A DNA stretch of 64,000 nucleotides from Thalia democratica. Lineage: Eukaryota. The notes beneath the pieces are model-generated. The model was not told where the DNA came from. It saw only the letters and a list, made by a program, of their open reading frames with translations, and made no database searches. The DNA lies in contig OZ241830.1 in NCBI GenBank assembly GCA_965202585.1, positions 73,904,001 to 73,968,000 of the forward strand, read 5' to 3'. The translations under genes were made by a program, and so were the position numbers. Positions 1 through 64,000 of this stretch are shown here, one piece after another; within the stretch, counting starts at the first letter, position 1, and every line of letters starts with the position of its first letter.

Positions 1-1499
1 TGTTTAAGATATTATCTATTAAATTAGAAATTAATTGTTACTTGCTAATTAAAAATTTGAATGCGTAATACAAACCTAAACAGCTTAAATTTAAAGACTA
101 CACATTGGAATCAGGTCTTAATATTATTATTAATATAGCAGAATATTATAAACAATAGATTAACAATTAAAAAAACAAATACATTATACAAAAACTGAAA
201 TACTTTATGATTAAGAATGGTGAAAAGTTCAATATTTCTTTCTTTAATATTAGATATAATTATACTTCAAAATATCAATAAAGCTTTTATATATAACATT
301 ATTGCTTAAAGTACTTTTAAAACCATGTCATCAAGCAAGTAAATGTTTTTTAAACAACATATTACTTGCTGACAACAGTATTCAAGCAACAATGATCAAT
401 TGAGAATAAAAGCTTTGTTGATTTTTGTAGTATAACTTTTTATACAGTGTATGATACAGACAAAAGTACACAAATAACAATTTACATACTAGGGTAGTTC
501 AATAAATTTAAACTATAATATTGTTACTATTTTTTAATAGTGAAACATTAAGCTTCTAAACGTTATTATCTCTTTAACTTACCTTAACTATTTAGTAACC
601 TTAATAGTATTACTAAAAGTTGTGTCTGGTTTTATGAAAAAAAAAACTAGTTACAAATATTCATTGAACATAAAGCCAGTAAAATATACAGTTAAACTTA
701 AACATGACAATAAAACTTAGTCAAACTAGTTTTTAAAGTTTAGTGTTTTGGAGAGAGTTAAGAATAGGAAACTGTTCCAAATTTTAGCTTCCTCTTACTT
801 GTTTTTTTTTGTATATGTGTCATTCACTAGATTTCAATCTTGCAGTAATCAGCTTAGAGAATTCTAAAAACCCCAATTAGGACTATTTTGCTAATCAGGT
901 CACAACTTGTTGAAAATATACTTTTTAAAGTTCTTAGTCTTACATATAATTTATTTTTTTTGTGTACTCTGATAATAGCAAGACTTTGGGTTTTAGTGTA
1001 AGTTTTTGGTGGATTTTGTTATTAAAAATGAGTTGCCAAGACAGTAGACTTCCAACAACTTCTTTGGTTACTTTTGTAGAAAGGGCAACAAAAAACAGGA
1101 AATATATTTTAATTCCTAATTATGAAATGAAGTGGTAGACTTAAGTTTAATTTTTCAAATTGGTAGTTAGTTTTAGAAATGAAAAGCTTTTAAGTTAAAA
1201 ACTATTATTGTATTCTCTAAGTGTTATTAATATTTTCAATGTTTAAAACTTCAATATTTTTTATGTAAAACTGTAAAACATATTAGTTCATTAATAGATA
1301 CATAAATAAATTCATTTATACTGCTTGTAAGCATTAAAGTTTTTTTTTCTAATGAACAAATCAAATTGGAGTGCTTGGGATTAGTGAGCTTCTAAGCTTT
1401 AACAATTGAAATGAGTTACCATAAGCTTCTAAATGTATTTTCTCTTTCGCACTAAACAGCTTTTTAACACTTAAACAAATGTCAGCACGTAAAAAGCTT

Positions 1500-1680
1500 T
1501 TTGTTTTAATTGTTGTGATTTTTGCTTTCAGACTAAAATGTTGAGTATAATCTTAAATGCTTTACAAAGCAAAACGTTTTTTAAAAGTCTGAATACTATT
1601 AATAGTAGTTTTGATGCTTAATTTAGTATTTTTTGTTACAATAAACTCGCATGGTGTTTTATAAATATAAAAGAAAAGAA
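1500..1680 (+). repeat. Old dispersed repeat; inverted partner at ~10500-10690
   Basis: Shared tagtagttt.gatgct.a.ttta and ctcgc.tggtgttttat..atataaaa blocks. Confidence 0.6.
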
Positions 1681-3020
1681 TGAAAAATTACAGTTTACAA
1701 TTATTAGCTATTGTATAAACAATATATTTTAAAGTCTTTATTTTATATATCAGTGGTGCTTCAATAGCATCTGGGAGTTTGTGTGCTCCGGAGTCCTGAG
1801 GTCTTTGAAAAACTCTGTCATTTTATAACTAATAATTAAATTTTTTATTTTCAACTCAAATTTCACTTAATATGACTGTCTTTTGTTTTATTTATCAAGT
1901 TAATTAAGAATTAGTCTTAAAGATAAAATTTTCACAAATAAAGACGTTAAAATATATCTATTTTTAAAACTTGTTTGTTTTTTTTGAATTTATATGTAAG
2001 ATTAAATATATACTTATTAGAAGGTTTTTAAAAACTTTTTTAAATATGTGTTTAAAGTAACACAATTCAAAAATATAAAAACAAAAAATTTCTTACAACC
2101 GACTAAAATCAATTTAATAAAAAAACTAAGGACCAAAAAAAAACTAAATGCTTACAAAGCGTAATTGAATATAGAGTATTATTAGGTTTAAATTTCTGTA
2201 AAAAAAACTTAAGGTTTTTTAGAGAAGTAATGAAATTATATACGTGACAAATTGAAGTTTATTCAAGTTACAAAAAATTTGAAATTTGAAACCATCAGGA
2301 TTCTTAACGTAAAAAAGGTTATACCAAAGTGAAATACAATCATATTAACATTTTAGTTTCAATTAGAAACATAAAAAATATTTCAGTTGTAAATTTAACA
2401 AAAATCCAAAAATTCGAAAATTTTAACAAAGCCTTAAAACTTTGTTATTAAAGTATATAAAGCTCTAACCTACTTAACTTTATATAAACAAAAGTTTAAA
2501 TAACGAAGCTACATAAACCAATAGAAAAAACTGTCTAGAAAAGGATGCAAGAACTGCCAAGAGAGTTAGTTTTAATATCAGCAAACTACTCTGGAGGTTG
2601 GTTTTAATTTGGTTTCCGAAGACGAACTATCTTAGATGTTCAAAGTTTGGAGAGAATTTTTTCATCAAATTTTTTCACATTTTGATACTTGTAAGGTTAT
2701 GAACTTTCAAAGAGTCTGATATCTTTTCTGGCGATAGGTCTATTAATAGCTTGGAACCGCTACCATTGTTAATGCTATGTTTGGTAAAGTAGTTTTCTTT
2801 GGTTAAACTATTTAATAATCAAAACCGAATGAACGACAACTCAAATTTTAGTATTTATGAGTTATTGTTAATTATTTTTTTAAAAGAAAAAAAAACTTAA
2901 AAGTTTACCATTATAATTTTATTGAGTAGACCTACAAAAGCTTTTTTACTAATTAAATATACATACTATCTTTTGAAATATGGCTGAAATAAGTTTTAAA
3001 GTTTAATAACTTTTAATAAC

Positions 3021-3106
3021 TACGACTCGATAACCGAAAAGTTCCTTTCTACACCAGGTCTTTAGACCAAACTTTTTGAGCGCTTTTTTTATTGTTCAAA
3101 AAAAAA
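3021..3106 (+). mobile_element. ~120-nt SINE-like repeat, copy 1 (5'-truncated)
   Basis: cgactcgataaccgaaa..acaccaggtc..gaccaa..tgagcgctttttt..gttcaa. Confidence 0.75.
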
Positions 3107-4540
3107 GTATAACTATTAATTTACTGTTTTTATAAGGGTGGTTGTTCGGGTTTTTTACCATTATAGTCGCAATTTTAAGACCTACAAGGCGTTTTTAACT
3201 TTTCTAAACAAATTAAACTTTTGAGATAAAACCCCTTAAACTTGTTTGGAAGAACTTGAATTGTCATGTAACCTCATAACCAACCGTTTTACTTACTAAC
3301 CAATCATTAGTCATAGTCTTTACCTTATCAACATTGTACATTTTCGCTAACAAATAAACTTACTTATTTTTAAATTTAGAAACATAAGTAGAGAGAAAAT
3401 ACTTATATTTACTACTAATTTTGATCGAAAAATATTGTGCGTTATGAAAATGTTGAACAAAAAATCTAGTTTTTATGAAAATTATGGTAACGAAAACATA
3501 TAGTGCTATTTTTTGAGCTATTTTTTGTATTTGAACTTTTTGTTGTGATGTGGAGATTGAAAGCATACTGTTTGTATAACTTAAAAGATAGTAATTAGCA
3601 AATAGACTAACTATAAATAGAATCTTTACAGTAATATGTTTAATTTGAAATCAAAAACAATCGACGTTTATTCTTACAATAAAACATGTAAGTATATAAC
3701 TAATATTAAAAATTTATATCTATTTTATCGTGTGGCAAAGAAAAATATTGGTTTAGGAAAAATTCTAAACATGTTAGTTCAAACTAATTAACTAAAACAC
3801 AAGAAAGTTAAATAGACTATTTTCGATAATATTTATAATTTTTTACAATTTTTAGTTGTAAGTGTCATTTTTCGTGTTTTCGTTTTTTAACTATTCATGA
3901 ATATCAAAAATTTTAAACAATGAAAAAATCTTAAGACTCTTTTTAAGCTTAAAATAATAAACTAATTATTTTAAAGTTGATTTACTTTAAAAAAATATTC
4001 CAATACACTTCAAAAGTTCTTTGGTAAGCACACTTGATATTTATTTGAAAAAAAATTTTTACTAAATTATAAAAAAAAATGTCGAGTTGAAGCTTAAAAA
4101 CACTGTCTATTGTTAATTATTTCATTATAACTTTTTATTTACAAATAAGTATTAAACTAAAATAAGTATAAACTTTCGTAGTATGAAGAAAACTAAGTTC
4201 TTAAGAATTGTTAAACTTATTTTTAAATTAAAAAAGGTTATTAGAATCTAACAGACCAAAATGAGTTTTAAGAAAAAAACCTATTTTTTAACATAAAAAC
4301 AGTAAATAACTAAAACAACTTGGCCGATTTTTTTTTAAACAAAGTTGACTGTAGGAACCCACAAAGTGTTATTTTATACACCAACTATTTCTCTTTAGTG
4401 TTGAGGTGACTACGGCTTGCGTAAGTTCATTATTTTTACTACAAATAGACACAAGCGCAAAATTTGTTTCTTACTTTAACATTAAATAGAAACTTTGATC
4501 AACTTGTTTTATTTTTTTTTTAAAGAAGATGCATGCACAG

Positions 4541-4600
4541 CAGTGGCGTAGCGGGGTACATTGGTTAGGGGTGCAAAATTTATTCTCAAAAAATCCCTAG
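4541..4600 (+). mobile_element. Single hAT-like terminus (CAGTGGCGTAGC)
   Basis: cagtggcgtagcggggtac..aggggtgcaaaa; no matching inverted end found. Confidence 0.4.
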
Positions 4601-5763
4601 TTTAAGACTGTTGTAATTAGCTATAAAAAGATTTTTTAAGTAATACAATTGAATGATTTTTCTCATTTATTACTTTTAAATGATTATAACTACAATATAA
4701 AAAAAAAATAAATATATGTTAAAACTAGTTTGTACTTCTTTTAAAATTTCAACTTAGTGGTTTTACAAGTAGATGCAAGCACAGTATAGTAAAAAAAATA
4801 ATTTGATAACTGAAAGTGAAAGGTCTATAAAGTCCTCAAAAGGTTTATACATCAGATCCTTTGACTGCACTAATATGGGTCGGTTTCCTTATTTTGATAT
4901 AAATATCATATTTAACAACATAATCTTTAGTGCTAGTTGATAAAACTTGAATAATAAATATTTTAACCATTAAAAAGTGTATAATCAATAAAATTGAAAT
5001 TAAAAAGAATTTTTAAGAAGTAAACAATAATTATAACTTTAAGTTAGCTTCAACGTTTTTTGATTGAGACTTTTTTCAGTGTTATAGTTGTTTTACAACT
5101 TACTTAAAACACTTGATAGCCTAAAATCATTTAAAAATTTTTGTTTTTTAACTTCATAAACACTTTTAATTTTGTAAATGTATTGACTATTTAAAATGTA
5201 TTGTCTTTTATTATCAATGGCATTAAAAGAATTAATTTTATTGTAAGTTTTAAGCACTTTATCATAACTAGAAATAAGTTTTAAATACATTACTGTAGGC
5301 ACTACTTTTATCTTCTTTTATTATTCTTTAAAAGTTTATCTAAAACTTAAACCGTGCATGATAAGTTTAATAGAGAACAAGTAAAATTTAGTGTATGTGT
5401 ATCAATCTTTTAAAAGACTGTTAAACAAAACATATATCGGATCTGGCCTTGTGTTACAAGATATGGACTTGGCTCAGTCTTGATTTCAAAATGTCTGGTT
5501 TCGGCTGGAGCCTACTCAGGTATCCTTACAGTATTTGTTTTTTTTATAAGACCCAGTTGAAGTGTGGTAATTCGTTAACACAAAGAAACATATGTCGGTA
5601 TAATAAAAGAAGGATACTGTTTAATTTGTTTTTGTTATATATTCTAGTGAACTTGTAAAACTAGGATCTTTTGTTAACAAACACTTAAATTTATACTTTG
5701 AATAGTTATATTATAATATGAAAATTCAGCAAAAAAATGTATTTATTACGAATATGTTAAAAT

Positions 5764-5960
5764 AATTATCATACGAGGTCTTTAGAAACAAATACTTTTC
5801 TACCTAGATTCAACAGCAAAATAGGTCATAAATCTCTATCCTACCAAGGAAGTAAGTTATGGATTAAGCTACCATTATGTTTAAAAATATTAGTAATTTT
5901 GGAAAGTTCCAGGATGAACTTTTAAGTTATCTTTTAAATAGTGATTCTCAAGGTCATTAG
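5764..5960 (+). mobile_element. 3' end of a CR1/L2-group LINE ORF2 (degenerate)
   Basis: Translates NYHTRSLETNTFLPRFNSKIGHKSLSYQGSKLWIKLPLCLK, then after a frameshift in an A-run NISNFGKFQDELLSYLLNS. This matches the H.YxTR..G..S..Y.G.KLWN.LP..K..F...L..YLL C-terminus of these LINEs. Confidence 0.7.
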
Positions 5961-7033
5961 TGATCATTCCTACTCGCCTGTTTACTTTATTTAAGGAGTT
6001 AATAGTATTTGTCGTTTATTGTCCAAAATTTTATTTACTTTCTTATGTTTTTTTTTTTGTTCGAAAGTTGGTTTGTTTGGACACATTAAGATTGGTCTTA
6101 GCATTTTCTATCTAGTTATATTTTAAGATTATTCTTTGAGATTACTATTTTGAATTAAGTTCAGAATACTTAAAAACTTTTTTCTTTTGATATGCTTACA
6201 GTTTTTTTTTTCGTTTTTAGTATACAAATGTAAAAAAGTAGTTATATATGTTTCTACTTTAGCAGAAAATAAAGTATTTAGATGGTAAGTTAAAATAACT
6301 CTTCCATGCAAACTTAAGTTTTTTTTTGTTTTTTTGTAGAATTTAAAGAAAAAATTCTTCTTTTTATGTTTGAAAATTTTGCTTGCTTTCTAATATTACA
6401 GTTTTAGACTTGGACAAGAATTCAAAAATAAAGAAAAAAAAATTAAAATAGAAGGAAACCTGTTGTTGTTAATATAATTATTATTAAAATTATTATAGTT
6501 TTTTTTATATTTTTTCTAATTAAAAGCATAAATTTTACAGTATTTATCTTCATATTTTATAAAAGCTAAGTTCAGTTATTGTAAAAATCGCTTCTTTAAC
6601 ATTCTTAAAAAAAAATTTACAATAGTTCATTTGATACTCATATGTAAAATTGTTTTTACTGTTCAAGTTAAATTATAAAACAAAAGTTACCTTTTTAACA
6701 AAAACATTAAAAAAAAAAATTTGTAAAAAATTTAAGTGTATTACATTTTACTTTCTTAAAAGAAGTTGTAAACTATAATTCAAGTATTCACACGTTTTTT
6801 ATTAGTGTTGTTTATCTACTTTTAAAAGGTAATTTAAAGTTGTATACATATTTTTTTAGTAAATATGTTACTAAACAAGATTCATAATATATTTTTTAAC
6901 ACAAAATTCAGTTAATTTTCGTTTAGTTTTATTTTCTTTCATTTTTCTTTTCGTTTAATTGATTGTTTACTACTAAAGATTTAAATTATAAAAAAAACTA
7001 TGTATAATAGCTCGTAAGAAACTTTAGAAGCAT

Positions 7034-7145
7034 GTGGTGTACGACTCGATAACCGAAAGGTTCCTTTTTAAACCAGGTCCTTAGACCAAATTTTTTGAGC
7101 GTTTTTTTATCGTTCAATAAACAATATATATATATATATATATAT
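7034..7145 (+). mobile_element. SINE-like repeat, copy 2, with (TA)n tail
   Basis: gtggtgtacgactcgataaccgaaaggtt..ccaggtccttagacc..cgttcaataaacaa(ta)n. Confidence 0.8.
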
Positions 7146-7555
7146 GAAGAACTTTTGAAGTTGTATTTGTATGTTTATTTAGAAGTAGGTTTATCTAATA
7201 TTACTAAACTTATTATTACAAATTTATAAAATTTAATTTTTTTTTGTTCAATAATCAAGTCTTTTATGAAGAACTACTGCATGTAATAATATAAACTTTA
7301 ACAAATTTAGTCTATAGAACACTCTTGTACTTTGCTTTCTAAATTTAAATCACATATGTTTATATTTTTAAAACTTAATAAGATTGAAAAATATTGTTCT
7401 TTGCTTCGCAATAAGTGATGCAGATGTTTAAGGTTATTTGTATACCACATCTAATATTTGAAAAATAAACGTCAACAGTCATAAATTTTATTTTAATTTA
7501 GCTAAGACTACTGTAGTTATTCTGTTTTTAATAAGTCTACTGGCTAAAATTAATT

Positions 7556-7676
7556 ATTGTTTATTGAACAACAAAAAAAGCGCTCAAAATGTTTGACCAT
7601 AGGACCTAGTGTGCAAAAACCTTTCGGTTATCTAGTCGCACATCACTTGGATACCTATTAACATTTTGTCCAGGAC
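7556..7676 (-). mobile_element. SINE-like repeat, copy 3 (full length)
   Basis: Reverse complement runs from gtcctggac to gttcaataaacaat. Confidence 0.8.
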
Positions 7677-9330
7677 AGTCTAATAACTAACTTTGAAGTA
7701 ATCTTAACAGCATTCTTTCAATCTTTACTTTACAATAAAAGTTTTACTTCTCCAGCAGTTGAGATCTCTCTATTTGTTTTCTTAAAACCAAAACATATGT
7801 TAAAAAGTTTTAGTACAAAAACTTGCTCTGTCTGAACGTTTGTGTTACCATGATTTCCAAAAAAAATTAATTACTCATTCAACGTTTTCATAACGTTATT
7901 CTTCGAATGAATCAAAGTAGTAAAGATGGGTGTTTTTCTCTACTTGTACTTCTTAACTAAAGTTCGGTTTATTTATTTGTTAATGAAAATAGACAATGTT
8001 GGTAGAGCAAAGATTGGTTGGTGTAGCGAAAACGGTAGGTTATGGTTACATCGTAATTCAAATTCCTAAAAAGTTGTTCAAGGAGTCTCAACTAAAAAGT
8101 AATATACATCTTTCTTAAAAAAGAAATGCCGTTGAGATTTAAATATTAAGATTGTAATGGGAACAAAAACATTTTTTTAATAAAAGTAAAAAACTATAAA
8201 ATACTATAGTTTAGTAAGTTTTGAAACATATACTTGCGATAACTCAAAAAATAATTTTAATTTTTAATAAGAAAAACGATTTTGTAGGTCTAAAAAATAA
8301 GACTGTGATGGTAATTTTTTTCTATTATAAAAGATTGTTAATATCTCAGAACTCAAATAGCCGTGCACCGGTTTTAATTATTTGTACTAATAGTGTTAGC
8401 AGTTCAAGTTTTTAATATACCGTTTTAACAGAAACAATATCATATTTTATGGCAGTTTATAACCTTTTGAAAGTATTAAAAAACACAGAAATTTTTAGTA
8501 ATCATCCTCTTTAAATTTCAACATGAAAGATAATTCATTTTCAGATACCAATATAAAACTAACCTATAAGTTTGTTGAATTCTAAACTAAATCCATTGGG
8601 AGTTTTTTGCATCATTTTCTAAAAATATGTTTTATTCATAAATGTATGTAATTTCTTTGTTTTTATATATTTTTAGTTTAAAATTGAGTAAGTTAAAAAT
8701 GTATAAAAATGAATATTACAACTTCGTATTAAGTTGATTTAAGTCTGTGGTGAGTAATTAAACATTTTGACTATTTTATAAATTTAATGGCAAGATATTT
8801 TTTTATGATTTTAACTAAAGCTACAATTTTTATTTTAAATTTGTTTTTTTCGATTAAGACTTTTGTACCTTAACGATCCTAATGGCTTTAAATCTTGATA
8901 TTTTTGTTAATTAAACAAACTTAACAATTTTAAAAGTATAAGTTTGTTCTATTTATATTACAGAATATTTGTTTACTTAAGTATTTTACTTATCTAATAA
9001 AAATAAAACTTAGTTACTTTTATTGAACTTACATACTAATGCTCTTTATTTTATTATACTTTATAAACACTTTCAAATATTGTGATTCTAGCAAATGACT
9101 TTCAGTCAATCAAACTTCACTGAGCAATTTTTTGTTTTTTATTCTTTTTGTAAAAATTACTTTATTTAACGTACATATATACAACCAAGTTTTTAAATCT
9201 GTTCTTATAAATAAATAAATATATATATATATATAGAATTAAGTTATTTAACTTAATAAATTAGATTTTTCACACTGAGCCCACCTTGAGGGCTTTATTA
9301 TTAAAAAGGTTTATTTAAAGATGAAAAACT

Positions 9331-9371
9331 CAAAGGACTCGAGTTTCGTGACTATTCACTCATCAGCTTCA
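9331..9371 (-). ncRNA. Minimal type I hammerhead ribozyme HH1 (GUC)
   Basis: Reverse complement reads uugaag-CUGAUGA-GUGA(auag)UCAC-GAAA-C(UCGA)G-UC-cuuuga: complete core, 4-bp stem II, palindromic stem III loop, stem I with G-U pairs. Confidence 0.85.
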
Positions 9372-9654
9372 AAACAAGTTTAAAATAAAGCACAAAACAA
9401 AATCACGAATGAAAGTTAAAATTTTTTTGCATAAATAGATTATGACGTAATTTTGAAACTATCAAAAATCATGCAAAACGGCTGGTGCAAAAATTAATTC
9501 GCCAATCGACAATAAACTAGCAAAAGTTCATATAACTTCAGTGAGTTACTATTTATTAGGAGAGATAATTGTAAGAGATAAAGATAAAATTAAGATGCAA
9601 ATTGAAATTTAGGTTATATTAAGATGAAATTAAAACTTGTTAAACTTTAAAATT

Positions 9655-9697
9655 ATGAGCTGATGAGTGAATAGTCACGAAACTCGAGTCCTTTGAG
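9655..9697 (+). ncRNA. Minimal type I hammerhead ribozyme HH2 (GUC)
   Basis: gag-CUGAUGA(9660-66)-GUGA auag UCAC-GAAA(9679-82)-CUCGAG-UC(9689-90)-cuu. Core identical to HH1; stem I only ~3 bp. Confidence 0.8.
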
Positions 9698-9786
9698 TTT
9701 TGTATCTTTAAATAAACCGTTTTAATATATATATAATTATTATATAGTATTATATATAATTTATTGAAATGGCGATTTTAAAATTT

Positions 9787-9843
9787 CTGGTACATATGTT
9801 TCATAAAGCTTTAATTTTTCATAAAGCTTTAATCATCAGCCAG
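9787..9843 (-). ncRNA. Hammerhead-like motif HH3 (GUA), variant stem II
   Basis: Reverse complement reads cugg-CUGAUGA-u-uaaagcuuu(augaaaaauu)aaagcuuua-u-GAAA-C(AUAU)G-UA-ccag: 4-bp stem I, 9-bp stem II closed by a U.U mismatch. Confidence 0.65.
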
Positions 9844-9983
9844 TTAAATTCAAAACAAAAAGCACTGTACTAAACAAAGATACAAAAGTTATGCAAAAAA
9901 AACAAAAAACAGTATGACGTAATATTGTACATTACAAACTTTTGTATCTTTGTTTAGTTCAGTGCTTTTTGTTTTGAATTTAA

Positions 9984-10040
9984 CTGGCTGATGATTAAAG
10001 CTTTATGAAAAATTAAAGCCTTATGAAACATATGTACCAG
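9984..10040 (+). ncRNA. Hammerhead-like motif HH4 (GUA), variant stem II
   Basis: ctgg-CTGATGA(9988-94)-ttaaagctttatgaaaaattaaagccttat-GAAA(10025-28)-CATATG-TA-ccag; inverted copy of HH3. Confidence 0.65.
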
Positions 10041-10126
10041 AAATTTTAAAATCGCCATTTCAATAAATTATTTAAAAGCCCTCCAATTGGGCTCAGTAGA
10101 AGGTGTTTAAGTTTGAACATTAACCT

Positions 10127-10171
<45 letters not shown>

Positions 10172-11859
10172 TTATATCACATAGAAATTTAAATAACAAG
10201 TTGAGTTCATAAAAACTTAAAGAAACAAGTACCTTTACAATAGATGCTATTTTCATTTTCTAATTGTTAAAACATCATCTTTAAATAGTAGTAAATAATT
10301 CATTTTATAAATAAAACAAGGGTTAACTATAACAAAGGAAGTTTTATTCAAAATAACATTCTTAAATACCGATAAAAAATTTCTAATTTTTTTTTACGTT
10401 AGGAGCTCACACTACTGAAGTCAGAGAACCACTACTGATATACATACGTAATAAAAACTATAGAATATTTTTTAAAAGACTAACAAACGTACTAAGTATT
10501 TATTTTATATCAATAAAACACCACGCGAGCTTTTAATAGCAAAAAATAAAATTAAACTTAGCATCTAAACTACTAAAAATGGAATTCATATGCTTTGAAA
10601 ACTTTTTGCATTGAAAAGCGGTTAAGAAAATCAGTAGAGTAAAATAAAACATTTAAAACTGAAAATAAAAAGAAAACAGAGCATTGTGAAAATTAAAATT
10701 TTTTTAGAACTTAGTAAAAAGTCTGACAAAAAAAAAAGTAAATATTTTAATTACATCGAAATTAGTAGTAAAAACTTAACGTTAACAAAAATGCTTTTAA
10801 ATAATAAAGTACATAACCTTTATGCGTTCAAATTAATAAAACTAAGAATTAATAAAACTTATACATTATAAAAAACTCACCTTTAATTGTATCCACATAT
10901 ATGAATATCCGTATAATTAACATATTTTACATTATAATAATATAATATTTAAAAACATAATACTTCGAAAGAACTCAAATTAAAGAAAAAAGGGCAGCAT
11001 TATTTTCCTTATTATCTACTAAAACGAAACTTGCCCCCCTGTTATTGAATTATAAACTGAATAGAAGCTAAATAATATCGGCAAGCAATATTATTGAACA
11101 CTAATTTTAAAACATAAATCTAAGAAAATGTTATAACAACAACAAAATGAAAACCTTCAGAGCATAAAAAATATAAAAATTTTTTATTTTTAGTTTAACT
11201 TATTTGAGTTTTAAAGACAAGTTATGGAATGAATAAAAGACTAGGTTTTACTCAATTCTAAGAAAATAGCTGTGGTTTTTAATAAAATAACTTTTCTGTA
11301 TAGTTGATAAAAATTTTAACAATAGAAAATTTGATAACTCACTAACTGTAAATAATATATATAAAGTATCATTTTTAAAGAATAAAAAAAGTTATCGAAA
11401 TAAGTCTTTAAATATCAAACAAAAAAATCTTAAGTTTTTCAACTTCCATATGGTATTTCAGAATTTAGAAAACAAAATCAAAATAACAAAAAAACAACGA
11501 CATTTAGCGACATCTTGAAAAAAATATCAGAGTAAAAGTAGTCGGGCATTGAGTCCTAAAAATTTAGAAAAGCAAATCTAGAGAAGCAAATGTTTGTTTT
11601 GTTTATAACACTTTATTCAACTAATGAAATTTCGCTGCCCGCAAAATATAAACAGCTCAACGGAGTCTAAAAATTTATAAACTCAATTTTAAAACTCTGT
11701 ATAAATGTTAATATTTATTGTTAATGCAGAGAAACGTCTTTAGTTGAATTAAACACTCGGTTACGAACACACTGGTTTTGACTTTCCAAAGGGATTTTGT
11801 TTTCCGATCTCTAAGACTTTTTACAACAAACGAATAACAAAATACAATTTTCATTGAAA

Positions 11860-12800
11860 ACTTTAAGTATTAGTCATTTACAAACTTAACCTGCTAGTTA
11901 TGAAGTGGCACAAGAACTTTTAGCTAGAGTTCTATTATCTGATGAAGTTTTGCGGCAAATTGAACAGAGCACAGAAGAGCAATCCAAGTTTTCATACACA
12001 ACTTTCAATACACAGAGCGTAATATCTTTGATATCACTTTGAATACAAGAGCGTGAAGGTTTCCAACTTTGCAAACACCTATGCGTCAGTGGCGATTTAA
12101 TCAGAGTAAAGGCTTTATAGTAAATTATATTAAGTTTTAAGCACACCGCTTGAACCATCGGACCACAAGTTTCTGGTGGGCTGAGATTTTAAATAAAAAA
12201 CTCAAGTGTCAGTTTACCAGAAGATTGTAGTCCGATGATTTAAGTCGTGTGATGATAATTTAATATAAAATTAATATTTTTTCATCTACGGCAAAAAGTA
12301 GTCCAAACTTCTTTGCTGATGGCAATTGCAAATAAATGCTTTGACTTAGACTGAAATAGGATACATTATAAAATGAATAGATAATTCGACTTTAGTAAAA
12401 ACGTTCATATTTGCAACAGTAATGATCTTAACTAACTGTACGCAGAAATAATTTAAACCAGCTAAAAAAATGCAATTCATTTTACAGATTTTAAATAAAC
12501 TGTAAATCTAGTTAAAGACTTTTTTCAATATTTTTTCACACTATATGCCAAAGTACGATTGATTCTTGTTGGAACACACTTTTGCACAGCGAGTATTTTG
12601 CACGAGTTGAAAGCTATCTTAATTTAAACTTACACTTGCTCAACAACAAAGAGTTCAAATAAGATGTAACATCTATGCGAAACGTCTGCGACACTTACCA
12701 TACTTCAACATGCATTTTTGACTGACGTATAACTGATCTTTTATGAACTGGCACGCAAGGTGTTATTGGCATTCAGCTTATTCTTTTTAGCTTTTCATAA
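11860..12800 (+). pseudogene. Degenerate coding-like remnant, possibly YqaJ-domain transposon-derived
   Basis: Frame from 11890 reads PASYEVAQELLARVLLSDEVLRQIEQSTEEQSK (compare the IE..TR.QS motif); further broken protein-like frames to ~12800 with many stops. Confidence 0.3.
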
Positions 12801-13104
12801 TGCTATTAACTGACAATAATTTATGAAATCGTTGACTTCTTATTGCATTTAGTTCTTCCTTTCGAAAATACTGAGTTTGAACAAATCGAATTTTTAAAAC
12901 TAAATCTTGTAAGTGCTGAGTATTTTTTACTCATGAACTTATTGTATTTTCATCTTATATTCTCTAAAGTTCTTCTTATATTTATCATTACTTTAATATT
13001 TTGAACTATAAAATCTTGAAACAGCTGATCTTGAACTTTTTTATTCTTTATGTTGTTCTCATCCTATTCTTCATCTCCAAGCCTTTTACTCCTGACATCA
13101 ACTC

Positions 13105-16100
13105 CTAGCTCTTGTACGTCCTGATGCTCTGCTGTATCTTGGTCCTGCATATGGGGCACTGCTTGAGCTTGCCGGCGCACTGAACGCAAGTACATAAATG
13201 ACCGCACGGTATGAAGCACACGTCGGCTTCACTGTCCAGGCACACCTTGCACTTCATCTCGTCCGACAGCTGCTGCAACCTCTTCTCCGCTTCGTCCGCC
13301 GCCAACTTGATTGAAGGCGTTGGTTCTGTGAAAAAAATAAAAAACATATTTTACTTATTAATAAAAAAATATATACCTTGTTGCGCATATTAACATTGGT
13401 TGTTGAGAATATTAACAAAATTAATATGCGTTTCTTATGATAATTTAGGTGCAGTGAACATTTACGCGGTAGCTAGCTGACTTAATACTGAATATGAGCG
13501 GTTCGCTGTAATCAAGAAATAGTTTATGAAGAATTTAAAACTGAAAATGTTAAATAAATACAAAACCGATAAAGGCTTGAATGACAATGTTAATTCTGTA
13601 AGGTATGATGATTATATATTTATCACTAATTAAATAATAAAATAAATCTTGATGCGCAACTATTTAAGTGAAAAGTTAGTACGAGTACAAATATTGTGCA
13701 CTATTAATCAAAATTATAGTTAAACCAATATGTTAAAAATAAAACTAGTTGTGGTTCTATCAGCTTGTTTAAACAAAAACTTATGATCTTGCAAAGTATT
13801 TCAAAACTTTATGGATACTGAAAGTATATATACTTGCTTTAAATACCAAAACTAAGTTTAACATGTATGCAGATGTATTTAAATAATGAAACAGTACGTG
13901 ATAAACTGAACTGACCAGCAGTAGAAGTAGAAGGTTTGTTTTCGTTAATTTTTTCTTCTTCTAATTTTTCTTCCAAACTGCATGTGTCTTCGAATAATTT
14001 CGCCACAGAATCGTACTTTGCAGATCCGGTTTCTTCCATTTTTCTAAAGATGCAAACAAAAGTTAAAATTAAGTTTTGAGTGAAAAAAATTTCAGACTTT
14101 AAAATGTTTCTAAAAAGGCTGAATATTCACAAAAACGTCTTATTTCGAATTTAATTTTTAAATAAAACTGTATGTAACCTTACCAGGTTTCGTTAACTAT
14201 TTTTAAAAGATCAGATAAATTTTATTTAAAGACTGAAAGAAAAGTCTTAACAGTACTTCCTACTTACTTTGTTAACACTTTTTTGACGAGGTCTTCTGAA
14301 TACCCCATGTCAATAACGGATTTTGACACGTCATCGTTTAAAAACTCCAAAACTTGTTGTAACCTTTGTTGTTCTTCGGCCTGTGGAAAATTAATTTAAA
14401 CAAATTCAAAAGGGAAACAAACCAGCAAGTTACATTAGAAATAAAATAAAATTTAATATACAATATAATTTTTATTGTTTTACTTATTAATCGGTTGTTT
14501 AAAGAACAAGTTCGTGCAAAATGTTCTTTAATAGTTTTTTTTTTGGCAAGAAAAAAATCAAAAAACAGTACATAGTACCAGACAAACTATTCTGTAAATA
14601 ATGAAACAAACAAAATATTTTTATTTTCAGAAACAACGAGACTTACCCTGGGGTCGTGCACTTGGGGCGGCGGACTCGGCTGCCGCCTCATGTGGGGCCT
14701 GAGCCTGATTCCGTGGGGTCTCTGCGGCAACAGGTCCCGGATGCGGATCCTGGGGGGCCTCGTGAGCAAGTTGTTCTCAGGTCTGTTCAGGTTGGGGAAC
14801 ATGGCGGTTACCCTGGTAACGAATTCGATTCCCTTCCGTTGCAGCAAATACTCGCAACTGATTGGCGGAAAGTTTTTATTTTAAATTCAAAAATTTATTT
14901 TTGTAGTAAAAAAAAATATGTGGTAAATAACAACAACATTTTTGTAAAAATTATAAAAGTTATTACTCTAAACTTAAACAACTTATCAAAAGCTTATAAT
15001 ATAAAAACTCTCTAACTGAGGGCAATTAAATAACAATATATATTCAGATATACAAACTATTTCTTACTGTGGGAACTGGTAATCATACTTAACAAAGTTT
15101 AAAAAATTTATCAAAAGTACAAACAAACAATCAAAAACTCACTGTGGGAACCACTTGGCATGTTCCATCCATGGATCGTCATTTCTCTCCCAGTGCTGCA
15201 ATCCCCCGTTGCAATACCAACATTTGACCCTGTCCCCGTTGCCTAGATACCAGAACCCCGCATCCGCCACCTTTGAAATAAATCAACTAGGTTAGAAATT
15301 TAAATTTATTGATTCGCGGAATTTTTTTAAATAAAATTATTGTCTTACTAAGTTAATCAAATAATTTAATCTTCAGTTACATTAATCTATAATTGAGTTA
15401 AATAATATATAATTGGATTCAAATAAAGTTGAAACAACTATATAAGTACAGAATACAAATTTTTATAGTTTAAAAATAGGTAAAACAGTTTTTATGATAA
15501 TGTATTGTAACTAGTGGTCCAATAGATCCAACTTAAAAAACTAAAAACTAGAATGTAAACCCACCTCACGCAATCCGGCGGTCAGACCATTTTCGTTCCA
15601 ACTTTCAATGTTAGTTTCGAAGGTTTGAAGGCGGGATTCGAGTTGGCGCATTTCCGCATGGTGGGGCTCGTTGCAAGGAAACATTTCTATTTGGTTTGCC
15701 TGTGGGATAGATATTAAAAGTTTTATTATGTAAAAACATAGACCTTTAACTATTGGTTAAATTGAACCAGGTTTGTCTGTAGAAAATAAACTGTTATAAT
15801 AAGTTATATGATATAAAAATGTATAAAACATTTATTATAATTATTACCAGGAAAATAATTAATACATTTAATGTGAAAACAATATTCAAATACTTTAAAT
15901 AAAACTAATTAACTTTAAAGGTTTCTATTAAGTTTGTCTATGAAGTAATATCTATTTAAAATGTCTTTAAAAATTCTAGAGAGCAATTATTGTATTTATG
16001 TATACGGACACAACGAAAAGTGGTTGAATTATTTAAGTTATTCTTTTTTTTTGTTTGAGTTCTTGTACATAATTATAATGTACATTTTCATTTTATATAT

Positions 16101-19100
16101 ATTTTTGTAAAATACAAAACTTACTATTTGTTCATCGGTGAAAGTAATTTCATTGACAAAATTATGGATGACATTTCTACTGTCCGTTCCATTGGCCATT
16201 CTGCAGATTAAATAAAAAATTTAACTTTTATGGTATGTAGTATATAAACACTAAATAGTTTAACTTTTAAATAGGTATTTGTTAAAACAAGATTGATTTA
16301 ATCTTTGATTGCGAGTTTACCAAACACGCTTGAGATACTTTTAAAGAAAACTTTTAAACAACTCAACAAAAAAAAACAGTTAAAGAAATGGTCAATATAT
16401 CGATGCTAATTTTAAATTAAATAACTTAAAAAATTGAAATAATAAACAATGTAAATATTTTAAATCAAAACTAGATTTTGTTGAACAAATAAAACAAACT
16501 GGCAGTTGGGGAAATGGTCGAGGTGTTCATGTTGGGCTGAGTCTCCTTCCGACCAACTCCTCAGAACTCCCTGGCAACTGAAACACTGCACCCTGTCGGA
16601 ATCCCCCAAGTAGAAAAAGCCAGAATGGGCGAGTTCGTATTTGGAAACGACGTTGTCGTCCCAAGTACCTTGAGTGAATGAAGTGCTGTAAAAATTATAT
16701 AATTAAATTTTGAACTATTTAAACAACTGGTTAAATATTTGGCTAACAATTTTATATTAAACTGTAAGATTTTTAAAGTGTGGGTAATAAAAAAGTTGTG
16801 GTAAATGGTTTTTAGGTGAAAATTTGAACTATGTAAAATTAAACTTTATTCAAGTTCCCTAGGTGAATGGCGATCTCTTTAAATGTGGGGTGGTGAAAAA
16901 TTAACTTTTAAACAGTAAAATATAAAAACTATGCTTAAAACATTCCTCAAGATAGTTTTCAAACACTGATTATATGTGCAATTTAAAGTGAAAAAAATAA
17001 AATAAAAAGTGAAGGTCTTGAAATATGAATCGTGAGGTCATAGTGAATAGCAAAGAACTTCACAATATATATGATAAGCTGATGCTATTTGCGTTATGAA
17101 TTAAACTTAGCATGTTGATTAAAATTTCACTTGTTATAGTCTAATTCCAATTTTTAATTAAACAGAATAAACTTGTTTTAAAGCTACGAATTTAAAATTA
17201 AGTTTAATTTGAAAGAAAATCACAAAACATATAACATTTCAACAAGACATGTAAGTTACGTTCATATAACTCAAAGATTAATCTGAAAAGTTATGAGTTT
17301 AACTTTAAACATTTACTATTAAATAAAGATTAACCAAGTCTAGCGTACAACTATTGATATTAATAAAAGTAAAAATTTCAAGAAAGAAAAATATCCTATT
17401 ATTTTTAAAATAAATTATTAAATTAAGCATAATAGTTGTAGCAGTTGTGGTAAAATTATTTGTTTTTAGCTTTTAAATAACAAATTTTAAGAATAATTTT
17501 AAGGTATATACACATCGTTGGTAAAGTTTTAAAAACTAAGACTTACTGAATTTTAAATAAAGTAGAAACTTAACACAATATTTACAGAGTTGAAAATGTT
17601 ATTCAAGTTAATATTTACTTAAAACGTACTTTAGCCTTGTACAAACATTAGCTTTATTGTTGCCATAGTCGAAGTTAATGAATAACGAACTAAAACCACA
17701 ATACGTGTTTTAAATGGATTGCTGTGTATTATGTTTAACAATAAAGAAGCTTTTTAATGTTTAACCACCATTGGAAAAATTTCTATAGATTAATAATTCT
17801 TTGTTGTTTTTGAATTAAGGTAAACGTTGATTAGAATAAAAAAACATCCAATTTTACATAAAGAAAATTTCAAATTATATAAATATAAAAATTGACTTAT
17901 TTCAAAAAAAATATTTAAATAAAGTTAACTGAAACATAAGAATCAAATATTAGTTTTAAGAATTATAATTAAGTCATAAAATTATTAAAAACTACAAAAA
18001 AAACTTTATTAATATAATTAATTTAAAGCAATGGCTTTAAAAATTAATACAGTAAAAAATTGATAGCTTATATAACCATTTGTTAATACAATAGTATTTA
18101 TTAATAATTAATACACCGATCGACTTTACAGCCTTCAAGAGATTTTATCATATAAAGTTGTTAGAATATATGCAGGTTACTAATCCTTGAAAAATCATAC
18201 GAAAAACACATATACATATAACATCAAAAAATACAATATCATATGATTTTTACTTCAAACACGTGACCAGGATAGTGCAATAAACTTTTTGTTTTGAAGC
18301 AGTGACTTACTTGTTCAAACACAGCAAATATTACAAAACAAAGCAAGCTTTTGTACATTTATTAAAAATCAAAAACCAAATTGTTTACTTGCTTTATATA
18401 TGACTTGAATTATTTTTTTGAATATACTTTTGCAGTTTGTTTTAGTATATTAAAAATACAATTGAATGTTTTATGACACTACAGCTGAGAAAAATATGAT
18501 TTTAATTATAAACAGCAAGACAAACCAAAAGTTGTTAAATTGAAATAAAAATTAAATAACATTGAGTATTAACTTTTTGTACACATGGATAAGCAGAATT
18601 AGTACATTTTAAAATTAGTAAATCAATTTTTCTCTACTTAGGAAAAAAATAATTTGATTTATATAACAGTATCTTAATTTAATCGATAGGTGTGCTAATA
18701 TTTTGTCATTGAATTCTATTCTTTTAAACTCTAGAATTAAAAAAAAAACTATACTGGAGTAGATTAGTTCATTAATTAATTTAATTTTACTATTATAATA
18801 ACCATAAATACCTTCAAATAAAGAAAAAAAAATACACATTTTAATATACACATATAACTAACATTCTATCTTGTTCTTTACGAAGATCTAAGTTTTGCAA
18901 AATTCTTTTATGTTGCAAATTATTACATTGTGCGAGGCGAAAATTCTGAAGAAAAATATTTTAAAGCTATTTATTTCAAAAAACAGTTGTTTAAATTACT
19001 TTAGTATAACAAAAGGTATTAAACTAAACTTATGTCGATTTTAAATGCACTTATTCTAGCACATAAAGTATAAATGTACAGTTTACTATAGTTGTGACTA

Positions 19101-22100
19101 TTTAAAAACTTGAATTTAAGATTAAAAAAAAACAACAACTTTCATTATGATTTAATATATTGTGAAATAAACACAGAGCCTATTGACACGAGAAAAATCA
19201 ATAAGCTACTTCCTCCTAGACGAACAACGCCCGAAAACAAGTTTAAACTTTGTTTAGTTTAAACTAAAGATTGTTTGAAACTTTTACATCATTTAAAAAT
19301 TCCCCTTGAAAAACAACCTTCAAAAATATACCCAAGAAAAAAAAAGCTTTTAAGCTCAAAACAAATAGAACAGGGTTAGTCTTACAATTAGTTTAAGAAT
19401 GATGAATATTTGTTTATGATTTTGCAGTAATTCAATCTTAATCATCAGTTTCTAATAAAATTACAGACGCATATAAAATATTTGTTCAAGTCAAACAAAG
19501 CGTATCCGTCATAGGATATGGATATGTAATAAAATATTTGAATAAACGTAGCTTTTAAATCCATTTTTTTATATCAAAACCTTTTAAAAATAGGAAAAAA
19601 TTCTCTTAAACTACCGATTTGACATTTTATTTATTTTGAACTTTTATAATTTTTCTTCTGTCCATGTAAATTAAAACAGACTTATTTTTAAATTCACTTG
19701 TTTAAGCAAAAAGTTTACAGAAACAAATATTATTTACAGACTTCTTTTTAAACTTTTAAAATAACAACTACTTTCATCAGGATGTAATATATTGTGAGGA
19801 AAAACAAAATTTATTGACACAAGAAATAATCAATAAAACTTTTTCTCTTTTGAAAAACTACGCCTGTTGCACAAACAAGTTTAAACTTTAACATTACTTT
19901 ACAGTTTTTATCTTGAAAAATACCCTTTTGAAAATACCCTTTAAAAATTTCATCGGAGAAATAAAAGCTTTTAAGGTTAAAGAACCAATAAAGTAAGGTT
20001 AGTCTTACATTTATTTTCAAAGTGTCAAGTATTTATTTTATGACCTTGCACTATTATTACTATATTAATCACCACATTTCTCAGAAAACTACTAACGCAT
20101 AACATATGCTTTGTATTCAATTCAAACATGGAATTTTTAAATGTCATAAGGTACAGATAACACAGAAAATACTATTTCACGTAACTTTGAAATCATGACC
20201 TTAAAATAAAAAATAAAAGGAACTTATTAAAATGAATCATATTTTTTATATAATTGAAAGTTAAAATGTTTTTATCTTAATAAAAATATATAAATGTCAT
20301 TATGAAGTTTTTAAAGCAAAGATAGTTATAACTTTTGTAAACAAATAATAGTGTAAAACTTTTAATGACATACTTTAAATAAAACTTTTTTTAATAACAA
20401 ATACAACTTTTAAATAAAAATTGTTATTGATATGTTTAAATTTTTATGCTTAAATAGATTTCTCATGGAAAGATAAAACTAATAAAAAAAAAAATATTAT
20501 TTTTAAAAAGTATTTATTTTTGACACCATGTAAGCAAACTACTTGAATTTCTCTCAATTAAATTTCTTTAAAATCTAAAATACTTAAAACATTTTAGTTA
20601 TTTATTTGGTCATAAGTTGATTTTTTCTCTTTTAGTTTGGTCACTTAGTATTCACTAAGGAATGCAAAGGTTTATTAGGTAGAATAAACTTCATTGATTT
20701 TTAACTTTTGAGAGAGTTTTAAACACTCATTACAAATAACTAAAAAATACTAACTTTTATTTATGCTAAAAAATATCATAACAGTGACTATATATCATAT
20801 ATAGTATTATAGCAATACTATAAAAAAAACTTGTAATTACACTTTAATATATAAACTTTTACTAAATAATAAAGTTAAAACAAACCGGTAAGCATCTTTG
20901 CAGTCTTGTTTGCGGGGGTGCAGTAAATGTAGCTGTTTGGTACTGTCTGTTGTCTGTTGGTAAAAATTATTAAAATTGCTATATTAGTCGAAAAGTTGAC
21001 AGTGAACAATTTCATTGCTAATTGAAAAACTAAAAATTGTAGCATAATTTACTACTTTTGTTCAGTAGTTTTTTTTTTTGAAAAATTGAACACTTGAAAT
21101 TTTCAGAACAATTATCTATAAACCTTTAAAACAAGATTATTTTTTCATTAAAAGACTACTAGAGAAATAGTTTAAAATAAATAGAAATTTATAAGTACTT
21201 AAATTTTTTACAAAACTATTCGATATCAATGATAACTCAAACTAACTAGACGATTCAGAGTTAGTCAAAACATGACCTGCTGATGCCCTTGATGCATTAT
21301 TGTTTGGCATCAATTGTGTGTCTACGTTGTTCTGAAATATAATTAATAAAAATTAAAAACATGCTGTTTAACTAACTAAGAATAACACAAAGTTTTTAGA
21401 GGTAAAAAGAGTTAAATCAAAATGGTGACTACATAAACTTAAGTTAAAAAAAACAAATATGATTTACATTAGTTCAACTGAAAGTGTTCAATAAAGTTAG
21501 AAAAAAGTAACATAACAAGTTTAAAAATAGCTAAGAAAAATAATCAAAACAAAAACTCACTCTTGCTTCTCTGTTTGAAGGTGAACTTCCTAAAAATATT
21601 TAAGTACTGTTTAATAATAAACTAATCTCTAGATATTTGAATAAAGAACTGGCTTATAAGTAAGCAGCCTTGTCAGTTGAACAAACTAGTTTTCTTATTT
21701 TAAACAAGCATGTGCGTTTATAGAAAAAGGTAAGTCATTGGAGTTTCTCAATTGAAAATTTTACACATTGCTAAAAAATTCTTGGAATTACGACATTACA
21801 AATATTTTTTTAAATATTACACCAAGATACAAAGTTTATCTAAAAACAAAGTAAATAAGAGTTTATGGTTAACTTTATGGGGTAGTAAACTAATTTGTTG
21901 AAAGAAATTTTCAAAACAAGTTATATAAACACAGCTAATACAATTACAGAAATAAAAATGTTTGTGACGTATGTATTATTTTCAAAACTTAAACAAATAG
22001 TTATTTAATAAAACTTTATGATGCTTCTTGTAAAAGAAAATGTATAAATGATGAAAACATTGCATCAAAACATACAAATTTATCAAAAACAATACACCAT

Positions 22101-25100
22101 TATCAACAAATATAGGGAAAAATTACAAAAGTTATTTTAAATATAGAACACTTTAGTTTGATTTTTTTGAGTATTAAACTTTTATTTATTCTAATTTTTT
22201 ATTAATCATTATACATTAATGAAATATGTGTGTAAACAAAAAACAACTGTGTTGTCTTAATTCTAAAAGTAGAAACAGATTTTAATAAAATAACTCATAT
22301 AAAATCAATAAAATGAGTAGCATTTTCTATTCATAAACAACTATAGACAATGTTTCATTTTAACTATACCAAAAGGGCAGTATACATTATTTTTCACTAA
22401 AATATAACTAACTTTGTTGTGGTGAACTGCCTCTTGCAACCAAAGCACAATCGTTTCTGTGGTACCTGGGTGACTTTGGGTTGTCATTTGGCTGCCAATT
22501 TTCCACACATAAATTACAGCTGTATTTTTTATTTCTATATTAAAATGTTAATGTTTGAGTTGTATGCATTTCGTTACTTATGTAATTACTTATGCATTTT
22601 GTTACTTGAATAAGAATGGAGAACATAATACTCAAACATAGTTAAAAAGTTTTTCAAAAAGAGAAAAATATAAATGTTTCTTCATTAAATCCTTTTTTAT
22701 AAAAGTAGAAACTAAGTTTAATTGCTGGGTAAATTTCTATTGAAGGTATAACTTTATTTAGAGTAACATATTTTTATCAGCTAAACAGGTTTTGCAGTTT
22801 CAAACAAAAAACATAAAAAATTACTTCAATTAAAAATTTTAAACCTTAAAAATATGGAACATATCTCACCTGAAACACTTAACCCTGTCCTTATACCCAG
22901 TATAGTAGAATCCGGCTGCAGCAAGCAACTTCACGCTGATGACTCTCTGCAGTGGTGACTTTATGTAAGTTGAAAGTCTGTACTTCTCATTAGCGACATC
23001 ACCTGGAGGGATGTACACACTTTTCTGGCCTGGTGGGTCTCTTTGTCTGTTTTTTTTTGATTAATTATACAATAGTTTCAGTATGACATGTAATCACACT
23101 GGCATAAAAACGAAAAATAAAGTATTTATAAAACATATTCTAGCTTGATTCTGTGATGAAGTTAAAATAGTTTAAAAATTTAAGTTTTACAATCTTAATT
23201 TCTTAATTAAATTTTATAAGTATGTTTTGTAAAAGATAGTTACCAAATCTAAAAATGATATGGAAGAGTATGTAAAAAAAAAAGCTATAAAAGTACTTGT
23301 TTGATACATCTTATGAAATGTTAACATTACAAAGCCTCACAAGACAAAAATGTTAATAACCTTTACCAAAGTCATATAAAAAACAAACCTGTCATAAATC
23401 TGACCATCAGACTGAATATCCCCTTGAGAGCCGGGGAACCTTGACTGTTAAACACAAAATAATTAAATTTAAAGTTAATATTTCAAACATCTAATAATTT
23501 TGTTGGTTTATTTTCCTAAAAAATTAAAAACAGAAAATATTTTACAGTAGCAAATGAGTAATCAGGGGTCGTGCGCGAAATCTTTTTTCATTTAGCCTGA
23601 CTGAGACCAATTTAGCCTGAAATTTTTTCAAAGTAAGGAAAATTCCCTTTAGAAGTCATTTTAGGTATTGTGGAGGCCTTGATTAGTACTACTATAGTCT
23701 CCGACTTCAACCAGCTTTATCTCAAAAATATTTTGAGCTTCAAAAGTATGCAGAAAGCAACTCATAGCTTAGTTACAACACAATAAAATAAGACTAAATT
23801 GTTAAAAATGTGATTTTACCCCCATCCCCTATACCCTTAACATAACAAATTCAGTGATAAGTTTTAAAATAAATGTTATATTTAATCTATTACTAGTGTA
23901 GAAACTTAATGTATATTACTAAACACAATTGTTCAAATTAATTAAGCACTAAGTAAAAATATTATAAGCAGAAGATCTATAATAAAACAACGTGCATTGT
24001 CGTGTGTTATTAACATTTAAAATGAAACGCTTACACAAGTATTAAATAATCAAAATATGTTTATTATAGTATTTTGACTATTACTTAAAATTGATACATA
24101 ACATACAGTGATTATTGATGTCGTATTAGATTTAAAAAGCTTACACTTTAATTTGAAAAAAGTTTAAAATTTTGTTCTTGTAAAGAAAAATGAATTGTAT
24201 CTAAAATTTAAACTCCCATAAAACCTAGTACTTATATCTTAAAGCTAAGTTTTAGTGTTGTGAATATCTCCAATAACTTTAAACAAACAGTAAAATATAT
24301 GAACAAATTGCTAAGAGTTTTAATCTAAAAAGTATTGGTATAAAGCCTTTAAATTTGAAATTAAAACAGTTCAACCAACTAAGCTCTGAAAAACATAGCT
24401 AATGCAAACAAATTCAAACAAACAGATAAGTTGTTGAACTATACTGTAATATTTAAATTGTATTTGTTTATGAATTTTTATAATTATGACATATATAATC
24501 TACTCAAAACAAAATAATGAAGGTTCTTAAAAAAATTTAAGGTTTTAAGCATTTATTTTTACAAATACTGACTGATTTTGTCTTTAATAACTATATCTTT
24601 ATTTAGAAATAAAAACAATTCAAAGAAAATTCAAAGAATCTTTTTTTCAGTAATTAAGATATGAAAAATTTTAAATATAAGAATTAAACATATGTATTGA
24701 ATGTATAGAATTTCAATTTAATCATAAAAAATTTCTCAATTTTTTTTTAATCAAAGATTTTCAAGCATTTGAACTGAAAAAAACTGAGATTCTCAAACTT
24801 TTAAATAAAAAAACTGATTTAGCCTGACGTTTTTCAACTTTTTTCAAAAAAACTGATTTAGCCTGACGCGCACGAACCCTGGTAATTATTGATTAACATT
24901 ATTTTTAAAATTTTTATTAATATTTTATTTAAACTTATCAGTAAACATAAGTAAACAATACTACGTTTTATTCAAATAAATATTTTTATACTGTGCAAAA
25001 ATTGTAAAATTGTAGTTAAAATTGAACTTAAAAAGGTCTATTTGTTAATAAAAGTTTATGAATTTTATAAAACTTTAATTAAGAAAGCTTCTGTATTTAA

Positions 25101-25156
25101 TTAATAAAAAAATTGTAAACATATTTTACCTGATTTGGAGTTCTTCCAACTTCCAT
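13105..25156 (-). CDS. Inhibitor of apoptosis protein, XIAP-like architecture (BIR1-BIR2-BIR3-UBA-RING), ~599 aa, 16 coding exons
   Basis: Exons (minus): 25156-25130, 23444-23389, 23046-22870, 22519-22413, 21589-21561, 21331-21247, 20946-20886, 17689-17630, 16685-16500, 16200-16125, 15699-15565, 15270-15143, 14857-14647, 14380-14268, 14043-13916, 13325-13105. All introns are GT-AG, phases match, total 1800 nt. BIR1 [28 protein letters not shown]; BIR2 [30 protein letters not shown]; BIR3 [41 protein letters not shown]; UBA ([12 protein letters not shown]); [25 protein letters not shown]. In-frame TAG upstream of the ATG. Linker exons 20946-20886 and 17689-17630 are least certain. Confidence 0.9.
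19130..20130. repeat. Diverged ~370-bp direct duplication in IAP intron (19130-19500 vs 19760-20130)
   Basis: Shared acaacttt/ctttcat, tattgacac.agaaa.atcaataa, acaagtttaaacttt, ggttagtcttaca blocks. Confidence 0.7.
23563..24881. mobile_element. 1.3-kb non-autonomous TIR DNA transposon (hAT-like CAG termini) in IAP intron, 5-bp TSD
   Basis: TIRs caggggtcgtgcgcg / cgcgcacgaaccctg (14/15); flanks gtaat at 23558-62 and 24882-86; subterminal tttagcctga twice at each end. Confidence 0.85.
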
Positions 25157-28100
25157 TTTATGAAAAGAATGATGCTATGTACAAAGCTGGTGATGAAAAT
25201 ACATTTTAAAAAATAAAACTATTTTTAATTATTGTAGGCAAATGCCAATTTAGAGCAAAAAGTTGTTACATATTGAACTTAAAAATTTTTTATGGTATAA
25301 TTTAATAGAAGCCTAATATATTTAAAATTTAAAAAAAAAAATAGAGTTGCACTGGTTTTTAGAAATTTCTTGCAGGTATTTTTAAGTACAAGTTTTCTTT
25401 TGCCTTTTTAGTAAAATGAATTTTAAGGAAAACCTGATAGCATAAATTTACTGAAAAGATACTGTAATGCTATTTTATATTTAAGTATTTAAGTAAACAA
25501 AACTCTGAATTATATATAAAAAAGATTTATTTTAAATTTAACCAAAATTTCAGTATTTTATTTGTAAAAGTTGTTCAAAATTCCATTTAAAATAGTCACC
25601 CTATCATAATAAATGCTTTTACTTGATCAGTTAGCTTTTAATGTAAAATATAAATGTTGAGTAAAACCTTTGTTGCATAAACTACATTTGAAAAGTTTAT
25701 CTAAATAAAAACTTTTTAAATAGTTCTGAAGTCTGAGTGAAAGAAAAATCTTTAAAGGTAGAATATTTTTATACTTCTTGTAGTAAAACTTTTTTTTAAA
25801 TGCTGCTATTATTAAGTGAAAATTAAAATTTTTATTTTTTTTAAAACATAACCAATAATCTTAAGTAATATTTGTTATTCAAAATACTAAAAGTATGTTT
25901 ATTCCAAATCAAGTAACTTTCAGAATAATTAAAAGATGGGAATACTTTGAAGGTAACTGTTATTCAAGAATTAAGTTAAGAAACATTGAGTTAAAATAGT
26001 TAAAAAAAAAATTGTATACTTGTTCTTGAAATTCAAAAAAACCGCAGAATTTCAACTTTTGTTTAATTTTTCTGCTGAATAAAAACACTAGTAGGCAAAT
26101 AAACCAAATTAGAATATTTTTTGTTTAAACAGTAAAATAATATTCTCAACAATGTTCAAAGCAACATAAAACTACTTAAACTTTTAAATCTAAAATAAAA
26201 TTCAAAGAATATTTTTTTCAGTAATTAAAATATGAAAAATTTTAAATATAAGAATTAAACATATGTATTGGATGTATAGAAAAGGGTTTCTTTTTAAGCG
26301 ATTTTGGCTAACAGAGGGCATTAATTAGTAAGGCAACAAAAAATTAAATGGGTAGTTAAGTAGTAAAGGGAGAGTTATTGCTTAAATTCCTGCCAAGGAA
26401 GCTTTTTCCAAAAATGAGTTTGATTTAGTGTACTCTGTTTTACTTTTATGATTGTCAATACCATACAGTAAGCACAAAAGCAAAAAAAATATTGTAGTAG
26501 CTAAACTATTCTAAAAAATACTTAAAATAAATTAAAATTTGGTCATAAAATTGTAAAAAAAACCAATTAAAAAAGAATTGTAAAGATAAATTATTTTAAA
26601 ACTGTAATAACTAAAAAACTAAACACAATGTACTAAAATTTAAATAAAGTTTTAAAAGCATAAAAGTAGCATGACATAAGCTTAGTGCTTTTAATGTTTG
26701 TATGATATATGCTTTGAAAAATTATGAGTAACAACTTTTATACTAGAAGCAAAAAGTGAAACACCAAAAAAGTGCAATAAAAAATACTAAATCAAAGCAA
26801 TAAACACTCTTTTTTTTAGGAAAATAACTTTTTAGGAAAATAATTACATAATGAAAAAATTAAATTAAAATCTGAATTACCTTTGCCAGTGTTTAGTATT
26901 GAAAGTTTTTCCTAGTCTACTTTTCAATGAAATTAATCCTAAAAAGTAGCCTATCTTTTAACTGATGTATTGACATTTTGATGAACTTTCCTGAACCCAT
27001 GAACTATAAATCATATTTAAAATTTCAATAGATTCACTAAAATTTTTAAAACCTATTATAATTTCAAGAAATGATAAAAAAAGAAATATTAAAAAAAAAA
27101 ATTAAATTGGTATTGCACAAGTGATTACAATTAAAAGCTATAAGAAATTCTTTTACTCATACTATTAGTTGAGAACTTGATGTTTGTCAACAGAATAAAT
27201 GTAAAAAACATAAATAAAAACATGCATTGAAAGTGATTACTAATATAAAATGAAAGTAAACAAAACAAAAAGTTTGTATGAGCTAATCTAATAAAGTAAA
27301 AAAACTTTATCTAACTTAGAACATTAAAAATAAAACATTGTAATAATAAAATTTTGTAAAGAAAAAAAATTAAAGCAAAATAAGCAGTAATTTTAAAAGC
27401 AATTGAAAAAGCAATAAGTTGAAAAAAACTACTTTACTAAGTTTATTTGTAACTCATTATATAAGAATTAAGGCAAACAAAAAACATTACAGACTCAAAA
27501 AAAATCCTCTGATAATTTTTTGTTCTACAACTATGCTTCAACTTTTTTTGAAAAAATCAGAACATCATATGTTTTTCAGGAAGTAACACAAAACTGAATG
27601 ATATTCAGCAATTTCAGTTTTTCTATTAAATATTACAAATATTTGCTTAAGCTTTACAATAAAGCTTTTGATAAAATTACCTTTTGGGAAATCACCAAAC
27701 CAGAAGTACCACTAGGGTAATTCCCTTTAGGTACTTAAAAGCTAAAAATATTAAAGTGCGTAGCTTATACTTATAGACAAGTGATGTTGAAAAACAAATT
27801 ACATAAAAGTTCAATAACAGAAGTTGTTGTTCTTTACCTGTTTTGACAATATATTTATCACTGATAAGTAAATATTTTTGTAAAAGTGTTCAAAGTTGTT
27901 AGCTATTTTTGTTATTTGCTAACGAAGATCCAGAATTCCAGAACAAATTAAACAAGCTTGTTGGAAAGTTGCACACAACAACTATTTTAAAAGAGCACGA
28001 TTTATTAAAAACTAAAGAAGTTAAAAAACAAAAAATAAAACAAAAATATATAAAAAACATTTTACACAACAAAGTAAAATTATTTTGTGTTACTAATCAA

Positions 28101-29449
28101 AACATGTTTCCAGTTTAGTATATTCAAGTATTTAATTAATAGTCTATGCTACTTTTTGTTTGTATTAAACAAATACAGTTTAACGTTTAAACGGGCACGA
28201 AATAAAAATAGATTCGAGCAATTTTAATTTTTTAGTTGAGTAATTAATGAGAAAAGAGTCATCTTTATTCGAAATTTTGTAAAATTTATACGTATTTAAA
28301 AAAAAAATTATAAAACTTATTATTGATCATATTGTTTTAAAAACAGGAGATTATAATTAAAATTTGTTAGAAGTAATTTAAAACTTTTATTCTTAACAAT
28401 CTAAGCTTTTTTAATATAACTAGTTTTACTACATTGAACTTAAAACACAACTTGATAATTTAAAATATAACAAATTATTTTTCTTATGAAATTTAGTTAC
28501 TACTAGTCTTGCATCTTAAAACTTAAAACTTTTTAAAAGTACTTTGTTGACAGCTTAAATTATGCATTTCGATTTGAGGCATCTTAATGAGTTTTTACAA
28601 AAAAAAATTATCTATCTACTAATTTATAAAACTAACACTGAAAAATACTTTAGAATTAATTTTTTATTTGTATGCTTTCATGTATACTTAAAAGTATTTT
28701 ATGAAGTATAATGTTTTTTTCTTATTTTACTATTTTCCTGTTTCTGTAAAACTAAAAAAAAATTACTTTAAGCCTTGTAAACCACCATAAATTCGAAAGT
28801 TTTGTCATGGGAATAACATTTAAATCATTTATGAAAAGCGTAAGTTAAAGATGATTTCAGTATGTACTAATAACACTCTATATTATATATTCTTAGTCTT
28901 CGTAATAAAATTTGAATTTTCAACTCAAAAACTATTTAAAAATATCTTGTAGCACGTGTTTTAACATTTTTATTATAAATCAGAAAATGTTTAATTTGTA
29001 TTCATATTATAATTATTATTCATATTTGTTTATAACTAGCACATTGGTCATAGCATCTTTGAGTATATCTATTATATATTCACATATCTAAGTAAGAAGT
29101 TTCGAAATAAACAACAGAAGTACTAAATCGATGTTTGGTGGCTTTAAACTTTATAGATTTAGTTTTGGTGAATCTAACTTTTTATGTCATGTTGATACAA
29201 TATCGTAGTCATGAGCATAGAAAGTAGTTTTTAAAGCCAAGCCGATATAAGTTATGTCTCTGTAAATATAAATTTATTTAACAAACTCATCCGGACCGTT
29301 TTTTTTTAGTGATGTAAGTTTTTTATATAAAAAAAATAATAAAACTTGCAGCATGTGTAAATTTAACTGTAATTTAGTTGTGGTGCTAGTTTTATGATTA
29401 ATTTTTTTTTAGTTTGATTTTTGGACAATTAAAACTTTAATTCTAGTAT

Positions 29450-30241
29450 AAGTTTACCGAGGTAGAGCGACCTGCAAAGGCTGTTTTATAAAACTCCAGC
29501 TTTTTATAAAACACTTCCACTCCTGGCTAGCCGGCTTGAGAAGTTATCTCTAACTTAAACTACCAAAAATTTTAATTTTGAGTTCAAAACAAAACTATAG
29601 CTTTATTTTATTAGCGGCGCCTTTCCTCTGTGTATAACAAAACCTGTTCCCTAATACATAGTTAATTGGCCTGTTAAAGTGCTTGGGGCCTTGGGTTCTT
29701 AAGTTTTGTTTATAGTCAGTGTTCTCAACATTTATCAGCTACTACGAAAGTCCAACAAACGCTGAGTTATCTGAGTATTAAAGATTTGAAAGTAAATGTG
29801 AAGCAGGCTCTCCTAACAAAAGTAAAACAAGTTGTTCAGATAAAAGCAGTTCTAGTTATACGAACAAAAGTGAAACAAGTTGTATGGATAAAAGTTAAAC
29901 CAGTTACTCAAATGAAGGCTGAACCAGTTGTTGAAATAATGTGAAGCCAGTTGTTCGAATGAAAGTGAAACCAGTTTTGGAGTGAAACCATTTGTTCGTG
30001 TGAAGTTGAAGTAGGATATTGTTGTTCTCTTTTCGGAAGCACCGGATTATAAGTTTTGTGTTGTAATTTTTGTGTTTTTTATGTTAATTTTTAAACTTTA
30101 ATTAGTTAAACTCAGTTTTTTTCATTTTTGATGTGCAATTTTGGTTTATTTTTGTCTTTTTGTTGTATGTCTTTCTGTATAAGTGGCCTAGGTTTTGATG
30201 CCTGGGTCCTTCGTATGACAATAAACTTACAATAATAAACA
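29450..30241 (+). mobile_element. Degenerate retroelement remnant, possibly Gypsy 3' end plus LTR
   Basis: GC above background; GPW-containing broken frame; 24-nt tandem repeats; purine-rich gaagtagga just before TGTTG (30020); AATAAAC and ACA at ~30231-41. Confidence 0.3.
29790..30000 (+). repeat. 24-bp degenerate tandem repeat (~8 units)
   Basis: Unit approximately aaagtgaaaccagttgttcgaatg. Confidence 0.8.
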
Positions 30242-31519
30242 TAGCTTTCGTTTACTTTTGTACCTAAAATTGTTAATATGTAAAGGTTTTTTTATTATCA
30301 AAGTAATTTGATAAAAACTCGAAAATTTTGTAGTAAGTGCTAGCATCAATTAGTTTTAATACAATTTAGTGAACTTTGTTGACAACTTTTTTTTAATAAA
30401 ATATCGGCAAAAAATTTCAAAATTTCTCATTTATTTAATAAATCTAGTTTTTTATGCTACTTAATCAAAAGTAAATAAAATAATCACTTCAGTAAACTAA
30501 TACTGACTCACCAGACTAGTCTAGCTCAAAATGATATCATCAACTGGAATATAAAGTTTTTTAGCTGATATTTAAACTTTTTTTCCGAAGCTAATGAGAT
30601 AAGTTTCAAACATTTTTAAATATTTCATTTACTAATACTTTGTAATAACTTTATTTAGGAACACAAAAATGACAAAAAAAAAAGTCACAAGAAAATTTTT
30701 TAATCACGTAACTAATAACACAAAAATAAATAGACGTAAAGAGAATTTGTAGAATATAAATATATTGGTTCCTTACAGTGTTGCATTATAAGCTTAAGAT
30801 ACTTCTAAACGATTTAGTATCGGTTTAAAACTGACTTTTATCCAGACAAAGTAGACTTTTAGGGAATGTTTAGGAGAAGTCAGTAACACAACTTTCAGTT
30901 TATTGAAAAAAAAATTAAAAAACAGAACAAAATTTTATACTGTTTATTTTCTTTAAAAGAAAATTGTTTAAAATAAACAATTTAAAAAGATAAAAGTCAA
31001 AAATATATCTGGGTTTTTGAAACATTCTAATTTTAGTACGCTACATAAAACTAAACTTAGAAAAACTAAATACACACTTATCTTGTGCTAATTAAAAGTT
31101 TTAACAATTTAGGCTAGTATTTAAAACTAACAACCAAACAACTAAAGTTTCAATAAGGTACAAATTTAAATTGTTAAAACTATAACTTTAAAATTATTTC
31201 TAGTTTTAATAACTTCTTAATTTTTAGTTCTTAGGAAGAAATGCAACGTGTTAGTCAGATGAAAAAGTGATTCAAACTTGTAAAATTTATAATAGTTAAA
31301 CAAAATAAATTACACTTATATTAAAAAATACTGTTTCAAAGCGAAAACGAAGATAATGCATGCTTAAACAATTTTCGGATAATCCACGGATATTTGGATT
31401 TTCGAATTTAGAAATATTCAAAAATTAAAATAAAAACACTATGAGTTAGTTTTAAAAACTCACAGTGCTTATAAAACTAAAAACTTTATAATCAAGTATC
31501 AATATTCAAGTAATTATCA

Positions 31520-32355
31520 TTAATCTTCATCCTCATCCTCAACTTTTTCTTCTTCCGTTTTGTTCGTCAGCCTCACCACTTCCTGGTTCCTCCTCTCGAA
31601 ATCTTCCCGCCAATTTTTTCCCGCCACCTCCTTCAACCGCTCGTCGACCATCTGGAAGCCGTCGGGAATGTCCGACCACAGGAGGCGGTAGAGAGCGAGG
31701 GAGCGCTGGATCATGTGGTCTAGTTCTTGGGGGACTGAAGTATATAAAAAACATTTAAGAGGACAGATTGAGTGTTTTTAAAACTTATCTAAAATTATGC
31801 CTGCTCACTGGTTGTAGTTTTATCTTATTTTTTAGCTTAAAAAACATCAAATCATACTTTAAATGGTAATTAAATTTGGTCAAAAAACTTTATACAGTCA
31901 TCAAGTTTGGAAAATACTTCGTAAAAAAATGAGAAATATACGTTTTCTAAAGCTAAATGTTTAATTACTTTATTTATGAAATTTTTTAAACAAAAATTTA
32001 AATTCAACAAACATATGATTTTACTAAACTACTTTCTTTCGTAAAAGCAAATTAGATAAAACTTGTTTTAAAATAAACCTTTAATTTTTTGGTTCATAAA
32101 ACAGCTTATTTGAAGTGTACACAAACTAAGTTCAAGGTTATCATTTTTTTTAACTAACAAACTTATTTTTTTACTTTTAAAAGTTTTACTATGAGTAAAA
32201 AATATCAATATGGATTTTGGTTTTCACTTTTATTCTATAAAAAGGCGTATATGCTTCACTATAAGTTATTAATAAGAGTTAAACGAACCGGCTGGTACTT
32301 GATATATTTTTGAAATGAGAAACGTTTTGAAACCATCAGGTATTTGATTTGGCAT
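31520..32355 (-). CDS. Orphan small protein, ~93 aa, acidic C-terminal tail
   Basis: Terminal exon 31734-31520 is GC3-rich, has acceptor ttttttatatacttcag and ends TAA (high confidence). Upstream exon 32355-32289 (aaaATG, donor G|gttcgt) is phase-compatible. Product MPNQIPDGFKTFLISKIYQVPAVPQELDHMIQRSLALYRLLWSDIPDGFQMVDERLKEVAGKNWREDFERRNQEVVRLTNKTEEEKVEDEDED. Confidence 0.6.
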
Positions 32356-32489
32356 TTTATTATACTGTTCTGTACTTGTTTCTATAACTAAAAAAATAGT
32401 TTAGTCTTTCAAAAATAATTTACATATATTTTTGAAAATACAATACGAAGTAGCATTTTTGTTACAACTCACTTTTGCTACAGTAATGT

Positions 32490-32960
32490 GTAACATAATT
32501 GTAGGTAGAACTGTAAAAACAAATCTTTAAGTGAAGTTCAACAATGTTCTGTTCTTTTTATTATAATAGTTTAGAAAAAAAGTTTCTACAACTTACTAAA
32601 AAAAGTTATAACTCACAAATGAATAAAGTATATAACTAAAAAAAATATATAGCTTTAAAAACAATAAAATGCTCGTACACTAAAAGTAAGGTTGTAATAT
32701 TACTGTAAGTAGAACTGTAAAAAAAATCTTTAAGTGAAGGTAAACGACGTTGTTTTCTATTTATGTAATCATTTATAAGCAAAGTTTTTATTTCTGAAAA
32801 AGAAAGTTATTTGCAACAACAAATTGAAGTCAGTAAAAAAGTGCAACAAATAGCTTTAATAGCAACAAAATGTTTTTAAATCAACAGTAAGTTTGTAGTA
32901 TCACTGTAGCTCGAATGTAAAAATATTTCTTTGAGTAAAGTCAAACAAAGTACAAAGTAA
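32490..32960. repeat. ~200-bp degenerate tandem repeat x3
   Basis: tgtag.tagaactgtaaaaa..atctttaagtgaag at ~32499, 32703 and 32903. Confidence 0.7.
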
Positions 32961-34520
32961 ACAAATGATTTCTTACAAAACATTTATTGCTACGGGCTTG
33001 GTTGATACAAATACAATTGTTTGTTTTAAACGCTCTTATCAAAATTTTAATTAAATTTTTCAAACGAGATTAAGGTTAATAAAGTGGTAAATATAAATAC
33101 TGTCAACTTAATTATAATTGATATAGATTGTATTAAGTTTTCTTATAAAAGTACAAAAAAGAAGAAAAGTTTAAAAACTTATTATTTGCTAAAAAAAACC
33201 TTATTATCTTTAAGCTACACGGTTTATAAAACATCTACTATCAAAGACAGCTTAATGAACTTGTATAATACAAAGATATGTTTTTATAAATAAAGCTCTT
33301 TACTAATTCGCACAGCTGTTTATTAATTAAACTCTGTTGTACTTTAAACTTATTCTACTCAGTTTAAAACACTATTTGAAACTACTTAACTAACATTTTT
33401 GCTTGTCATACAAAGTTGAAAACACTAAAAAGTTTAAAATAAACGACATTAATTTATTTTTTTGTTTTATTATAACAACAAAGTCGATTTATCTAATTTT
33501 TATTAAAACAAAAAAAGTAAACAACATAAGAATCAAAACAATCGATGTTTCACTAAGTCTTTGAGTAATGTGCTACTGAAAGAATTTTTCATTAAGTATA
33601 CTTATCATGTACTTAAAGGTACTCTAAAATAACCCAATTAAATGTTAATGAACGCGATAGAAACTAGTAATTGAAGTTCGTTCAAACTTATTATCATGGA
33701 TCAGAAAAATGTTTTTTAAAAAAGCCTTTAAAACTAAAAGTTAGACAAAAGGTTTTAATTTATAACACTGCAATACTTACCCTACGTTTTTGTGATAATT
33801 ATTTTATAACTTTTTTTGCTTATTTTCCAAAAGCACGCACTTTAAACAAATTTACCAATGGATATAGTACAAATAAAATGTTTATATTAAAGTTATTGTT
33901 ATTCTAGAACTAATAACATTGCCTTGGAAAAAATTCTTTTATACATTTGAAAAGTTATGGAGGTTATTAGGCAACCTTAATAAAATTATTCTACTCGATA
34001 TTTTTTGTGCACAAGGTCTTAACCCGAGTATTTTTAGCGTTTTTTTACCGTTTAACAAATAGTTACAGTCTTTCTTCGAAAATTATGTATATCAAAACTT
34101 TAATATACAACTTAGAAATATTCTTTCAAGTATTTAATACATAGAACTTAAATGCTGTATAATTTCACATACTAAGCTAACGTTTAACAATCTTTGAAAG
34201 CTAAGGTAGCAGATTATAAAAACTATTGTTTGTAGTATAACAAATAAATTTTCGGCAAAAAAAAAACTAATGTTAAGTTGGATATTTAAGTTTTGAAATC
34301 CATAATTTTTCAAAGTTTTAAAGAGTTTGAACACGTCAATTTAAAGTTTTTACTTCAACTTTAACCATAGTTTTTAACGATCAAAAATAGTCTTTATAGA
34401 AGTTGCACCCCGTGAAATTATAAAAAAACACAAAATTAAAAATATTGTTAAACGTCATAAAAAACACATTTGTAATAAGAAGTTCTGAGTATTCTAAAGG
34501 TATATGTTATCTTTTTTTAT

Positions 34521-34759
34521 GGTATACTATCAAAATCCACCCGTGTTCAAAATCCATCCAATTGTTTTTAACATTTTCTTTATTTACTAAACTAGTTTAT
34601 GTATATATATATTTTTTTTATTTGTTATTTATTTATTTATTTTTTTCTATCACTGTTACCCTAACCCTTACCCTCGTTCAGTAAGCGGTTCTCGAATTTG
34701 ACTGGGTGGATTTTGAACGCGGGTGGATTTTGATCGCGGGTGAATTTTGAATGTTTCCC
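34521..34759. mobile_element. MITE-like element with inverted subterminal tandem repeats and a cctaaccct core
   Basis: Left caaaatccacccgtgttcaaaatccatcc; right (gcgggtggattttga)x3 in inverted orientation; internal ccctaaccctta. Confidence 0.6.
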
Positions 34760-35881
34760 ATATATTATCTTTTTTATATAGTTTGCAAATGTTTGATTTG
34801 AAACATGCAAATATCTAGATAAGTGAAAAGTTTTAATGCTTTAAAAACATAGTTATGGTAAACAACATTTTTGAAAACAGCTTCAGAAAAGTATAAAGCT
34901 ATTCATACGTAAAATATTTACAATAACTTTATTGTTAAGCGTATAAATTGTTTTAGCAAAGTCGAATTTTAACGTTTTACTAAAAAAAAAATTAAATATA
35001 ACTAATCATTTAGTAATTTTACTACTTAATTGTTTACAGAAAATAATGTTCTATTAAAAATATGATAATTTATTGAAGCATAATTTGCTAGAAAAATAAG
35101 TCAAACAAAATAAAAGTATTTTTTAGGTTTAAAATGAAATTAATTAACTTAGTTATACGATTAAATTTCGTAAAAATATTAAGTACAAAATTGTGTAGTA
35201 TATTTTTGTTGATTCATTTTGCGATTTCGTAAATTAAAACACTTTTTTCGTATTCACTTCTACAAATAGCCAAAGGCTAAACTAAAAACAACTTCAATTG
35301 TCATTATAAACTTGTTTAAAATTGACATCACTACTATCACTTCAGTTTTTACACAGTTTTTATGGTAAATAAAAGATTTACTAAGCAAAACTTAGTTTTT
35401 GAAACTTTTTTTTTTCCATATTTTTATTCTTATTTGTTTAGAAGTGTTTGTTGTGAGTTAGATATAAACTTAGCATACTTTGATACACTTATTTCAGCTA
35501 TACTAAGAACGATTGAGCAGTTGCAATGTTTTTAGCTGTATTTTAAAATTTGTTTTAATTTTTTATTTTTTTGATACGTTTCCAATCTAGTAAAACTTGG
35601 TTAATTTCAATCGAGATCTTAAAAAGTTGTAAAAAAAAACATTTTTATGTTTTATCTTATCTTATAACTATTGAGTTAGTATTTAAAGTTCTATTGTCAA
35701 TAAAAAATGTTTAATGATTATTCTGAAGTAAAATAAAAACTATATATTTTAGTTGTAAATGCTTATTTTAAAGATTGGAAGAGAGTTGAATAAAAACTTA
35801 ATTAACATCTTTTTAATAAGTACGCAGTTTAAAAAAGCTTTAATTACTTTAGCTAAACACAAATATGTAGTCAATCTAAAG

Positions 35882-36111
35882 CAGTTTTTTCCAAAGTGGG
35901 CCATGACAGATACTCAGGGGGCCAAGGGGGGGGGGGGGCATGAGCAGTAAAGGAACCACAGGGGGCCATGCGGTCATAATTCGAAATTTACACTAGATAT
36001 TCTGGAGTTGTTGATGAAAAACAAGAAAAAAGGCCTTAGGAGTTTTTTATAGTAGTTTTTGAGTAATCTTGGTACAAGGGGGCCATTTGAATAAAAATTT
36101 GGGAAATCCTG
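35882..36111. mobile_element. hAT/Charlie-type MITE
   Basis: Termini cagttttttccaaa / tttgggaaatcctg; perfect 8-bp TSD atctaaag (35874-81, 36112-19). Confidence 0.85.
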
Positions 36112-36487
36112 ATCTAAAGTATGCAATTGTAGAAATTTAATTTATATACAACTTTATAATTTTAAGATTAGTTTTAATTACTATGCATTATGCATCAAAT
36201 ATTTATACTAATAAAGTAGTTTTAAAGCTTTGATACCTTTTAAAACTAGTTACGTTATCAAATTAAAAAGCTAAAAAACCTTTCATCTATTTAATGTTTT
36301 TATATAAACTTATAACGTAAAGCTAGAAATTTATCTCCAAAGCTGAAATAAAATTTCTAGCTGTTTTCTGATATTGTTTTACATCTTCGTGGCAGAAAAA
36401 AGTTTATTTTAAAACAAGTATTTTGAAAACATCAGATAAAGTTTCAAACTTTTATGAAACATCAAAACAAATTTATCTCCCGCGTTA

Positions 36488-39400
36488 ATGGCATCAGCCA
36501 GCTTTCAACGGAGATTAGTGATCATTCTACTTTCGTTCATAACTGTCGAGATTATTTTCTCAATATTTGAGTTTAAACTTGTCGATAGAAGTAACGAGCA
36601 AACAATAAAGTTTCAAAAAGTTTTGGAGCCGAGCGACAGAAAACCAATGCTTAACGGATACGAAATAACTTGGTAGTCTATTTTTAAGTTTGATGACTTT
36701 TCACATAACAGTTCTTGATCTAAAAATATATTTTTATTTGACTATAATCAAATATTTATATACTTCAAAAAATTATATTCAAAATAGTTCAGAAAATTTA
36801 TTTTCTTCATAATACCAACTTTAGCACACTTAAAGTCGGAATACTTTTAATAACACTAATAACGAATATTTAGTAATTAACTTAACAATCTAAAAAATAA
36901 CCAATAAAGAGCTTAAAATATTATTGTAAAAAACACATAGGTTCTACAAGTCTGAGGGTATCAAGAGCGAGGAAATATTTTCCGACAATGACGTCACAAT
37001 AGCGGTCCACATGACGATAGACCGCCTTTATGATATCATAGAGGCCGCCGAAAATTGGAAGGGGCCCATCTCGCTCGCTGTGTTCGCCCCGGGGGAAGAT
37101 ATCGCGAGGTTGGAGTAAACCTGAGTTTTAAAAGTATTTATGTGTAAACAACTTTTCCTGTTTATTAGCTATAAATAAAAACTTTAACTTTTTATTTTCA
37201 TACAAACTTTATGTGTAAACAGTATTTCCTGCTTATTAGCTATATTAGAAACTCAAATTTTTTATTTACCTATAAACTTAATGCCAACTTATCATAATAA
37301 AACTGGTTGTGATTACAAAGCTTAACTGTGAGGTTAGTGTAATGGAAAATACGAGCTTGATTGGTTTCACCACCATAGTTTCAAAACAATGTTACAATAC
37401 GGTAGTTTTAATAAGAAAACTTGAGTCGTCTAATTTTTATCGGTAAACAAGTTTTGAACCTTTAACTGAGCGGCTACAAATATAAAGACCTATAAATTGA
37501 AAAAAAAGAAACAAAATAAATAAAAGACATTTATAACAACAAGTTTCTTTTCAACAAAGTATAAATACGTAATTAAAATTGTAAGTTTGATACTTGTTCT
37601 TAATGTTTTTACTAAGATAAAGCACTATTTTTTTGATTAGTCAAGTTTTGTTTAAATTTATAATGTATAACTAGTTTATTGAACGACAAAAAACCGCTCA
37701 ATATTTTTGGTCCTATTACCTGGTGTACGAAGAACCTTTCGGTTATCGAGTTGCACACCACGGATACCGTTTAAACTAGTCCAGGATTTAAGTTAAGGCA
37801 ATATTGTTTTTTCCGTTTATTAATTAAGTTCTTTAGACCTTCAAAGAAAAAAATCTACACTGTAATCGAATGGTTACTTAAACTTAAATAACAAGTACAA
37901 ATGATCTTTTCTAAGTGAAATTTTTTTTTTAAAGTATTAAAAGTAAAACTTATTAATAATAACTCACTTTAAAGTTGTTGGAACTTGGTATAAAAGGTCA
38001 AACTAACCAAATACATATCAGAAAACAATGCCATTAAAAGTTTAGTTATACTTAAATTTTAAGAAGAACTGCTTAAGTGCTCCAAAAAGTTTTTTTTTAG
38101 ATAAAAGACCTTAAAGCTTAAAAATTCATATGAGGTAATAAAAGTAAAAAATGCTTAAAAAAGGATACTTATCCGTGGTGTGCGACTCGATAACCGAAAG
38201 TTTTTTTCGTTCACCACATCCAAGGATCAAAATTTGAGCGCTGTTTGTCGGCCAGTAATCAATCTATTAAAATCAAAACCAATTTTTTTTCTTAATTTCA
38301 AAAAAATTACTTAAGTCTTCAAAGTTATTTATTTTAAATTTCAGAACACACAAAATTTAAGAACAATTTTGTTTTTCATTAATATAGCTCAAACGAACTA
38401 AAGTTTTAATTTTTTCATTTAATTAAAACCAGGCTGGACGACGCGATCGACGGGTTGCGCATGTGCTGGCCGGAAGTGAGGAGTCACGTGAAATTCCACG
38501 TCATCACTCTGACGTCATCACGTGATGAAGGAGAAGACCTCATGAAGACGAGCGGACAGTTTGTGTACCTCGGGTGCAGGGTTTGATGTTTTTAGATTGA
38601 TATTTTCTAAACCAGGGTTTCCCAAACTTTTTTTGTAAATGACACCTTTAAATAATTAAATTAAAAACGTCATGGCCCCTTCAACAAAATTACTCAAAAA
38701 CTACCATAAAAAACACCTCAAACATTTTTTTTTCGTTCTTCATCTGCAACTCGAGAAGATCTAGTGTAAGTTTCAAATAATGACCTCATGACCCCCCATC
38801 TTACCCCTTTGCTGCTCGTGGCCCACTTTGGGAAACCTTGTATTAAACTGACTAGCTTCTTTATTAAGCAGGGTATTTATCAATTTGCAGTTTAAATTAT
38901 TCAATGATTTATCACTTAAAATTTTCAAGCTAAAAAAACTTTGTACTAGAGTAAATATGCTATTTTAAATCGTTTTTATAAAAACTTCTTCTTTAGGTAC
39001 GTTTAAAAAACAAAAAACTTCTTATAAACTCCTCCTTGTAAAAATATACGTTTTTTTAATATAAAAGTATTTATTAACATCTTCTTTTTGTTTCATGATT
39101 ACGTATTATACTTTATTCTTTACCTTTTTAGTATATAACACAGCTTATGTAAGTGGTTTTACCTATAATCTAAGAACATACAAGTCTCTAACTTACCAAG
39201 ACAAAAAAATATATCAAACAGGACGTTTTGAGGCGGATGAAGAGGTACAAGTCCTCTTATGACGTCACTATGTACCCGCACAACCTGATGAGAAACGCGG
39301 CGCTGAGAGGGGTGCTGACCGGTCACGTGATGTCGCTGGACGCGGGAATGGCGCCACCTGTTGGATTGAAAGAAGAGTTGAACGCGCTGATAGTAAATGA

Positions 39401-41483
39401 AACTGATGAAAAGTTTGTTTTTCTATACAGATAATGTTTTGATTATACAACAACTAACATTTTAAGTTTTACACACCTGGGTGTTAAATAGTTATTTAAC
39501 TTTTATAATTGCTTAAACTTATTTTCTTTCTTATTAAACTGTTTTTAATTTTTGGCTAAATATGTTTATTTAAGTGTCGACTATAAAAAAAGTTACAAAT
39601 GTATGCAAGTAGTTTTATAAAGCTTAAATCTTAGCTTCCAATTCTAAGTGAATAAAATTTCAATGTAAATTTTAATCTAATTTTGTTGGTAATTTCAAAC
39701 AGAGCTGTTTACATAACTAAAGCAATCAAAACCAAAACACTTACTTATATTTTTATCGTACAAATACGCTATTTAAATTTAATTTTTTACAACTTTTATT
39801 ATTTGTTGTTTATTGAACGAAAAAAAAAGCTAAAAATAATTATTCCTTGGACCTGGTGTACAAAAATTCTTCCAGTTATTACGTTGTACAACACTTAGAT
39901 ACAGTTAAATGTCTTGTCCAGTATTTATTTTTTCATACGACTAACTAAGCATATTTTTTGGTTTAACACTTCTTTTTTAGAGTTAATAGTTTCGTAAAGA
40001 CACCTTTTTTTATAATATGGTGCCTTGTGCCTCAAAACAGTATTCTATGAAGTGTTTATACTAAACTAAAACAGTAAATTTTATAAAAAAATCTTTAGTT
40101 TATTTCCAATTTATTAACTTAAATACTTGAACCATCTTAAAACTCAAACTAAACAATTGTTTTTTAGAACTGCGTTTGTTTTACCCGTGTTTGAAATGAA
40201 AAACGAAATAAGGAACATTGAAGAGTTAATGGAAGAGTATACCGTTGGAAATGTCCAGCCATATTTGTATGTAAGAGTTGTTTTGTAATTTATTTATTAA
40301 ATAAACGTATATTAGACTCAATTTACTAGTTCTCTTCCCAAAAGTCCTAGTATTAGTTTAATTTTTAGGACACTTTGTTGTTCTTGGTTCATTTTATACT
40401 TTGACTTTTGTTATTTTTACAGAAATGTTAGCAAATAATTTTATCAACAAAACATAACTTTGAACCTTATTCAATTAAAACTACTAAGAGTGTTTGACAA
40501 AATAATTTTTTTAGAGTTCAAACGAGTTATTTTTAAAGACTTTACCTCATGCTTTAGCTAAAATTCGCTTAATACACAACTGTAAAGATTTTTTGAAAAA
40601 AGTTTATGCAGTTTAGGCAAAGCGCCGTCAAGTAAAGTAGTAGCATTTTGTCAAATCATGTACCGATCAAGTGCAATTTAAACAACTTTTCACTTATAAA
40701 CTTTATTAGAACGTTAAATTAAGGGTTAGTAAAACATTTAACGATATTTAAACGTTTTATACTTATGCTTTATCACACATTAATTTTAAAAGTATAATTA
40801 ACGACTAATGAACAGGAAACGTGCCGCGGGTGCCACAAGCCAACCGACTACCAAAAGTGGTTGAAAGTGTCGCAGGAGAAGCGAATAAGCACTTATGAGG
40901 TGGAGAAAGGGCCAGGGTGGGAACCTTTCTTCGTGATTAGTAGGAGGGCACCGGACTTCGACGAAATGGTGAGAAATTACGGCTTTGATCGAACCTCTTA
41001 CGTAAGTTTAATTTTTTAATCTTTTTTGATATATATAGGTTGATTAGTTTTATAAATTTAATAAATGTTCATGAGAAGTTAAAGTTTTGATCAATTTTTA
41101 TACGTGAGACTGTTTAATTTTATATCATGTATAAAAAAATAAACAACAAAAAAGCTTAATAAGTATCAAGGTAATAATCTATGTTTGAAAAGTAGAGATT
41201 TTTTAGTTTGATAAAACTAATTACTAATTGTATATTATTAAAAATTTATTTTATATAATGTCACAGTTTTAAATAAAATCAAAATTAGATTTGCCTTCTG
41301 CGAACCCAAGGGTACAAGTTCAAAGTTGTGGTGGGAAATTACTTGACCGTTAGAGGGCTGAGGAGCAGGCTGGATGCCAAATCGAAGCACATACGAAGGA
41401 TGAGAGACGAAGAAAAATTTCTGAACAGTTTTTACAGCGTGATGAAGGCGCGGTTGAAGCAAGATGTTAAAAGCATTTGCTGA
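36488..41483 (+). CDS. B4GAT1: Beta-1,4-glucuronyltransferase 1-like (GT49 family) type II membrane glycosyltransferase, ~391 aa
   Basis: Exons 36488-36672, 36941-37108, 38433-38580, 39222-39412, 40168-40270, 40816-41001, 41289-41483; phases match, total 1176 nt. N-terminal TM anchor; motifs DVTIAVHMTIDRL, NWKGPISLAVFAP, YPHNLMRNAA, TAFVLPVFE, CRGCHKPTDYQKW, WEPFFV, FDE..NYGFDR match the B4GAT1/LARGE GlcA-T domain. Orthology is not established. Confidence 0.85.
37138..37278. repeat. 70-bp tandem duplication
   Basis: tttatgtgtaaaca..tttcctg.ttattagctata x2. Confidence 0.8.
37674..37786 (-). mobile_element. SINE-like repeat, copy 4 (B4GAT1-like intron 2)
   Basis: Reverse complement tcctggac..gtatccgtggtgtgcaactcgataaccgaaaggttcttcgtacaccagg..gtcgttcaataaac. 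Confidence 0.8.
38170..38250 (+). mobile_element. SINE-like repeat, copy 5
   Basis: tatccgtggtgtgcgactcgataaccgaaag..aatttgagcgct..gtcg. Confidence 0.7.
38613..38840. mobile_element. hAT/Charlie-type MITE (B4GAT1-like intron 3)
   Basis: TIRs cagggtttcccaaa / tttgggaaaccttg; degenerate TSD ttctaaac/tattaaac. Confidence 0.8.
39806..39921 (-). mobile_element. SINE-like repeat, copy 6 (diverged)
   Basis: tttattgaacga..ggacctggtgtaca..gttatt..gatacagtt..gtccag. Confidence 0.65.
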
Positions 41484-43509
41484 ATTATTTTATTTAATTG
41501 TATAAAACGTGCTGATAATCTTATTTTAGACTTCATTCTTGGCAGCTTTTATGATGTGATGAAGTCGCAGTTGAAACTAAATGTGAAATGTGTCTGCTGA
41601 ATTATTTATTTATTTGTGTGATATTTAGTGTTATCAATGTTATGTTATATGTAAAGTTGTTTTGTTACAAAACTCATCAGTACGTGATAAAGTTACGGTC
41701 AAAAAAAATTTGAAAATTTTTGCTGAAAGATCTTATTTGTATGTCACCTAGTGTTGATGATGTTATTTTAGATTTCGATTTGAATAAAAACAAAAAAAAA
41801 CAGCTTTGATAAAATTGTTCAATGTTTTCACGTGTAGAGAACTATTTTATTAAATAAGTTTACAACTGAATTGAAATGTACAAGTTGAACAGCAGTCTTT
41901 TTTTGTTTTTTTTTACTGATCATTATGACTCTAGCTATCAATAAACAATTACTTAATCATTACAATTATCTTTTCTCTAATGCAAAACTGTAAGCTTACG
42001 TTAGCTGCAAAAAAATTATTTAACAAACTGATTTCTTTACTTTATTGATTATGTAAATTTATTTTAGCTTTATTCAATAATCACTGAAAAAATACAATAT
42101 TCTCCAACAGTTTAGTTTTTTGCAAGTTTTGTATACAAAAACGTTCGAGAAAACTTTAATTGGTTTTCAGTTTCAGTCTTACAAAAAAATATATTTATGT
42201 TCTTTTTCTTTATAGAGTTTTTTACGAAATCAAGCAAATGTTAAATTATTTTTTATATGCACACAGTTTGAAAAACATATTGAAAACTTAAGTTTTTGTC
42301 ATATACTGTATTTATTGAAACATTAAAAATGTTGTATAAAATTGGAAACTAATTATCGATAGTTGTACTTGAAAAGCATTCATAGTAGTTTTATTTTTTT
42401 ATATAAACTTGTTAAAAAGTTTCACAAACTTACATTTATACATTTTTTTTACTTTACCATTTATCTGAAAAAAACTGTTGGTTGAGAAGCACTTTATTCT
42501 GCATTTTGTATAGAACTCTTTTAGAATTTTTAGTACTATAAGCTTGTTAATTATTTTCTGTTTTTTTTTTCAAGTTTAAACTTTCTAGACAAAACTTTTA
42601 AACTTAGTAAATAAAAACTTTTTACAACCTTATAATTCTAATAAACAAAGCTAAATTTGTTCACGGCTAAACTAAGTAGATTTAAGCATGGTGTATGTAA
42701 TCTAAATTTGTTTTTAATCCAAACAGATGCAAAAAATTTTGGATTTGTTTGAAATTTTTACATATAAAAGCGATTAAAATTTTGAACATTTTTCTGTCTA
42801 GATCTAGCCTTGTTATAAATTTTTTTACTTGTGTTACTATTTCAAATTTAGTATTTGATAATTTAATTCACCAAACAATTTTTTTATTTACTTTTGTATA
42901 TGTTGAGTTTTTTTTTTCGAAGTTTTGACCGTTTACAAAGTTATACTATATTAAATAAAAAAATTGCAAAACTTTAATGAATGAATGTTTACAACAAAAC
43001 AAAGATTAAGAATACAAAATTGTAAAAGCTTGTAGATGATGCACATATTTCTTTATGTCTAAATAATAAAAACGTAGCCATTTTAATTTTTTATGTGTTA
43101 TTTCTTTTCACTTATAAACAAAATATATCATCCTTATACATTAGCTTCTTAATATTAGATAACCAAGTAATAGTTCTTAACTTATTAAAGAGCTGAAAGT
43201 ATTTTTCAGACATAATCCAAGTAGTACTTTGTTAAGTATTTTTCAAAACTTAGTTCAGAAAAAAAAATTAGCTAACTACCGAACAATTAGATTAATTTTT
43301 CAGATTACATAAACGCACCTGTGTAACAAATGTAACATTTAGCAACTTACTTGCTTACAATTAACCTATGTACAATACTGTTTCGAATATTAGTTTTATT
43401 AACACGATTTTAAAAGCTTTCTTAAATTTAGCTGTCAGTAGTATAACATATAAATTTTTTAGCTTTTCGACTAGTGGTAAGCAAGTTTTATAAGGTACTA
43501 GATTTGTTT

Positions 43510-43800
43510 TTTGCGGGCCGGACTTGCTAAAAAAGGTCTTAGCGGGCAACTAAATTTTAGAAACTATATTATAAGAATTCAAAAAACTCTTCAACAGTAA
43601 AACTACAAAGAAAAAATCATTTAATAAGAACAACTTAGTACTAAAAACCGAACTAAGACCATATTCCTTTATAATATTTTCATAAAAAATCTGAATTTCA
43701 ATTAATTTGCACAAGATGTTTTTTATTCTATATTAGTACGAGGGCCAGATATTTCTGTAGTCTAACAGGATCCGGTCCGCGGGCCGTAGGTTGCCACCTA
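43510..43800 (-). mobile_element. hAT/Charlie-like MITE remnant
   Basis: Terminus-like ggtggcaacctacggcccgcggaccggatcc on the minus strand plus gcgggccgga at 43512; other end not clear. Confidence 0.45.
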
Positions 43801-44055
43801 TTTTAGACTGTTGGTTTGAACTTTAATAAATGTATACTTGATAAAGGACTTTTTATTAATTCTGTCGATACCTTAGTTATTTGTTTGAAAAATAGCCTAG
43901 AAAAGTCTGTGCTTTTTTTAATAATCATTAAATTTAACTTAGTTCCAAAAGTCGTATTATGACGTACACTCCTCTAAGTTGTTAATTGAATAAATTTTTG
44001 AAAAAAAAAAATAAAACAGAAGTTCAATCAATTTCCAAGTTTTCTTAAACTCAAA

Positions 44056-46076
44056 ATGGAAGTGGTAAGTCTTTTTAATGTTTAGTATTTTTAAAAATAA
44101 CAAAACTCATAGCTAATTTTAAAGTAAATTTAACTAACAAATTAACTTATTCATCTTACTATAGTTATTATTTTTTTAGAAGTAATTAATTGCTTGTGTC
44201 ACAGAAGTTTACTACAACTCAAACTAGTTTTTCTGTATAAACTTGTAGAAAGTCCTATATAAATAATCAAGTTGTCTATTTGTGTGAAAATGAACATGTT
44301 TACACAATTTAAAAAAATGTTGTCTTAATTTGTTTGAAGCATTTAAAATAAAAATTACAAAAAATTTTTAAACTTAATTACTATCGAAAAAAATAAAGTA
44401 AACAAAATTTATTTTTTTTTTATTTAGGATAACTGTACGTAAGTTTTTACAAACAAAAATACGCAATGTCTAGAACTTTAAAGTGACTTGCATATCTAAA
44501 CTTAGATTGATTGTAACGAAAACTACTTTTTTAGTAAGCCAGTCATTAGTAGACTATTGCGTCTAAATTTGACTGAGGTATCTACATTTGACCACTTAAA
44601 ATTCGAAAGTAAAACACAGTTTTAAGGTTCTTACCGCGGAAAGTTCAAACGGATTCGAAAACTTCTTTCAACGGTCTTTAAATGTTAATAGAAACGTGTA
44701 AATTCAATAAGGATGAGCATATTAAAAAATTTTTGACTAGTCTTCCTTGTTTGGATCATTAGAACTAACGTCCTATTTTTTGTATGTCGCAAATAAAATT
44801 GTATTTAGTGTATCGATAGTGAAGATCAAATGTTTGATTTAATTATTATTTTTATACTTTAATTTTACACACTAAAAAAGTGTTTTGCTTATATAAAAAT
44901 AAATCAAAAACTATAGGTTTAACTTTAAACTTTATAAAACTAAAAAAATATACACAAAATTAAGTTTTAAAATACTTACACTGTCTTGTTCAATGACATC
45001 TTGATTGTTTTTTGTTATATAAGAAGGAGTTTTATGTAGTCTACGTTTACTTGTCTTCTTCATTTAAGCTACTAACCTTACTTTTGTCAATTAGATTGAA
45101 TACTTTTTACTTGCCTTCATGCATCATATAGCAGAAATTTAAATTTTCTCTCAATTAACTAAACTAAAAAAATAGGTATCTTAACTTTTAACGATATCTT
45201 AGTCAAAGAGAATTACAATATTCTGTAATCAAGTAGTTTTTTAATCAGCAGCATTCATAAAAATATCAATTCGAGAGCTTTTAGTCCACTCTTGTAAAAA
45301 AAATGCTTAAATTTTTTTTTTGTATCTTTGTCTATCTGTAAAATTTAACCACTAGTAATTCTAAACTTAAAATTTTATTTTATCAGATATTGTTTAAATT
45401 TTCCCAAAGTAATCTTTTTACTTTAATATTTTTATTGTTAACTAAAAACTTTTCTACAAACAGAAATCAAACCAGTTTTACGGCGACCTGAGCATCGCCA
45501 CCAAGTGTCGCCCCATCGGCAGCGAGATCATGATGTCACAATCGTCGTCGAAATCATCTATGACGTCGCAGTCTTTGTCCGGCTCGTCCTCGTCATCCGG
45601 GTCCACCACTTCCCTTCTCCTCACCGATTCTCACCACCACATGGCGCTAGATCGGAGCATGAACGACGTGGTGGAAGTTATCGAGAAATGGACCTGCGAG
45701 AACGACACCTCCCTGCTGCTGGCCATGGCTTTAAACTCTTCGCAGGAGGATTTCGACACGAGCAAGGTGGACCAACACTATTTTCGCAGGTCAGTTTTGT
45801 TGAAAAAATGTTTGATACAAACTGGAAGCAGTAAAAATTTGTACAATTTTTTCGTATACTATTGTTTTCATTATAACCCTACGAAAATAGACTCACCGTA
45901 AATGTATAGTAGTAAAATAGATTTTATCCGCTAGGTGGCTGACGGGGATGCTGCACCATGGTGACACGGACCAGATGGTTGTCAGGAAAGTGGTCCAGGC
46001 AGGATATTTGTTGGGGGACAGGGGGTTGCTATGGAGGCTGCATGACAACGTGCACAACTTTAAAGTTCTTTTCTGA
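44056..46076 (+). CDS. Uncharacterised protein with a Ser-rich tract (last two exons firm, 5' exons tentative)
   Basis: GC-rich exons 45464-45789 (acceptor aaacag, donor AG|gtcagt) and 45935-46076 (acceptor ccgctag, TGA) join in phase: ...MMSQSSSKSSMTSQ...HYFRRWLTGMLHHGD...LLWRLHDNVHNFKVLF*. Tentative first exon aaaATGGAAGTG|gtaagt at 44056-44064 and tentative exon 44627-44683 or 44627-44695. Confidence 0.75.
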
Positions 46077-49000
46077 TGGGGGTTTCGTTTCGGGGGGTTT
46101 TGTGTTTTTATAAAAGAATAAATTGTTATAACCGTCACTTTATTTTTGTTATTTTGTTTATTTAAGCGAAAGTTAAAACGTTTTTGTTAGTATTTTTTAA
46201 CCATAAAGTTGCACAACCAAACAAAGTCAAGTTTAGTGTTAAGTGCATCATTTGAAATAAAAATATTTTAAAAAGATTCAGCCTCTTGCATTTTATTTTT
46301 ATGAAGTAACAACTTTTTTTTAATGTTCATGCATTTAAGTACAATTGAATCTACTAACTAACAACTTTCAATATCTTATTTGTTTAAGATAAAATCAGTT
46401 TTATAAAATTGAAAGTTTAAACTTAAGTAGTAAACAAAATTTTAATCAGTTAATTAATGTTAATCATGTAAAAATATTTTATAATTTTTAAATATGTTAA
46501 GTATACTACCCAATGTGTCATAGTTTACCTTAAATTTATAGCTACTGAGGGGTTTATAGTTACAACCTTTTTATTTTTTACACACACGAATCAAGTTGTT
46601 TGCAACAAATCACTTATAATTAACTTTAGTTATAAAATAATAAACTTATTTAACCTTTTATTGCTCGGCTTTCTTATTCTTCTTTTTTCTTTACTGAAAA
46701 ACTCAAATTAGCTAGCTATCTTCGTAAAAATAACGCAATACCACATCTTGATTTTTTTAAAGTTGAAATTTAGATTTTTATGAGTATATAAAAGTATATT
46801 CAGAGATTATATAGAATACAATAGCATTTACAAAAGTATAAGAACTACTTGTATAAGTATCAAATGTTTGATGAGTTTTTGTATTTAAAAGCTATAACTA
46901 GATTATTAAAATTAATGCTTTTTTTAAATAAAAACTCAGGTAATTAGTGTTTTTTACTAATAAGTTCTTTTTAAACTACGAACAAAATGTCTTAAAAACT
47001 TAGAAATAAAGGAATTTAAATAATGTCGTTAAAAAAATTGCCAAAAATTTATTTTATATAGCACATAAGAAGTTTTTATTTATAGTTTACTTACTTAAAC
47101 AAAAGCTTTAAAAATTATTTAAAAACTGTAATCGAGTAAATATTGGTTGAAATTATTTTTACTGTTTTTTAATTTGTCAAGGTTTTAAACTTTTATTTTA
47201 AATTATTTTGATATCTATAGTAATTGTTTAATATTTTTCTTGCTCAGTTGTAAAATACTAAAAAAATACTACGACTTTTTTTAAAAGGTTAATATAACAT
47301 TATAATAAAAATTTAAATAAAGCTTTACAAAAGCAACATTACAAAAAGTCATTTTTAAATAAATTTTACTTACAATTCAATTAAAAGCAATTCGTAAAAA
47401 TTTTATTTAAAAAAGCTTGAATTTGCTTATTTTTCACAAGTTTTTATAAAAAATAAAAAATAATTTCCGAGTCAGATACTTCTATGAACCGGGTTTGATT
47501 TTTTTTTGTGGACAAACTCCTGTTTAAACTAATATGAGTTTTACAGACATTATAAGCATATTTTTATATGAAAAATGAGTCTAACTATTAAAAATTAACT
47601 TAAAAAATTGATGTTTAAAATGAATCAAAGTCTTATTTTATAAACTAAAGTTTTGTTGCTTTTCTCTGAAAATAAAGCTTGTAATATTTTTTAAATATTT
47701 ATTTTTATTTCCGTTATCAAAATTTTCAACACACAAAACTAAGAAAAGAAAGCAATTAACTCAATCATACTTAAAAAATTTTTGTAAAAGTAAAAGGTTT
47801 TTTTTTAAGTGTAAAATAACTTGTAGTTTTTCCTTAAAAAAATTTTATGCTTTAAATTTTGGTAGCTTTTTATAAAAACAAAAAGAAGTTAACAAAATAA
47901 GTTTTTTTATATCAAACAGTATATTTAAATACATTAACTGTTTATCAATATTATGAGTTGTTTTAATTCAATTCTAAAATTTGTTATATAAATTTATACA
48001 AAATTCTTAAACCTTTTTTTACTAATCCATGTTTTTTATAACATCAACATTATCACTACTATTTGATTTATGTTTTCTTTTTACTTCAACTACAGAGCGA
48101 TTTTTACTATCATAGGGGAAAAGTAAGTGAGAGGCCAAAATTTAACTAGGTAACCAACCAGTACAGGTACATAGTAATAAATAAGAGGGAGGATTATTTG
48201 ATAATATTGTACCGAGAGGGGTATTATGAAGTTATGTTTGAGTAACCGTATTACTACAGATCAAGAAAAATTTATTCACAAAGATTTGACATATTTTCTC
48301 TAAACTAAAGTTCAACAAAATGTAAACACCAACTAGTAACTAGTAACAAATAACATTGTTTAACATTTTTTAACACATTTTTTCACTAAATACAGTAAAT
48401 AGATTGAAAAACCTTTGTATGATCTAATTAGCAATATAAGACTAACTTGACTTTTTTTAATCACTTTATTACCTTAATGAATTTCTATAGGTAAAGTGCC
48501 TCCTCACTTGTCCAGTCGGTTTTAGTTGGGAAGTAAAATTGTTTATTCAGCTGAAATCAATGTTTTAAGATAAATTTATTACTATTTTGATTTCAATAAA
48601 TAAGCAAGCAGGTTATAGTAATATGGTAATTAAAAAAAAATTTAAACTTGATTTTATAACTCGCACTTTTTCGTGTTGTAAAACTATCGAACCGAGAGCA
48701 ACTCAAAGTATTAAATTTTTAATTGCAATAAACCGGGTTGTTTTTCAGAATGTTGCCATCTTAAACCTTAGCATGAGTTTTTGAGTACATTAGCGGACGG
48801 AAAAACCAGAAACAATTACAGGAAGTGTTTCAAGAATTATCCGAATCCGTGAGTTTTATGCTACGAAACAAAAAAGTTATGACAAACAAACCATTATTCT
48901 TTCTTATTTAGAAAGAGTCAAGGTACTATTTGAAAAGTTTACGGCTTAACTTGTTTTTATTGAATTATTTTTGTCTGTTTTAATTCTTTGGTTCGTTGAA

Positions 49001-49509
49001 GAAAGTTAAAATAAATTAAACTTACAGACAATTAAGTATACATTTATTAATGGAATTGCATAATATTAACGAGGTAAACTATTAAAAGGAAGCGATATTT
49101 TGTATTTATCTGGCCAAAGACTAATCCTGCCTTGTATATAAAAAATGATTGTCCAACATTGCCGAATAAGAGGGGAAGTCAAAGTACTGTAAAACTAAAA
49201 CTTAAACCCTATCATGACTTGATTAGTTGCATTACCGCCTTAAAAGCTTTTATTTTTGGGAATTTACCTTGTACTGCTATTTTATTTTGATTAAAATGCT
49301 GCAATAAGAGGAACAACAACAACATAATTGTACAACTCGTATTGTAGAAAACTATAATTGTTTCTAAGACTAAGTAATACATTGGTTTTCTTCAACTTAT
49401 ACATTGTAAGTTGTTTATTATTGATAATTTTGGAGTTTATTTATAGTTTCTTCAGACATGTTTTTAAATTTTTCAAGTACTATGTAAACATAAATCAGTC
49501 ACTCTAGAC

Positions 49510-49754
49510 CAAGTTTCCCAAACTTTTTTCAAAGTGTCCCCTTTGAAGAAATTAAAAATCTAGGTACCTCCGGTATAATTTCTGAAAAAAAAAAATTGAA
49601 GACGCTTAAAACCTTATCTTTTGCTCTTTATCATTACCTTTATAATTTTTATTGTAAGCTTCAAATTGTAGTCTAATTGTCCCCTATGACAATTTTACTA
49701 AACAAGGCCCCCTTTAGCCCCTTTGCAGCTTATGAACTACTTTGGGAAACCCTG
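49510..49754. mobile_element. hAT/Charlie-type MITE
   Basis: TIRs caagtttcccaaa / tttgggaaaccctg; TSD ctctagac/ctgtagac. Confidence 0.8.
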
Positions 49755-49812
49755 CTGTAGACTATTACAGCAAATAAAATTTTGGTAAAGTTATAAATGC
49801 TTTACTTAACAA

Positions 49813-49918
49813 CAAAAAGTAAGCTTTCAAAATGATTGGTCCTAGGACCTGATGTACAAAAAACATTTTGGTTATTGAGTTGTACACTACTTGGCTACAG
49901 TTTAACTTCTTGTTCAGG
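49813..49918 (-). mobile_element. SINE-like repeat, copy 7 (CpG-decayed)
   Basis: ggtcctaggacctgatgtaca..ggttattgagttgtacactacttgg. Confidence 0.65.
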
Positions 49919-49926
49919 GCTTAAAG

Positions 49927-50284
49927 CAGGGTTGTCAAAAAACAAGGAATCCTGAAAATTGAAAAATAAAATGCAAAAAAAAACCTAGAGTTTGAGACAT
50001 TTAATTTTTTTTGTAAAACCTGGAATTTTAAACTACTTTACATGTTAAGTATTGAAGTTTTGTTTGGATACAAAAAGTCTATCAAAAAACAAAATATTTT
50101 TGTTTTGTTTAGAATTTTATTTAAAAATAATCAAGTAGTCTTACATTATCTTTTCAATGTTGTTATTATTATTTAAGACAGTTTTTCTTTACATTAAATT
50201 TATTTTTTCCATAAACTGACAAAAAAACTTTTTCTTTAAATAAAAAGCTTGGAAGATGTTCAAAAAAAACATTTGGCAACCCTG
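49927..50284. mobile_element. hAT-like MITE
   Basis: TIRs cagggttgtcaaa / tttggcaaccctg; no TSD recognisable. Confidence 0.6.
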
Positions 50285-52323
50285 TTACATAAAAGTGGTA
50301 TTTTTTAATTAGTTTTGACATTGATGTACCCATATCCAAAAAAAAAATGTTTTTGTTATAGTTAAATGACTTGCTATTTAATAAATATTTTTTATTATTT
50401 AAAAATACATATTAAAATACACAGTAATATCAACATTTTTCTTGGGATAACTACAAGTTTTTGGCTAGCCAAAGTTAAATGTAATTTTCTTTCTAAAATT
50501 ATGTTTTTTAATTTTAGTAAAATACAAATGTTTATAAAAAACATAAATTTTTACACATAGTTTTATTTCAAGTTTAACCAAATGTCTTCTTGCATATTTA
50601 TATTAAAAAAAAGTTACAGATTTTATTCAAACTGATGATGTCATTTGATTTATTTCAAATGAGTGAAACATTGTTTTGTTAATTAAGTTTAAAAACTTGA
50701 ATTGAACGTTTTCCTTATAATTTAGTTGAGAACTTTTATTATTGTGATCTATAAAGTAAAAAGTAGACAAATACAGAAGTAATAGTTTATCATTACGAAG
50801 TTGAATATTTTAAGAAATGATTTTGAAGATAATTATTTTTTGTTAAAATTTTTTGTAAAATAGTATGAAACTCTTACTTTAATGGTTAGGAATTAGTAAA
50901 AAGATTAGAAAGTACTAAAAATTTAAAAAGTTTATTTAGTAATCTAAAAGTTTGACAAACCTCTTAAAAATCTTTTGGTAAGAAAATTCATTATGTTTCA
51001 TAGTTTTGATTTAAAATTTTTGTACTGTATGTTTAATTAATTGAAAATTTATTTTATGTAGGATAGACAGCAATAGCTTTTACAGACTGTTTTTTAAATT
51101 CAATTTTTAATTTAAAAAAATTTAATAAAAAAATGGTGCTCTCTCCACAATTAAATATACATTATTAAGTTTTAAAAAAAATTACTGCAATCAATACTAT
51201 AAAACATATCACTACTAATTTCAACAAAGTCATAAAGTTTATTGTTCTAATTATCAATGTTTTATTATGTTTTTTGATTGTTGCTTAATGCAACAAACAT
51301 TTATGTCTAATTATAGAATTCTTCAGTAAGATTTAACTTTATTATTTGTCTAATTGTGTTGCAGTTCAGAACTAAAAAATAGTTAAAGAAAGTGTTTAAT
51401 TTAGTATAAGAAATCTGTTTAAATGCAATACTGTAAATTGATAAATAATTTACAAAGTTACAAATACTATCACTGCAATTGAAGTTGTCTACTTTTGTCT
51501 TAAAATGATTTTTTAAGTAGTTTGCACACATAGAGAGTTATGATTAATACTTTTTTATAGTTTATTAATTCAATCCTGTGTGAAGGAATATTACATTGTA
51601 ACACAAGTGCAAAAATATTTTTCTTTATAAACAAATATATTATTTATTTGGTTAATTTTTATTTGTTACAAAGTAGCACACTTCGTATGTCAACAGTAGA
51701 TTATCTCAAACAGAAGTTTTATTTTTGCATCTAATCTTTTGATAAGTTTAAAAATTTTTACATAAATTAACAATTTATTTATTTACATCAAAATATTTCA
51801 TTCTTAAGTATTTATAAATAGTGTTTTAAACTTAATTTATTATGTTCTTTTAATTAGAAAAAGTCAAGTTATATTTTTTAAAATTCTTTCTAGAAACATC
51901 TCTACAGCAACCATCAAGGTTTCGTTAAAAGTTATAAAACTATATTGTTGGTAAAATCTAGTTATCTGAAAAACAAGAAATACGTTAAAGTAAGAGGAAG
52001 TTAAAAAAAAACATTAAAGCAATATAGTGACTGTATACACTTTAACATCTTAACTTTTAAAATATTACTAAATAAAAACAGTATAAACATTCACTTATCA
52101 AACATTTTTTTAACATAATAAGAAAATTAAAATGTAAATTTTTCTTTACATTTTTAAATATAAAAAATGAAGTAAGAAGTAAAAATAACCTATAGATAGT
52201 TTTTAGCCTTCAAGTAAAGTATATTTGACAATTTTTACTTTTATTTTTTTTAAACTAATATAAGAGATTGACTAAATTTAAAGACATTTATAAACTTTTA
52301 GAAAATTTTAACCACCATAAACT

Positions 52324-55300
52324 ATGTTTATTCAGATGTTAATAGCAAGTTTAGTATGTCTAGCCTCGCAAAGTGACCCCGTCAAAGAAATCAACAATTG
52401 CCCACCATCTGATGTCCACAGTGGCAGCCCCTGTTACCATGGAGACAGTGAAGGTTTTGCCAAGCAACTGGCAAACTGGAACAACCCCCTATTTTTCTAT
52501 GCAATTTTAAGCGCTTTTATTGTTGGAATGACCGGAATAGTGCCTCTTTTTTTTCTTTCAAATTTGAAAATAAACAAAGATATTGGAAAAGGTTAGTTTT
52601 AACTTACCTAAATTGTGTATAAAAGTAATAAATAACTTAATTTTGGTGTAGTTGAACTTTACCAGGACAAGGTGTGTTGTTAATTGAAAAATAAATGATA
52701 CCATTTTTTTCAAATGTTTTATTACTATTTATAATTTTGTAAAAATTTTTATGACAAATGACAACTTAATTAGACACATTTTTTTTTAATTTAAGGTAAA
52801 AACATAATACTGAATCGCTTGCTGAGTTTTGGGCTGGGAAGTATGCTTGGCGATGTGTTCCTTCATCTGCTGCCTGAATCCTGGATACTGTGTTAGTTTG
52901 TTAATAAATATCAGTAATAATTAGTATGTGTTCAAGTTAGTAGGATCATTACTTTTTAAACTCTAGTCTTTATATTAAAATAATTTTAAACAGTTTAATT
53001 AATCTTGTTTTATAAGCATTTTAAACCCATTTTTTAGCATCATAACCTTACTAATTAGACATATTTGAATTCTTTTTATTAATATAATTTTTGAACTATA
53101 TTTGAGATGACAGTCCTTGAAAATTTATATAAGAGTTTGAATTTTCATGCAATCAAGTTTGTAGCCATGTATGTTTCTACTACTTAGTTTTTTTTTGTTA
53201 TGTTAAGGATGTCTTCAAACTTTTCACAAAATTTGCTTGAGTTGTAAAAAGTAAATGTAAGTTCTGTACATAGTATATTTCAAAAATATAAGTTTTTATT
53301 AGAATTAATTTTCTTTTTTATAAAATATACTCAATGTATTGAAAATGTGAAAATGTCATTAAAGATTTATTGTTTTGTTTTATTAAATTTCCTGTGCACA
53401 CTACTGTGCACACGTGCACTTTGTGGACACTACTTGTTTAAAGTTCTATTTTTAATTATTATCTTACTTTCAGTTGATTCTAAGTTTAAACCTGTCGAGA
53501 ACAAATGTAGTTTGTTTTATTATAATAATATTTTATTGTACTTTATTGTAATTTATAACTTTTATTTATAATAATTATCTTATTCTTTTTATATTACAGA
53601 CAGTGGAAATAATATAGCAACAAATGGTTTGTATGTGCTTATTGGTCTCATTTCCTTCTTTGTGCTTGAGAAAATTTTCACTTACCTTGATGAAATTAAA
53701 CAAGTTGATTCTGAAACTGTTAGTTTTACTTTGATATAACATGAGTTTTTGTGTAGTTAGATTTATTTCTAATGTAGCAGGTTTGACATCGTTTTCTTTG
53801 CTGTTTTTTTTCAGATCTTAAAATTAATATTAAAGCTAAATAATCTACATAGCAGACTGACTGCATAAAAATAACGTTTATAGAAGGAATTATTAGACAT
53901 TTTGCAGCAAAATATCCTTTATGTTTTATAATATTTTGGTTAGTATGAAAAAAGAAAAAAATTACTTTTATATACTAGTAAATTTAATTAATTTTTAAAA
54001 CATTTTTCCATTTTTTTGTAATTAAACTATAAATTAAATTACAAAATTAAAGGGTTATAAATACTTTTTTGATTTTTCTTTTGATTTTTCTAAAACTTCA
54101 AAGTGTGTTTGTGTTGTAAGTAAAGATTAACTGTCTTTTAGACTAGTAATACCAATTTAAACAACAACTGTGAAGAAAAAAGCTTATATGAAATACCTAA
54201 GAGCAAAATTGAAAAATCACAAAAAGAAAATTCTTCTGCTAATATACAGGTTGTTTAGAAAATAGCTATAAAAGCAGTTAACAATTTGTATATATTTTTC
54301 TTTTACTTTAACGAAAAATTGGATAATTAATTTGGACAAGTAAATGAATTTAAGTTACAACCTAATATTTTTTTTAGAACTGATTTCTATTTATGTATGC
54401 TATTTACTAAGTTTTATTTTCGTAAAAAAATATTTTATAAAGTAGCTAATCTAAAACAGTAATGTGAAAAAAACATTTTAGATACATATTAAAACTATTA
54501 AATAAATTTTAGAAAAAAAATCAATAGTTATAAATAAACAACTATATAGATTTAATGTTCATAGCTTAGATTAAATATTTTTACTGGAAAACTTGTGCTA
54601 ATTTTTATAAAAAATTTTAAATTGGCTAAACATCTAAAGTATATATTGTTTTAAGTAGTCCTATACTTTTTTTACAGTTATTATGAAATAAATGTTGTGT
54701 TATACTGTTTATAAACTTAAAAGCTTGGCTTTTCACCAAGTTCAAAAAAAATAAACAACGCTATTTTCAAAATATTTTACGATAAATTTCGACCACATTG
54801 TAAATTACGGAAAACATGTTTACTTAAAATGGACATATAAACAAAACAATATTTACTCAAACTGGACAACTGTCACTAATTTTTTATTACACCCAATCAT
54901 AATTATATATATTTTAGCTAGCTTAAATAAAAAGTACCGGCAAATGTAAACGTTTTGTTTGTTTACTCTCAAACTGACCATTGAAAAGTCCAAAGTATAT
55001 TTTGTAACTTCCATTTGCAAACAATTTGCTTGAATACTTTGCTAATCAAAGTCGATGATATTTGTTATGTTTACTTACTTTGCATTTAAAGTATTGAAGA
55101 ATTTTTAATGTTTTAAATTGTGCTCAAGTGTAAAACCTTTTAACTAAGTCGTAACAACAAAAGTAAATATATTTGTTTTATATGTTTATGGTGCATTTAA
55201 AATAATTTACTAAAATAAGTACTTTGAATAACCTAAATAATTTGTTATTGTATTACAAAAATCTTTTTACACTTCAGTATTTGTTTTATTAGTTATTACT

Positions 55301-58300
55301 GACTACTCTATTATGGTGCTTAAAACCATCAAAGCTTAATAGGTTTTGAACTTTACCACCTAGCTCTATAAAATTATTTTTTTTCTAAAGTATTTTCTTT
55401 AAATATTTTGACCTAAATTGTATTAGCCTAAAGACAAGATAGTATTTCAATAATAGCTCATTAAAAAAATCAAGCCAATCATTAAACAATTATATTACAT
55501 TTTTGAGTGTTGGTGTCATTCATTATTACTACTATATTTAAATCTTAACAATAGGCAAGTGGCTACATAAAATTACTATTAAGTTTAAAACTATCAAATT
55601 TTTAAAGATATTAAAAGATAATCACTTTATCAAAATTAAAAAAAAACAAAGTAAATTTCACTTCATCATAATTAAAACATAATTTGAAAAAAAAGATATT
55701 GTTGTTATTATTACTACTTTCCATTGTTGTTTTAGTATTTATATATATTCTTCTCAGGCAAGCGGTTACTTGAACTTACTGGCAAACGCGGTTGACAATT
55801 TCGCCCATGGACTAGCAGTTGGTTCTTCCTACTTGGTCAGTATCAGGGTCGGAGTTCTCACTACTGCAGCTATACTCATACACGAAATTCCTCATGAGGT
55901 AAGTTAGTTGTATACTTGATAGTATTTAATTGGAACATGTAGAATTGAGGGTAAAGATAAGTTGTAAAAAACTTATCATCTAAAAAATTTAATCTAAATC
56001 AGAAGTTCTCAAATTATCTTGCACAGTAAACTAGATAATAAAAAGTTCTATTCATTGCACACTGGGCAATTATATAATTTTTTTTTATGTTAAATATTAT
56101 TTCATAATTAGATAAATTTGTTAGTAAATACTATACCAAAACTAGTTAGGAAATATCAAAAATTATGTTTAGAAAACAAATTAAAATACGTCAAATACTT
56201 ATTTTGAAATTAATTTCCGTGCAAATTAAAATGTTTTCTATGTAATGCACACCACTTCCTTACTATAAGTGCACATTTTAAGAGAATCTATTTAAATTTT
56301 AATATTTTCTATCTATTGTTAAGCATTTTTCTTTATTACTAGCTTAATTTCTCTAAACTTATAAACACTTTTCTTTTATTTCCTGATATTTTAAATAGAT
56401 ATTTTGACTTATTATTCAAGATTACAATTTATTTAGGTCGGAGATTTTGCCATATTGCTGAAATCGGGGTTCAGTAAGATGCATGCAGCTAAGATGCAGT
56501 TGATCACAGCCAGTGGATCTGTGTTGGGTGCCATTACCGCTGTTTGCTATGGAGGTTGGTTTTTAATATTACAATAAGTTAGTTTACTTTTTATTAAGTT
56601 AAAAATTAACAGTACTAAACTGGCATCCAGGAAAATAATAACATATTTTTTGATTCATAATATTAGGAGTTTTTATAAAGTTTTTTGAATTAATTTATGA
56701 TAGTTGCATTTTTGATCCAAAGATTTTAACAGTTGTATTTGAACAAACAAACCGGTTTTATTTAAATAGTTATTTTTATGTTTATAACTTTTGTAGTTTT
56801 AATGTTAGAATTAATAACCCAACAGCTGAAAACACCAATTTCGTGCTTCCTTTCACATCGGGGGGTTTTATTTACATCGCGCTGAGCTCAATTGTTCCCG
56901 ATCTGATGGAGGAAGAATCTAAAAAGTTTGTTGACAGTTATTTAATATATCTACAGTTGTTACTTTATTCTTTTTTAATAGTACTTATTAGATTTTTTAT
57001 TCGAAAGTGAAAGTTCTTAAAAAAGTATTGAAAAGTTAAAGAATAATTTTACCCCTCATTACAATTATTTTATTATTAGTATAATTTTAAAGTTTAATAA
57101 CGTGTTGGTTTATTAAGATATTTATTGTTTTATTTTATCGTAATGTATACAACAGTCTAACTTAATTTGATAAATCCTCAGACTAACTTAGGTTAGTCAT
57201 CATTCTATTATAATAAGTTATAGTTTCGTATTGCTAAAAATTATTTCATTATGATACATTTAAGTATCTAAACTTTGTTATCAGTCTGTCTAGTGGCTAA
57301 AGCTATAAAATAGTTTAATTTTAATACTTTTATAGCTTTATCTATAAACTTTGGGAAGGTCAGGATATGATTTTTACTTCAAAGATGGACACTCTAGCTA
57401 AATTAATCTGAACTAAAAAAAATTAAATTTTTTGTTTCGTGTCTATCGTCAGAAAAAAATAATCGGAAAACAGAAAAATAATATCTTCAATTATTTGAGC
57501 TTATTTTAAAGTTTAATTGCCTTAGTTTTTTACACTTATCTTTTTAGGGCGTAGTAAGATGTATGTACAAAAGAATGACAAATTTTTACTTTACTATTAT
57601 AGTACAAAAATTTAAACATTTTTTTTGATATAGAATGATTAGTGCATTGCTTACCTTTACTAGGTAATTTTGTCTCGTTTTTTAAACCCGATTAACAGAA
57701 AAAGAACAAAGAAAATTATGTGTAGAAAATAAGATTTTGATTGCATATAACTTCCTTAATGATTATTTTATTGTGTTGCAAAAAATTTTATGACGTTGCA
57801 ATTTTTTACTTATTTAAAACAACTATTTTCTTTGTCTGATTTAAAAGAGACTTAAATATTTTGTTTTTGATAACTACATTAAACCTTTTACATTTTACTT
57901 AGTTTTAATAACATTGTTTAAGTTAACAGTACTTATTGCTATTTTGAATTAAAAATTTACTATTATTTTATAAGCAAAAAATAATTTAAAGAACTTTTTA
58001 AACGTTTATTTAAATTTTACAACTACATCATAAAAGTAAAAATTAAAATAGGTAATTTATGTGTCTTATTTCTAATATTGGACTTAACAGTTAAGTTGTT
58101 GAGGTTTTTATCAACAAATACTAGGTTTTGTAAGGTTAAAAATATATCAAAGAAGTATGGAAGTTTTTAACTTTACAAATAAAACAGTCTTTCACAATTA
58201 TACTTACTCTATAAGCTAAAGTTATTTAATTTTTTGGTTTAATGAGTATCTGCAACATTCAATTTGTTTTTAATAAGTTCTACTTTTTGTTTCTTATACT

Positions 58301-59871
58301 AGAGTAAAGTAAATGATTTTACTTGTTCCCAGTAAATTACTAATATAATATTCGATTATTTTAGTTATTATAGTACTTATGTTAATTTATTGTACTTTAT
58401 ATTGATATTTTTTATAAATTTTTATATTATAAAATTAAATAAAAGATATATACTTTTTAGTTTCCTTGTTTTATACAGTTTACACTTCAGGAAGTTTATA
58501 CTTTAAAAATCTTCAGTGTTACAACACAGAAACATTTTGTTAAATTTTCAAACTCTAGTAGGACTAGAGTTTGAAAATATTCTAGTAGTAAGGAAGCTAT
58601 TAAAATGCCAGCAAAACATTATGTCATAAAAAATATTTTTCTTGTGGCTAAAATATTTTATAAAGTTGTTAAACGCTATATTTCAACAATACTTTTTGAA
58701 TTAGTGTAAATCAGTACAATTCTTATGTGATTCGTGTTGTATCTGAAAACTTGCTGCTTAAACCTAATTAAATTAAAAAGCAACAAAAATTTAGTCAAAG
58801 CCTATTTTCGTAATACTATCCAATCTCTTTTTGACAAGAAAAAGGTTTTTATAAAATCAAACTATATCACACTTAAAAACTGTATAAGTTTATGTATTTT
58901 TCGGCTTATCTATAACTTGATTTGAACTAATTGTTAAGAAAAGTGTATATGTATAGTTTATTGAGTAAAACTTAGTTTTTATAAAAGTATTTTTTTCATA
59001 ATATATATAATTTATTAAACGCCTACGTTTAAAAATAATCTTAATCAAATAAAACTTAAAGCAAATTTAAATGGTTTTAATTATTTTGATGCTATAATCA
59101 GTTTGATTATATTCTTTAAAATGTCACACATTAATACAAACAAAGTAAGCAGTTATTGGTTAATTAATGATGTTATAAAATTCAAATACTCAGATAGAAA
59201 CTTTTACTAAAATTACTCTATAAATAAGGTTATTTAGATTTCTTAATAATCTGCTCTGCTATTAATTGTAAACATATTACATATCTAAATTTTGGTAGTT
59301 TTAGCTTTCTTTTTAAAGTATTTATAATACTTAGATTGTAAGCATAAACAATATTCTTGACTTAGAATCTGTCAGATTAACAATAAATTGATATTTTGTT
59401 GTTTACTTAATGAGAAGTTATATAAACTTGATTTTATAGGTGTTTGTACTTGTAAATTACACAAAGTATTCAATGTGCATTGAAAATTAGCAACAAATTT
59501 TTTCGGTAAATGAAATCATCGCTGTATTTATACTATTTAGAAAGTTTTAATTAATTTGTATGATAAAGATATAATTTATAAACTAAAAACACAAAAACAC
59601 TAAAGTTTAAATTACCAAATGCAGTCTAACACATATTAGGTCTATAATGCACAGACTTTCTTCTTCACAATGCCCATATATAATAATTTGCTTTTGTTAT
59701 TTAAAAATGATCGATCATAAAAAAAAATAAAGTAACTTTTTACTGTGTGTTTATCTTAATTCAACCTGGACTGAATTTTATACAAAATATTTTAACAGAG
59801 AATCTTTTATCCACATGCTTTGTATGTCATCCGCAATCCTGCTAATGAAGGCCATTTCGTTGCTAGACTGA
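52324..59871 (+). CDS. SLC39A13: LIV-1 subfamily ZIP metal transporter, ZIP13-like, ~340 aa
   Basis: Exons 52324-52591, 52796-52891, 53600-53718, 54142-54249, 55758-55898, 56437-56554, 56826-56925, 59799-59871; phases match, total 1023 nt. Motifs LGDVFLHLLPE, GYLNLLANAVDNFAHGLAV (DNF as in ZIP13, not HNF as in ZIP7), HEIPHEVGDFAILL, LPFTSGGFIYIAL. Confidence 0.92.
58544..58578. repeat. Perfect 16-bp inverted repeat with 3-nt loop
   Basis: attttcaaactctagt-agg-actagagtttgaaaat. Confidence 0.9.
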
Positions 59872-61748
59872 TTGTTACGTCATAGTGTGAGCTGTTCAGA
59901 TTATATGTAATTGGATTTGAAGTTAAAGTTTTACTGTATTTATCTAAAAATCAACAAGTATTGATTTATTGCATTATCAATTGTTACTGAAACTTTTGGA
60001 GCTTTAACCAACAACTGTAGTATTTAAAATATTAAGAATTTTACTCTAAATTTAAGATCAGAAAATTTATTTCAAGGCTTTAATCATTAACTGTATACTG
60101 TTTTAGTTTTTAAAAATATCAACATAAGTTTTTACTTAACTGCATTATTTATATTTAAAATTTATTTACTTTTAGGCAGCTAGTTTATTGTTGTTGCAGT
60201 CGTTGAACTAAATATAAAATGAGGAGATTTTAAGCCAGAAGCATTTAGCTCGTTTAAAAAATAAGAAATCATTGTGAATTTTGGATCTCATTTATTGCTT
60301 TATTTTTATCTGTTTAAATCATCAGATCGTTCATGTGCTATATATTTTTATATTGTTTTTGAGTGCTGTATTTCGTACAAGATTTTATTGCAATTCTAAA
60401 AAAAAATATTTTTTATTTCAAATGTTTTTATGAACTACTTTTAAAAATTGAATTTGTTTTTTTATTTGTTTCAAGTAATATGATGCCTCTTTTTATAAAA
60501 CTTCAAGATTGATATATAGCAAGTAAAATCTACTTAAATGATTTTTGTGTTTAAAAAAAAGATTAGTGTGTAGAAAAGTAAGTTACATGCTTTACAAAAA
60601 AACTATTGCATAAACATTTTAATATTTTTAAGTTAAATATTAACCTTATTGCAAAACACCAAAAGTTTTCATAAGCAGCTTCGAAGTATGAATTTGCTTG
60701 TTGGTTAAAACTTTTTATTATTTTCTAAAAACATTTAAGATTTTTATTGATTGTTATGCTTTTAAAAGTGTTTACTTAGCGACATTTGTAAATTAAAGCT
60801 GTTTTTATTAAAATTACATTACTTTTTTCATTAACCTAAATTTGCAAGTAATATAGTTTTATTACATAATAAACATTATGTTGCAAGTTATTTGAACTAT
60901 GACGTAACATTAAAAATATTCAGACGAGGTATAATCAGTTTCCGTATTTAATTGCTTTAGCTCTTCTTTTTAACTAAAGTTTATTATTGTTCAATTAGCT
61001 AAAAGCTGCTAACCAAAAACAATATGCGAAATTCTTAATTTTTAAATGTGTATAGCAGCAAAGATGTTTTTAATTTGAACGTTTGTTATTTAAAACTGTA
61101 TCAATGTTTACATTTGTTAAGATAGATGTTACCTCATTAAAAAAATCGCCGAAAGCTTATTTTTTGAGCTTATAGCTTACTAAAAGTTGCTTAATATTTT
61201 TATGTTAGCAATGCATTGTTTAAAAAGAATACTTAACTTTAGAGGTTCTTATATATTTTTTACAAGTGTTTTATTGCATTTACTTCTGTTTAAGTTTAGC
61301 CTTTTCTAGTCAAGAAAAATTTATTTTGTGATAACTAAAAATGTTTATTTATACATTGAAAATGTACACTTCATTATTTATTTTAAGATTGATGAAGTTT
61401 TGTTTGTTTTTAATGATTTCTGTTGCATTTTGCCTTTTATATTGCTCTAACTTGTAATAGTCAGCATTCAATATATTTTTCTAGTATAAAAATTGTTATA
61501 ACTTATTGTTTTTTACTTTGAATACTGCATTTTATTGCAGTTAAATTTGAAAAAAAAATTAGTCTTTATGACAGTTTTTTATTAAATAGTTTATAGTTAA
61601 AGGCATTTACAGTCTAAAAAGTCTAACATTAAAATAAGTTTTTTAGTTAAAGTTACAGATGTTCCTTATCTTGGAATAAACTATTAAAAGTAAAAATTGG
61701 TGTGTTTAATTATTTTTTAACACAGAATAGCAAATATTCAACTTAATA

Positions 61749-62660
61749 AAAAAACTAAATCAAGAGACATAAATTGCATACCAAATATTTACTAAGTCTA
61801 AATAACATTGTCAACTTTTTTTCTTTAATTGTTGAGCATAAAGTTAGATATAAATTAAATGTAAAAAATATCTTTCATTTTTCAAGATTAATACTTGTTA
61901 GAGTTACCAGTTTAAATATTCTCGCTTTTTTAGTTTAATTTTGTTAAACGTAGTTAAAACTGTTTACAAGATATTTTTTTAATTTAGGTATTTTTATACT
62001 CGTAGAAAATGCCTAACTTCAATGCTAAAAGTTTTTTTTTTGCATTTTCAATCAAATGTTTTAAACCTTGTTTATTCTTGTAATTATTAAAATATTCAAA
62101 AAATTAACATTTTGAGTAAAATACTGTACTTAGTATTATATTTAAGTCTATAGCAGTCAATTAACTACCTACAATTTTTTTCATGTTTACAGAGTATTGT
62201 AAAGTAGCTTATTCAAAAAACTAAACAAAGTTTACTAACTAACAGATATATAAATATATATATATTGTTTATTGAACGACCAAAAGCACTTAAAAAGTTT
62301 GATCCAACAACCTGGTTGCACAAAAAACCTTTCGGTTATTGAGTCACACACCAGAACGTTTAACGAACAGATAGGTTTAAATTTAAAAATATCACATATA
62401 ATAAGTAATATGAAAAAATATATATTAATAATCATTACAAGCCATTAAACTAACAATAATATTTAAGAGTAGCAAACATTCTTATAGTTAAAAAACTAAG
62501 TCAAGAGACAAAAATCATATTTAAAATATTTACAGAGTCTAAATAACCAGTTTTAGACTCTTTTTCTTGTATCGTTGAACATGAATTTAAGTTTAGGTTA
62601 AATAAAAAAAAAGCTTTTATTTTTCAAAATGATCACTTGTTTAAGTTACCACTCTTTTAG
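61749..62660. repeat. ~170-bp direct duplication (61749-61915 vs 62489-62660)
   Basis: aaaaactaa.tcaagagaca.aaat..aaatatttac..agtctaaataac..acttgtt..agttacca. Confidence 0.65.
62264..62363 (-). mobile_element. SINE-like repeat, copy 8
   Basis: tgtttattgaacgac..cctggttgcaca..cctttcggttattgagtcacacacca; TA-rich tail on the 3' side. Confidence 0.7.
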
Positions 62661-62663
62661 ATT

Positions 62664-62782
62664 ATTGTTTATTGAAAGAAAAAAAAAGCGCTCAAATATT
62701 TGGTCCAAGGACCTGGTGTACGAAAAAACCTTTCAGTTATCGAGTCTTACACCAGGATACGGTTTAAAGTCATATCCAGGAC
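62664..62782 (-). mobile_element. SINE-like repeat, copy 9 (full length)
   Basis: tgtttattgaa..agcgctcaaa..ggtccaaggacctggtgtacga..gttatcgagtc..ggatac..ccaggac. Confidence 0.8.
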
Positions 62783-63865
62783 ATCTTTTTTATCTTTAAA
62801 AAAACTTCTTGAATTCAATTTTGTTAAAAGGGTAAACTAACTACTAGATTTGTTTTTCATGTACTTTTTATACTTATAAAATATGACTATTTTTATTCTA
62901 GAATTCATATTTTTTTATTCTTTATCAAATATTTTGAATTTGTTAATTCTTGTATATAACTAAATGTTTACATAAACGTTATGTTGAGTAGATTAGAAAA
63001 ACTTAATATAGCACTTAATTTACAGTACCTAATCAGATAGTTACCAAACTATTTTATGCTTACAGAGTATTGGAAAGCAGTTTATTTCAAAACTTATAAA
63101 TTAACAGTTAAAGTTTGTAAAAAAAAATATTCAGATAAAATAACACGAAAAAAAGTTTCATTTAACCAGTAAAACTATTTAACTAACTGTATCATTATGA
63201 ATAGTTAATTCATTAAAAAACACACTAAAATACTAATTCAAGTTTAAAGTTACATAAAAACTTTACAACGTCAATTGTATAATGTAGATAAACTTATTAC
63301 CGATTAAAATTAGTTATCGTTTGCCTAAAAAATTTTTTTTCGATTTTGTAATGAGATGGAATAGTTTAATATATTAGTATACAAAATTATAAATATTAAT
63401 ACTATTATCTCTTTTTGTGATAATGATTGCTAGAAAAAACATTTTAGTTCTATAAATCTCATTTATTCATTTGCAGCTAGTTGTAAAAGTAGTCTTGATT
63501 AGATAGTAATTATTAATTTGTTGCAGACAATTTGTATATAAGTCGCAGAACTAGTTGAAACTTTTTATATAGTCTAGCAATCTTAAGTTATACACATAAT
63601 AAATTACATATCATTTTTTATTTTTGATCCTTTAAAGTTAGATTTTTTGCTACAATTGTTAGATTAAGCTTACTTTTTAGCTTTAACAAACGAATACAAA
63701 TGGTTCTCAACCTATAGAGTAGACTTTAGTATGTAATTAAAAATAAAGTTCTAGAAATAGTGTTATGGGATTAAAGAGGCTGTGTTGTAACATCTGTTTT
63801 AGTCATTTTTATACTCTTTAAATCACATATGTTTTAGAAAATTAATTTTTAGTTAATCATACAAA

Positions 63866-64000
63866 ATGAGCCTCAAATCTCCACATGAACCTGCAAATGT
63901 TGTCGCTGCTTCAAACATTAAGAAGGTCGGTCTCAAAGAAGATACTCCAGAGGTTTCAACGAGCAAAAGTCCCGGGAAAGAAAGTCGCAGTGAAGTTGTC
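63866..64000 (+). CDS. 5' start of an unidentified gene, truncated by the window end
   Basis: acaaaATG follows a tttttag acceptor at 63851-52; 45 open codons MSLKSPHEPANVVAASNIKKVGLKEDTPEVSTSKSPGKESRSEVV, with GC above background. Confidence 0.65.
   Translation, partial: MSLKSPHEPANVVAASNIKKVGLKEDTPEVSTSKSPGKESRSEVV

What the first reader, a model, noticed from the sequence alone, without database searches (positions are those of the whole stretch)
9274..10097. Four hammerhead ribozyme motifs of two types, as two inverted pairs in under 1 kb
Seen: four complete cores (CUGAUGA...GAAA...GUH) in the order minus 9331-71, plus 9655-97, minus 9787-9843, plus 9984-10040. All have a 2-bp stem III whose loop is self-complementary (ACUCGAGU in HH1/2, ACAUAUGU in HH3/4). 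Established: minimal type I hammerheads with palindromic loop III are typical of Penelope-like element pLTRs and metazoan retrozymes and cleave as dimers, and inverted pLTR pairs occur in PLE insertions. Inference: two related subfamilies (shared gtgcttt..tgttttgaa and attacgtcata upstream) inserted at one site. No RT ORF is present, so this may be an undescribed non-autonomous ribozyme retroelement family.
Basis: partly seen in the sequence, partly recalled or inferred. Interest (0 to 1): 0.9.

Follow-up and report, generated by a model that had tools for sequence, protein, structure and literature searches.

The report
Truncated Penelope-like retrotransposon ends with hammerheads
The four hammerhead ribozyme motifs are real, but they are the leftover 3' ends of two related, still-intact Penelope-like retrotransposon families that both landed in one (TA)n microsatellite, so this is an ordinary example of a known kind of mobile element.

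Summary
Four type I hammerhead motifs with a 2-bp stem III and a palindromic loop sit at the stated coordinates, against about 0.06 expected per 64 kb.

They are not an RT-less new family. Each inverted pair is one severely 5'-truncated, head-to-head insertion of an autonomous Penelope-like element (PLE). The two insertions span 9236-9725 and 9750-10129. Both lie in one (TA)n microsatellite.

Full-length copies elsewhere in the same genome carry the same 3' sequences. They are 2.5-2.6 kb units with partial tandem repeats (pLTRs) and one 713-aa ORF. [quoted passage not shown] It also has the RWK, DKT, CxC-linker, CxxC and CxH motifs and the (TA)n targeting described for the "Hydra" PLE clade in 2021. 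The two families are 79% identical in protein. Many copies have intact frames at 98-99% identity.

Exact ribozyme cores occur 460 times (HH1/2 type) and 132 times (HH3/4 type). Sister families keep stem II pairing and the self-complementary stem III octamer, which fits the known dimeric cleavage mode.

At this locus the ribozymes are probably inert cargo. HH2 lacks its native stem I strand, and any transcript is predicted to fold into long hairpins.

The scan has noted many hammerhead, PLE and retrozyme findings elsewhere in this genome. This is a new member of a known kind, of low interest.

The parts
9220..9235 (.). (TA)n microsatellite, left flank of the insertions (target sequence)
   Evidence: Sequence. 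In other copies the long-form 3' end abuts (TA)n in the same way.
9236..9301 (-). 66-nt 3' 'tail' of the HH1-type PLE copy. It holds two hairpins, AGCCC..GGGCU and UUAAGUU..AACUUAA. It is present at only one end of the insertion.
   Evidence: Across about 45 genomic copies the 3' ends fall into two discrete forms. The long form ends ...AACTTAATTC|(TA)n and the short form ends ...AAACCTTTTTA|(TA)n.
9302..9652 (-). 5'-truncated HH1-type ('A-type') PLE copy. It comprises the last 7 codons plus stop of the RT/EN ORF (9652->9630, ..LKFNKF*) and the 3' UTR/pLTR, which carries a TGACGTAA motif near 9439-9449.
   Evidence: 91% identical over 440 nt to full-length copy L057, and 94-96% to at least 40 other copies.
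9331..9371 (-). HH1: type I hammerhead with core 9366->9336, stem II GUGA/UCAC, stem III ACUCGAGU, predicted cleavage 9336/9335
   Evidence: (RF00163, 24.3 bits). 460 exact cores in the genome.
9653..9657 (.). 5-nt junction (ttatg) between the two inverted copies
   Evidence: Alignment to L002 and to the reference copies.
9658..9725 (+). Inverted, more deeply truncated A-type copy with a short-form (tail-less) 3' end. It contains HH2 (core 9660-9690), which lacks its native stem I 5' strand.
   Evidence: Inverted repeat I2, 96% complementary. Short-form end ...CCGTTTTA followed by TA-rich sequence.
9726..9749 (.). Degenerate TA-rich remnant of the microsatellite between the two insertions
   Evidence: Sequence. 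Both neighbouring copies end in their short form against it.
9750..9936 (-). Inverted 5'-truncated HH3/4-type ('D-type') PLE copy with a short-form 3' end at 9750. It contains HH3 (core 9839->9791, cleavage 9791/9790).
   Evidence: 93% identical over 189 nt to full-length copy L051. Short-form end CAATAAATTA|TA.
9937..10129 (+). 5'-truncated D-type PLE copy with a long-form end. It contains HH4 (core 9988-10036, cleavage after 10036) and a 59-nt tail (10071-10129) with hairpin AGCCC..GGGCU.
   Evidence: 91% identical over 225 nt to L051. Long-form end ...AACCTTAT|(TA)n is shared by many copies. 132 exact cores in the genome.
10130..10170 (.). (TA)n microsatellite, right flank
   Evidence: Sequence.

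Best explanation
Window 9236-10129 holds two independent, dead-on-arrival insertions of two related autonomous Penelope-like retrotransposons of the 'Hydra' clade. Both landed in the same (TA)n microsatellite.

Inferred steps, by analogy to the Anolis Poseidon element studied in vitro (PMC11167929):
- The element's GIY-YIG nuclease cut the microsatellite and both DNA ends primed reverse transcription of element RNA.
- Reverse transcription started at one of two fixed sites. This gives a long end with a 59-66-nt 'tail' on one side and a short tail-less end on the other.
- Both cDNAs stopped early and were joined head to head.

Shown here: each product is a small inverted dimer of the element's 3' UTR/pLTR, which is where the family keeps its hammerhead ribozyme. 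Four ribozyme motifs in two inverted pairs follow from that.

In full-length elements the ribozyme sits in each pLTR. Its 2-bp stem III with a palindromic loop lets two copies pair into a double hammerhead that cleaves after C17/A17. That is the known, weakly active dimeric mode of PLE ribozymes. Its role in the element's life cycle is still unsettled in the literature.

At this locus the motifs are most likely passive relics. There is no ORF, HH2 is truncated, no two like ribozymes lie on the same strand, and the inverted arms would sequester the cores in long duplexes.
For: Motifs and inverted arms.

Genome copies: the A-type 3' region occurs in at least 40 copies at 94-96% identity, with 2930 first-look candidates.

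Coding sequence upstream: ORF fragments of variable length lie directly upstream of the same 3' region in most copies.

Full-length copies: L051 has pLTR 404-609, a 713-aa ORF at 700-2841 and pLTR 2929-3134. L057 has the same layout with a 2593-bp period. L058 and L059 are head-to-head full-length dimers with the tail on one side only.

Activity: many 713-aa open frames at 98-99% identity for the D type, and at 78% identity to that query for the A type.

Protein:
- The two families are 79% identical, with RWK41, DKT120, YRDD353, CxCx3C570, IIY..YIG590-607, CxxC670 and CxH700.
- The same residues are invariant in 50 homologues, and the linker is CxCX5C in most of them.
- The AlphaFold model has pLDDT 89. 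Its best Foldseek hits are telomerase RTs 6zdq and 3du5 at E about 1e-8.
- The C-terminal 152 aa match I-TevI (Z 8.5, rmsd 2.6 over 90 aa), T4 EndoII (Z 7.3) and UvrC GIY-YIG (Z 5.6).
- These features match the published description of the Hydra clade: under 3 kb, RWK, DKT, CxCX5C, CxxC/CxH, no internal CCHH, canonical HHR, (TA)n target (PMC8557442 section 11).

3' ends: two discrete forms, both abutting (TA)n. This matches the PLE 'tail' signature and the two RT start sites of PMC11167929.

Ribozyme:
- 460 and 132 exact cores, with 0 for the reversed-pattern control.
- Stem II shows a compensatory change, GUGA/UCAC versus GUGC/GCAC, with intermediates rare.
- Sister families have stem III octamers ACUCGAGU, ACAUAUGU, ACACGUGU and ACAGCUGU, all palindromes. 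ACUUGAGU is self-pairing through G.U.
- The D-type dimer MFE is the double hammerhead.

Architecture: 12 of 12 close opposite-strand D-type pairs among the first 100 sites are in minus-then-plus order.
Against: - No RNA or cleavage data.
- Rfam's hammerhead model scores HH1/2 below the gathering score and misses HH3/4.
- For the A-type ribozyme, thermodynamic folding prefers an inactive hairpin, GAAACUCGA/UUUGAGUUU. The MFE dimer is -29.0 kcal/mol against -17.9 for the active dimer.
- HH3/4 close stem II with U.U instead of the usual G10.1-C11.1.
- Pfam and PDB sequence searches do not recognise the RT or EN domains. Those assignments rest on motifs and predicted folds.
- Clade assignment rests on published motif descriptions, not on a tree with reference sequences.
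- The both-strand-priming origin of the inverted dimers is inferred from another PLE clade.
Confidence: 0.9

Rival explanations
1. An undescribed non-autonomous ribozyme retroelement (retrozyme- or SINE-like) that lacks RT and is mobilised in trans.
For: - No ORF in 9236-10129.
- Short hammerhead-bearing copies are very numerous.
- Seven sampled A-type copies, counting the window's own, are truncated within about 10 nt of the same point near the ORF stop.
- One other locus, L002, has the same A/inverted-A layout.
- Other scan notes report true 326-328-nt retrozyme families in this genome (untested here).
Against: - The whole stretch is colinear with the 3' ends of autonomous copies and includes the last ORF codons.
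- Truncation points in other copies are spread through the ORF.
- The inverted arm differs in length between the window (70 nt) and L002 (93 nt), so the two are not copies of one unit.
- There are no tandem direct units here.
- The three clusters with closely spaced same-strand type A ribozymes that I fetched are piles of separate truncated insertions, not arrays.
Confidence: 0.05
2. The inverted dimers have been co-opted, or act incidentally, as long hairpin RNA genes. Their double-stranded transcripts would feed small-RNA silencing of the two PLE families.
For: - A read-through transcript of either strand is predicted to fold into near-perfect 70- and 141-bp duplexes, with MFE -382 to -391 kcal/mol for 891 nt.
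- Rfam plant and animal miRNA precursor models score the hairpin below threshold (MIR841, 82.9 bits against 200).
- Such mini inverted dimers are common: 24 of the first 100 D-type sites.
Against: - No evidence of transcription or small RNAs.
- The miRNA hits are below gathering score and are explained by any long AT-rich hairpin.
- The structure is fully explained as an insertion by-product.
Confidence: 0.04
3. A foldback or MITE-type DNA transposon bounded by the 23-nt terminal inverted repeats 9274-9296 / 10075-10097.
For: The terminal inverted repeat is 87% complementary (I21).
Against: - The 'TIRs' are the conserved tail hairpins of two different PLE families. They lie 38 and 32 nt inside the true ends.
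- In other loci each family occurs alone with the same ends.
- There is no target-site duplication, and no other genomic copy of the whole 824-bp composite.
Confidence: 0.01

Closest known systems
Hydra-clade Penelope-like elements (Craig, Yushenova, Rodriguez & Arkhipova 2021, PMC8557442)
   Same: [quoted passage not shown]
- RWK and DKT motifs, a CxC-type linker, and CxxC and CxH around the catalytic E and N.
- No conserved internal CCHH.
- Canonical hammerhead in the pLTR.
- Insertion into (TA)n.
- Partial-tandem pLTRs, inverted 5'-truncated copies and a one-sided tail.
   Different: - The linker in these two families is CxCX3C rather than CxCX5C, a 2-residue deletion. Their homologues have X5.
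- The tail is 59-66 nt, against the 30-40 bp quoted for PLEs in general.
- Whether these exact families are already in Repbase could not be checked.
- The host appears to be a marine animal. The phyla listed in the paper are Cnidaria, Mollusca, Echinodermata, Arthropoda and Hemichordata, and the host phylum was not determined here.
Minimal/dimeric PLE hammerheads (Cervera & de la Pena 2014, PMC4209133; Lunse, Weinberg & Breaker 2016, cited in PMC6765202)
   Same: - Type I topology with a 2-bp helix III and a palindromic 4-nt loop.
- Located in both pLTRs.
- Many sequence families per genome with compensatory changes.
- Predicted to act only as dimers.
   Different: - The HH3/4 type has an unusually long stem II of about 10 bp, closed by U.U.
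- Activity was not tested here.
- The published PLE ribozymes cleave slowly even as dimers.
Poseidon PAc from Anolis carolinensis: internal initiation of reverse transcription (Frangieh et al. 2024, PMC11167929)
   Same: Two alternative 3' ends separated by a 'tail'. The tail is present at one end of an insertion. Cleavage and extension of both target strands offers a route to inverted dimers.
   Different: Different PLE clade. This is biochemistry in vitro for one element. Here only the genomic signature is seen.
Animal non-LTR retrozymes (described in 2020, from my own knowledge of Cervera & de la Pena 2020; Li, Clavereau & Pollet 2026 preprint, 10.64898/2026.07.22.740005)
   Same: Short non-coding hammerhead-bearing sequences related to PLE pLTRs.
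   Different: Retrozymes are tandem direct repeats of a short unit delimited by ribozymes and can give circular RNAs. The window has inverted, not tandem, copies, and each is just a truncated end of a coding element.

Membership tests
Hammerhead ribozyme, type I (Rfam RF00163) | Conserved core CUGANGA ... GAAA ... UH at a three-way junction open at stem I | tested here: met
   All four motifs pass the descriptor. Shuffle expectation is 0.055 per window.
Hammerhead ribozyme, type I (Rfam RF00163) | Score at or above the family's gathering threshold (34 bits) | tested here: not met
   HH1 scores 24.3 bits and HH2 22.3 bits. HH3/4 are not reported. The model expects a longer stem III and a short stem II.
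Hammerhead ribozyme, type I (Rfam RF00163) | Helices supported by compensatory changes among relatives | tested here: met
   Stem II is GUGA/UCAC or GUGC/GCAC, with intermediates rare. Sister families have wholly different stem II sequences and four palindromic stem III octamers.
Hammerhead ribozyme, type I (Rfam RF00163) | Site-specific self-cleavage | not testable with these tools
Penelope-like element (PLE) | Reverse transcriptase closest to telomerase RT | tested here: met
   Model pLDDT 89. Top Foldseek hits are TERT 6zdq and 3du5 at E 1e-8, ahead of retron, LINE-1 and group II RTs. YRDD motif present.
Penelope-like element (PLE) | GIY-YIG endonuclease domain | tested here: met
   Invariant Y592, Y605, G607, R616, H620, E676 and N691. 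VIA-align gives I-TevI Z 8.5, T4 EndoII 7.3 and UvrC GIY-YIG 5.6. Pfam PF01541 gives no hit.
Penelope-like element (PLE) | pLTRs from partial tandem copies, inverted 5'-truncated copies, tail at one end | tested here: met
   L051 and L057 (pLTR-ORF-pLTR), L058 and L059 (inverted full-length dimers). Long and short 3' ends.
Hydra clade of PLEs | RWK motif, DKT in place of DKG, C-terminal EN, element under 3 kb | tested here: met
   RWK41 and DKT120. R39, R41 and K121 are invariant and D120 is nearly invariant in 50 homologues. Unit length is 2525-2593 bp, compared with PMC8557442 section 11.
Hydra clade of PLEs | CxCX5C linker; CxxC and CxH flanking catalytic E and N; no internal CCHH | tested here: met
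   The consensus of homologues is CNCRxKxxC. The two families here have CxCX3C. C670/C673 and C700/H702 are invariant. No invariant Cys/His pair lies between YIG and E676.
Hydra clade of PLEs | Insertion into (TA)n | tested here: met
   Both 3' end forms abut (TA)n in nearly all sampled copies and in the window.
Hydra clade of PLEs | Phylogenetic grouping with reference Hydra families | not tested
   Repbase references and the paper's supplements are not held. The nearest named relatives are cnidarian: Sanderia malayensis in a cluster whose representative is 41% identical to the query, and a nearest Atlas cluster recorded as Cnidaria.
Animal non-LTR retrozyme | Tandem direct repeats of a short non-coding unit, one hammerhead per unit | tested here: not met
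   Only inverted copies are present, with no direct repeat of the units. The three clusters I fetched are separate truncated insertions.

The most novel reading that the evidence does not exclude
The very common mini inverted dimers of these PLE 3' ends, of which this locus holds two, may be transcribed into long perfect hairpins. These would serve as a built-in source of small RNAs that silence the two most active PLE families, so the element's own aberrant insertions would become its repressors. A lesser reading is that the A-type ribozyme's competing hairpin is a conformational switch that keeps monomers uncleaved.
Probability: 0.08. Interest if true: 0.4.

Novelty: new member of a known kind. 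Interest (0 to 1): 0.15.

Why it matters
This matters mainly for annotation. It shows that clusters of hammerhead motifs in this genome, including inverted pairs without an ORF, are explained by truncated insertions of active Hydra-clade Penelope-like elements. They should not be counted as new ribozyme element families.

There are three minor points of interest:
- The two families look recently active, with many intact 713-aa frames at 98-99% identity.
- The strictly two-form 3' ends extend the 'tail' signature of internal RT initiation, shown biochemically for one vertebrate Poseidon element, to the Hydra clade, and with a longer two-hairpin tail.
- Four or five sister families keep a self-complementary stem III octamer. 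This is clean comparative support for dimeric cleavage.

Tried and rejected
- **The 379-bp 'unit'.** My first genome search seemed to show a uniform 379-bp unit. This was an artefact of the query ending at the truncation point. ORF sequence continues upstream in most copies.
- **Pfam.** Searches of ORF pieces, the full ORF and domain pieces found no RT or GIY-YIG family.
- **PDB by sequence.** A profile search of PDB sequences found nothing meaningful.
- **Foldseek on the EN domain.** It gave only weak rows, with I-TevI at E 0.17. VIA-align resolved it.
- **RNA evidence.** There is therefore no expression or cleavage evidence.
- **Paper supplements.** The supplements of PMC8557442, which hold the Hydra-clade ribozyme sequences, are not held.
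- **miRNA and sRNA hits.** Rfam hits to MIR841, MIR1435, mir-239 and SSRC8 are below threshold and reflect the long AT-rich hairpin.
- **Tandem arrays.** Closely spaced same-strand type A ribozymes (about 250-300 bp apart) were tested as possible retrozyme arrays. They are piles of separate truncated insertions.
- **Fixed pLTR boundary.** I tested for a fixed 5' boundary of the pLTR. Upstream pLTRs of full-length copies run on into ORF sequence, so the boundary is not fixed.
- **Host.** The host phylum was not determined.
Full report
**Observation.** A descriptor scan finds four hits in the whole 64-kb window and nothing else. The descriptor requires CUGANGA, a stem II, GAAA, a 2-bp stem III closing a 4-nt loop, UH and a stem I. 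The hits are HH1 (minus 9366->9336), HH2 (plus 9660-9690), HH3 (minus 9839->9791) and HH4 (plus 9988-10036). Two hundred shuffles gave 0.055 hits on average.

Stem III plus loop is ACUCGAGU in HH1/2 and ACAUAUGU in HH3/4, both 8-nt palindromes. The inverted pairs are 70-nt arms at 96% and 141-nt arms at 97% complementarity. Rfam reports nothing at gathering score. With relaxed thresholds Hammerhead_1 hits HH1 (24.3 bits) and HH2 (22.3 bits; gathering score 34) and misses HH3/4, whose stem II is long.

**What the pieces are.** A search of the window's own 802-Mb genome found the HH1-side sequence in dozens of copies at 94-96% identity, with 2930 first-look candidates. All of these covered query positions 1-379, which looked like a discrete unit. 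It is not. The query simply ended where the window copy is truncated.

In most other copies, coding sequence continues directly upstream for variable lengths. The window copy itself keeps the last seven codons and the stop of that ORF (..LKFNKF*, 9652->9630).

Full-length copies have the classical Penelope-like layout:
- In L051 (HH3/4 type), a 713-aa ORF at 700-2841 lies between repeats at 404-609 and 2929-3134.
- In L057 (HH1/2 type), the layout is the same with a 2593-bp period.
- L058 and L059 are head-to-head full-length dimers.

Many copies have uninterrupted 713-aa frames at 98-99% identity to each other. Both families therefore look recently active and autonomous. The two proteins are 79% identical.

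**The protein.** Pfam and PDB sequence searches do not recognise it, which fits a very divergent clade. The motifs are clear:
- RWK at 41 and DKT at 120;
- YRDD at 353;
- a CxCx3C..C linker at 570;
- IIY...YIG at 590-607;
- CxxC at 670 and CxH at 700.

The same residues are invariant in an alignment of 50 homologues from public metagenomes and genomes, where the linker is mostly CxCX5C.

An AlphaFold model built on that alignment is confident (pLDDT 89). Its best PDB matches are telomerase reverse transcriptases, ahead of retron, LINE-1 and group II intron RTs. The C-terminal 152 residues, modelled alone, match GIY-YIG nucleases and nothing else convincingly: I-TevI at Z 8.5 with rmsd 2.6 over 90 residues, T4 EndoII at Z 7.3 and the UvrC N-domain at Z 5.6.

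This feature set is that given for the 'Hydra' clade of PLEs by Craig et al. 2021 (PMC8557442, section 11): short element, single ORF, RWK, DKT, CxC-type linker, CxxC/CxH around the catalytic E and N, no conserved internal CCHH, canonical hammerhead, and insertion into (TA)n. The nearest named relatives are cnidarian. I could not build a tree with reference families, because the references were not available.

**True ends and insertion anatomy.** Aligning the 3' ends of about 45 copies of each family shows two discrete end forms. Both abut (TA)n.
- HH1/2 type: the short form ends ...AAACCTTTTTA. The long form runs a further 66 nt, through hairpins AGCCC..GGGCU and UUAAGUU..AACUUAA, to ...AACTTAATTC.
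- HH3/4 type: the short form ends ...CAATAAATTA. The long form runs a further 57-59 nt to ...AACCTTAT(T).

Mapped on the window, the layout from left to right is:

| Coordinates | Feature |
|---|---|
| 9220-9235 | (TA)n |
| 9236-9652, minus | A-type copy with tail (HH1) |
| 9653-9657 | 5-nt junction |
| 9658-9725, plus | Inverted A-type copy, tail-less (HH2) |
| 9726-9749 | TA-rich remnant |
| 9750-9936, minus | Inverted D-type copy, tail-less (HH3) |
| 9937-10129, plus | D-type copy with tail (HH4) |
| 10130-10170 | (TA)n |

A tail at only one end, together with an inverted 5'-truncated partner, is the published PLE signature (PMC8557442, Fig. 2 legend). The tail corresponds to the interval between two internal RT start sites shown in vitro for an Anolis Poseidon element. 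That element's protein also cleaves and extends both target strands (PMC11167929). This offers a route to head-to-head dimers, which remains an inference for this clade.

Such mini dimers are common. Among the first 100 exact HH3/4-type sites, 24 form 12 close pairs, and all 12 are in minus-then-plus order. The C and D arms are 97% alike but only about 92-93% like other copies. This fits one event per pair.

**Are the ribozymes real ribozymes?** The comparative evidence is good:
- Exact cores occur 460 times (HH1/2 type) and 132 times (HH3/4 type), with zero hits for the reversed pattern.
- Within the HH1/2 type, stem II is either GUGA/UCAC or GUGC/GCAC. The unpaired intermediates are rare, about 7 of the first 100.
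- Sister families found in the fetched loci have unrelated stem II sequences. Their stem III octamers are ACUCGAGU, ACAUAUGU, ACACGUGU and ACAGCUGU, all palindromes. ACUUGAGU still self-pairs through G.U.

This is the pattern reported for PLE hammerheads, which are thought to cleave as dimers, slowly in vitro (PMC4209133; PMC6765202).

Folding gives a mixed picture. Two HH3/4 RNAs give the double hammerhead as the minimum-energy structure. The HH1/2 type prefers an inactive hairpin in which the stem I 3' strand pairs with GAAACUCGA.

At this particular locus function is unlikely:
- HH2 has lost its own stem I strand.
- Each strand carries one ribozyme of each type, and their stem III octamers cannot pair with each other.
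- A transcript of either strand is predicted to fold into long duplexes that bury all four cores.
- No RNA data could be obtained.

**Comparison and verdict.** The finding works like, and by every feature I could test is, a pair of truncated Hydra-clade PLE insertions carrying the clade's usual pLTR hammerheads.

The suggestion of an RT-less new family is not supported. I looked for a discrete short class. Seven sampled copies, counting the window's own, are truncated within about 10 nt of the same point, and one locus has a similar layout but a different arm length. This is a possible hot spot, not evidence of an amplifying unit.

Other notes of this scan report many hammerhead and PLE findings, and true 326-328-nt retrozyme families, elsewhere in this genome. 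I did not test those.

The overall class is a new member of a known kind, of low interest.

Noticed in passing
window 13105-13347 (-) and 15541-15684 (-): The ORF pieces look like the C-terminal RING finger ([15 protein letters not shown]) and a BIR-domain exon of an IAP/BIRC-like gene on the minus strand. The PLE insertions lie about 3 kb downstream of its stop.
   Followed up: no
window 9645-9657; L002:1600-1640; L014, L021, L026, L028, L030 near position 1500: Seven sampled A-type copies, counting the window's own, are 5'-truncated within about 10 nt of TTTTAAAG, 20 nt before the ORF stop. This may be a truncation or template-switch hot spot. The region shares the inverted microhomology AAACTTGTT/AACAAGTTT with the sequence just upstream of the ribozyme.
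   Followed up: partly
window 9331-9371 (-) and all type A copies: The stem I 3' strand CUUUGAGUUU can pair with GAAACUCGAG, which is core plus stem III. The predicted MFE is this inactive hairpin (-11.4 against -0.7 kcal/mol for the active monomer). It could be a folding trap or a switch.
   Followed up: partly
window 9439-9449 and 9913-9923: A TGACGTAA (CRE/ATF-like) motif is conserved in the 3' UTR/pLTR of both PLE families despite strong divergence around it. It is a candidate pLTR promoter element.
   Followed up: no
window 9236-9301 and 10071-10129; many loci: The 59-66-nt tails of both families contain two hairpins. The first stem (AGCCC/GGGCU) is conserved with different loops. The second differs in sequence but keeps pairing (UUAAGUU/AACUUAA versus GUGUUU/GAACAU). 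This suggests a structured RNA signal between the two RT start sites.
   Followed up: partly
L002:1300 (-), L006:1273 (-), L040:1374 (+), L007:1359 (-), L017:3110 (-): Further hammerhead families lie in the neighbourhood of these elements, with other stem II sequences and stem III octamers ACACGUGU and ACAGCUGU. Weaker ORF matches (33-45% identity) in L005, L010, L023 and L028 show more divergent Hydra-type PLE families nested in the same (TA)n clusters.
   Followed up: partly
(runs X1-X7): Parts of the stretch are held by marine metatranscriptome and oligo-dT RNA runs, so the host is probably a marine planktonic animal and the family is expressed somewhere. An unverified scan note mentions a tunicate spliced leader in this genome.
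   Followed up: no
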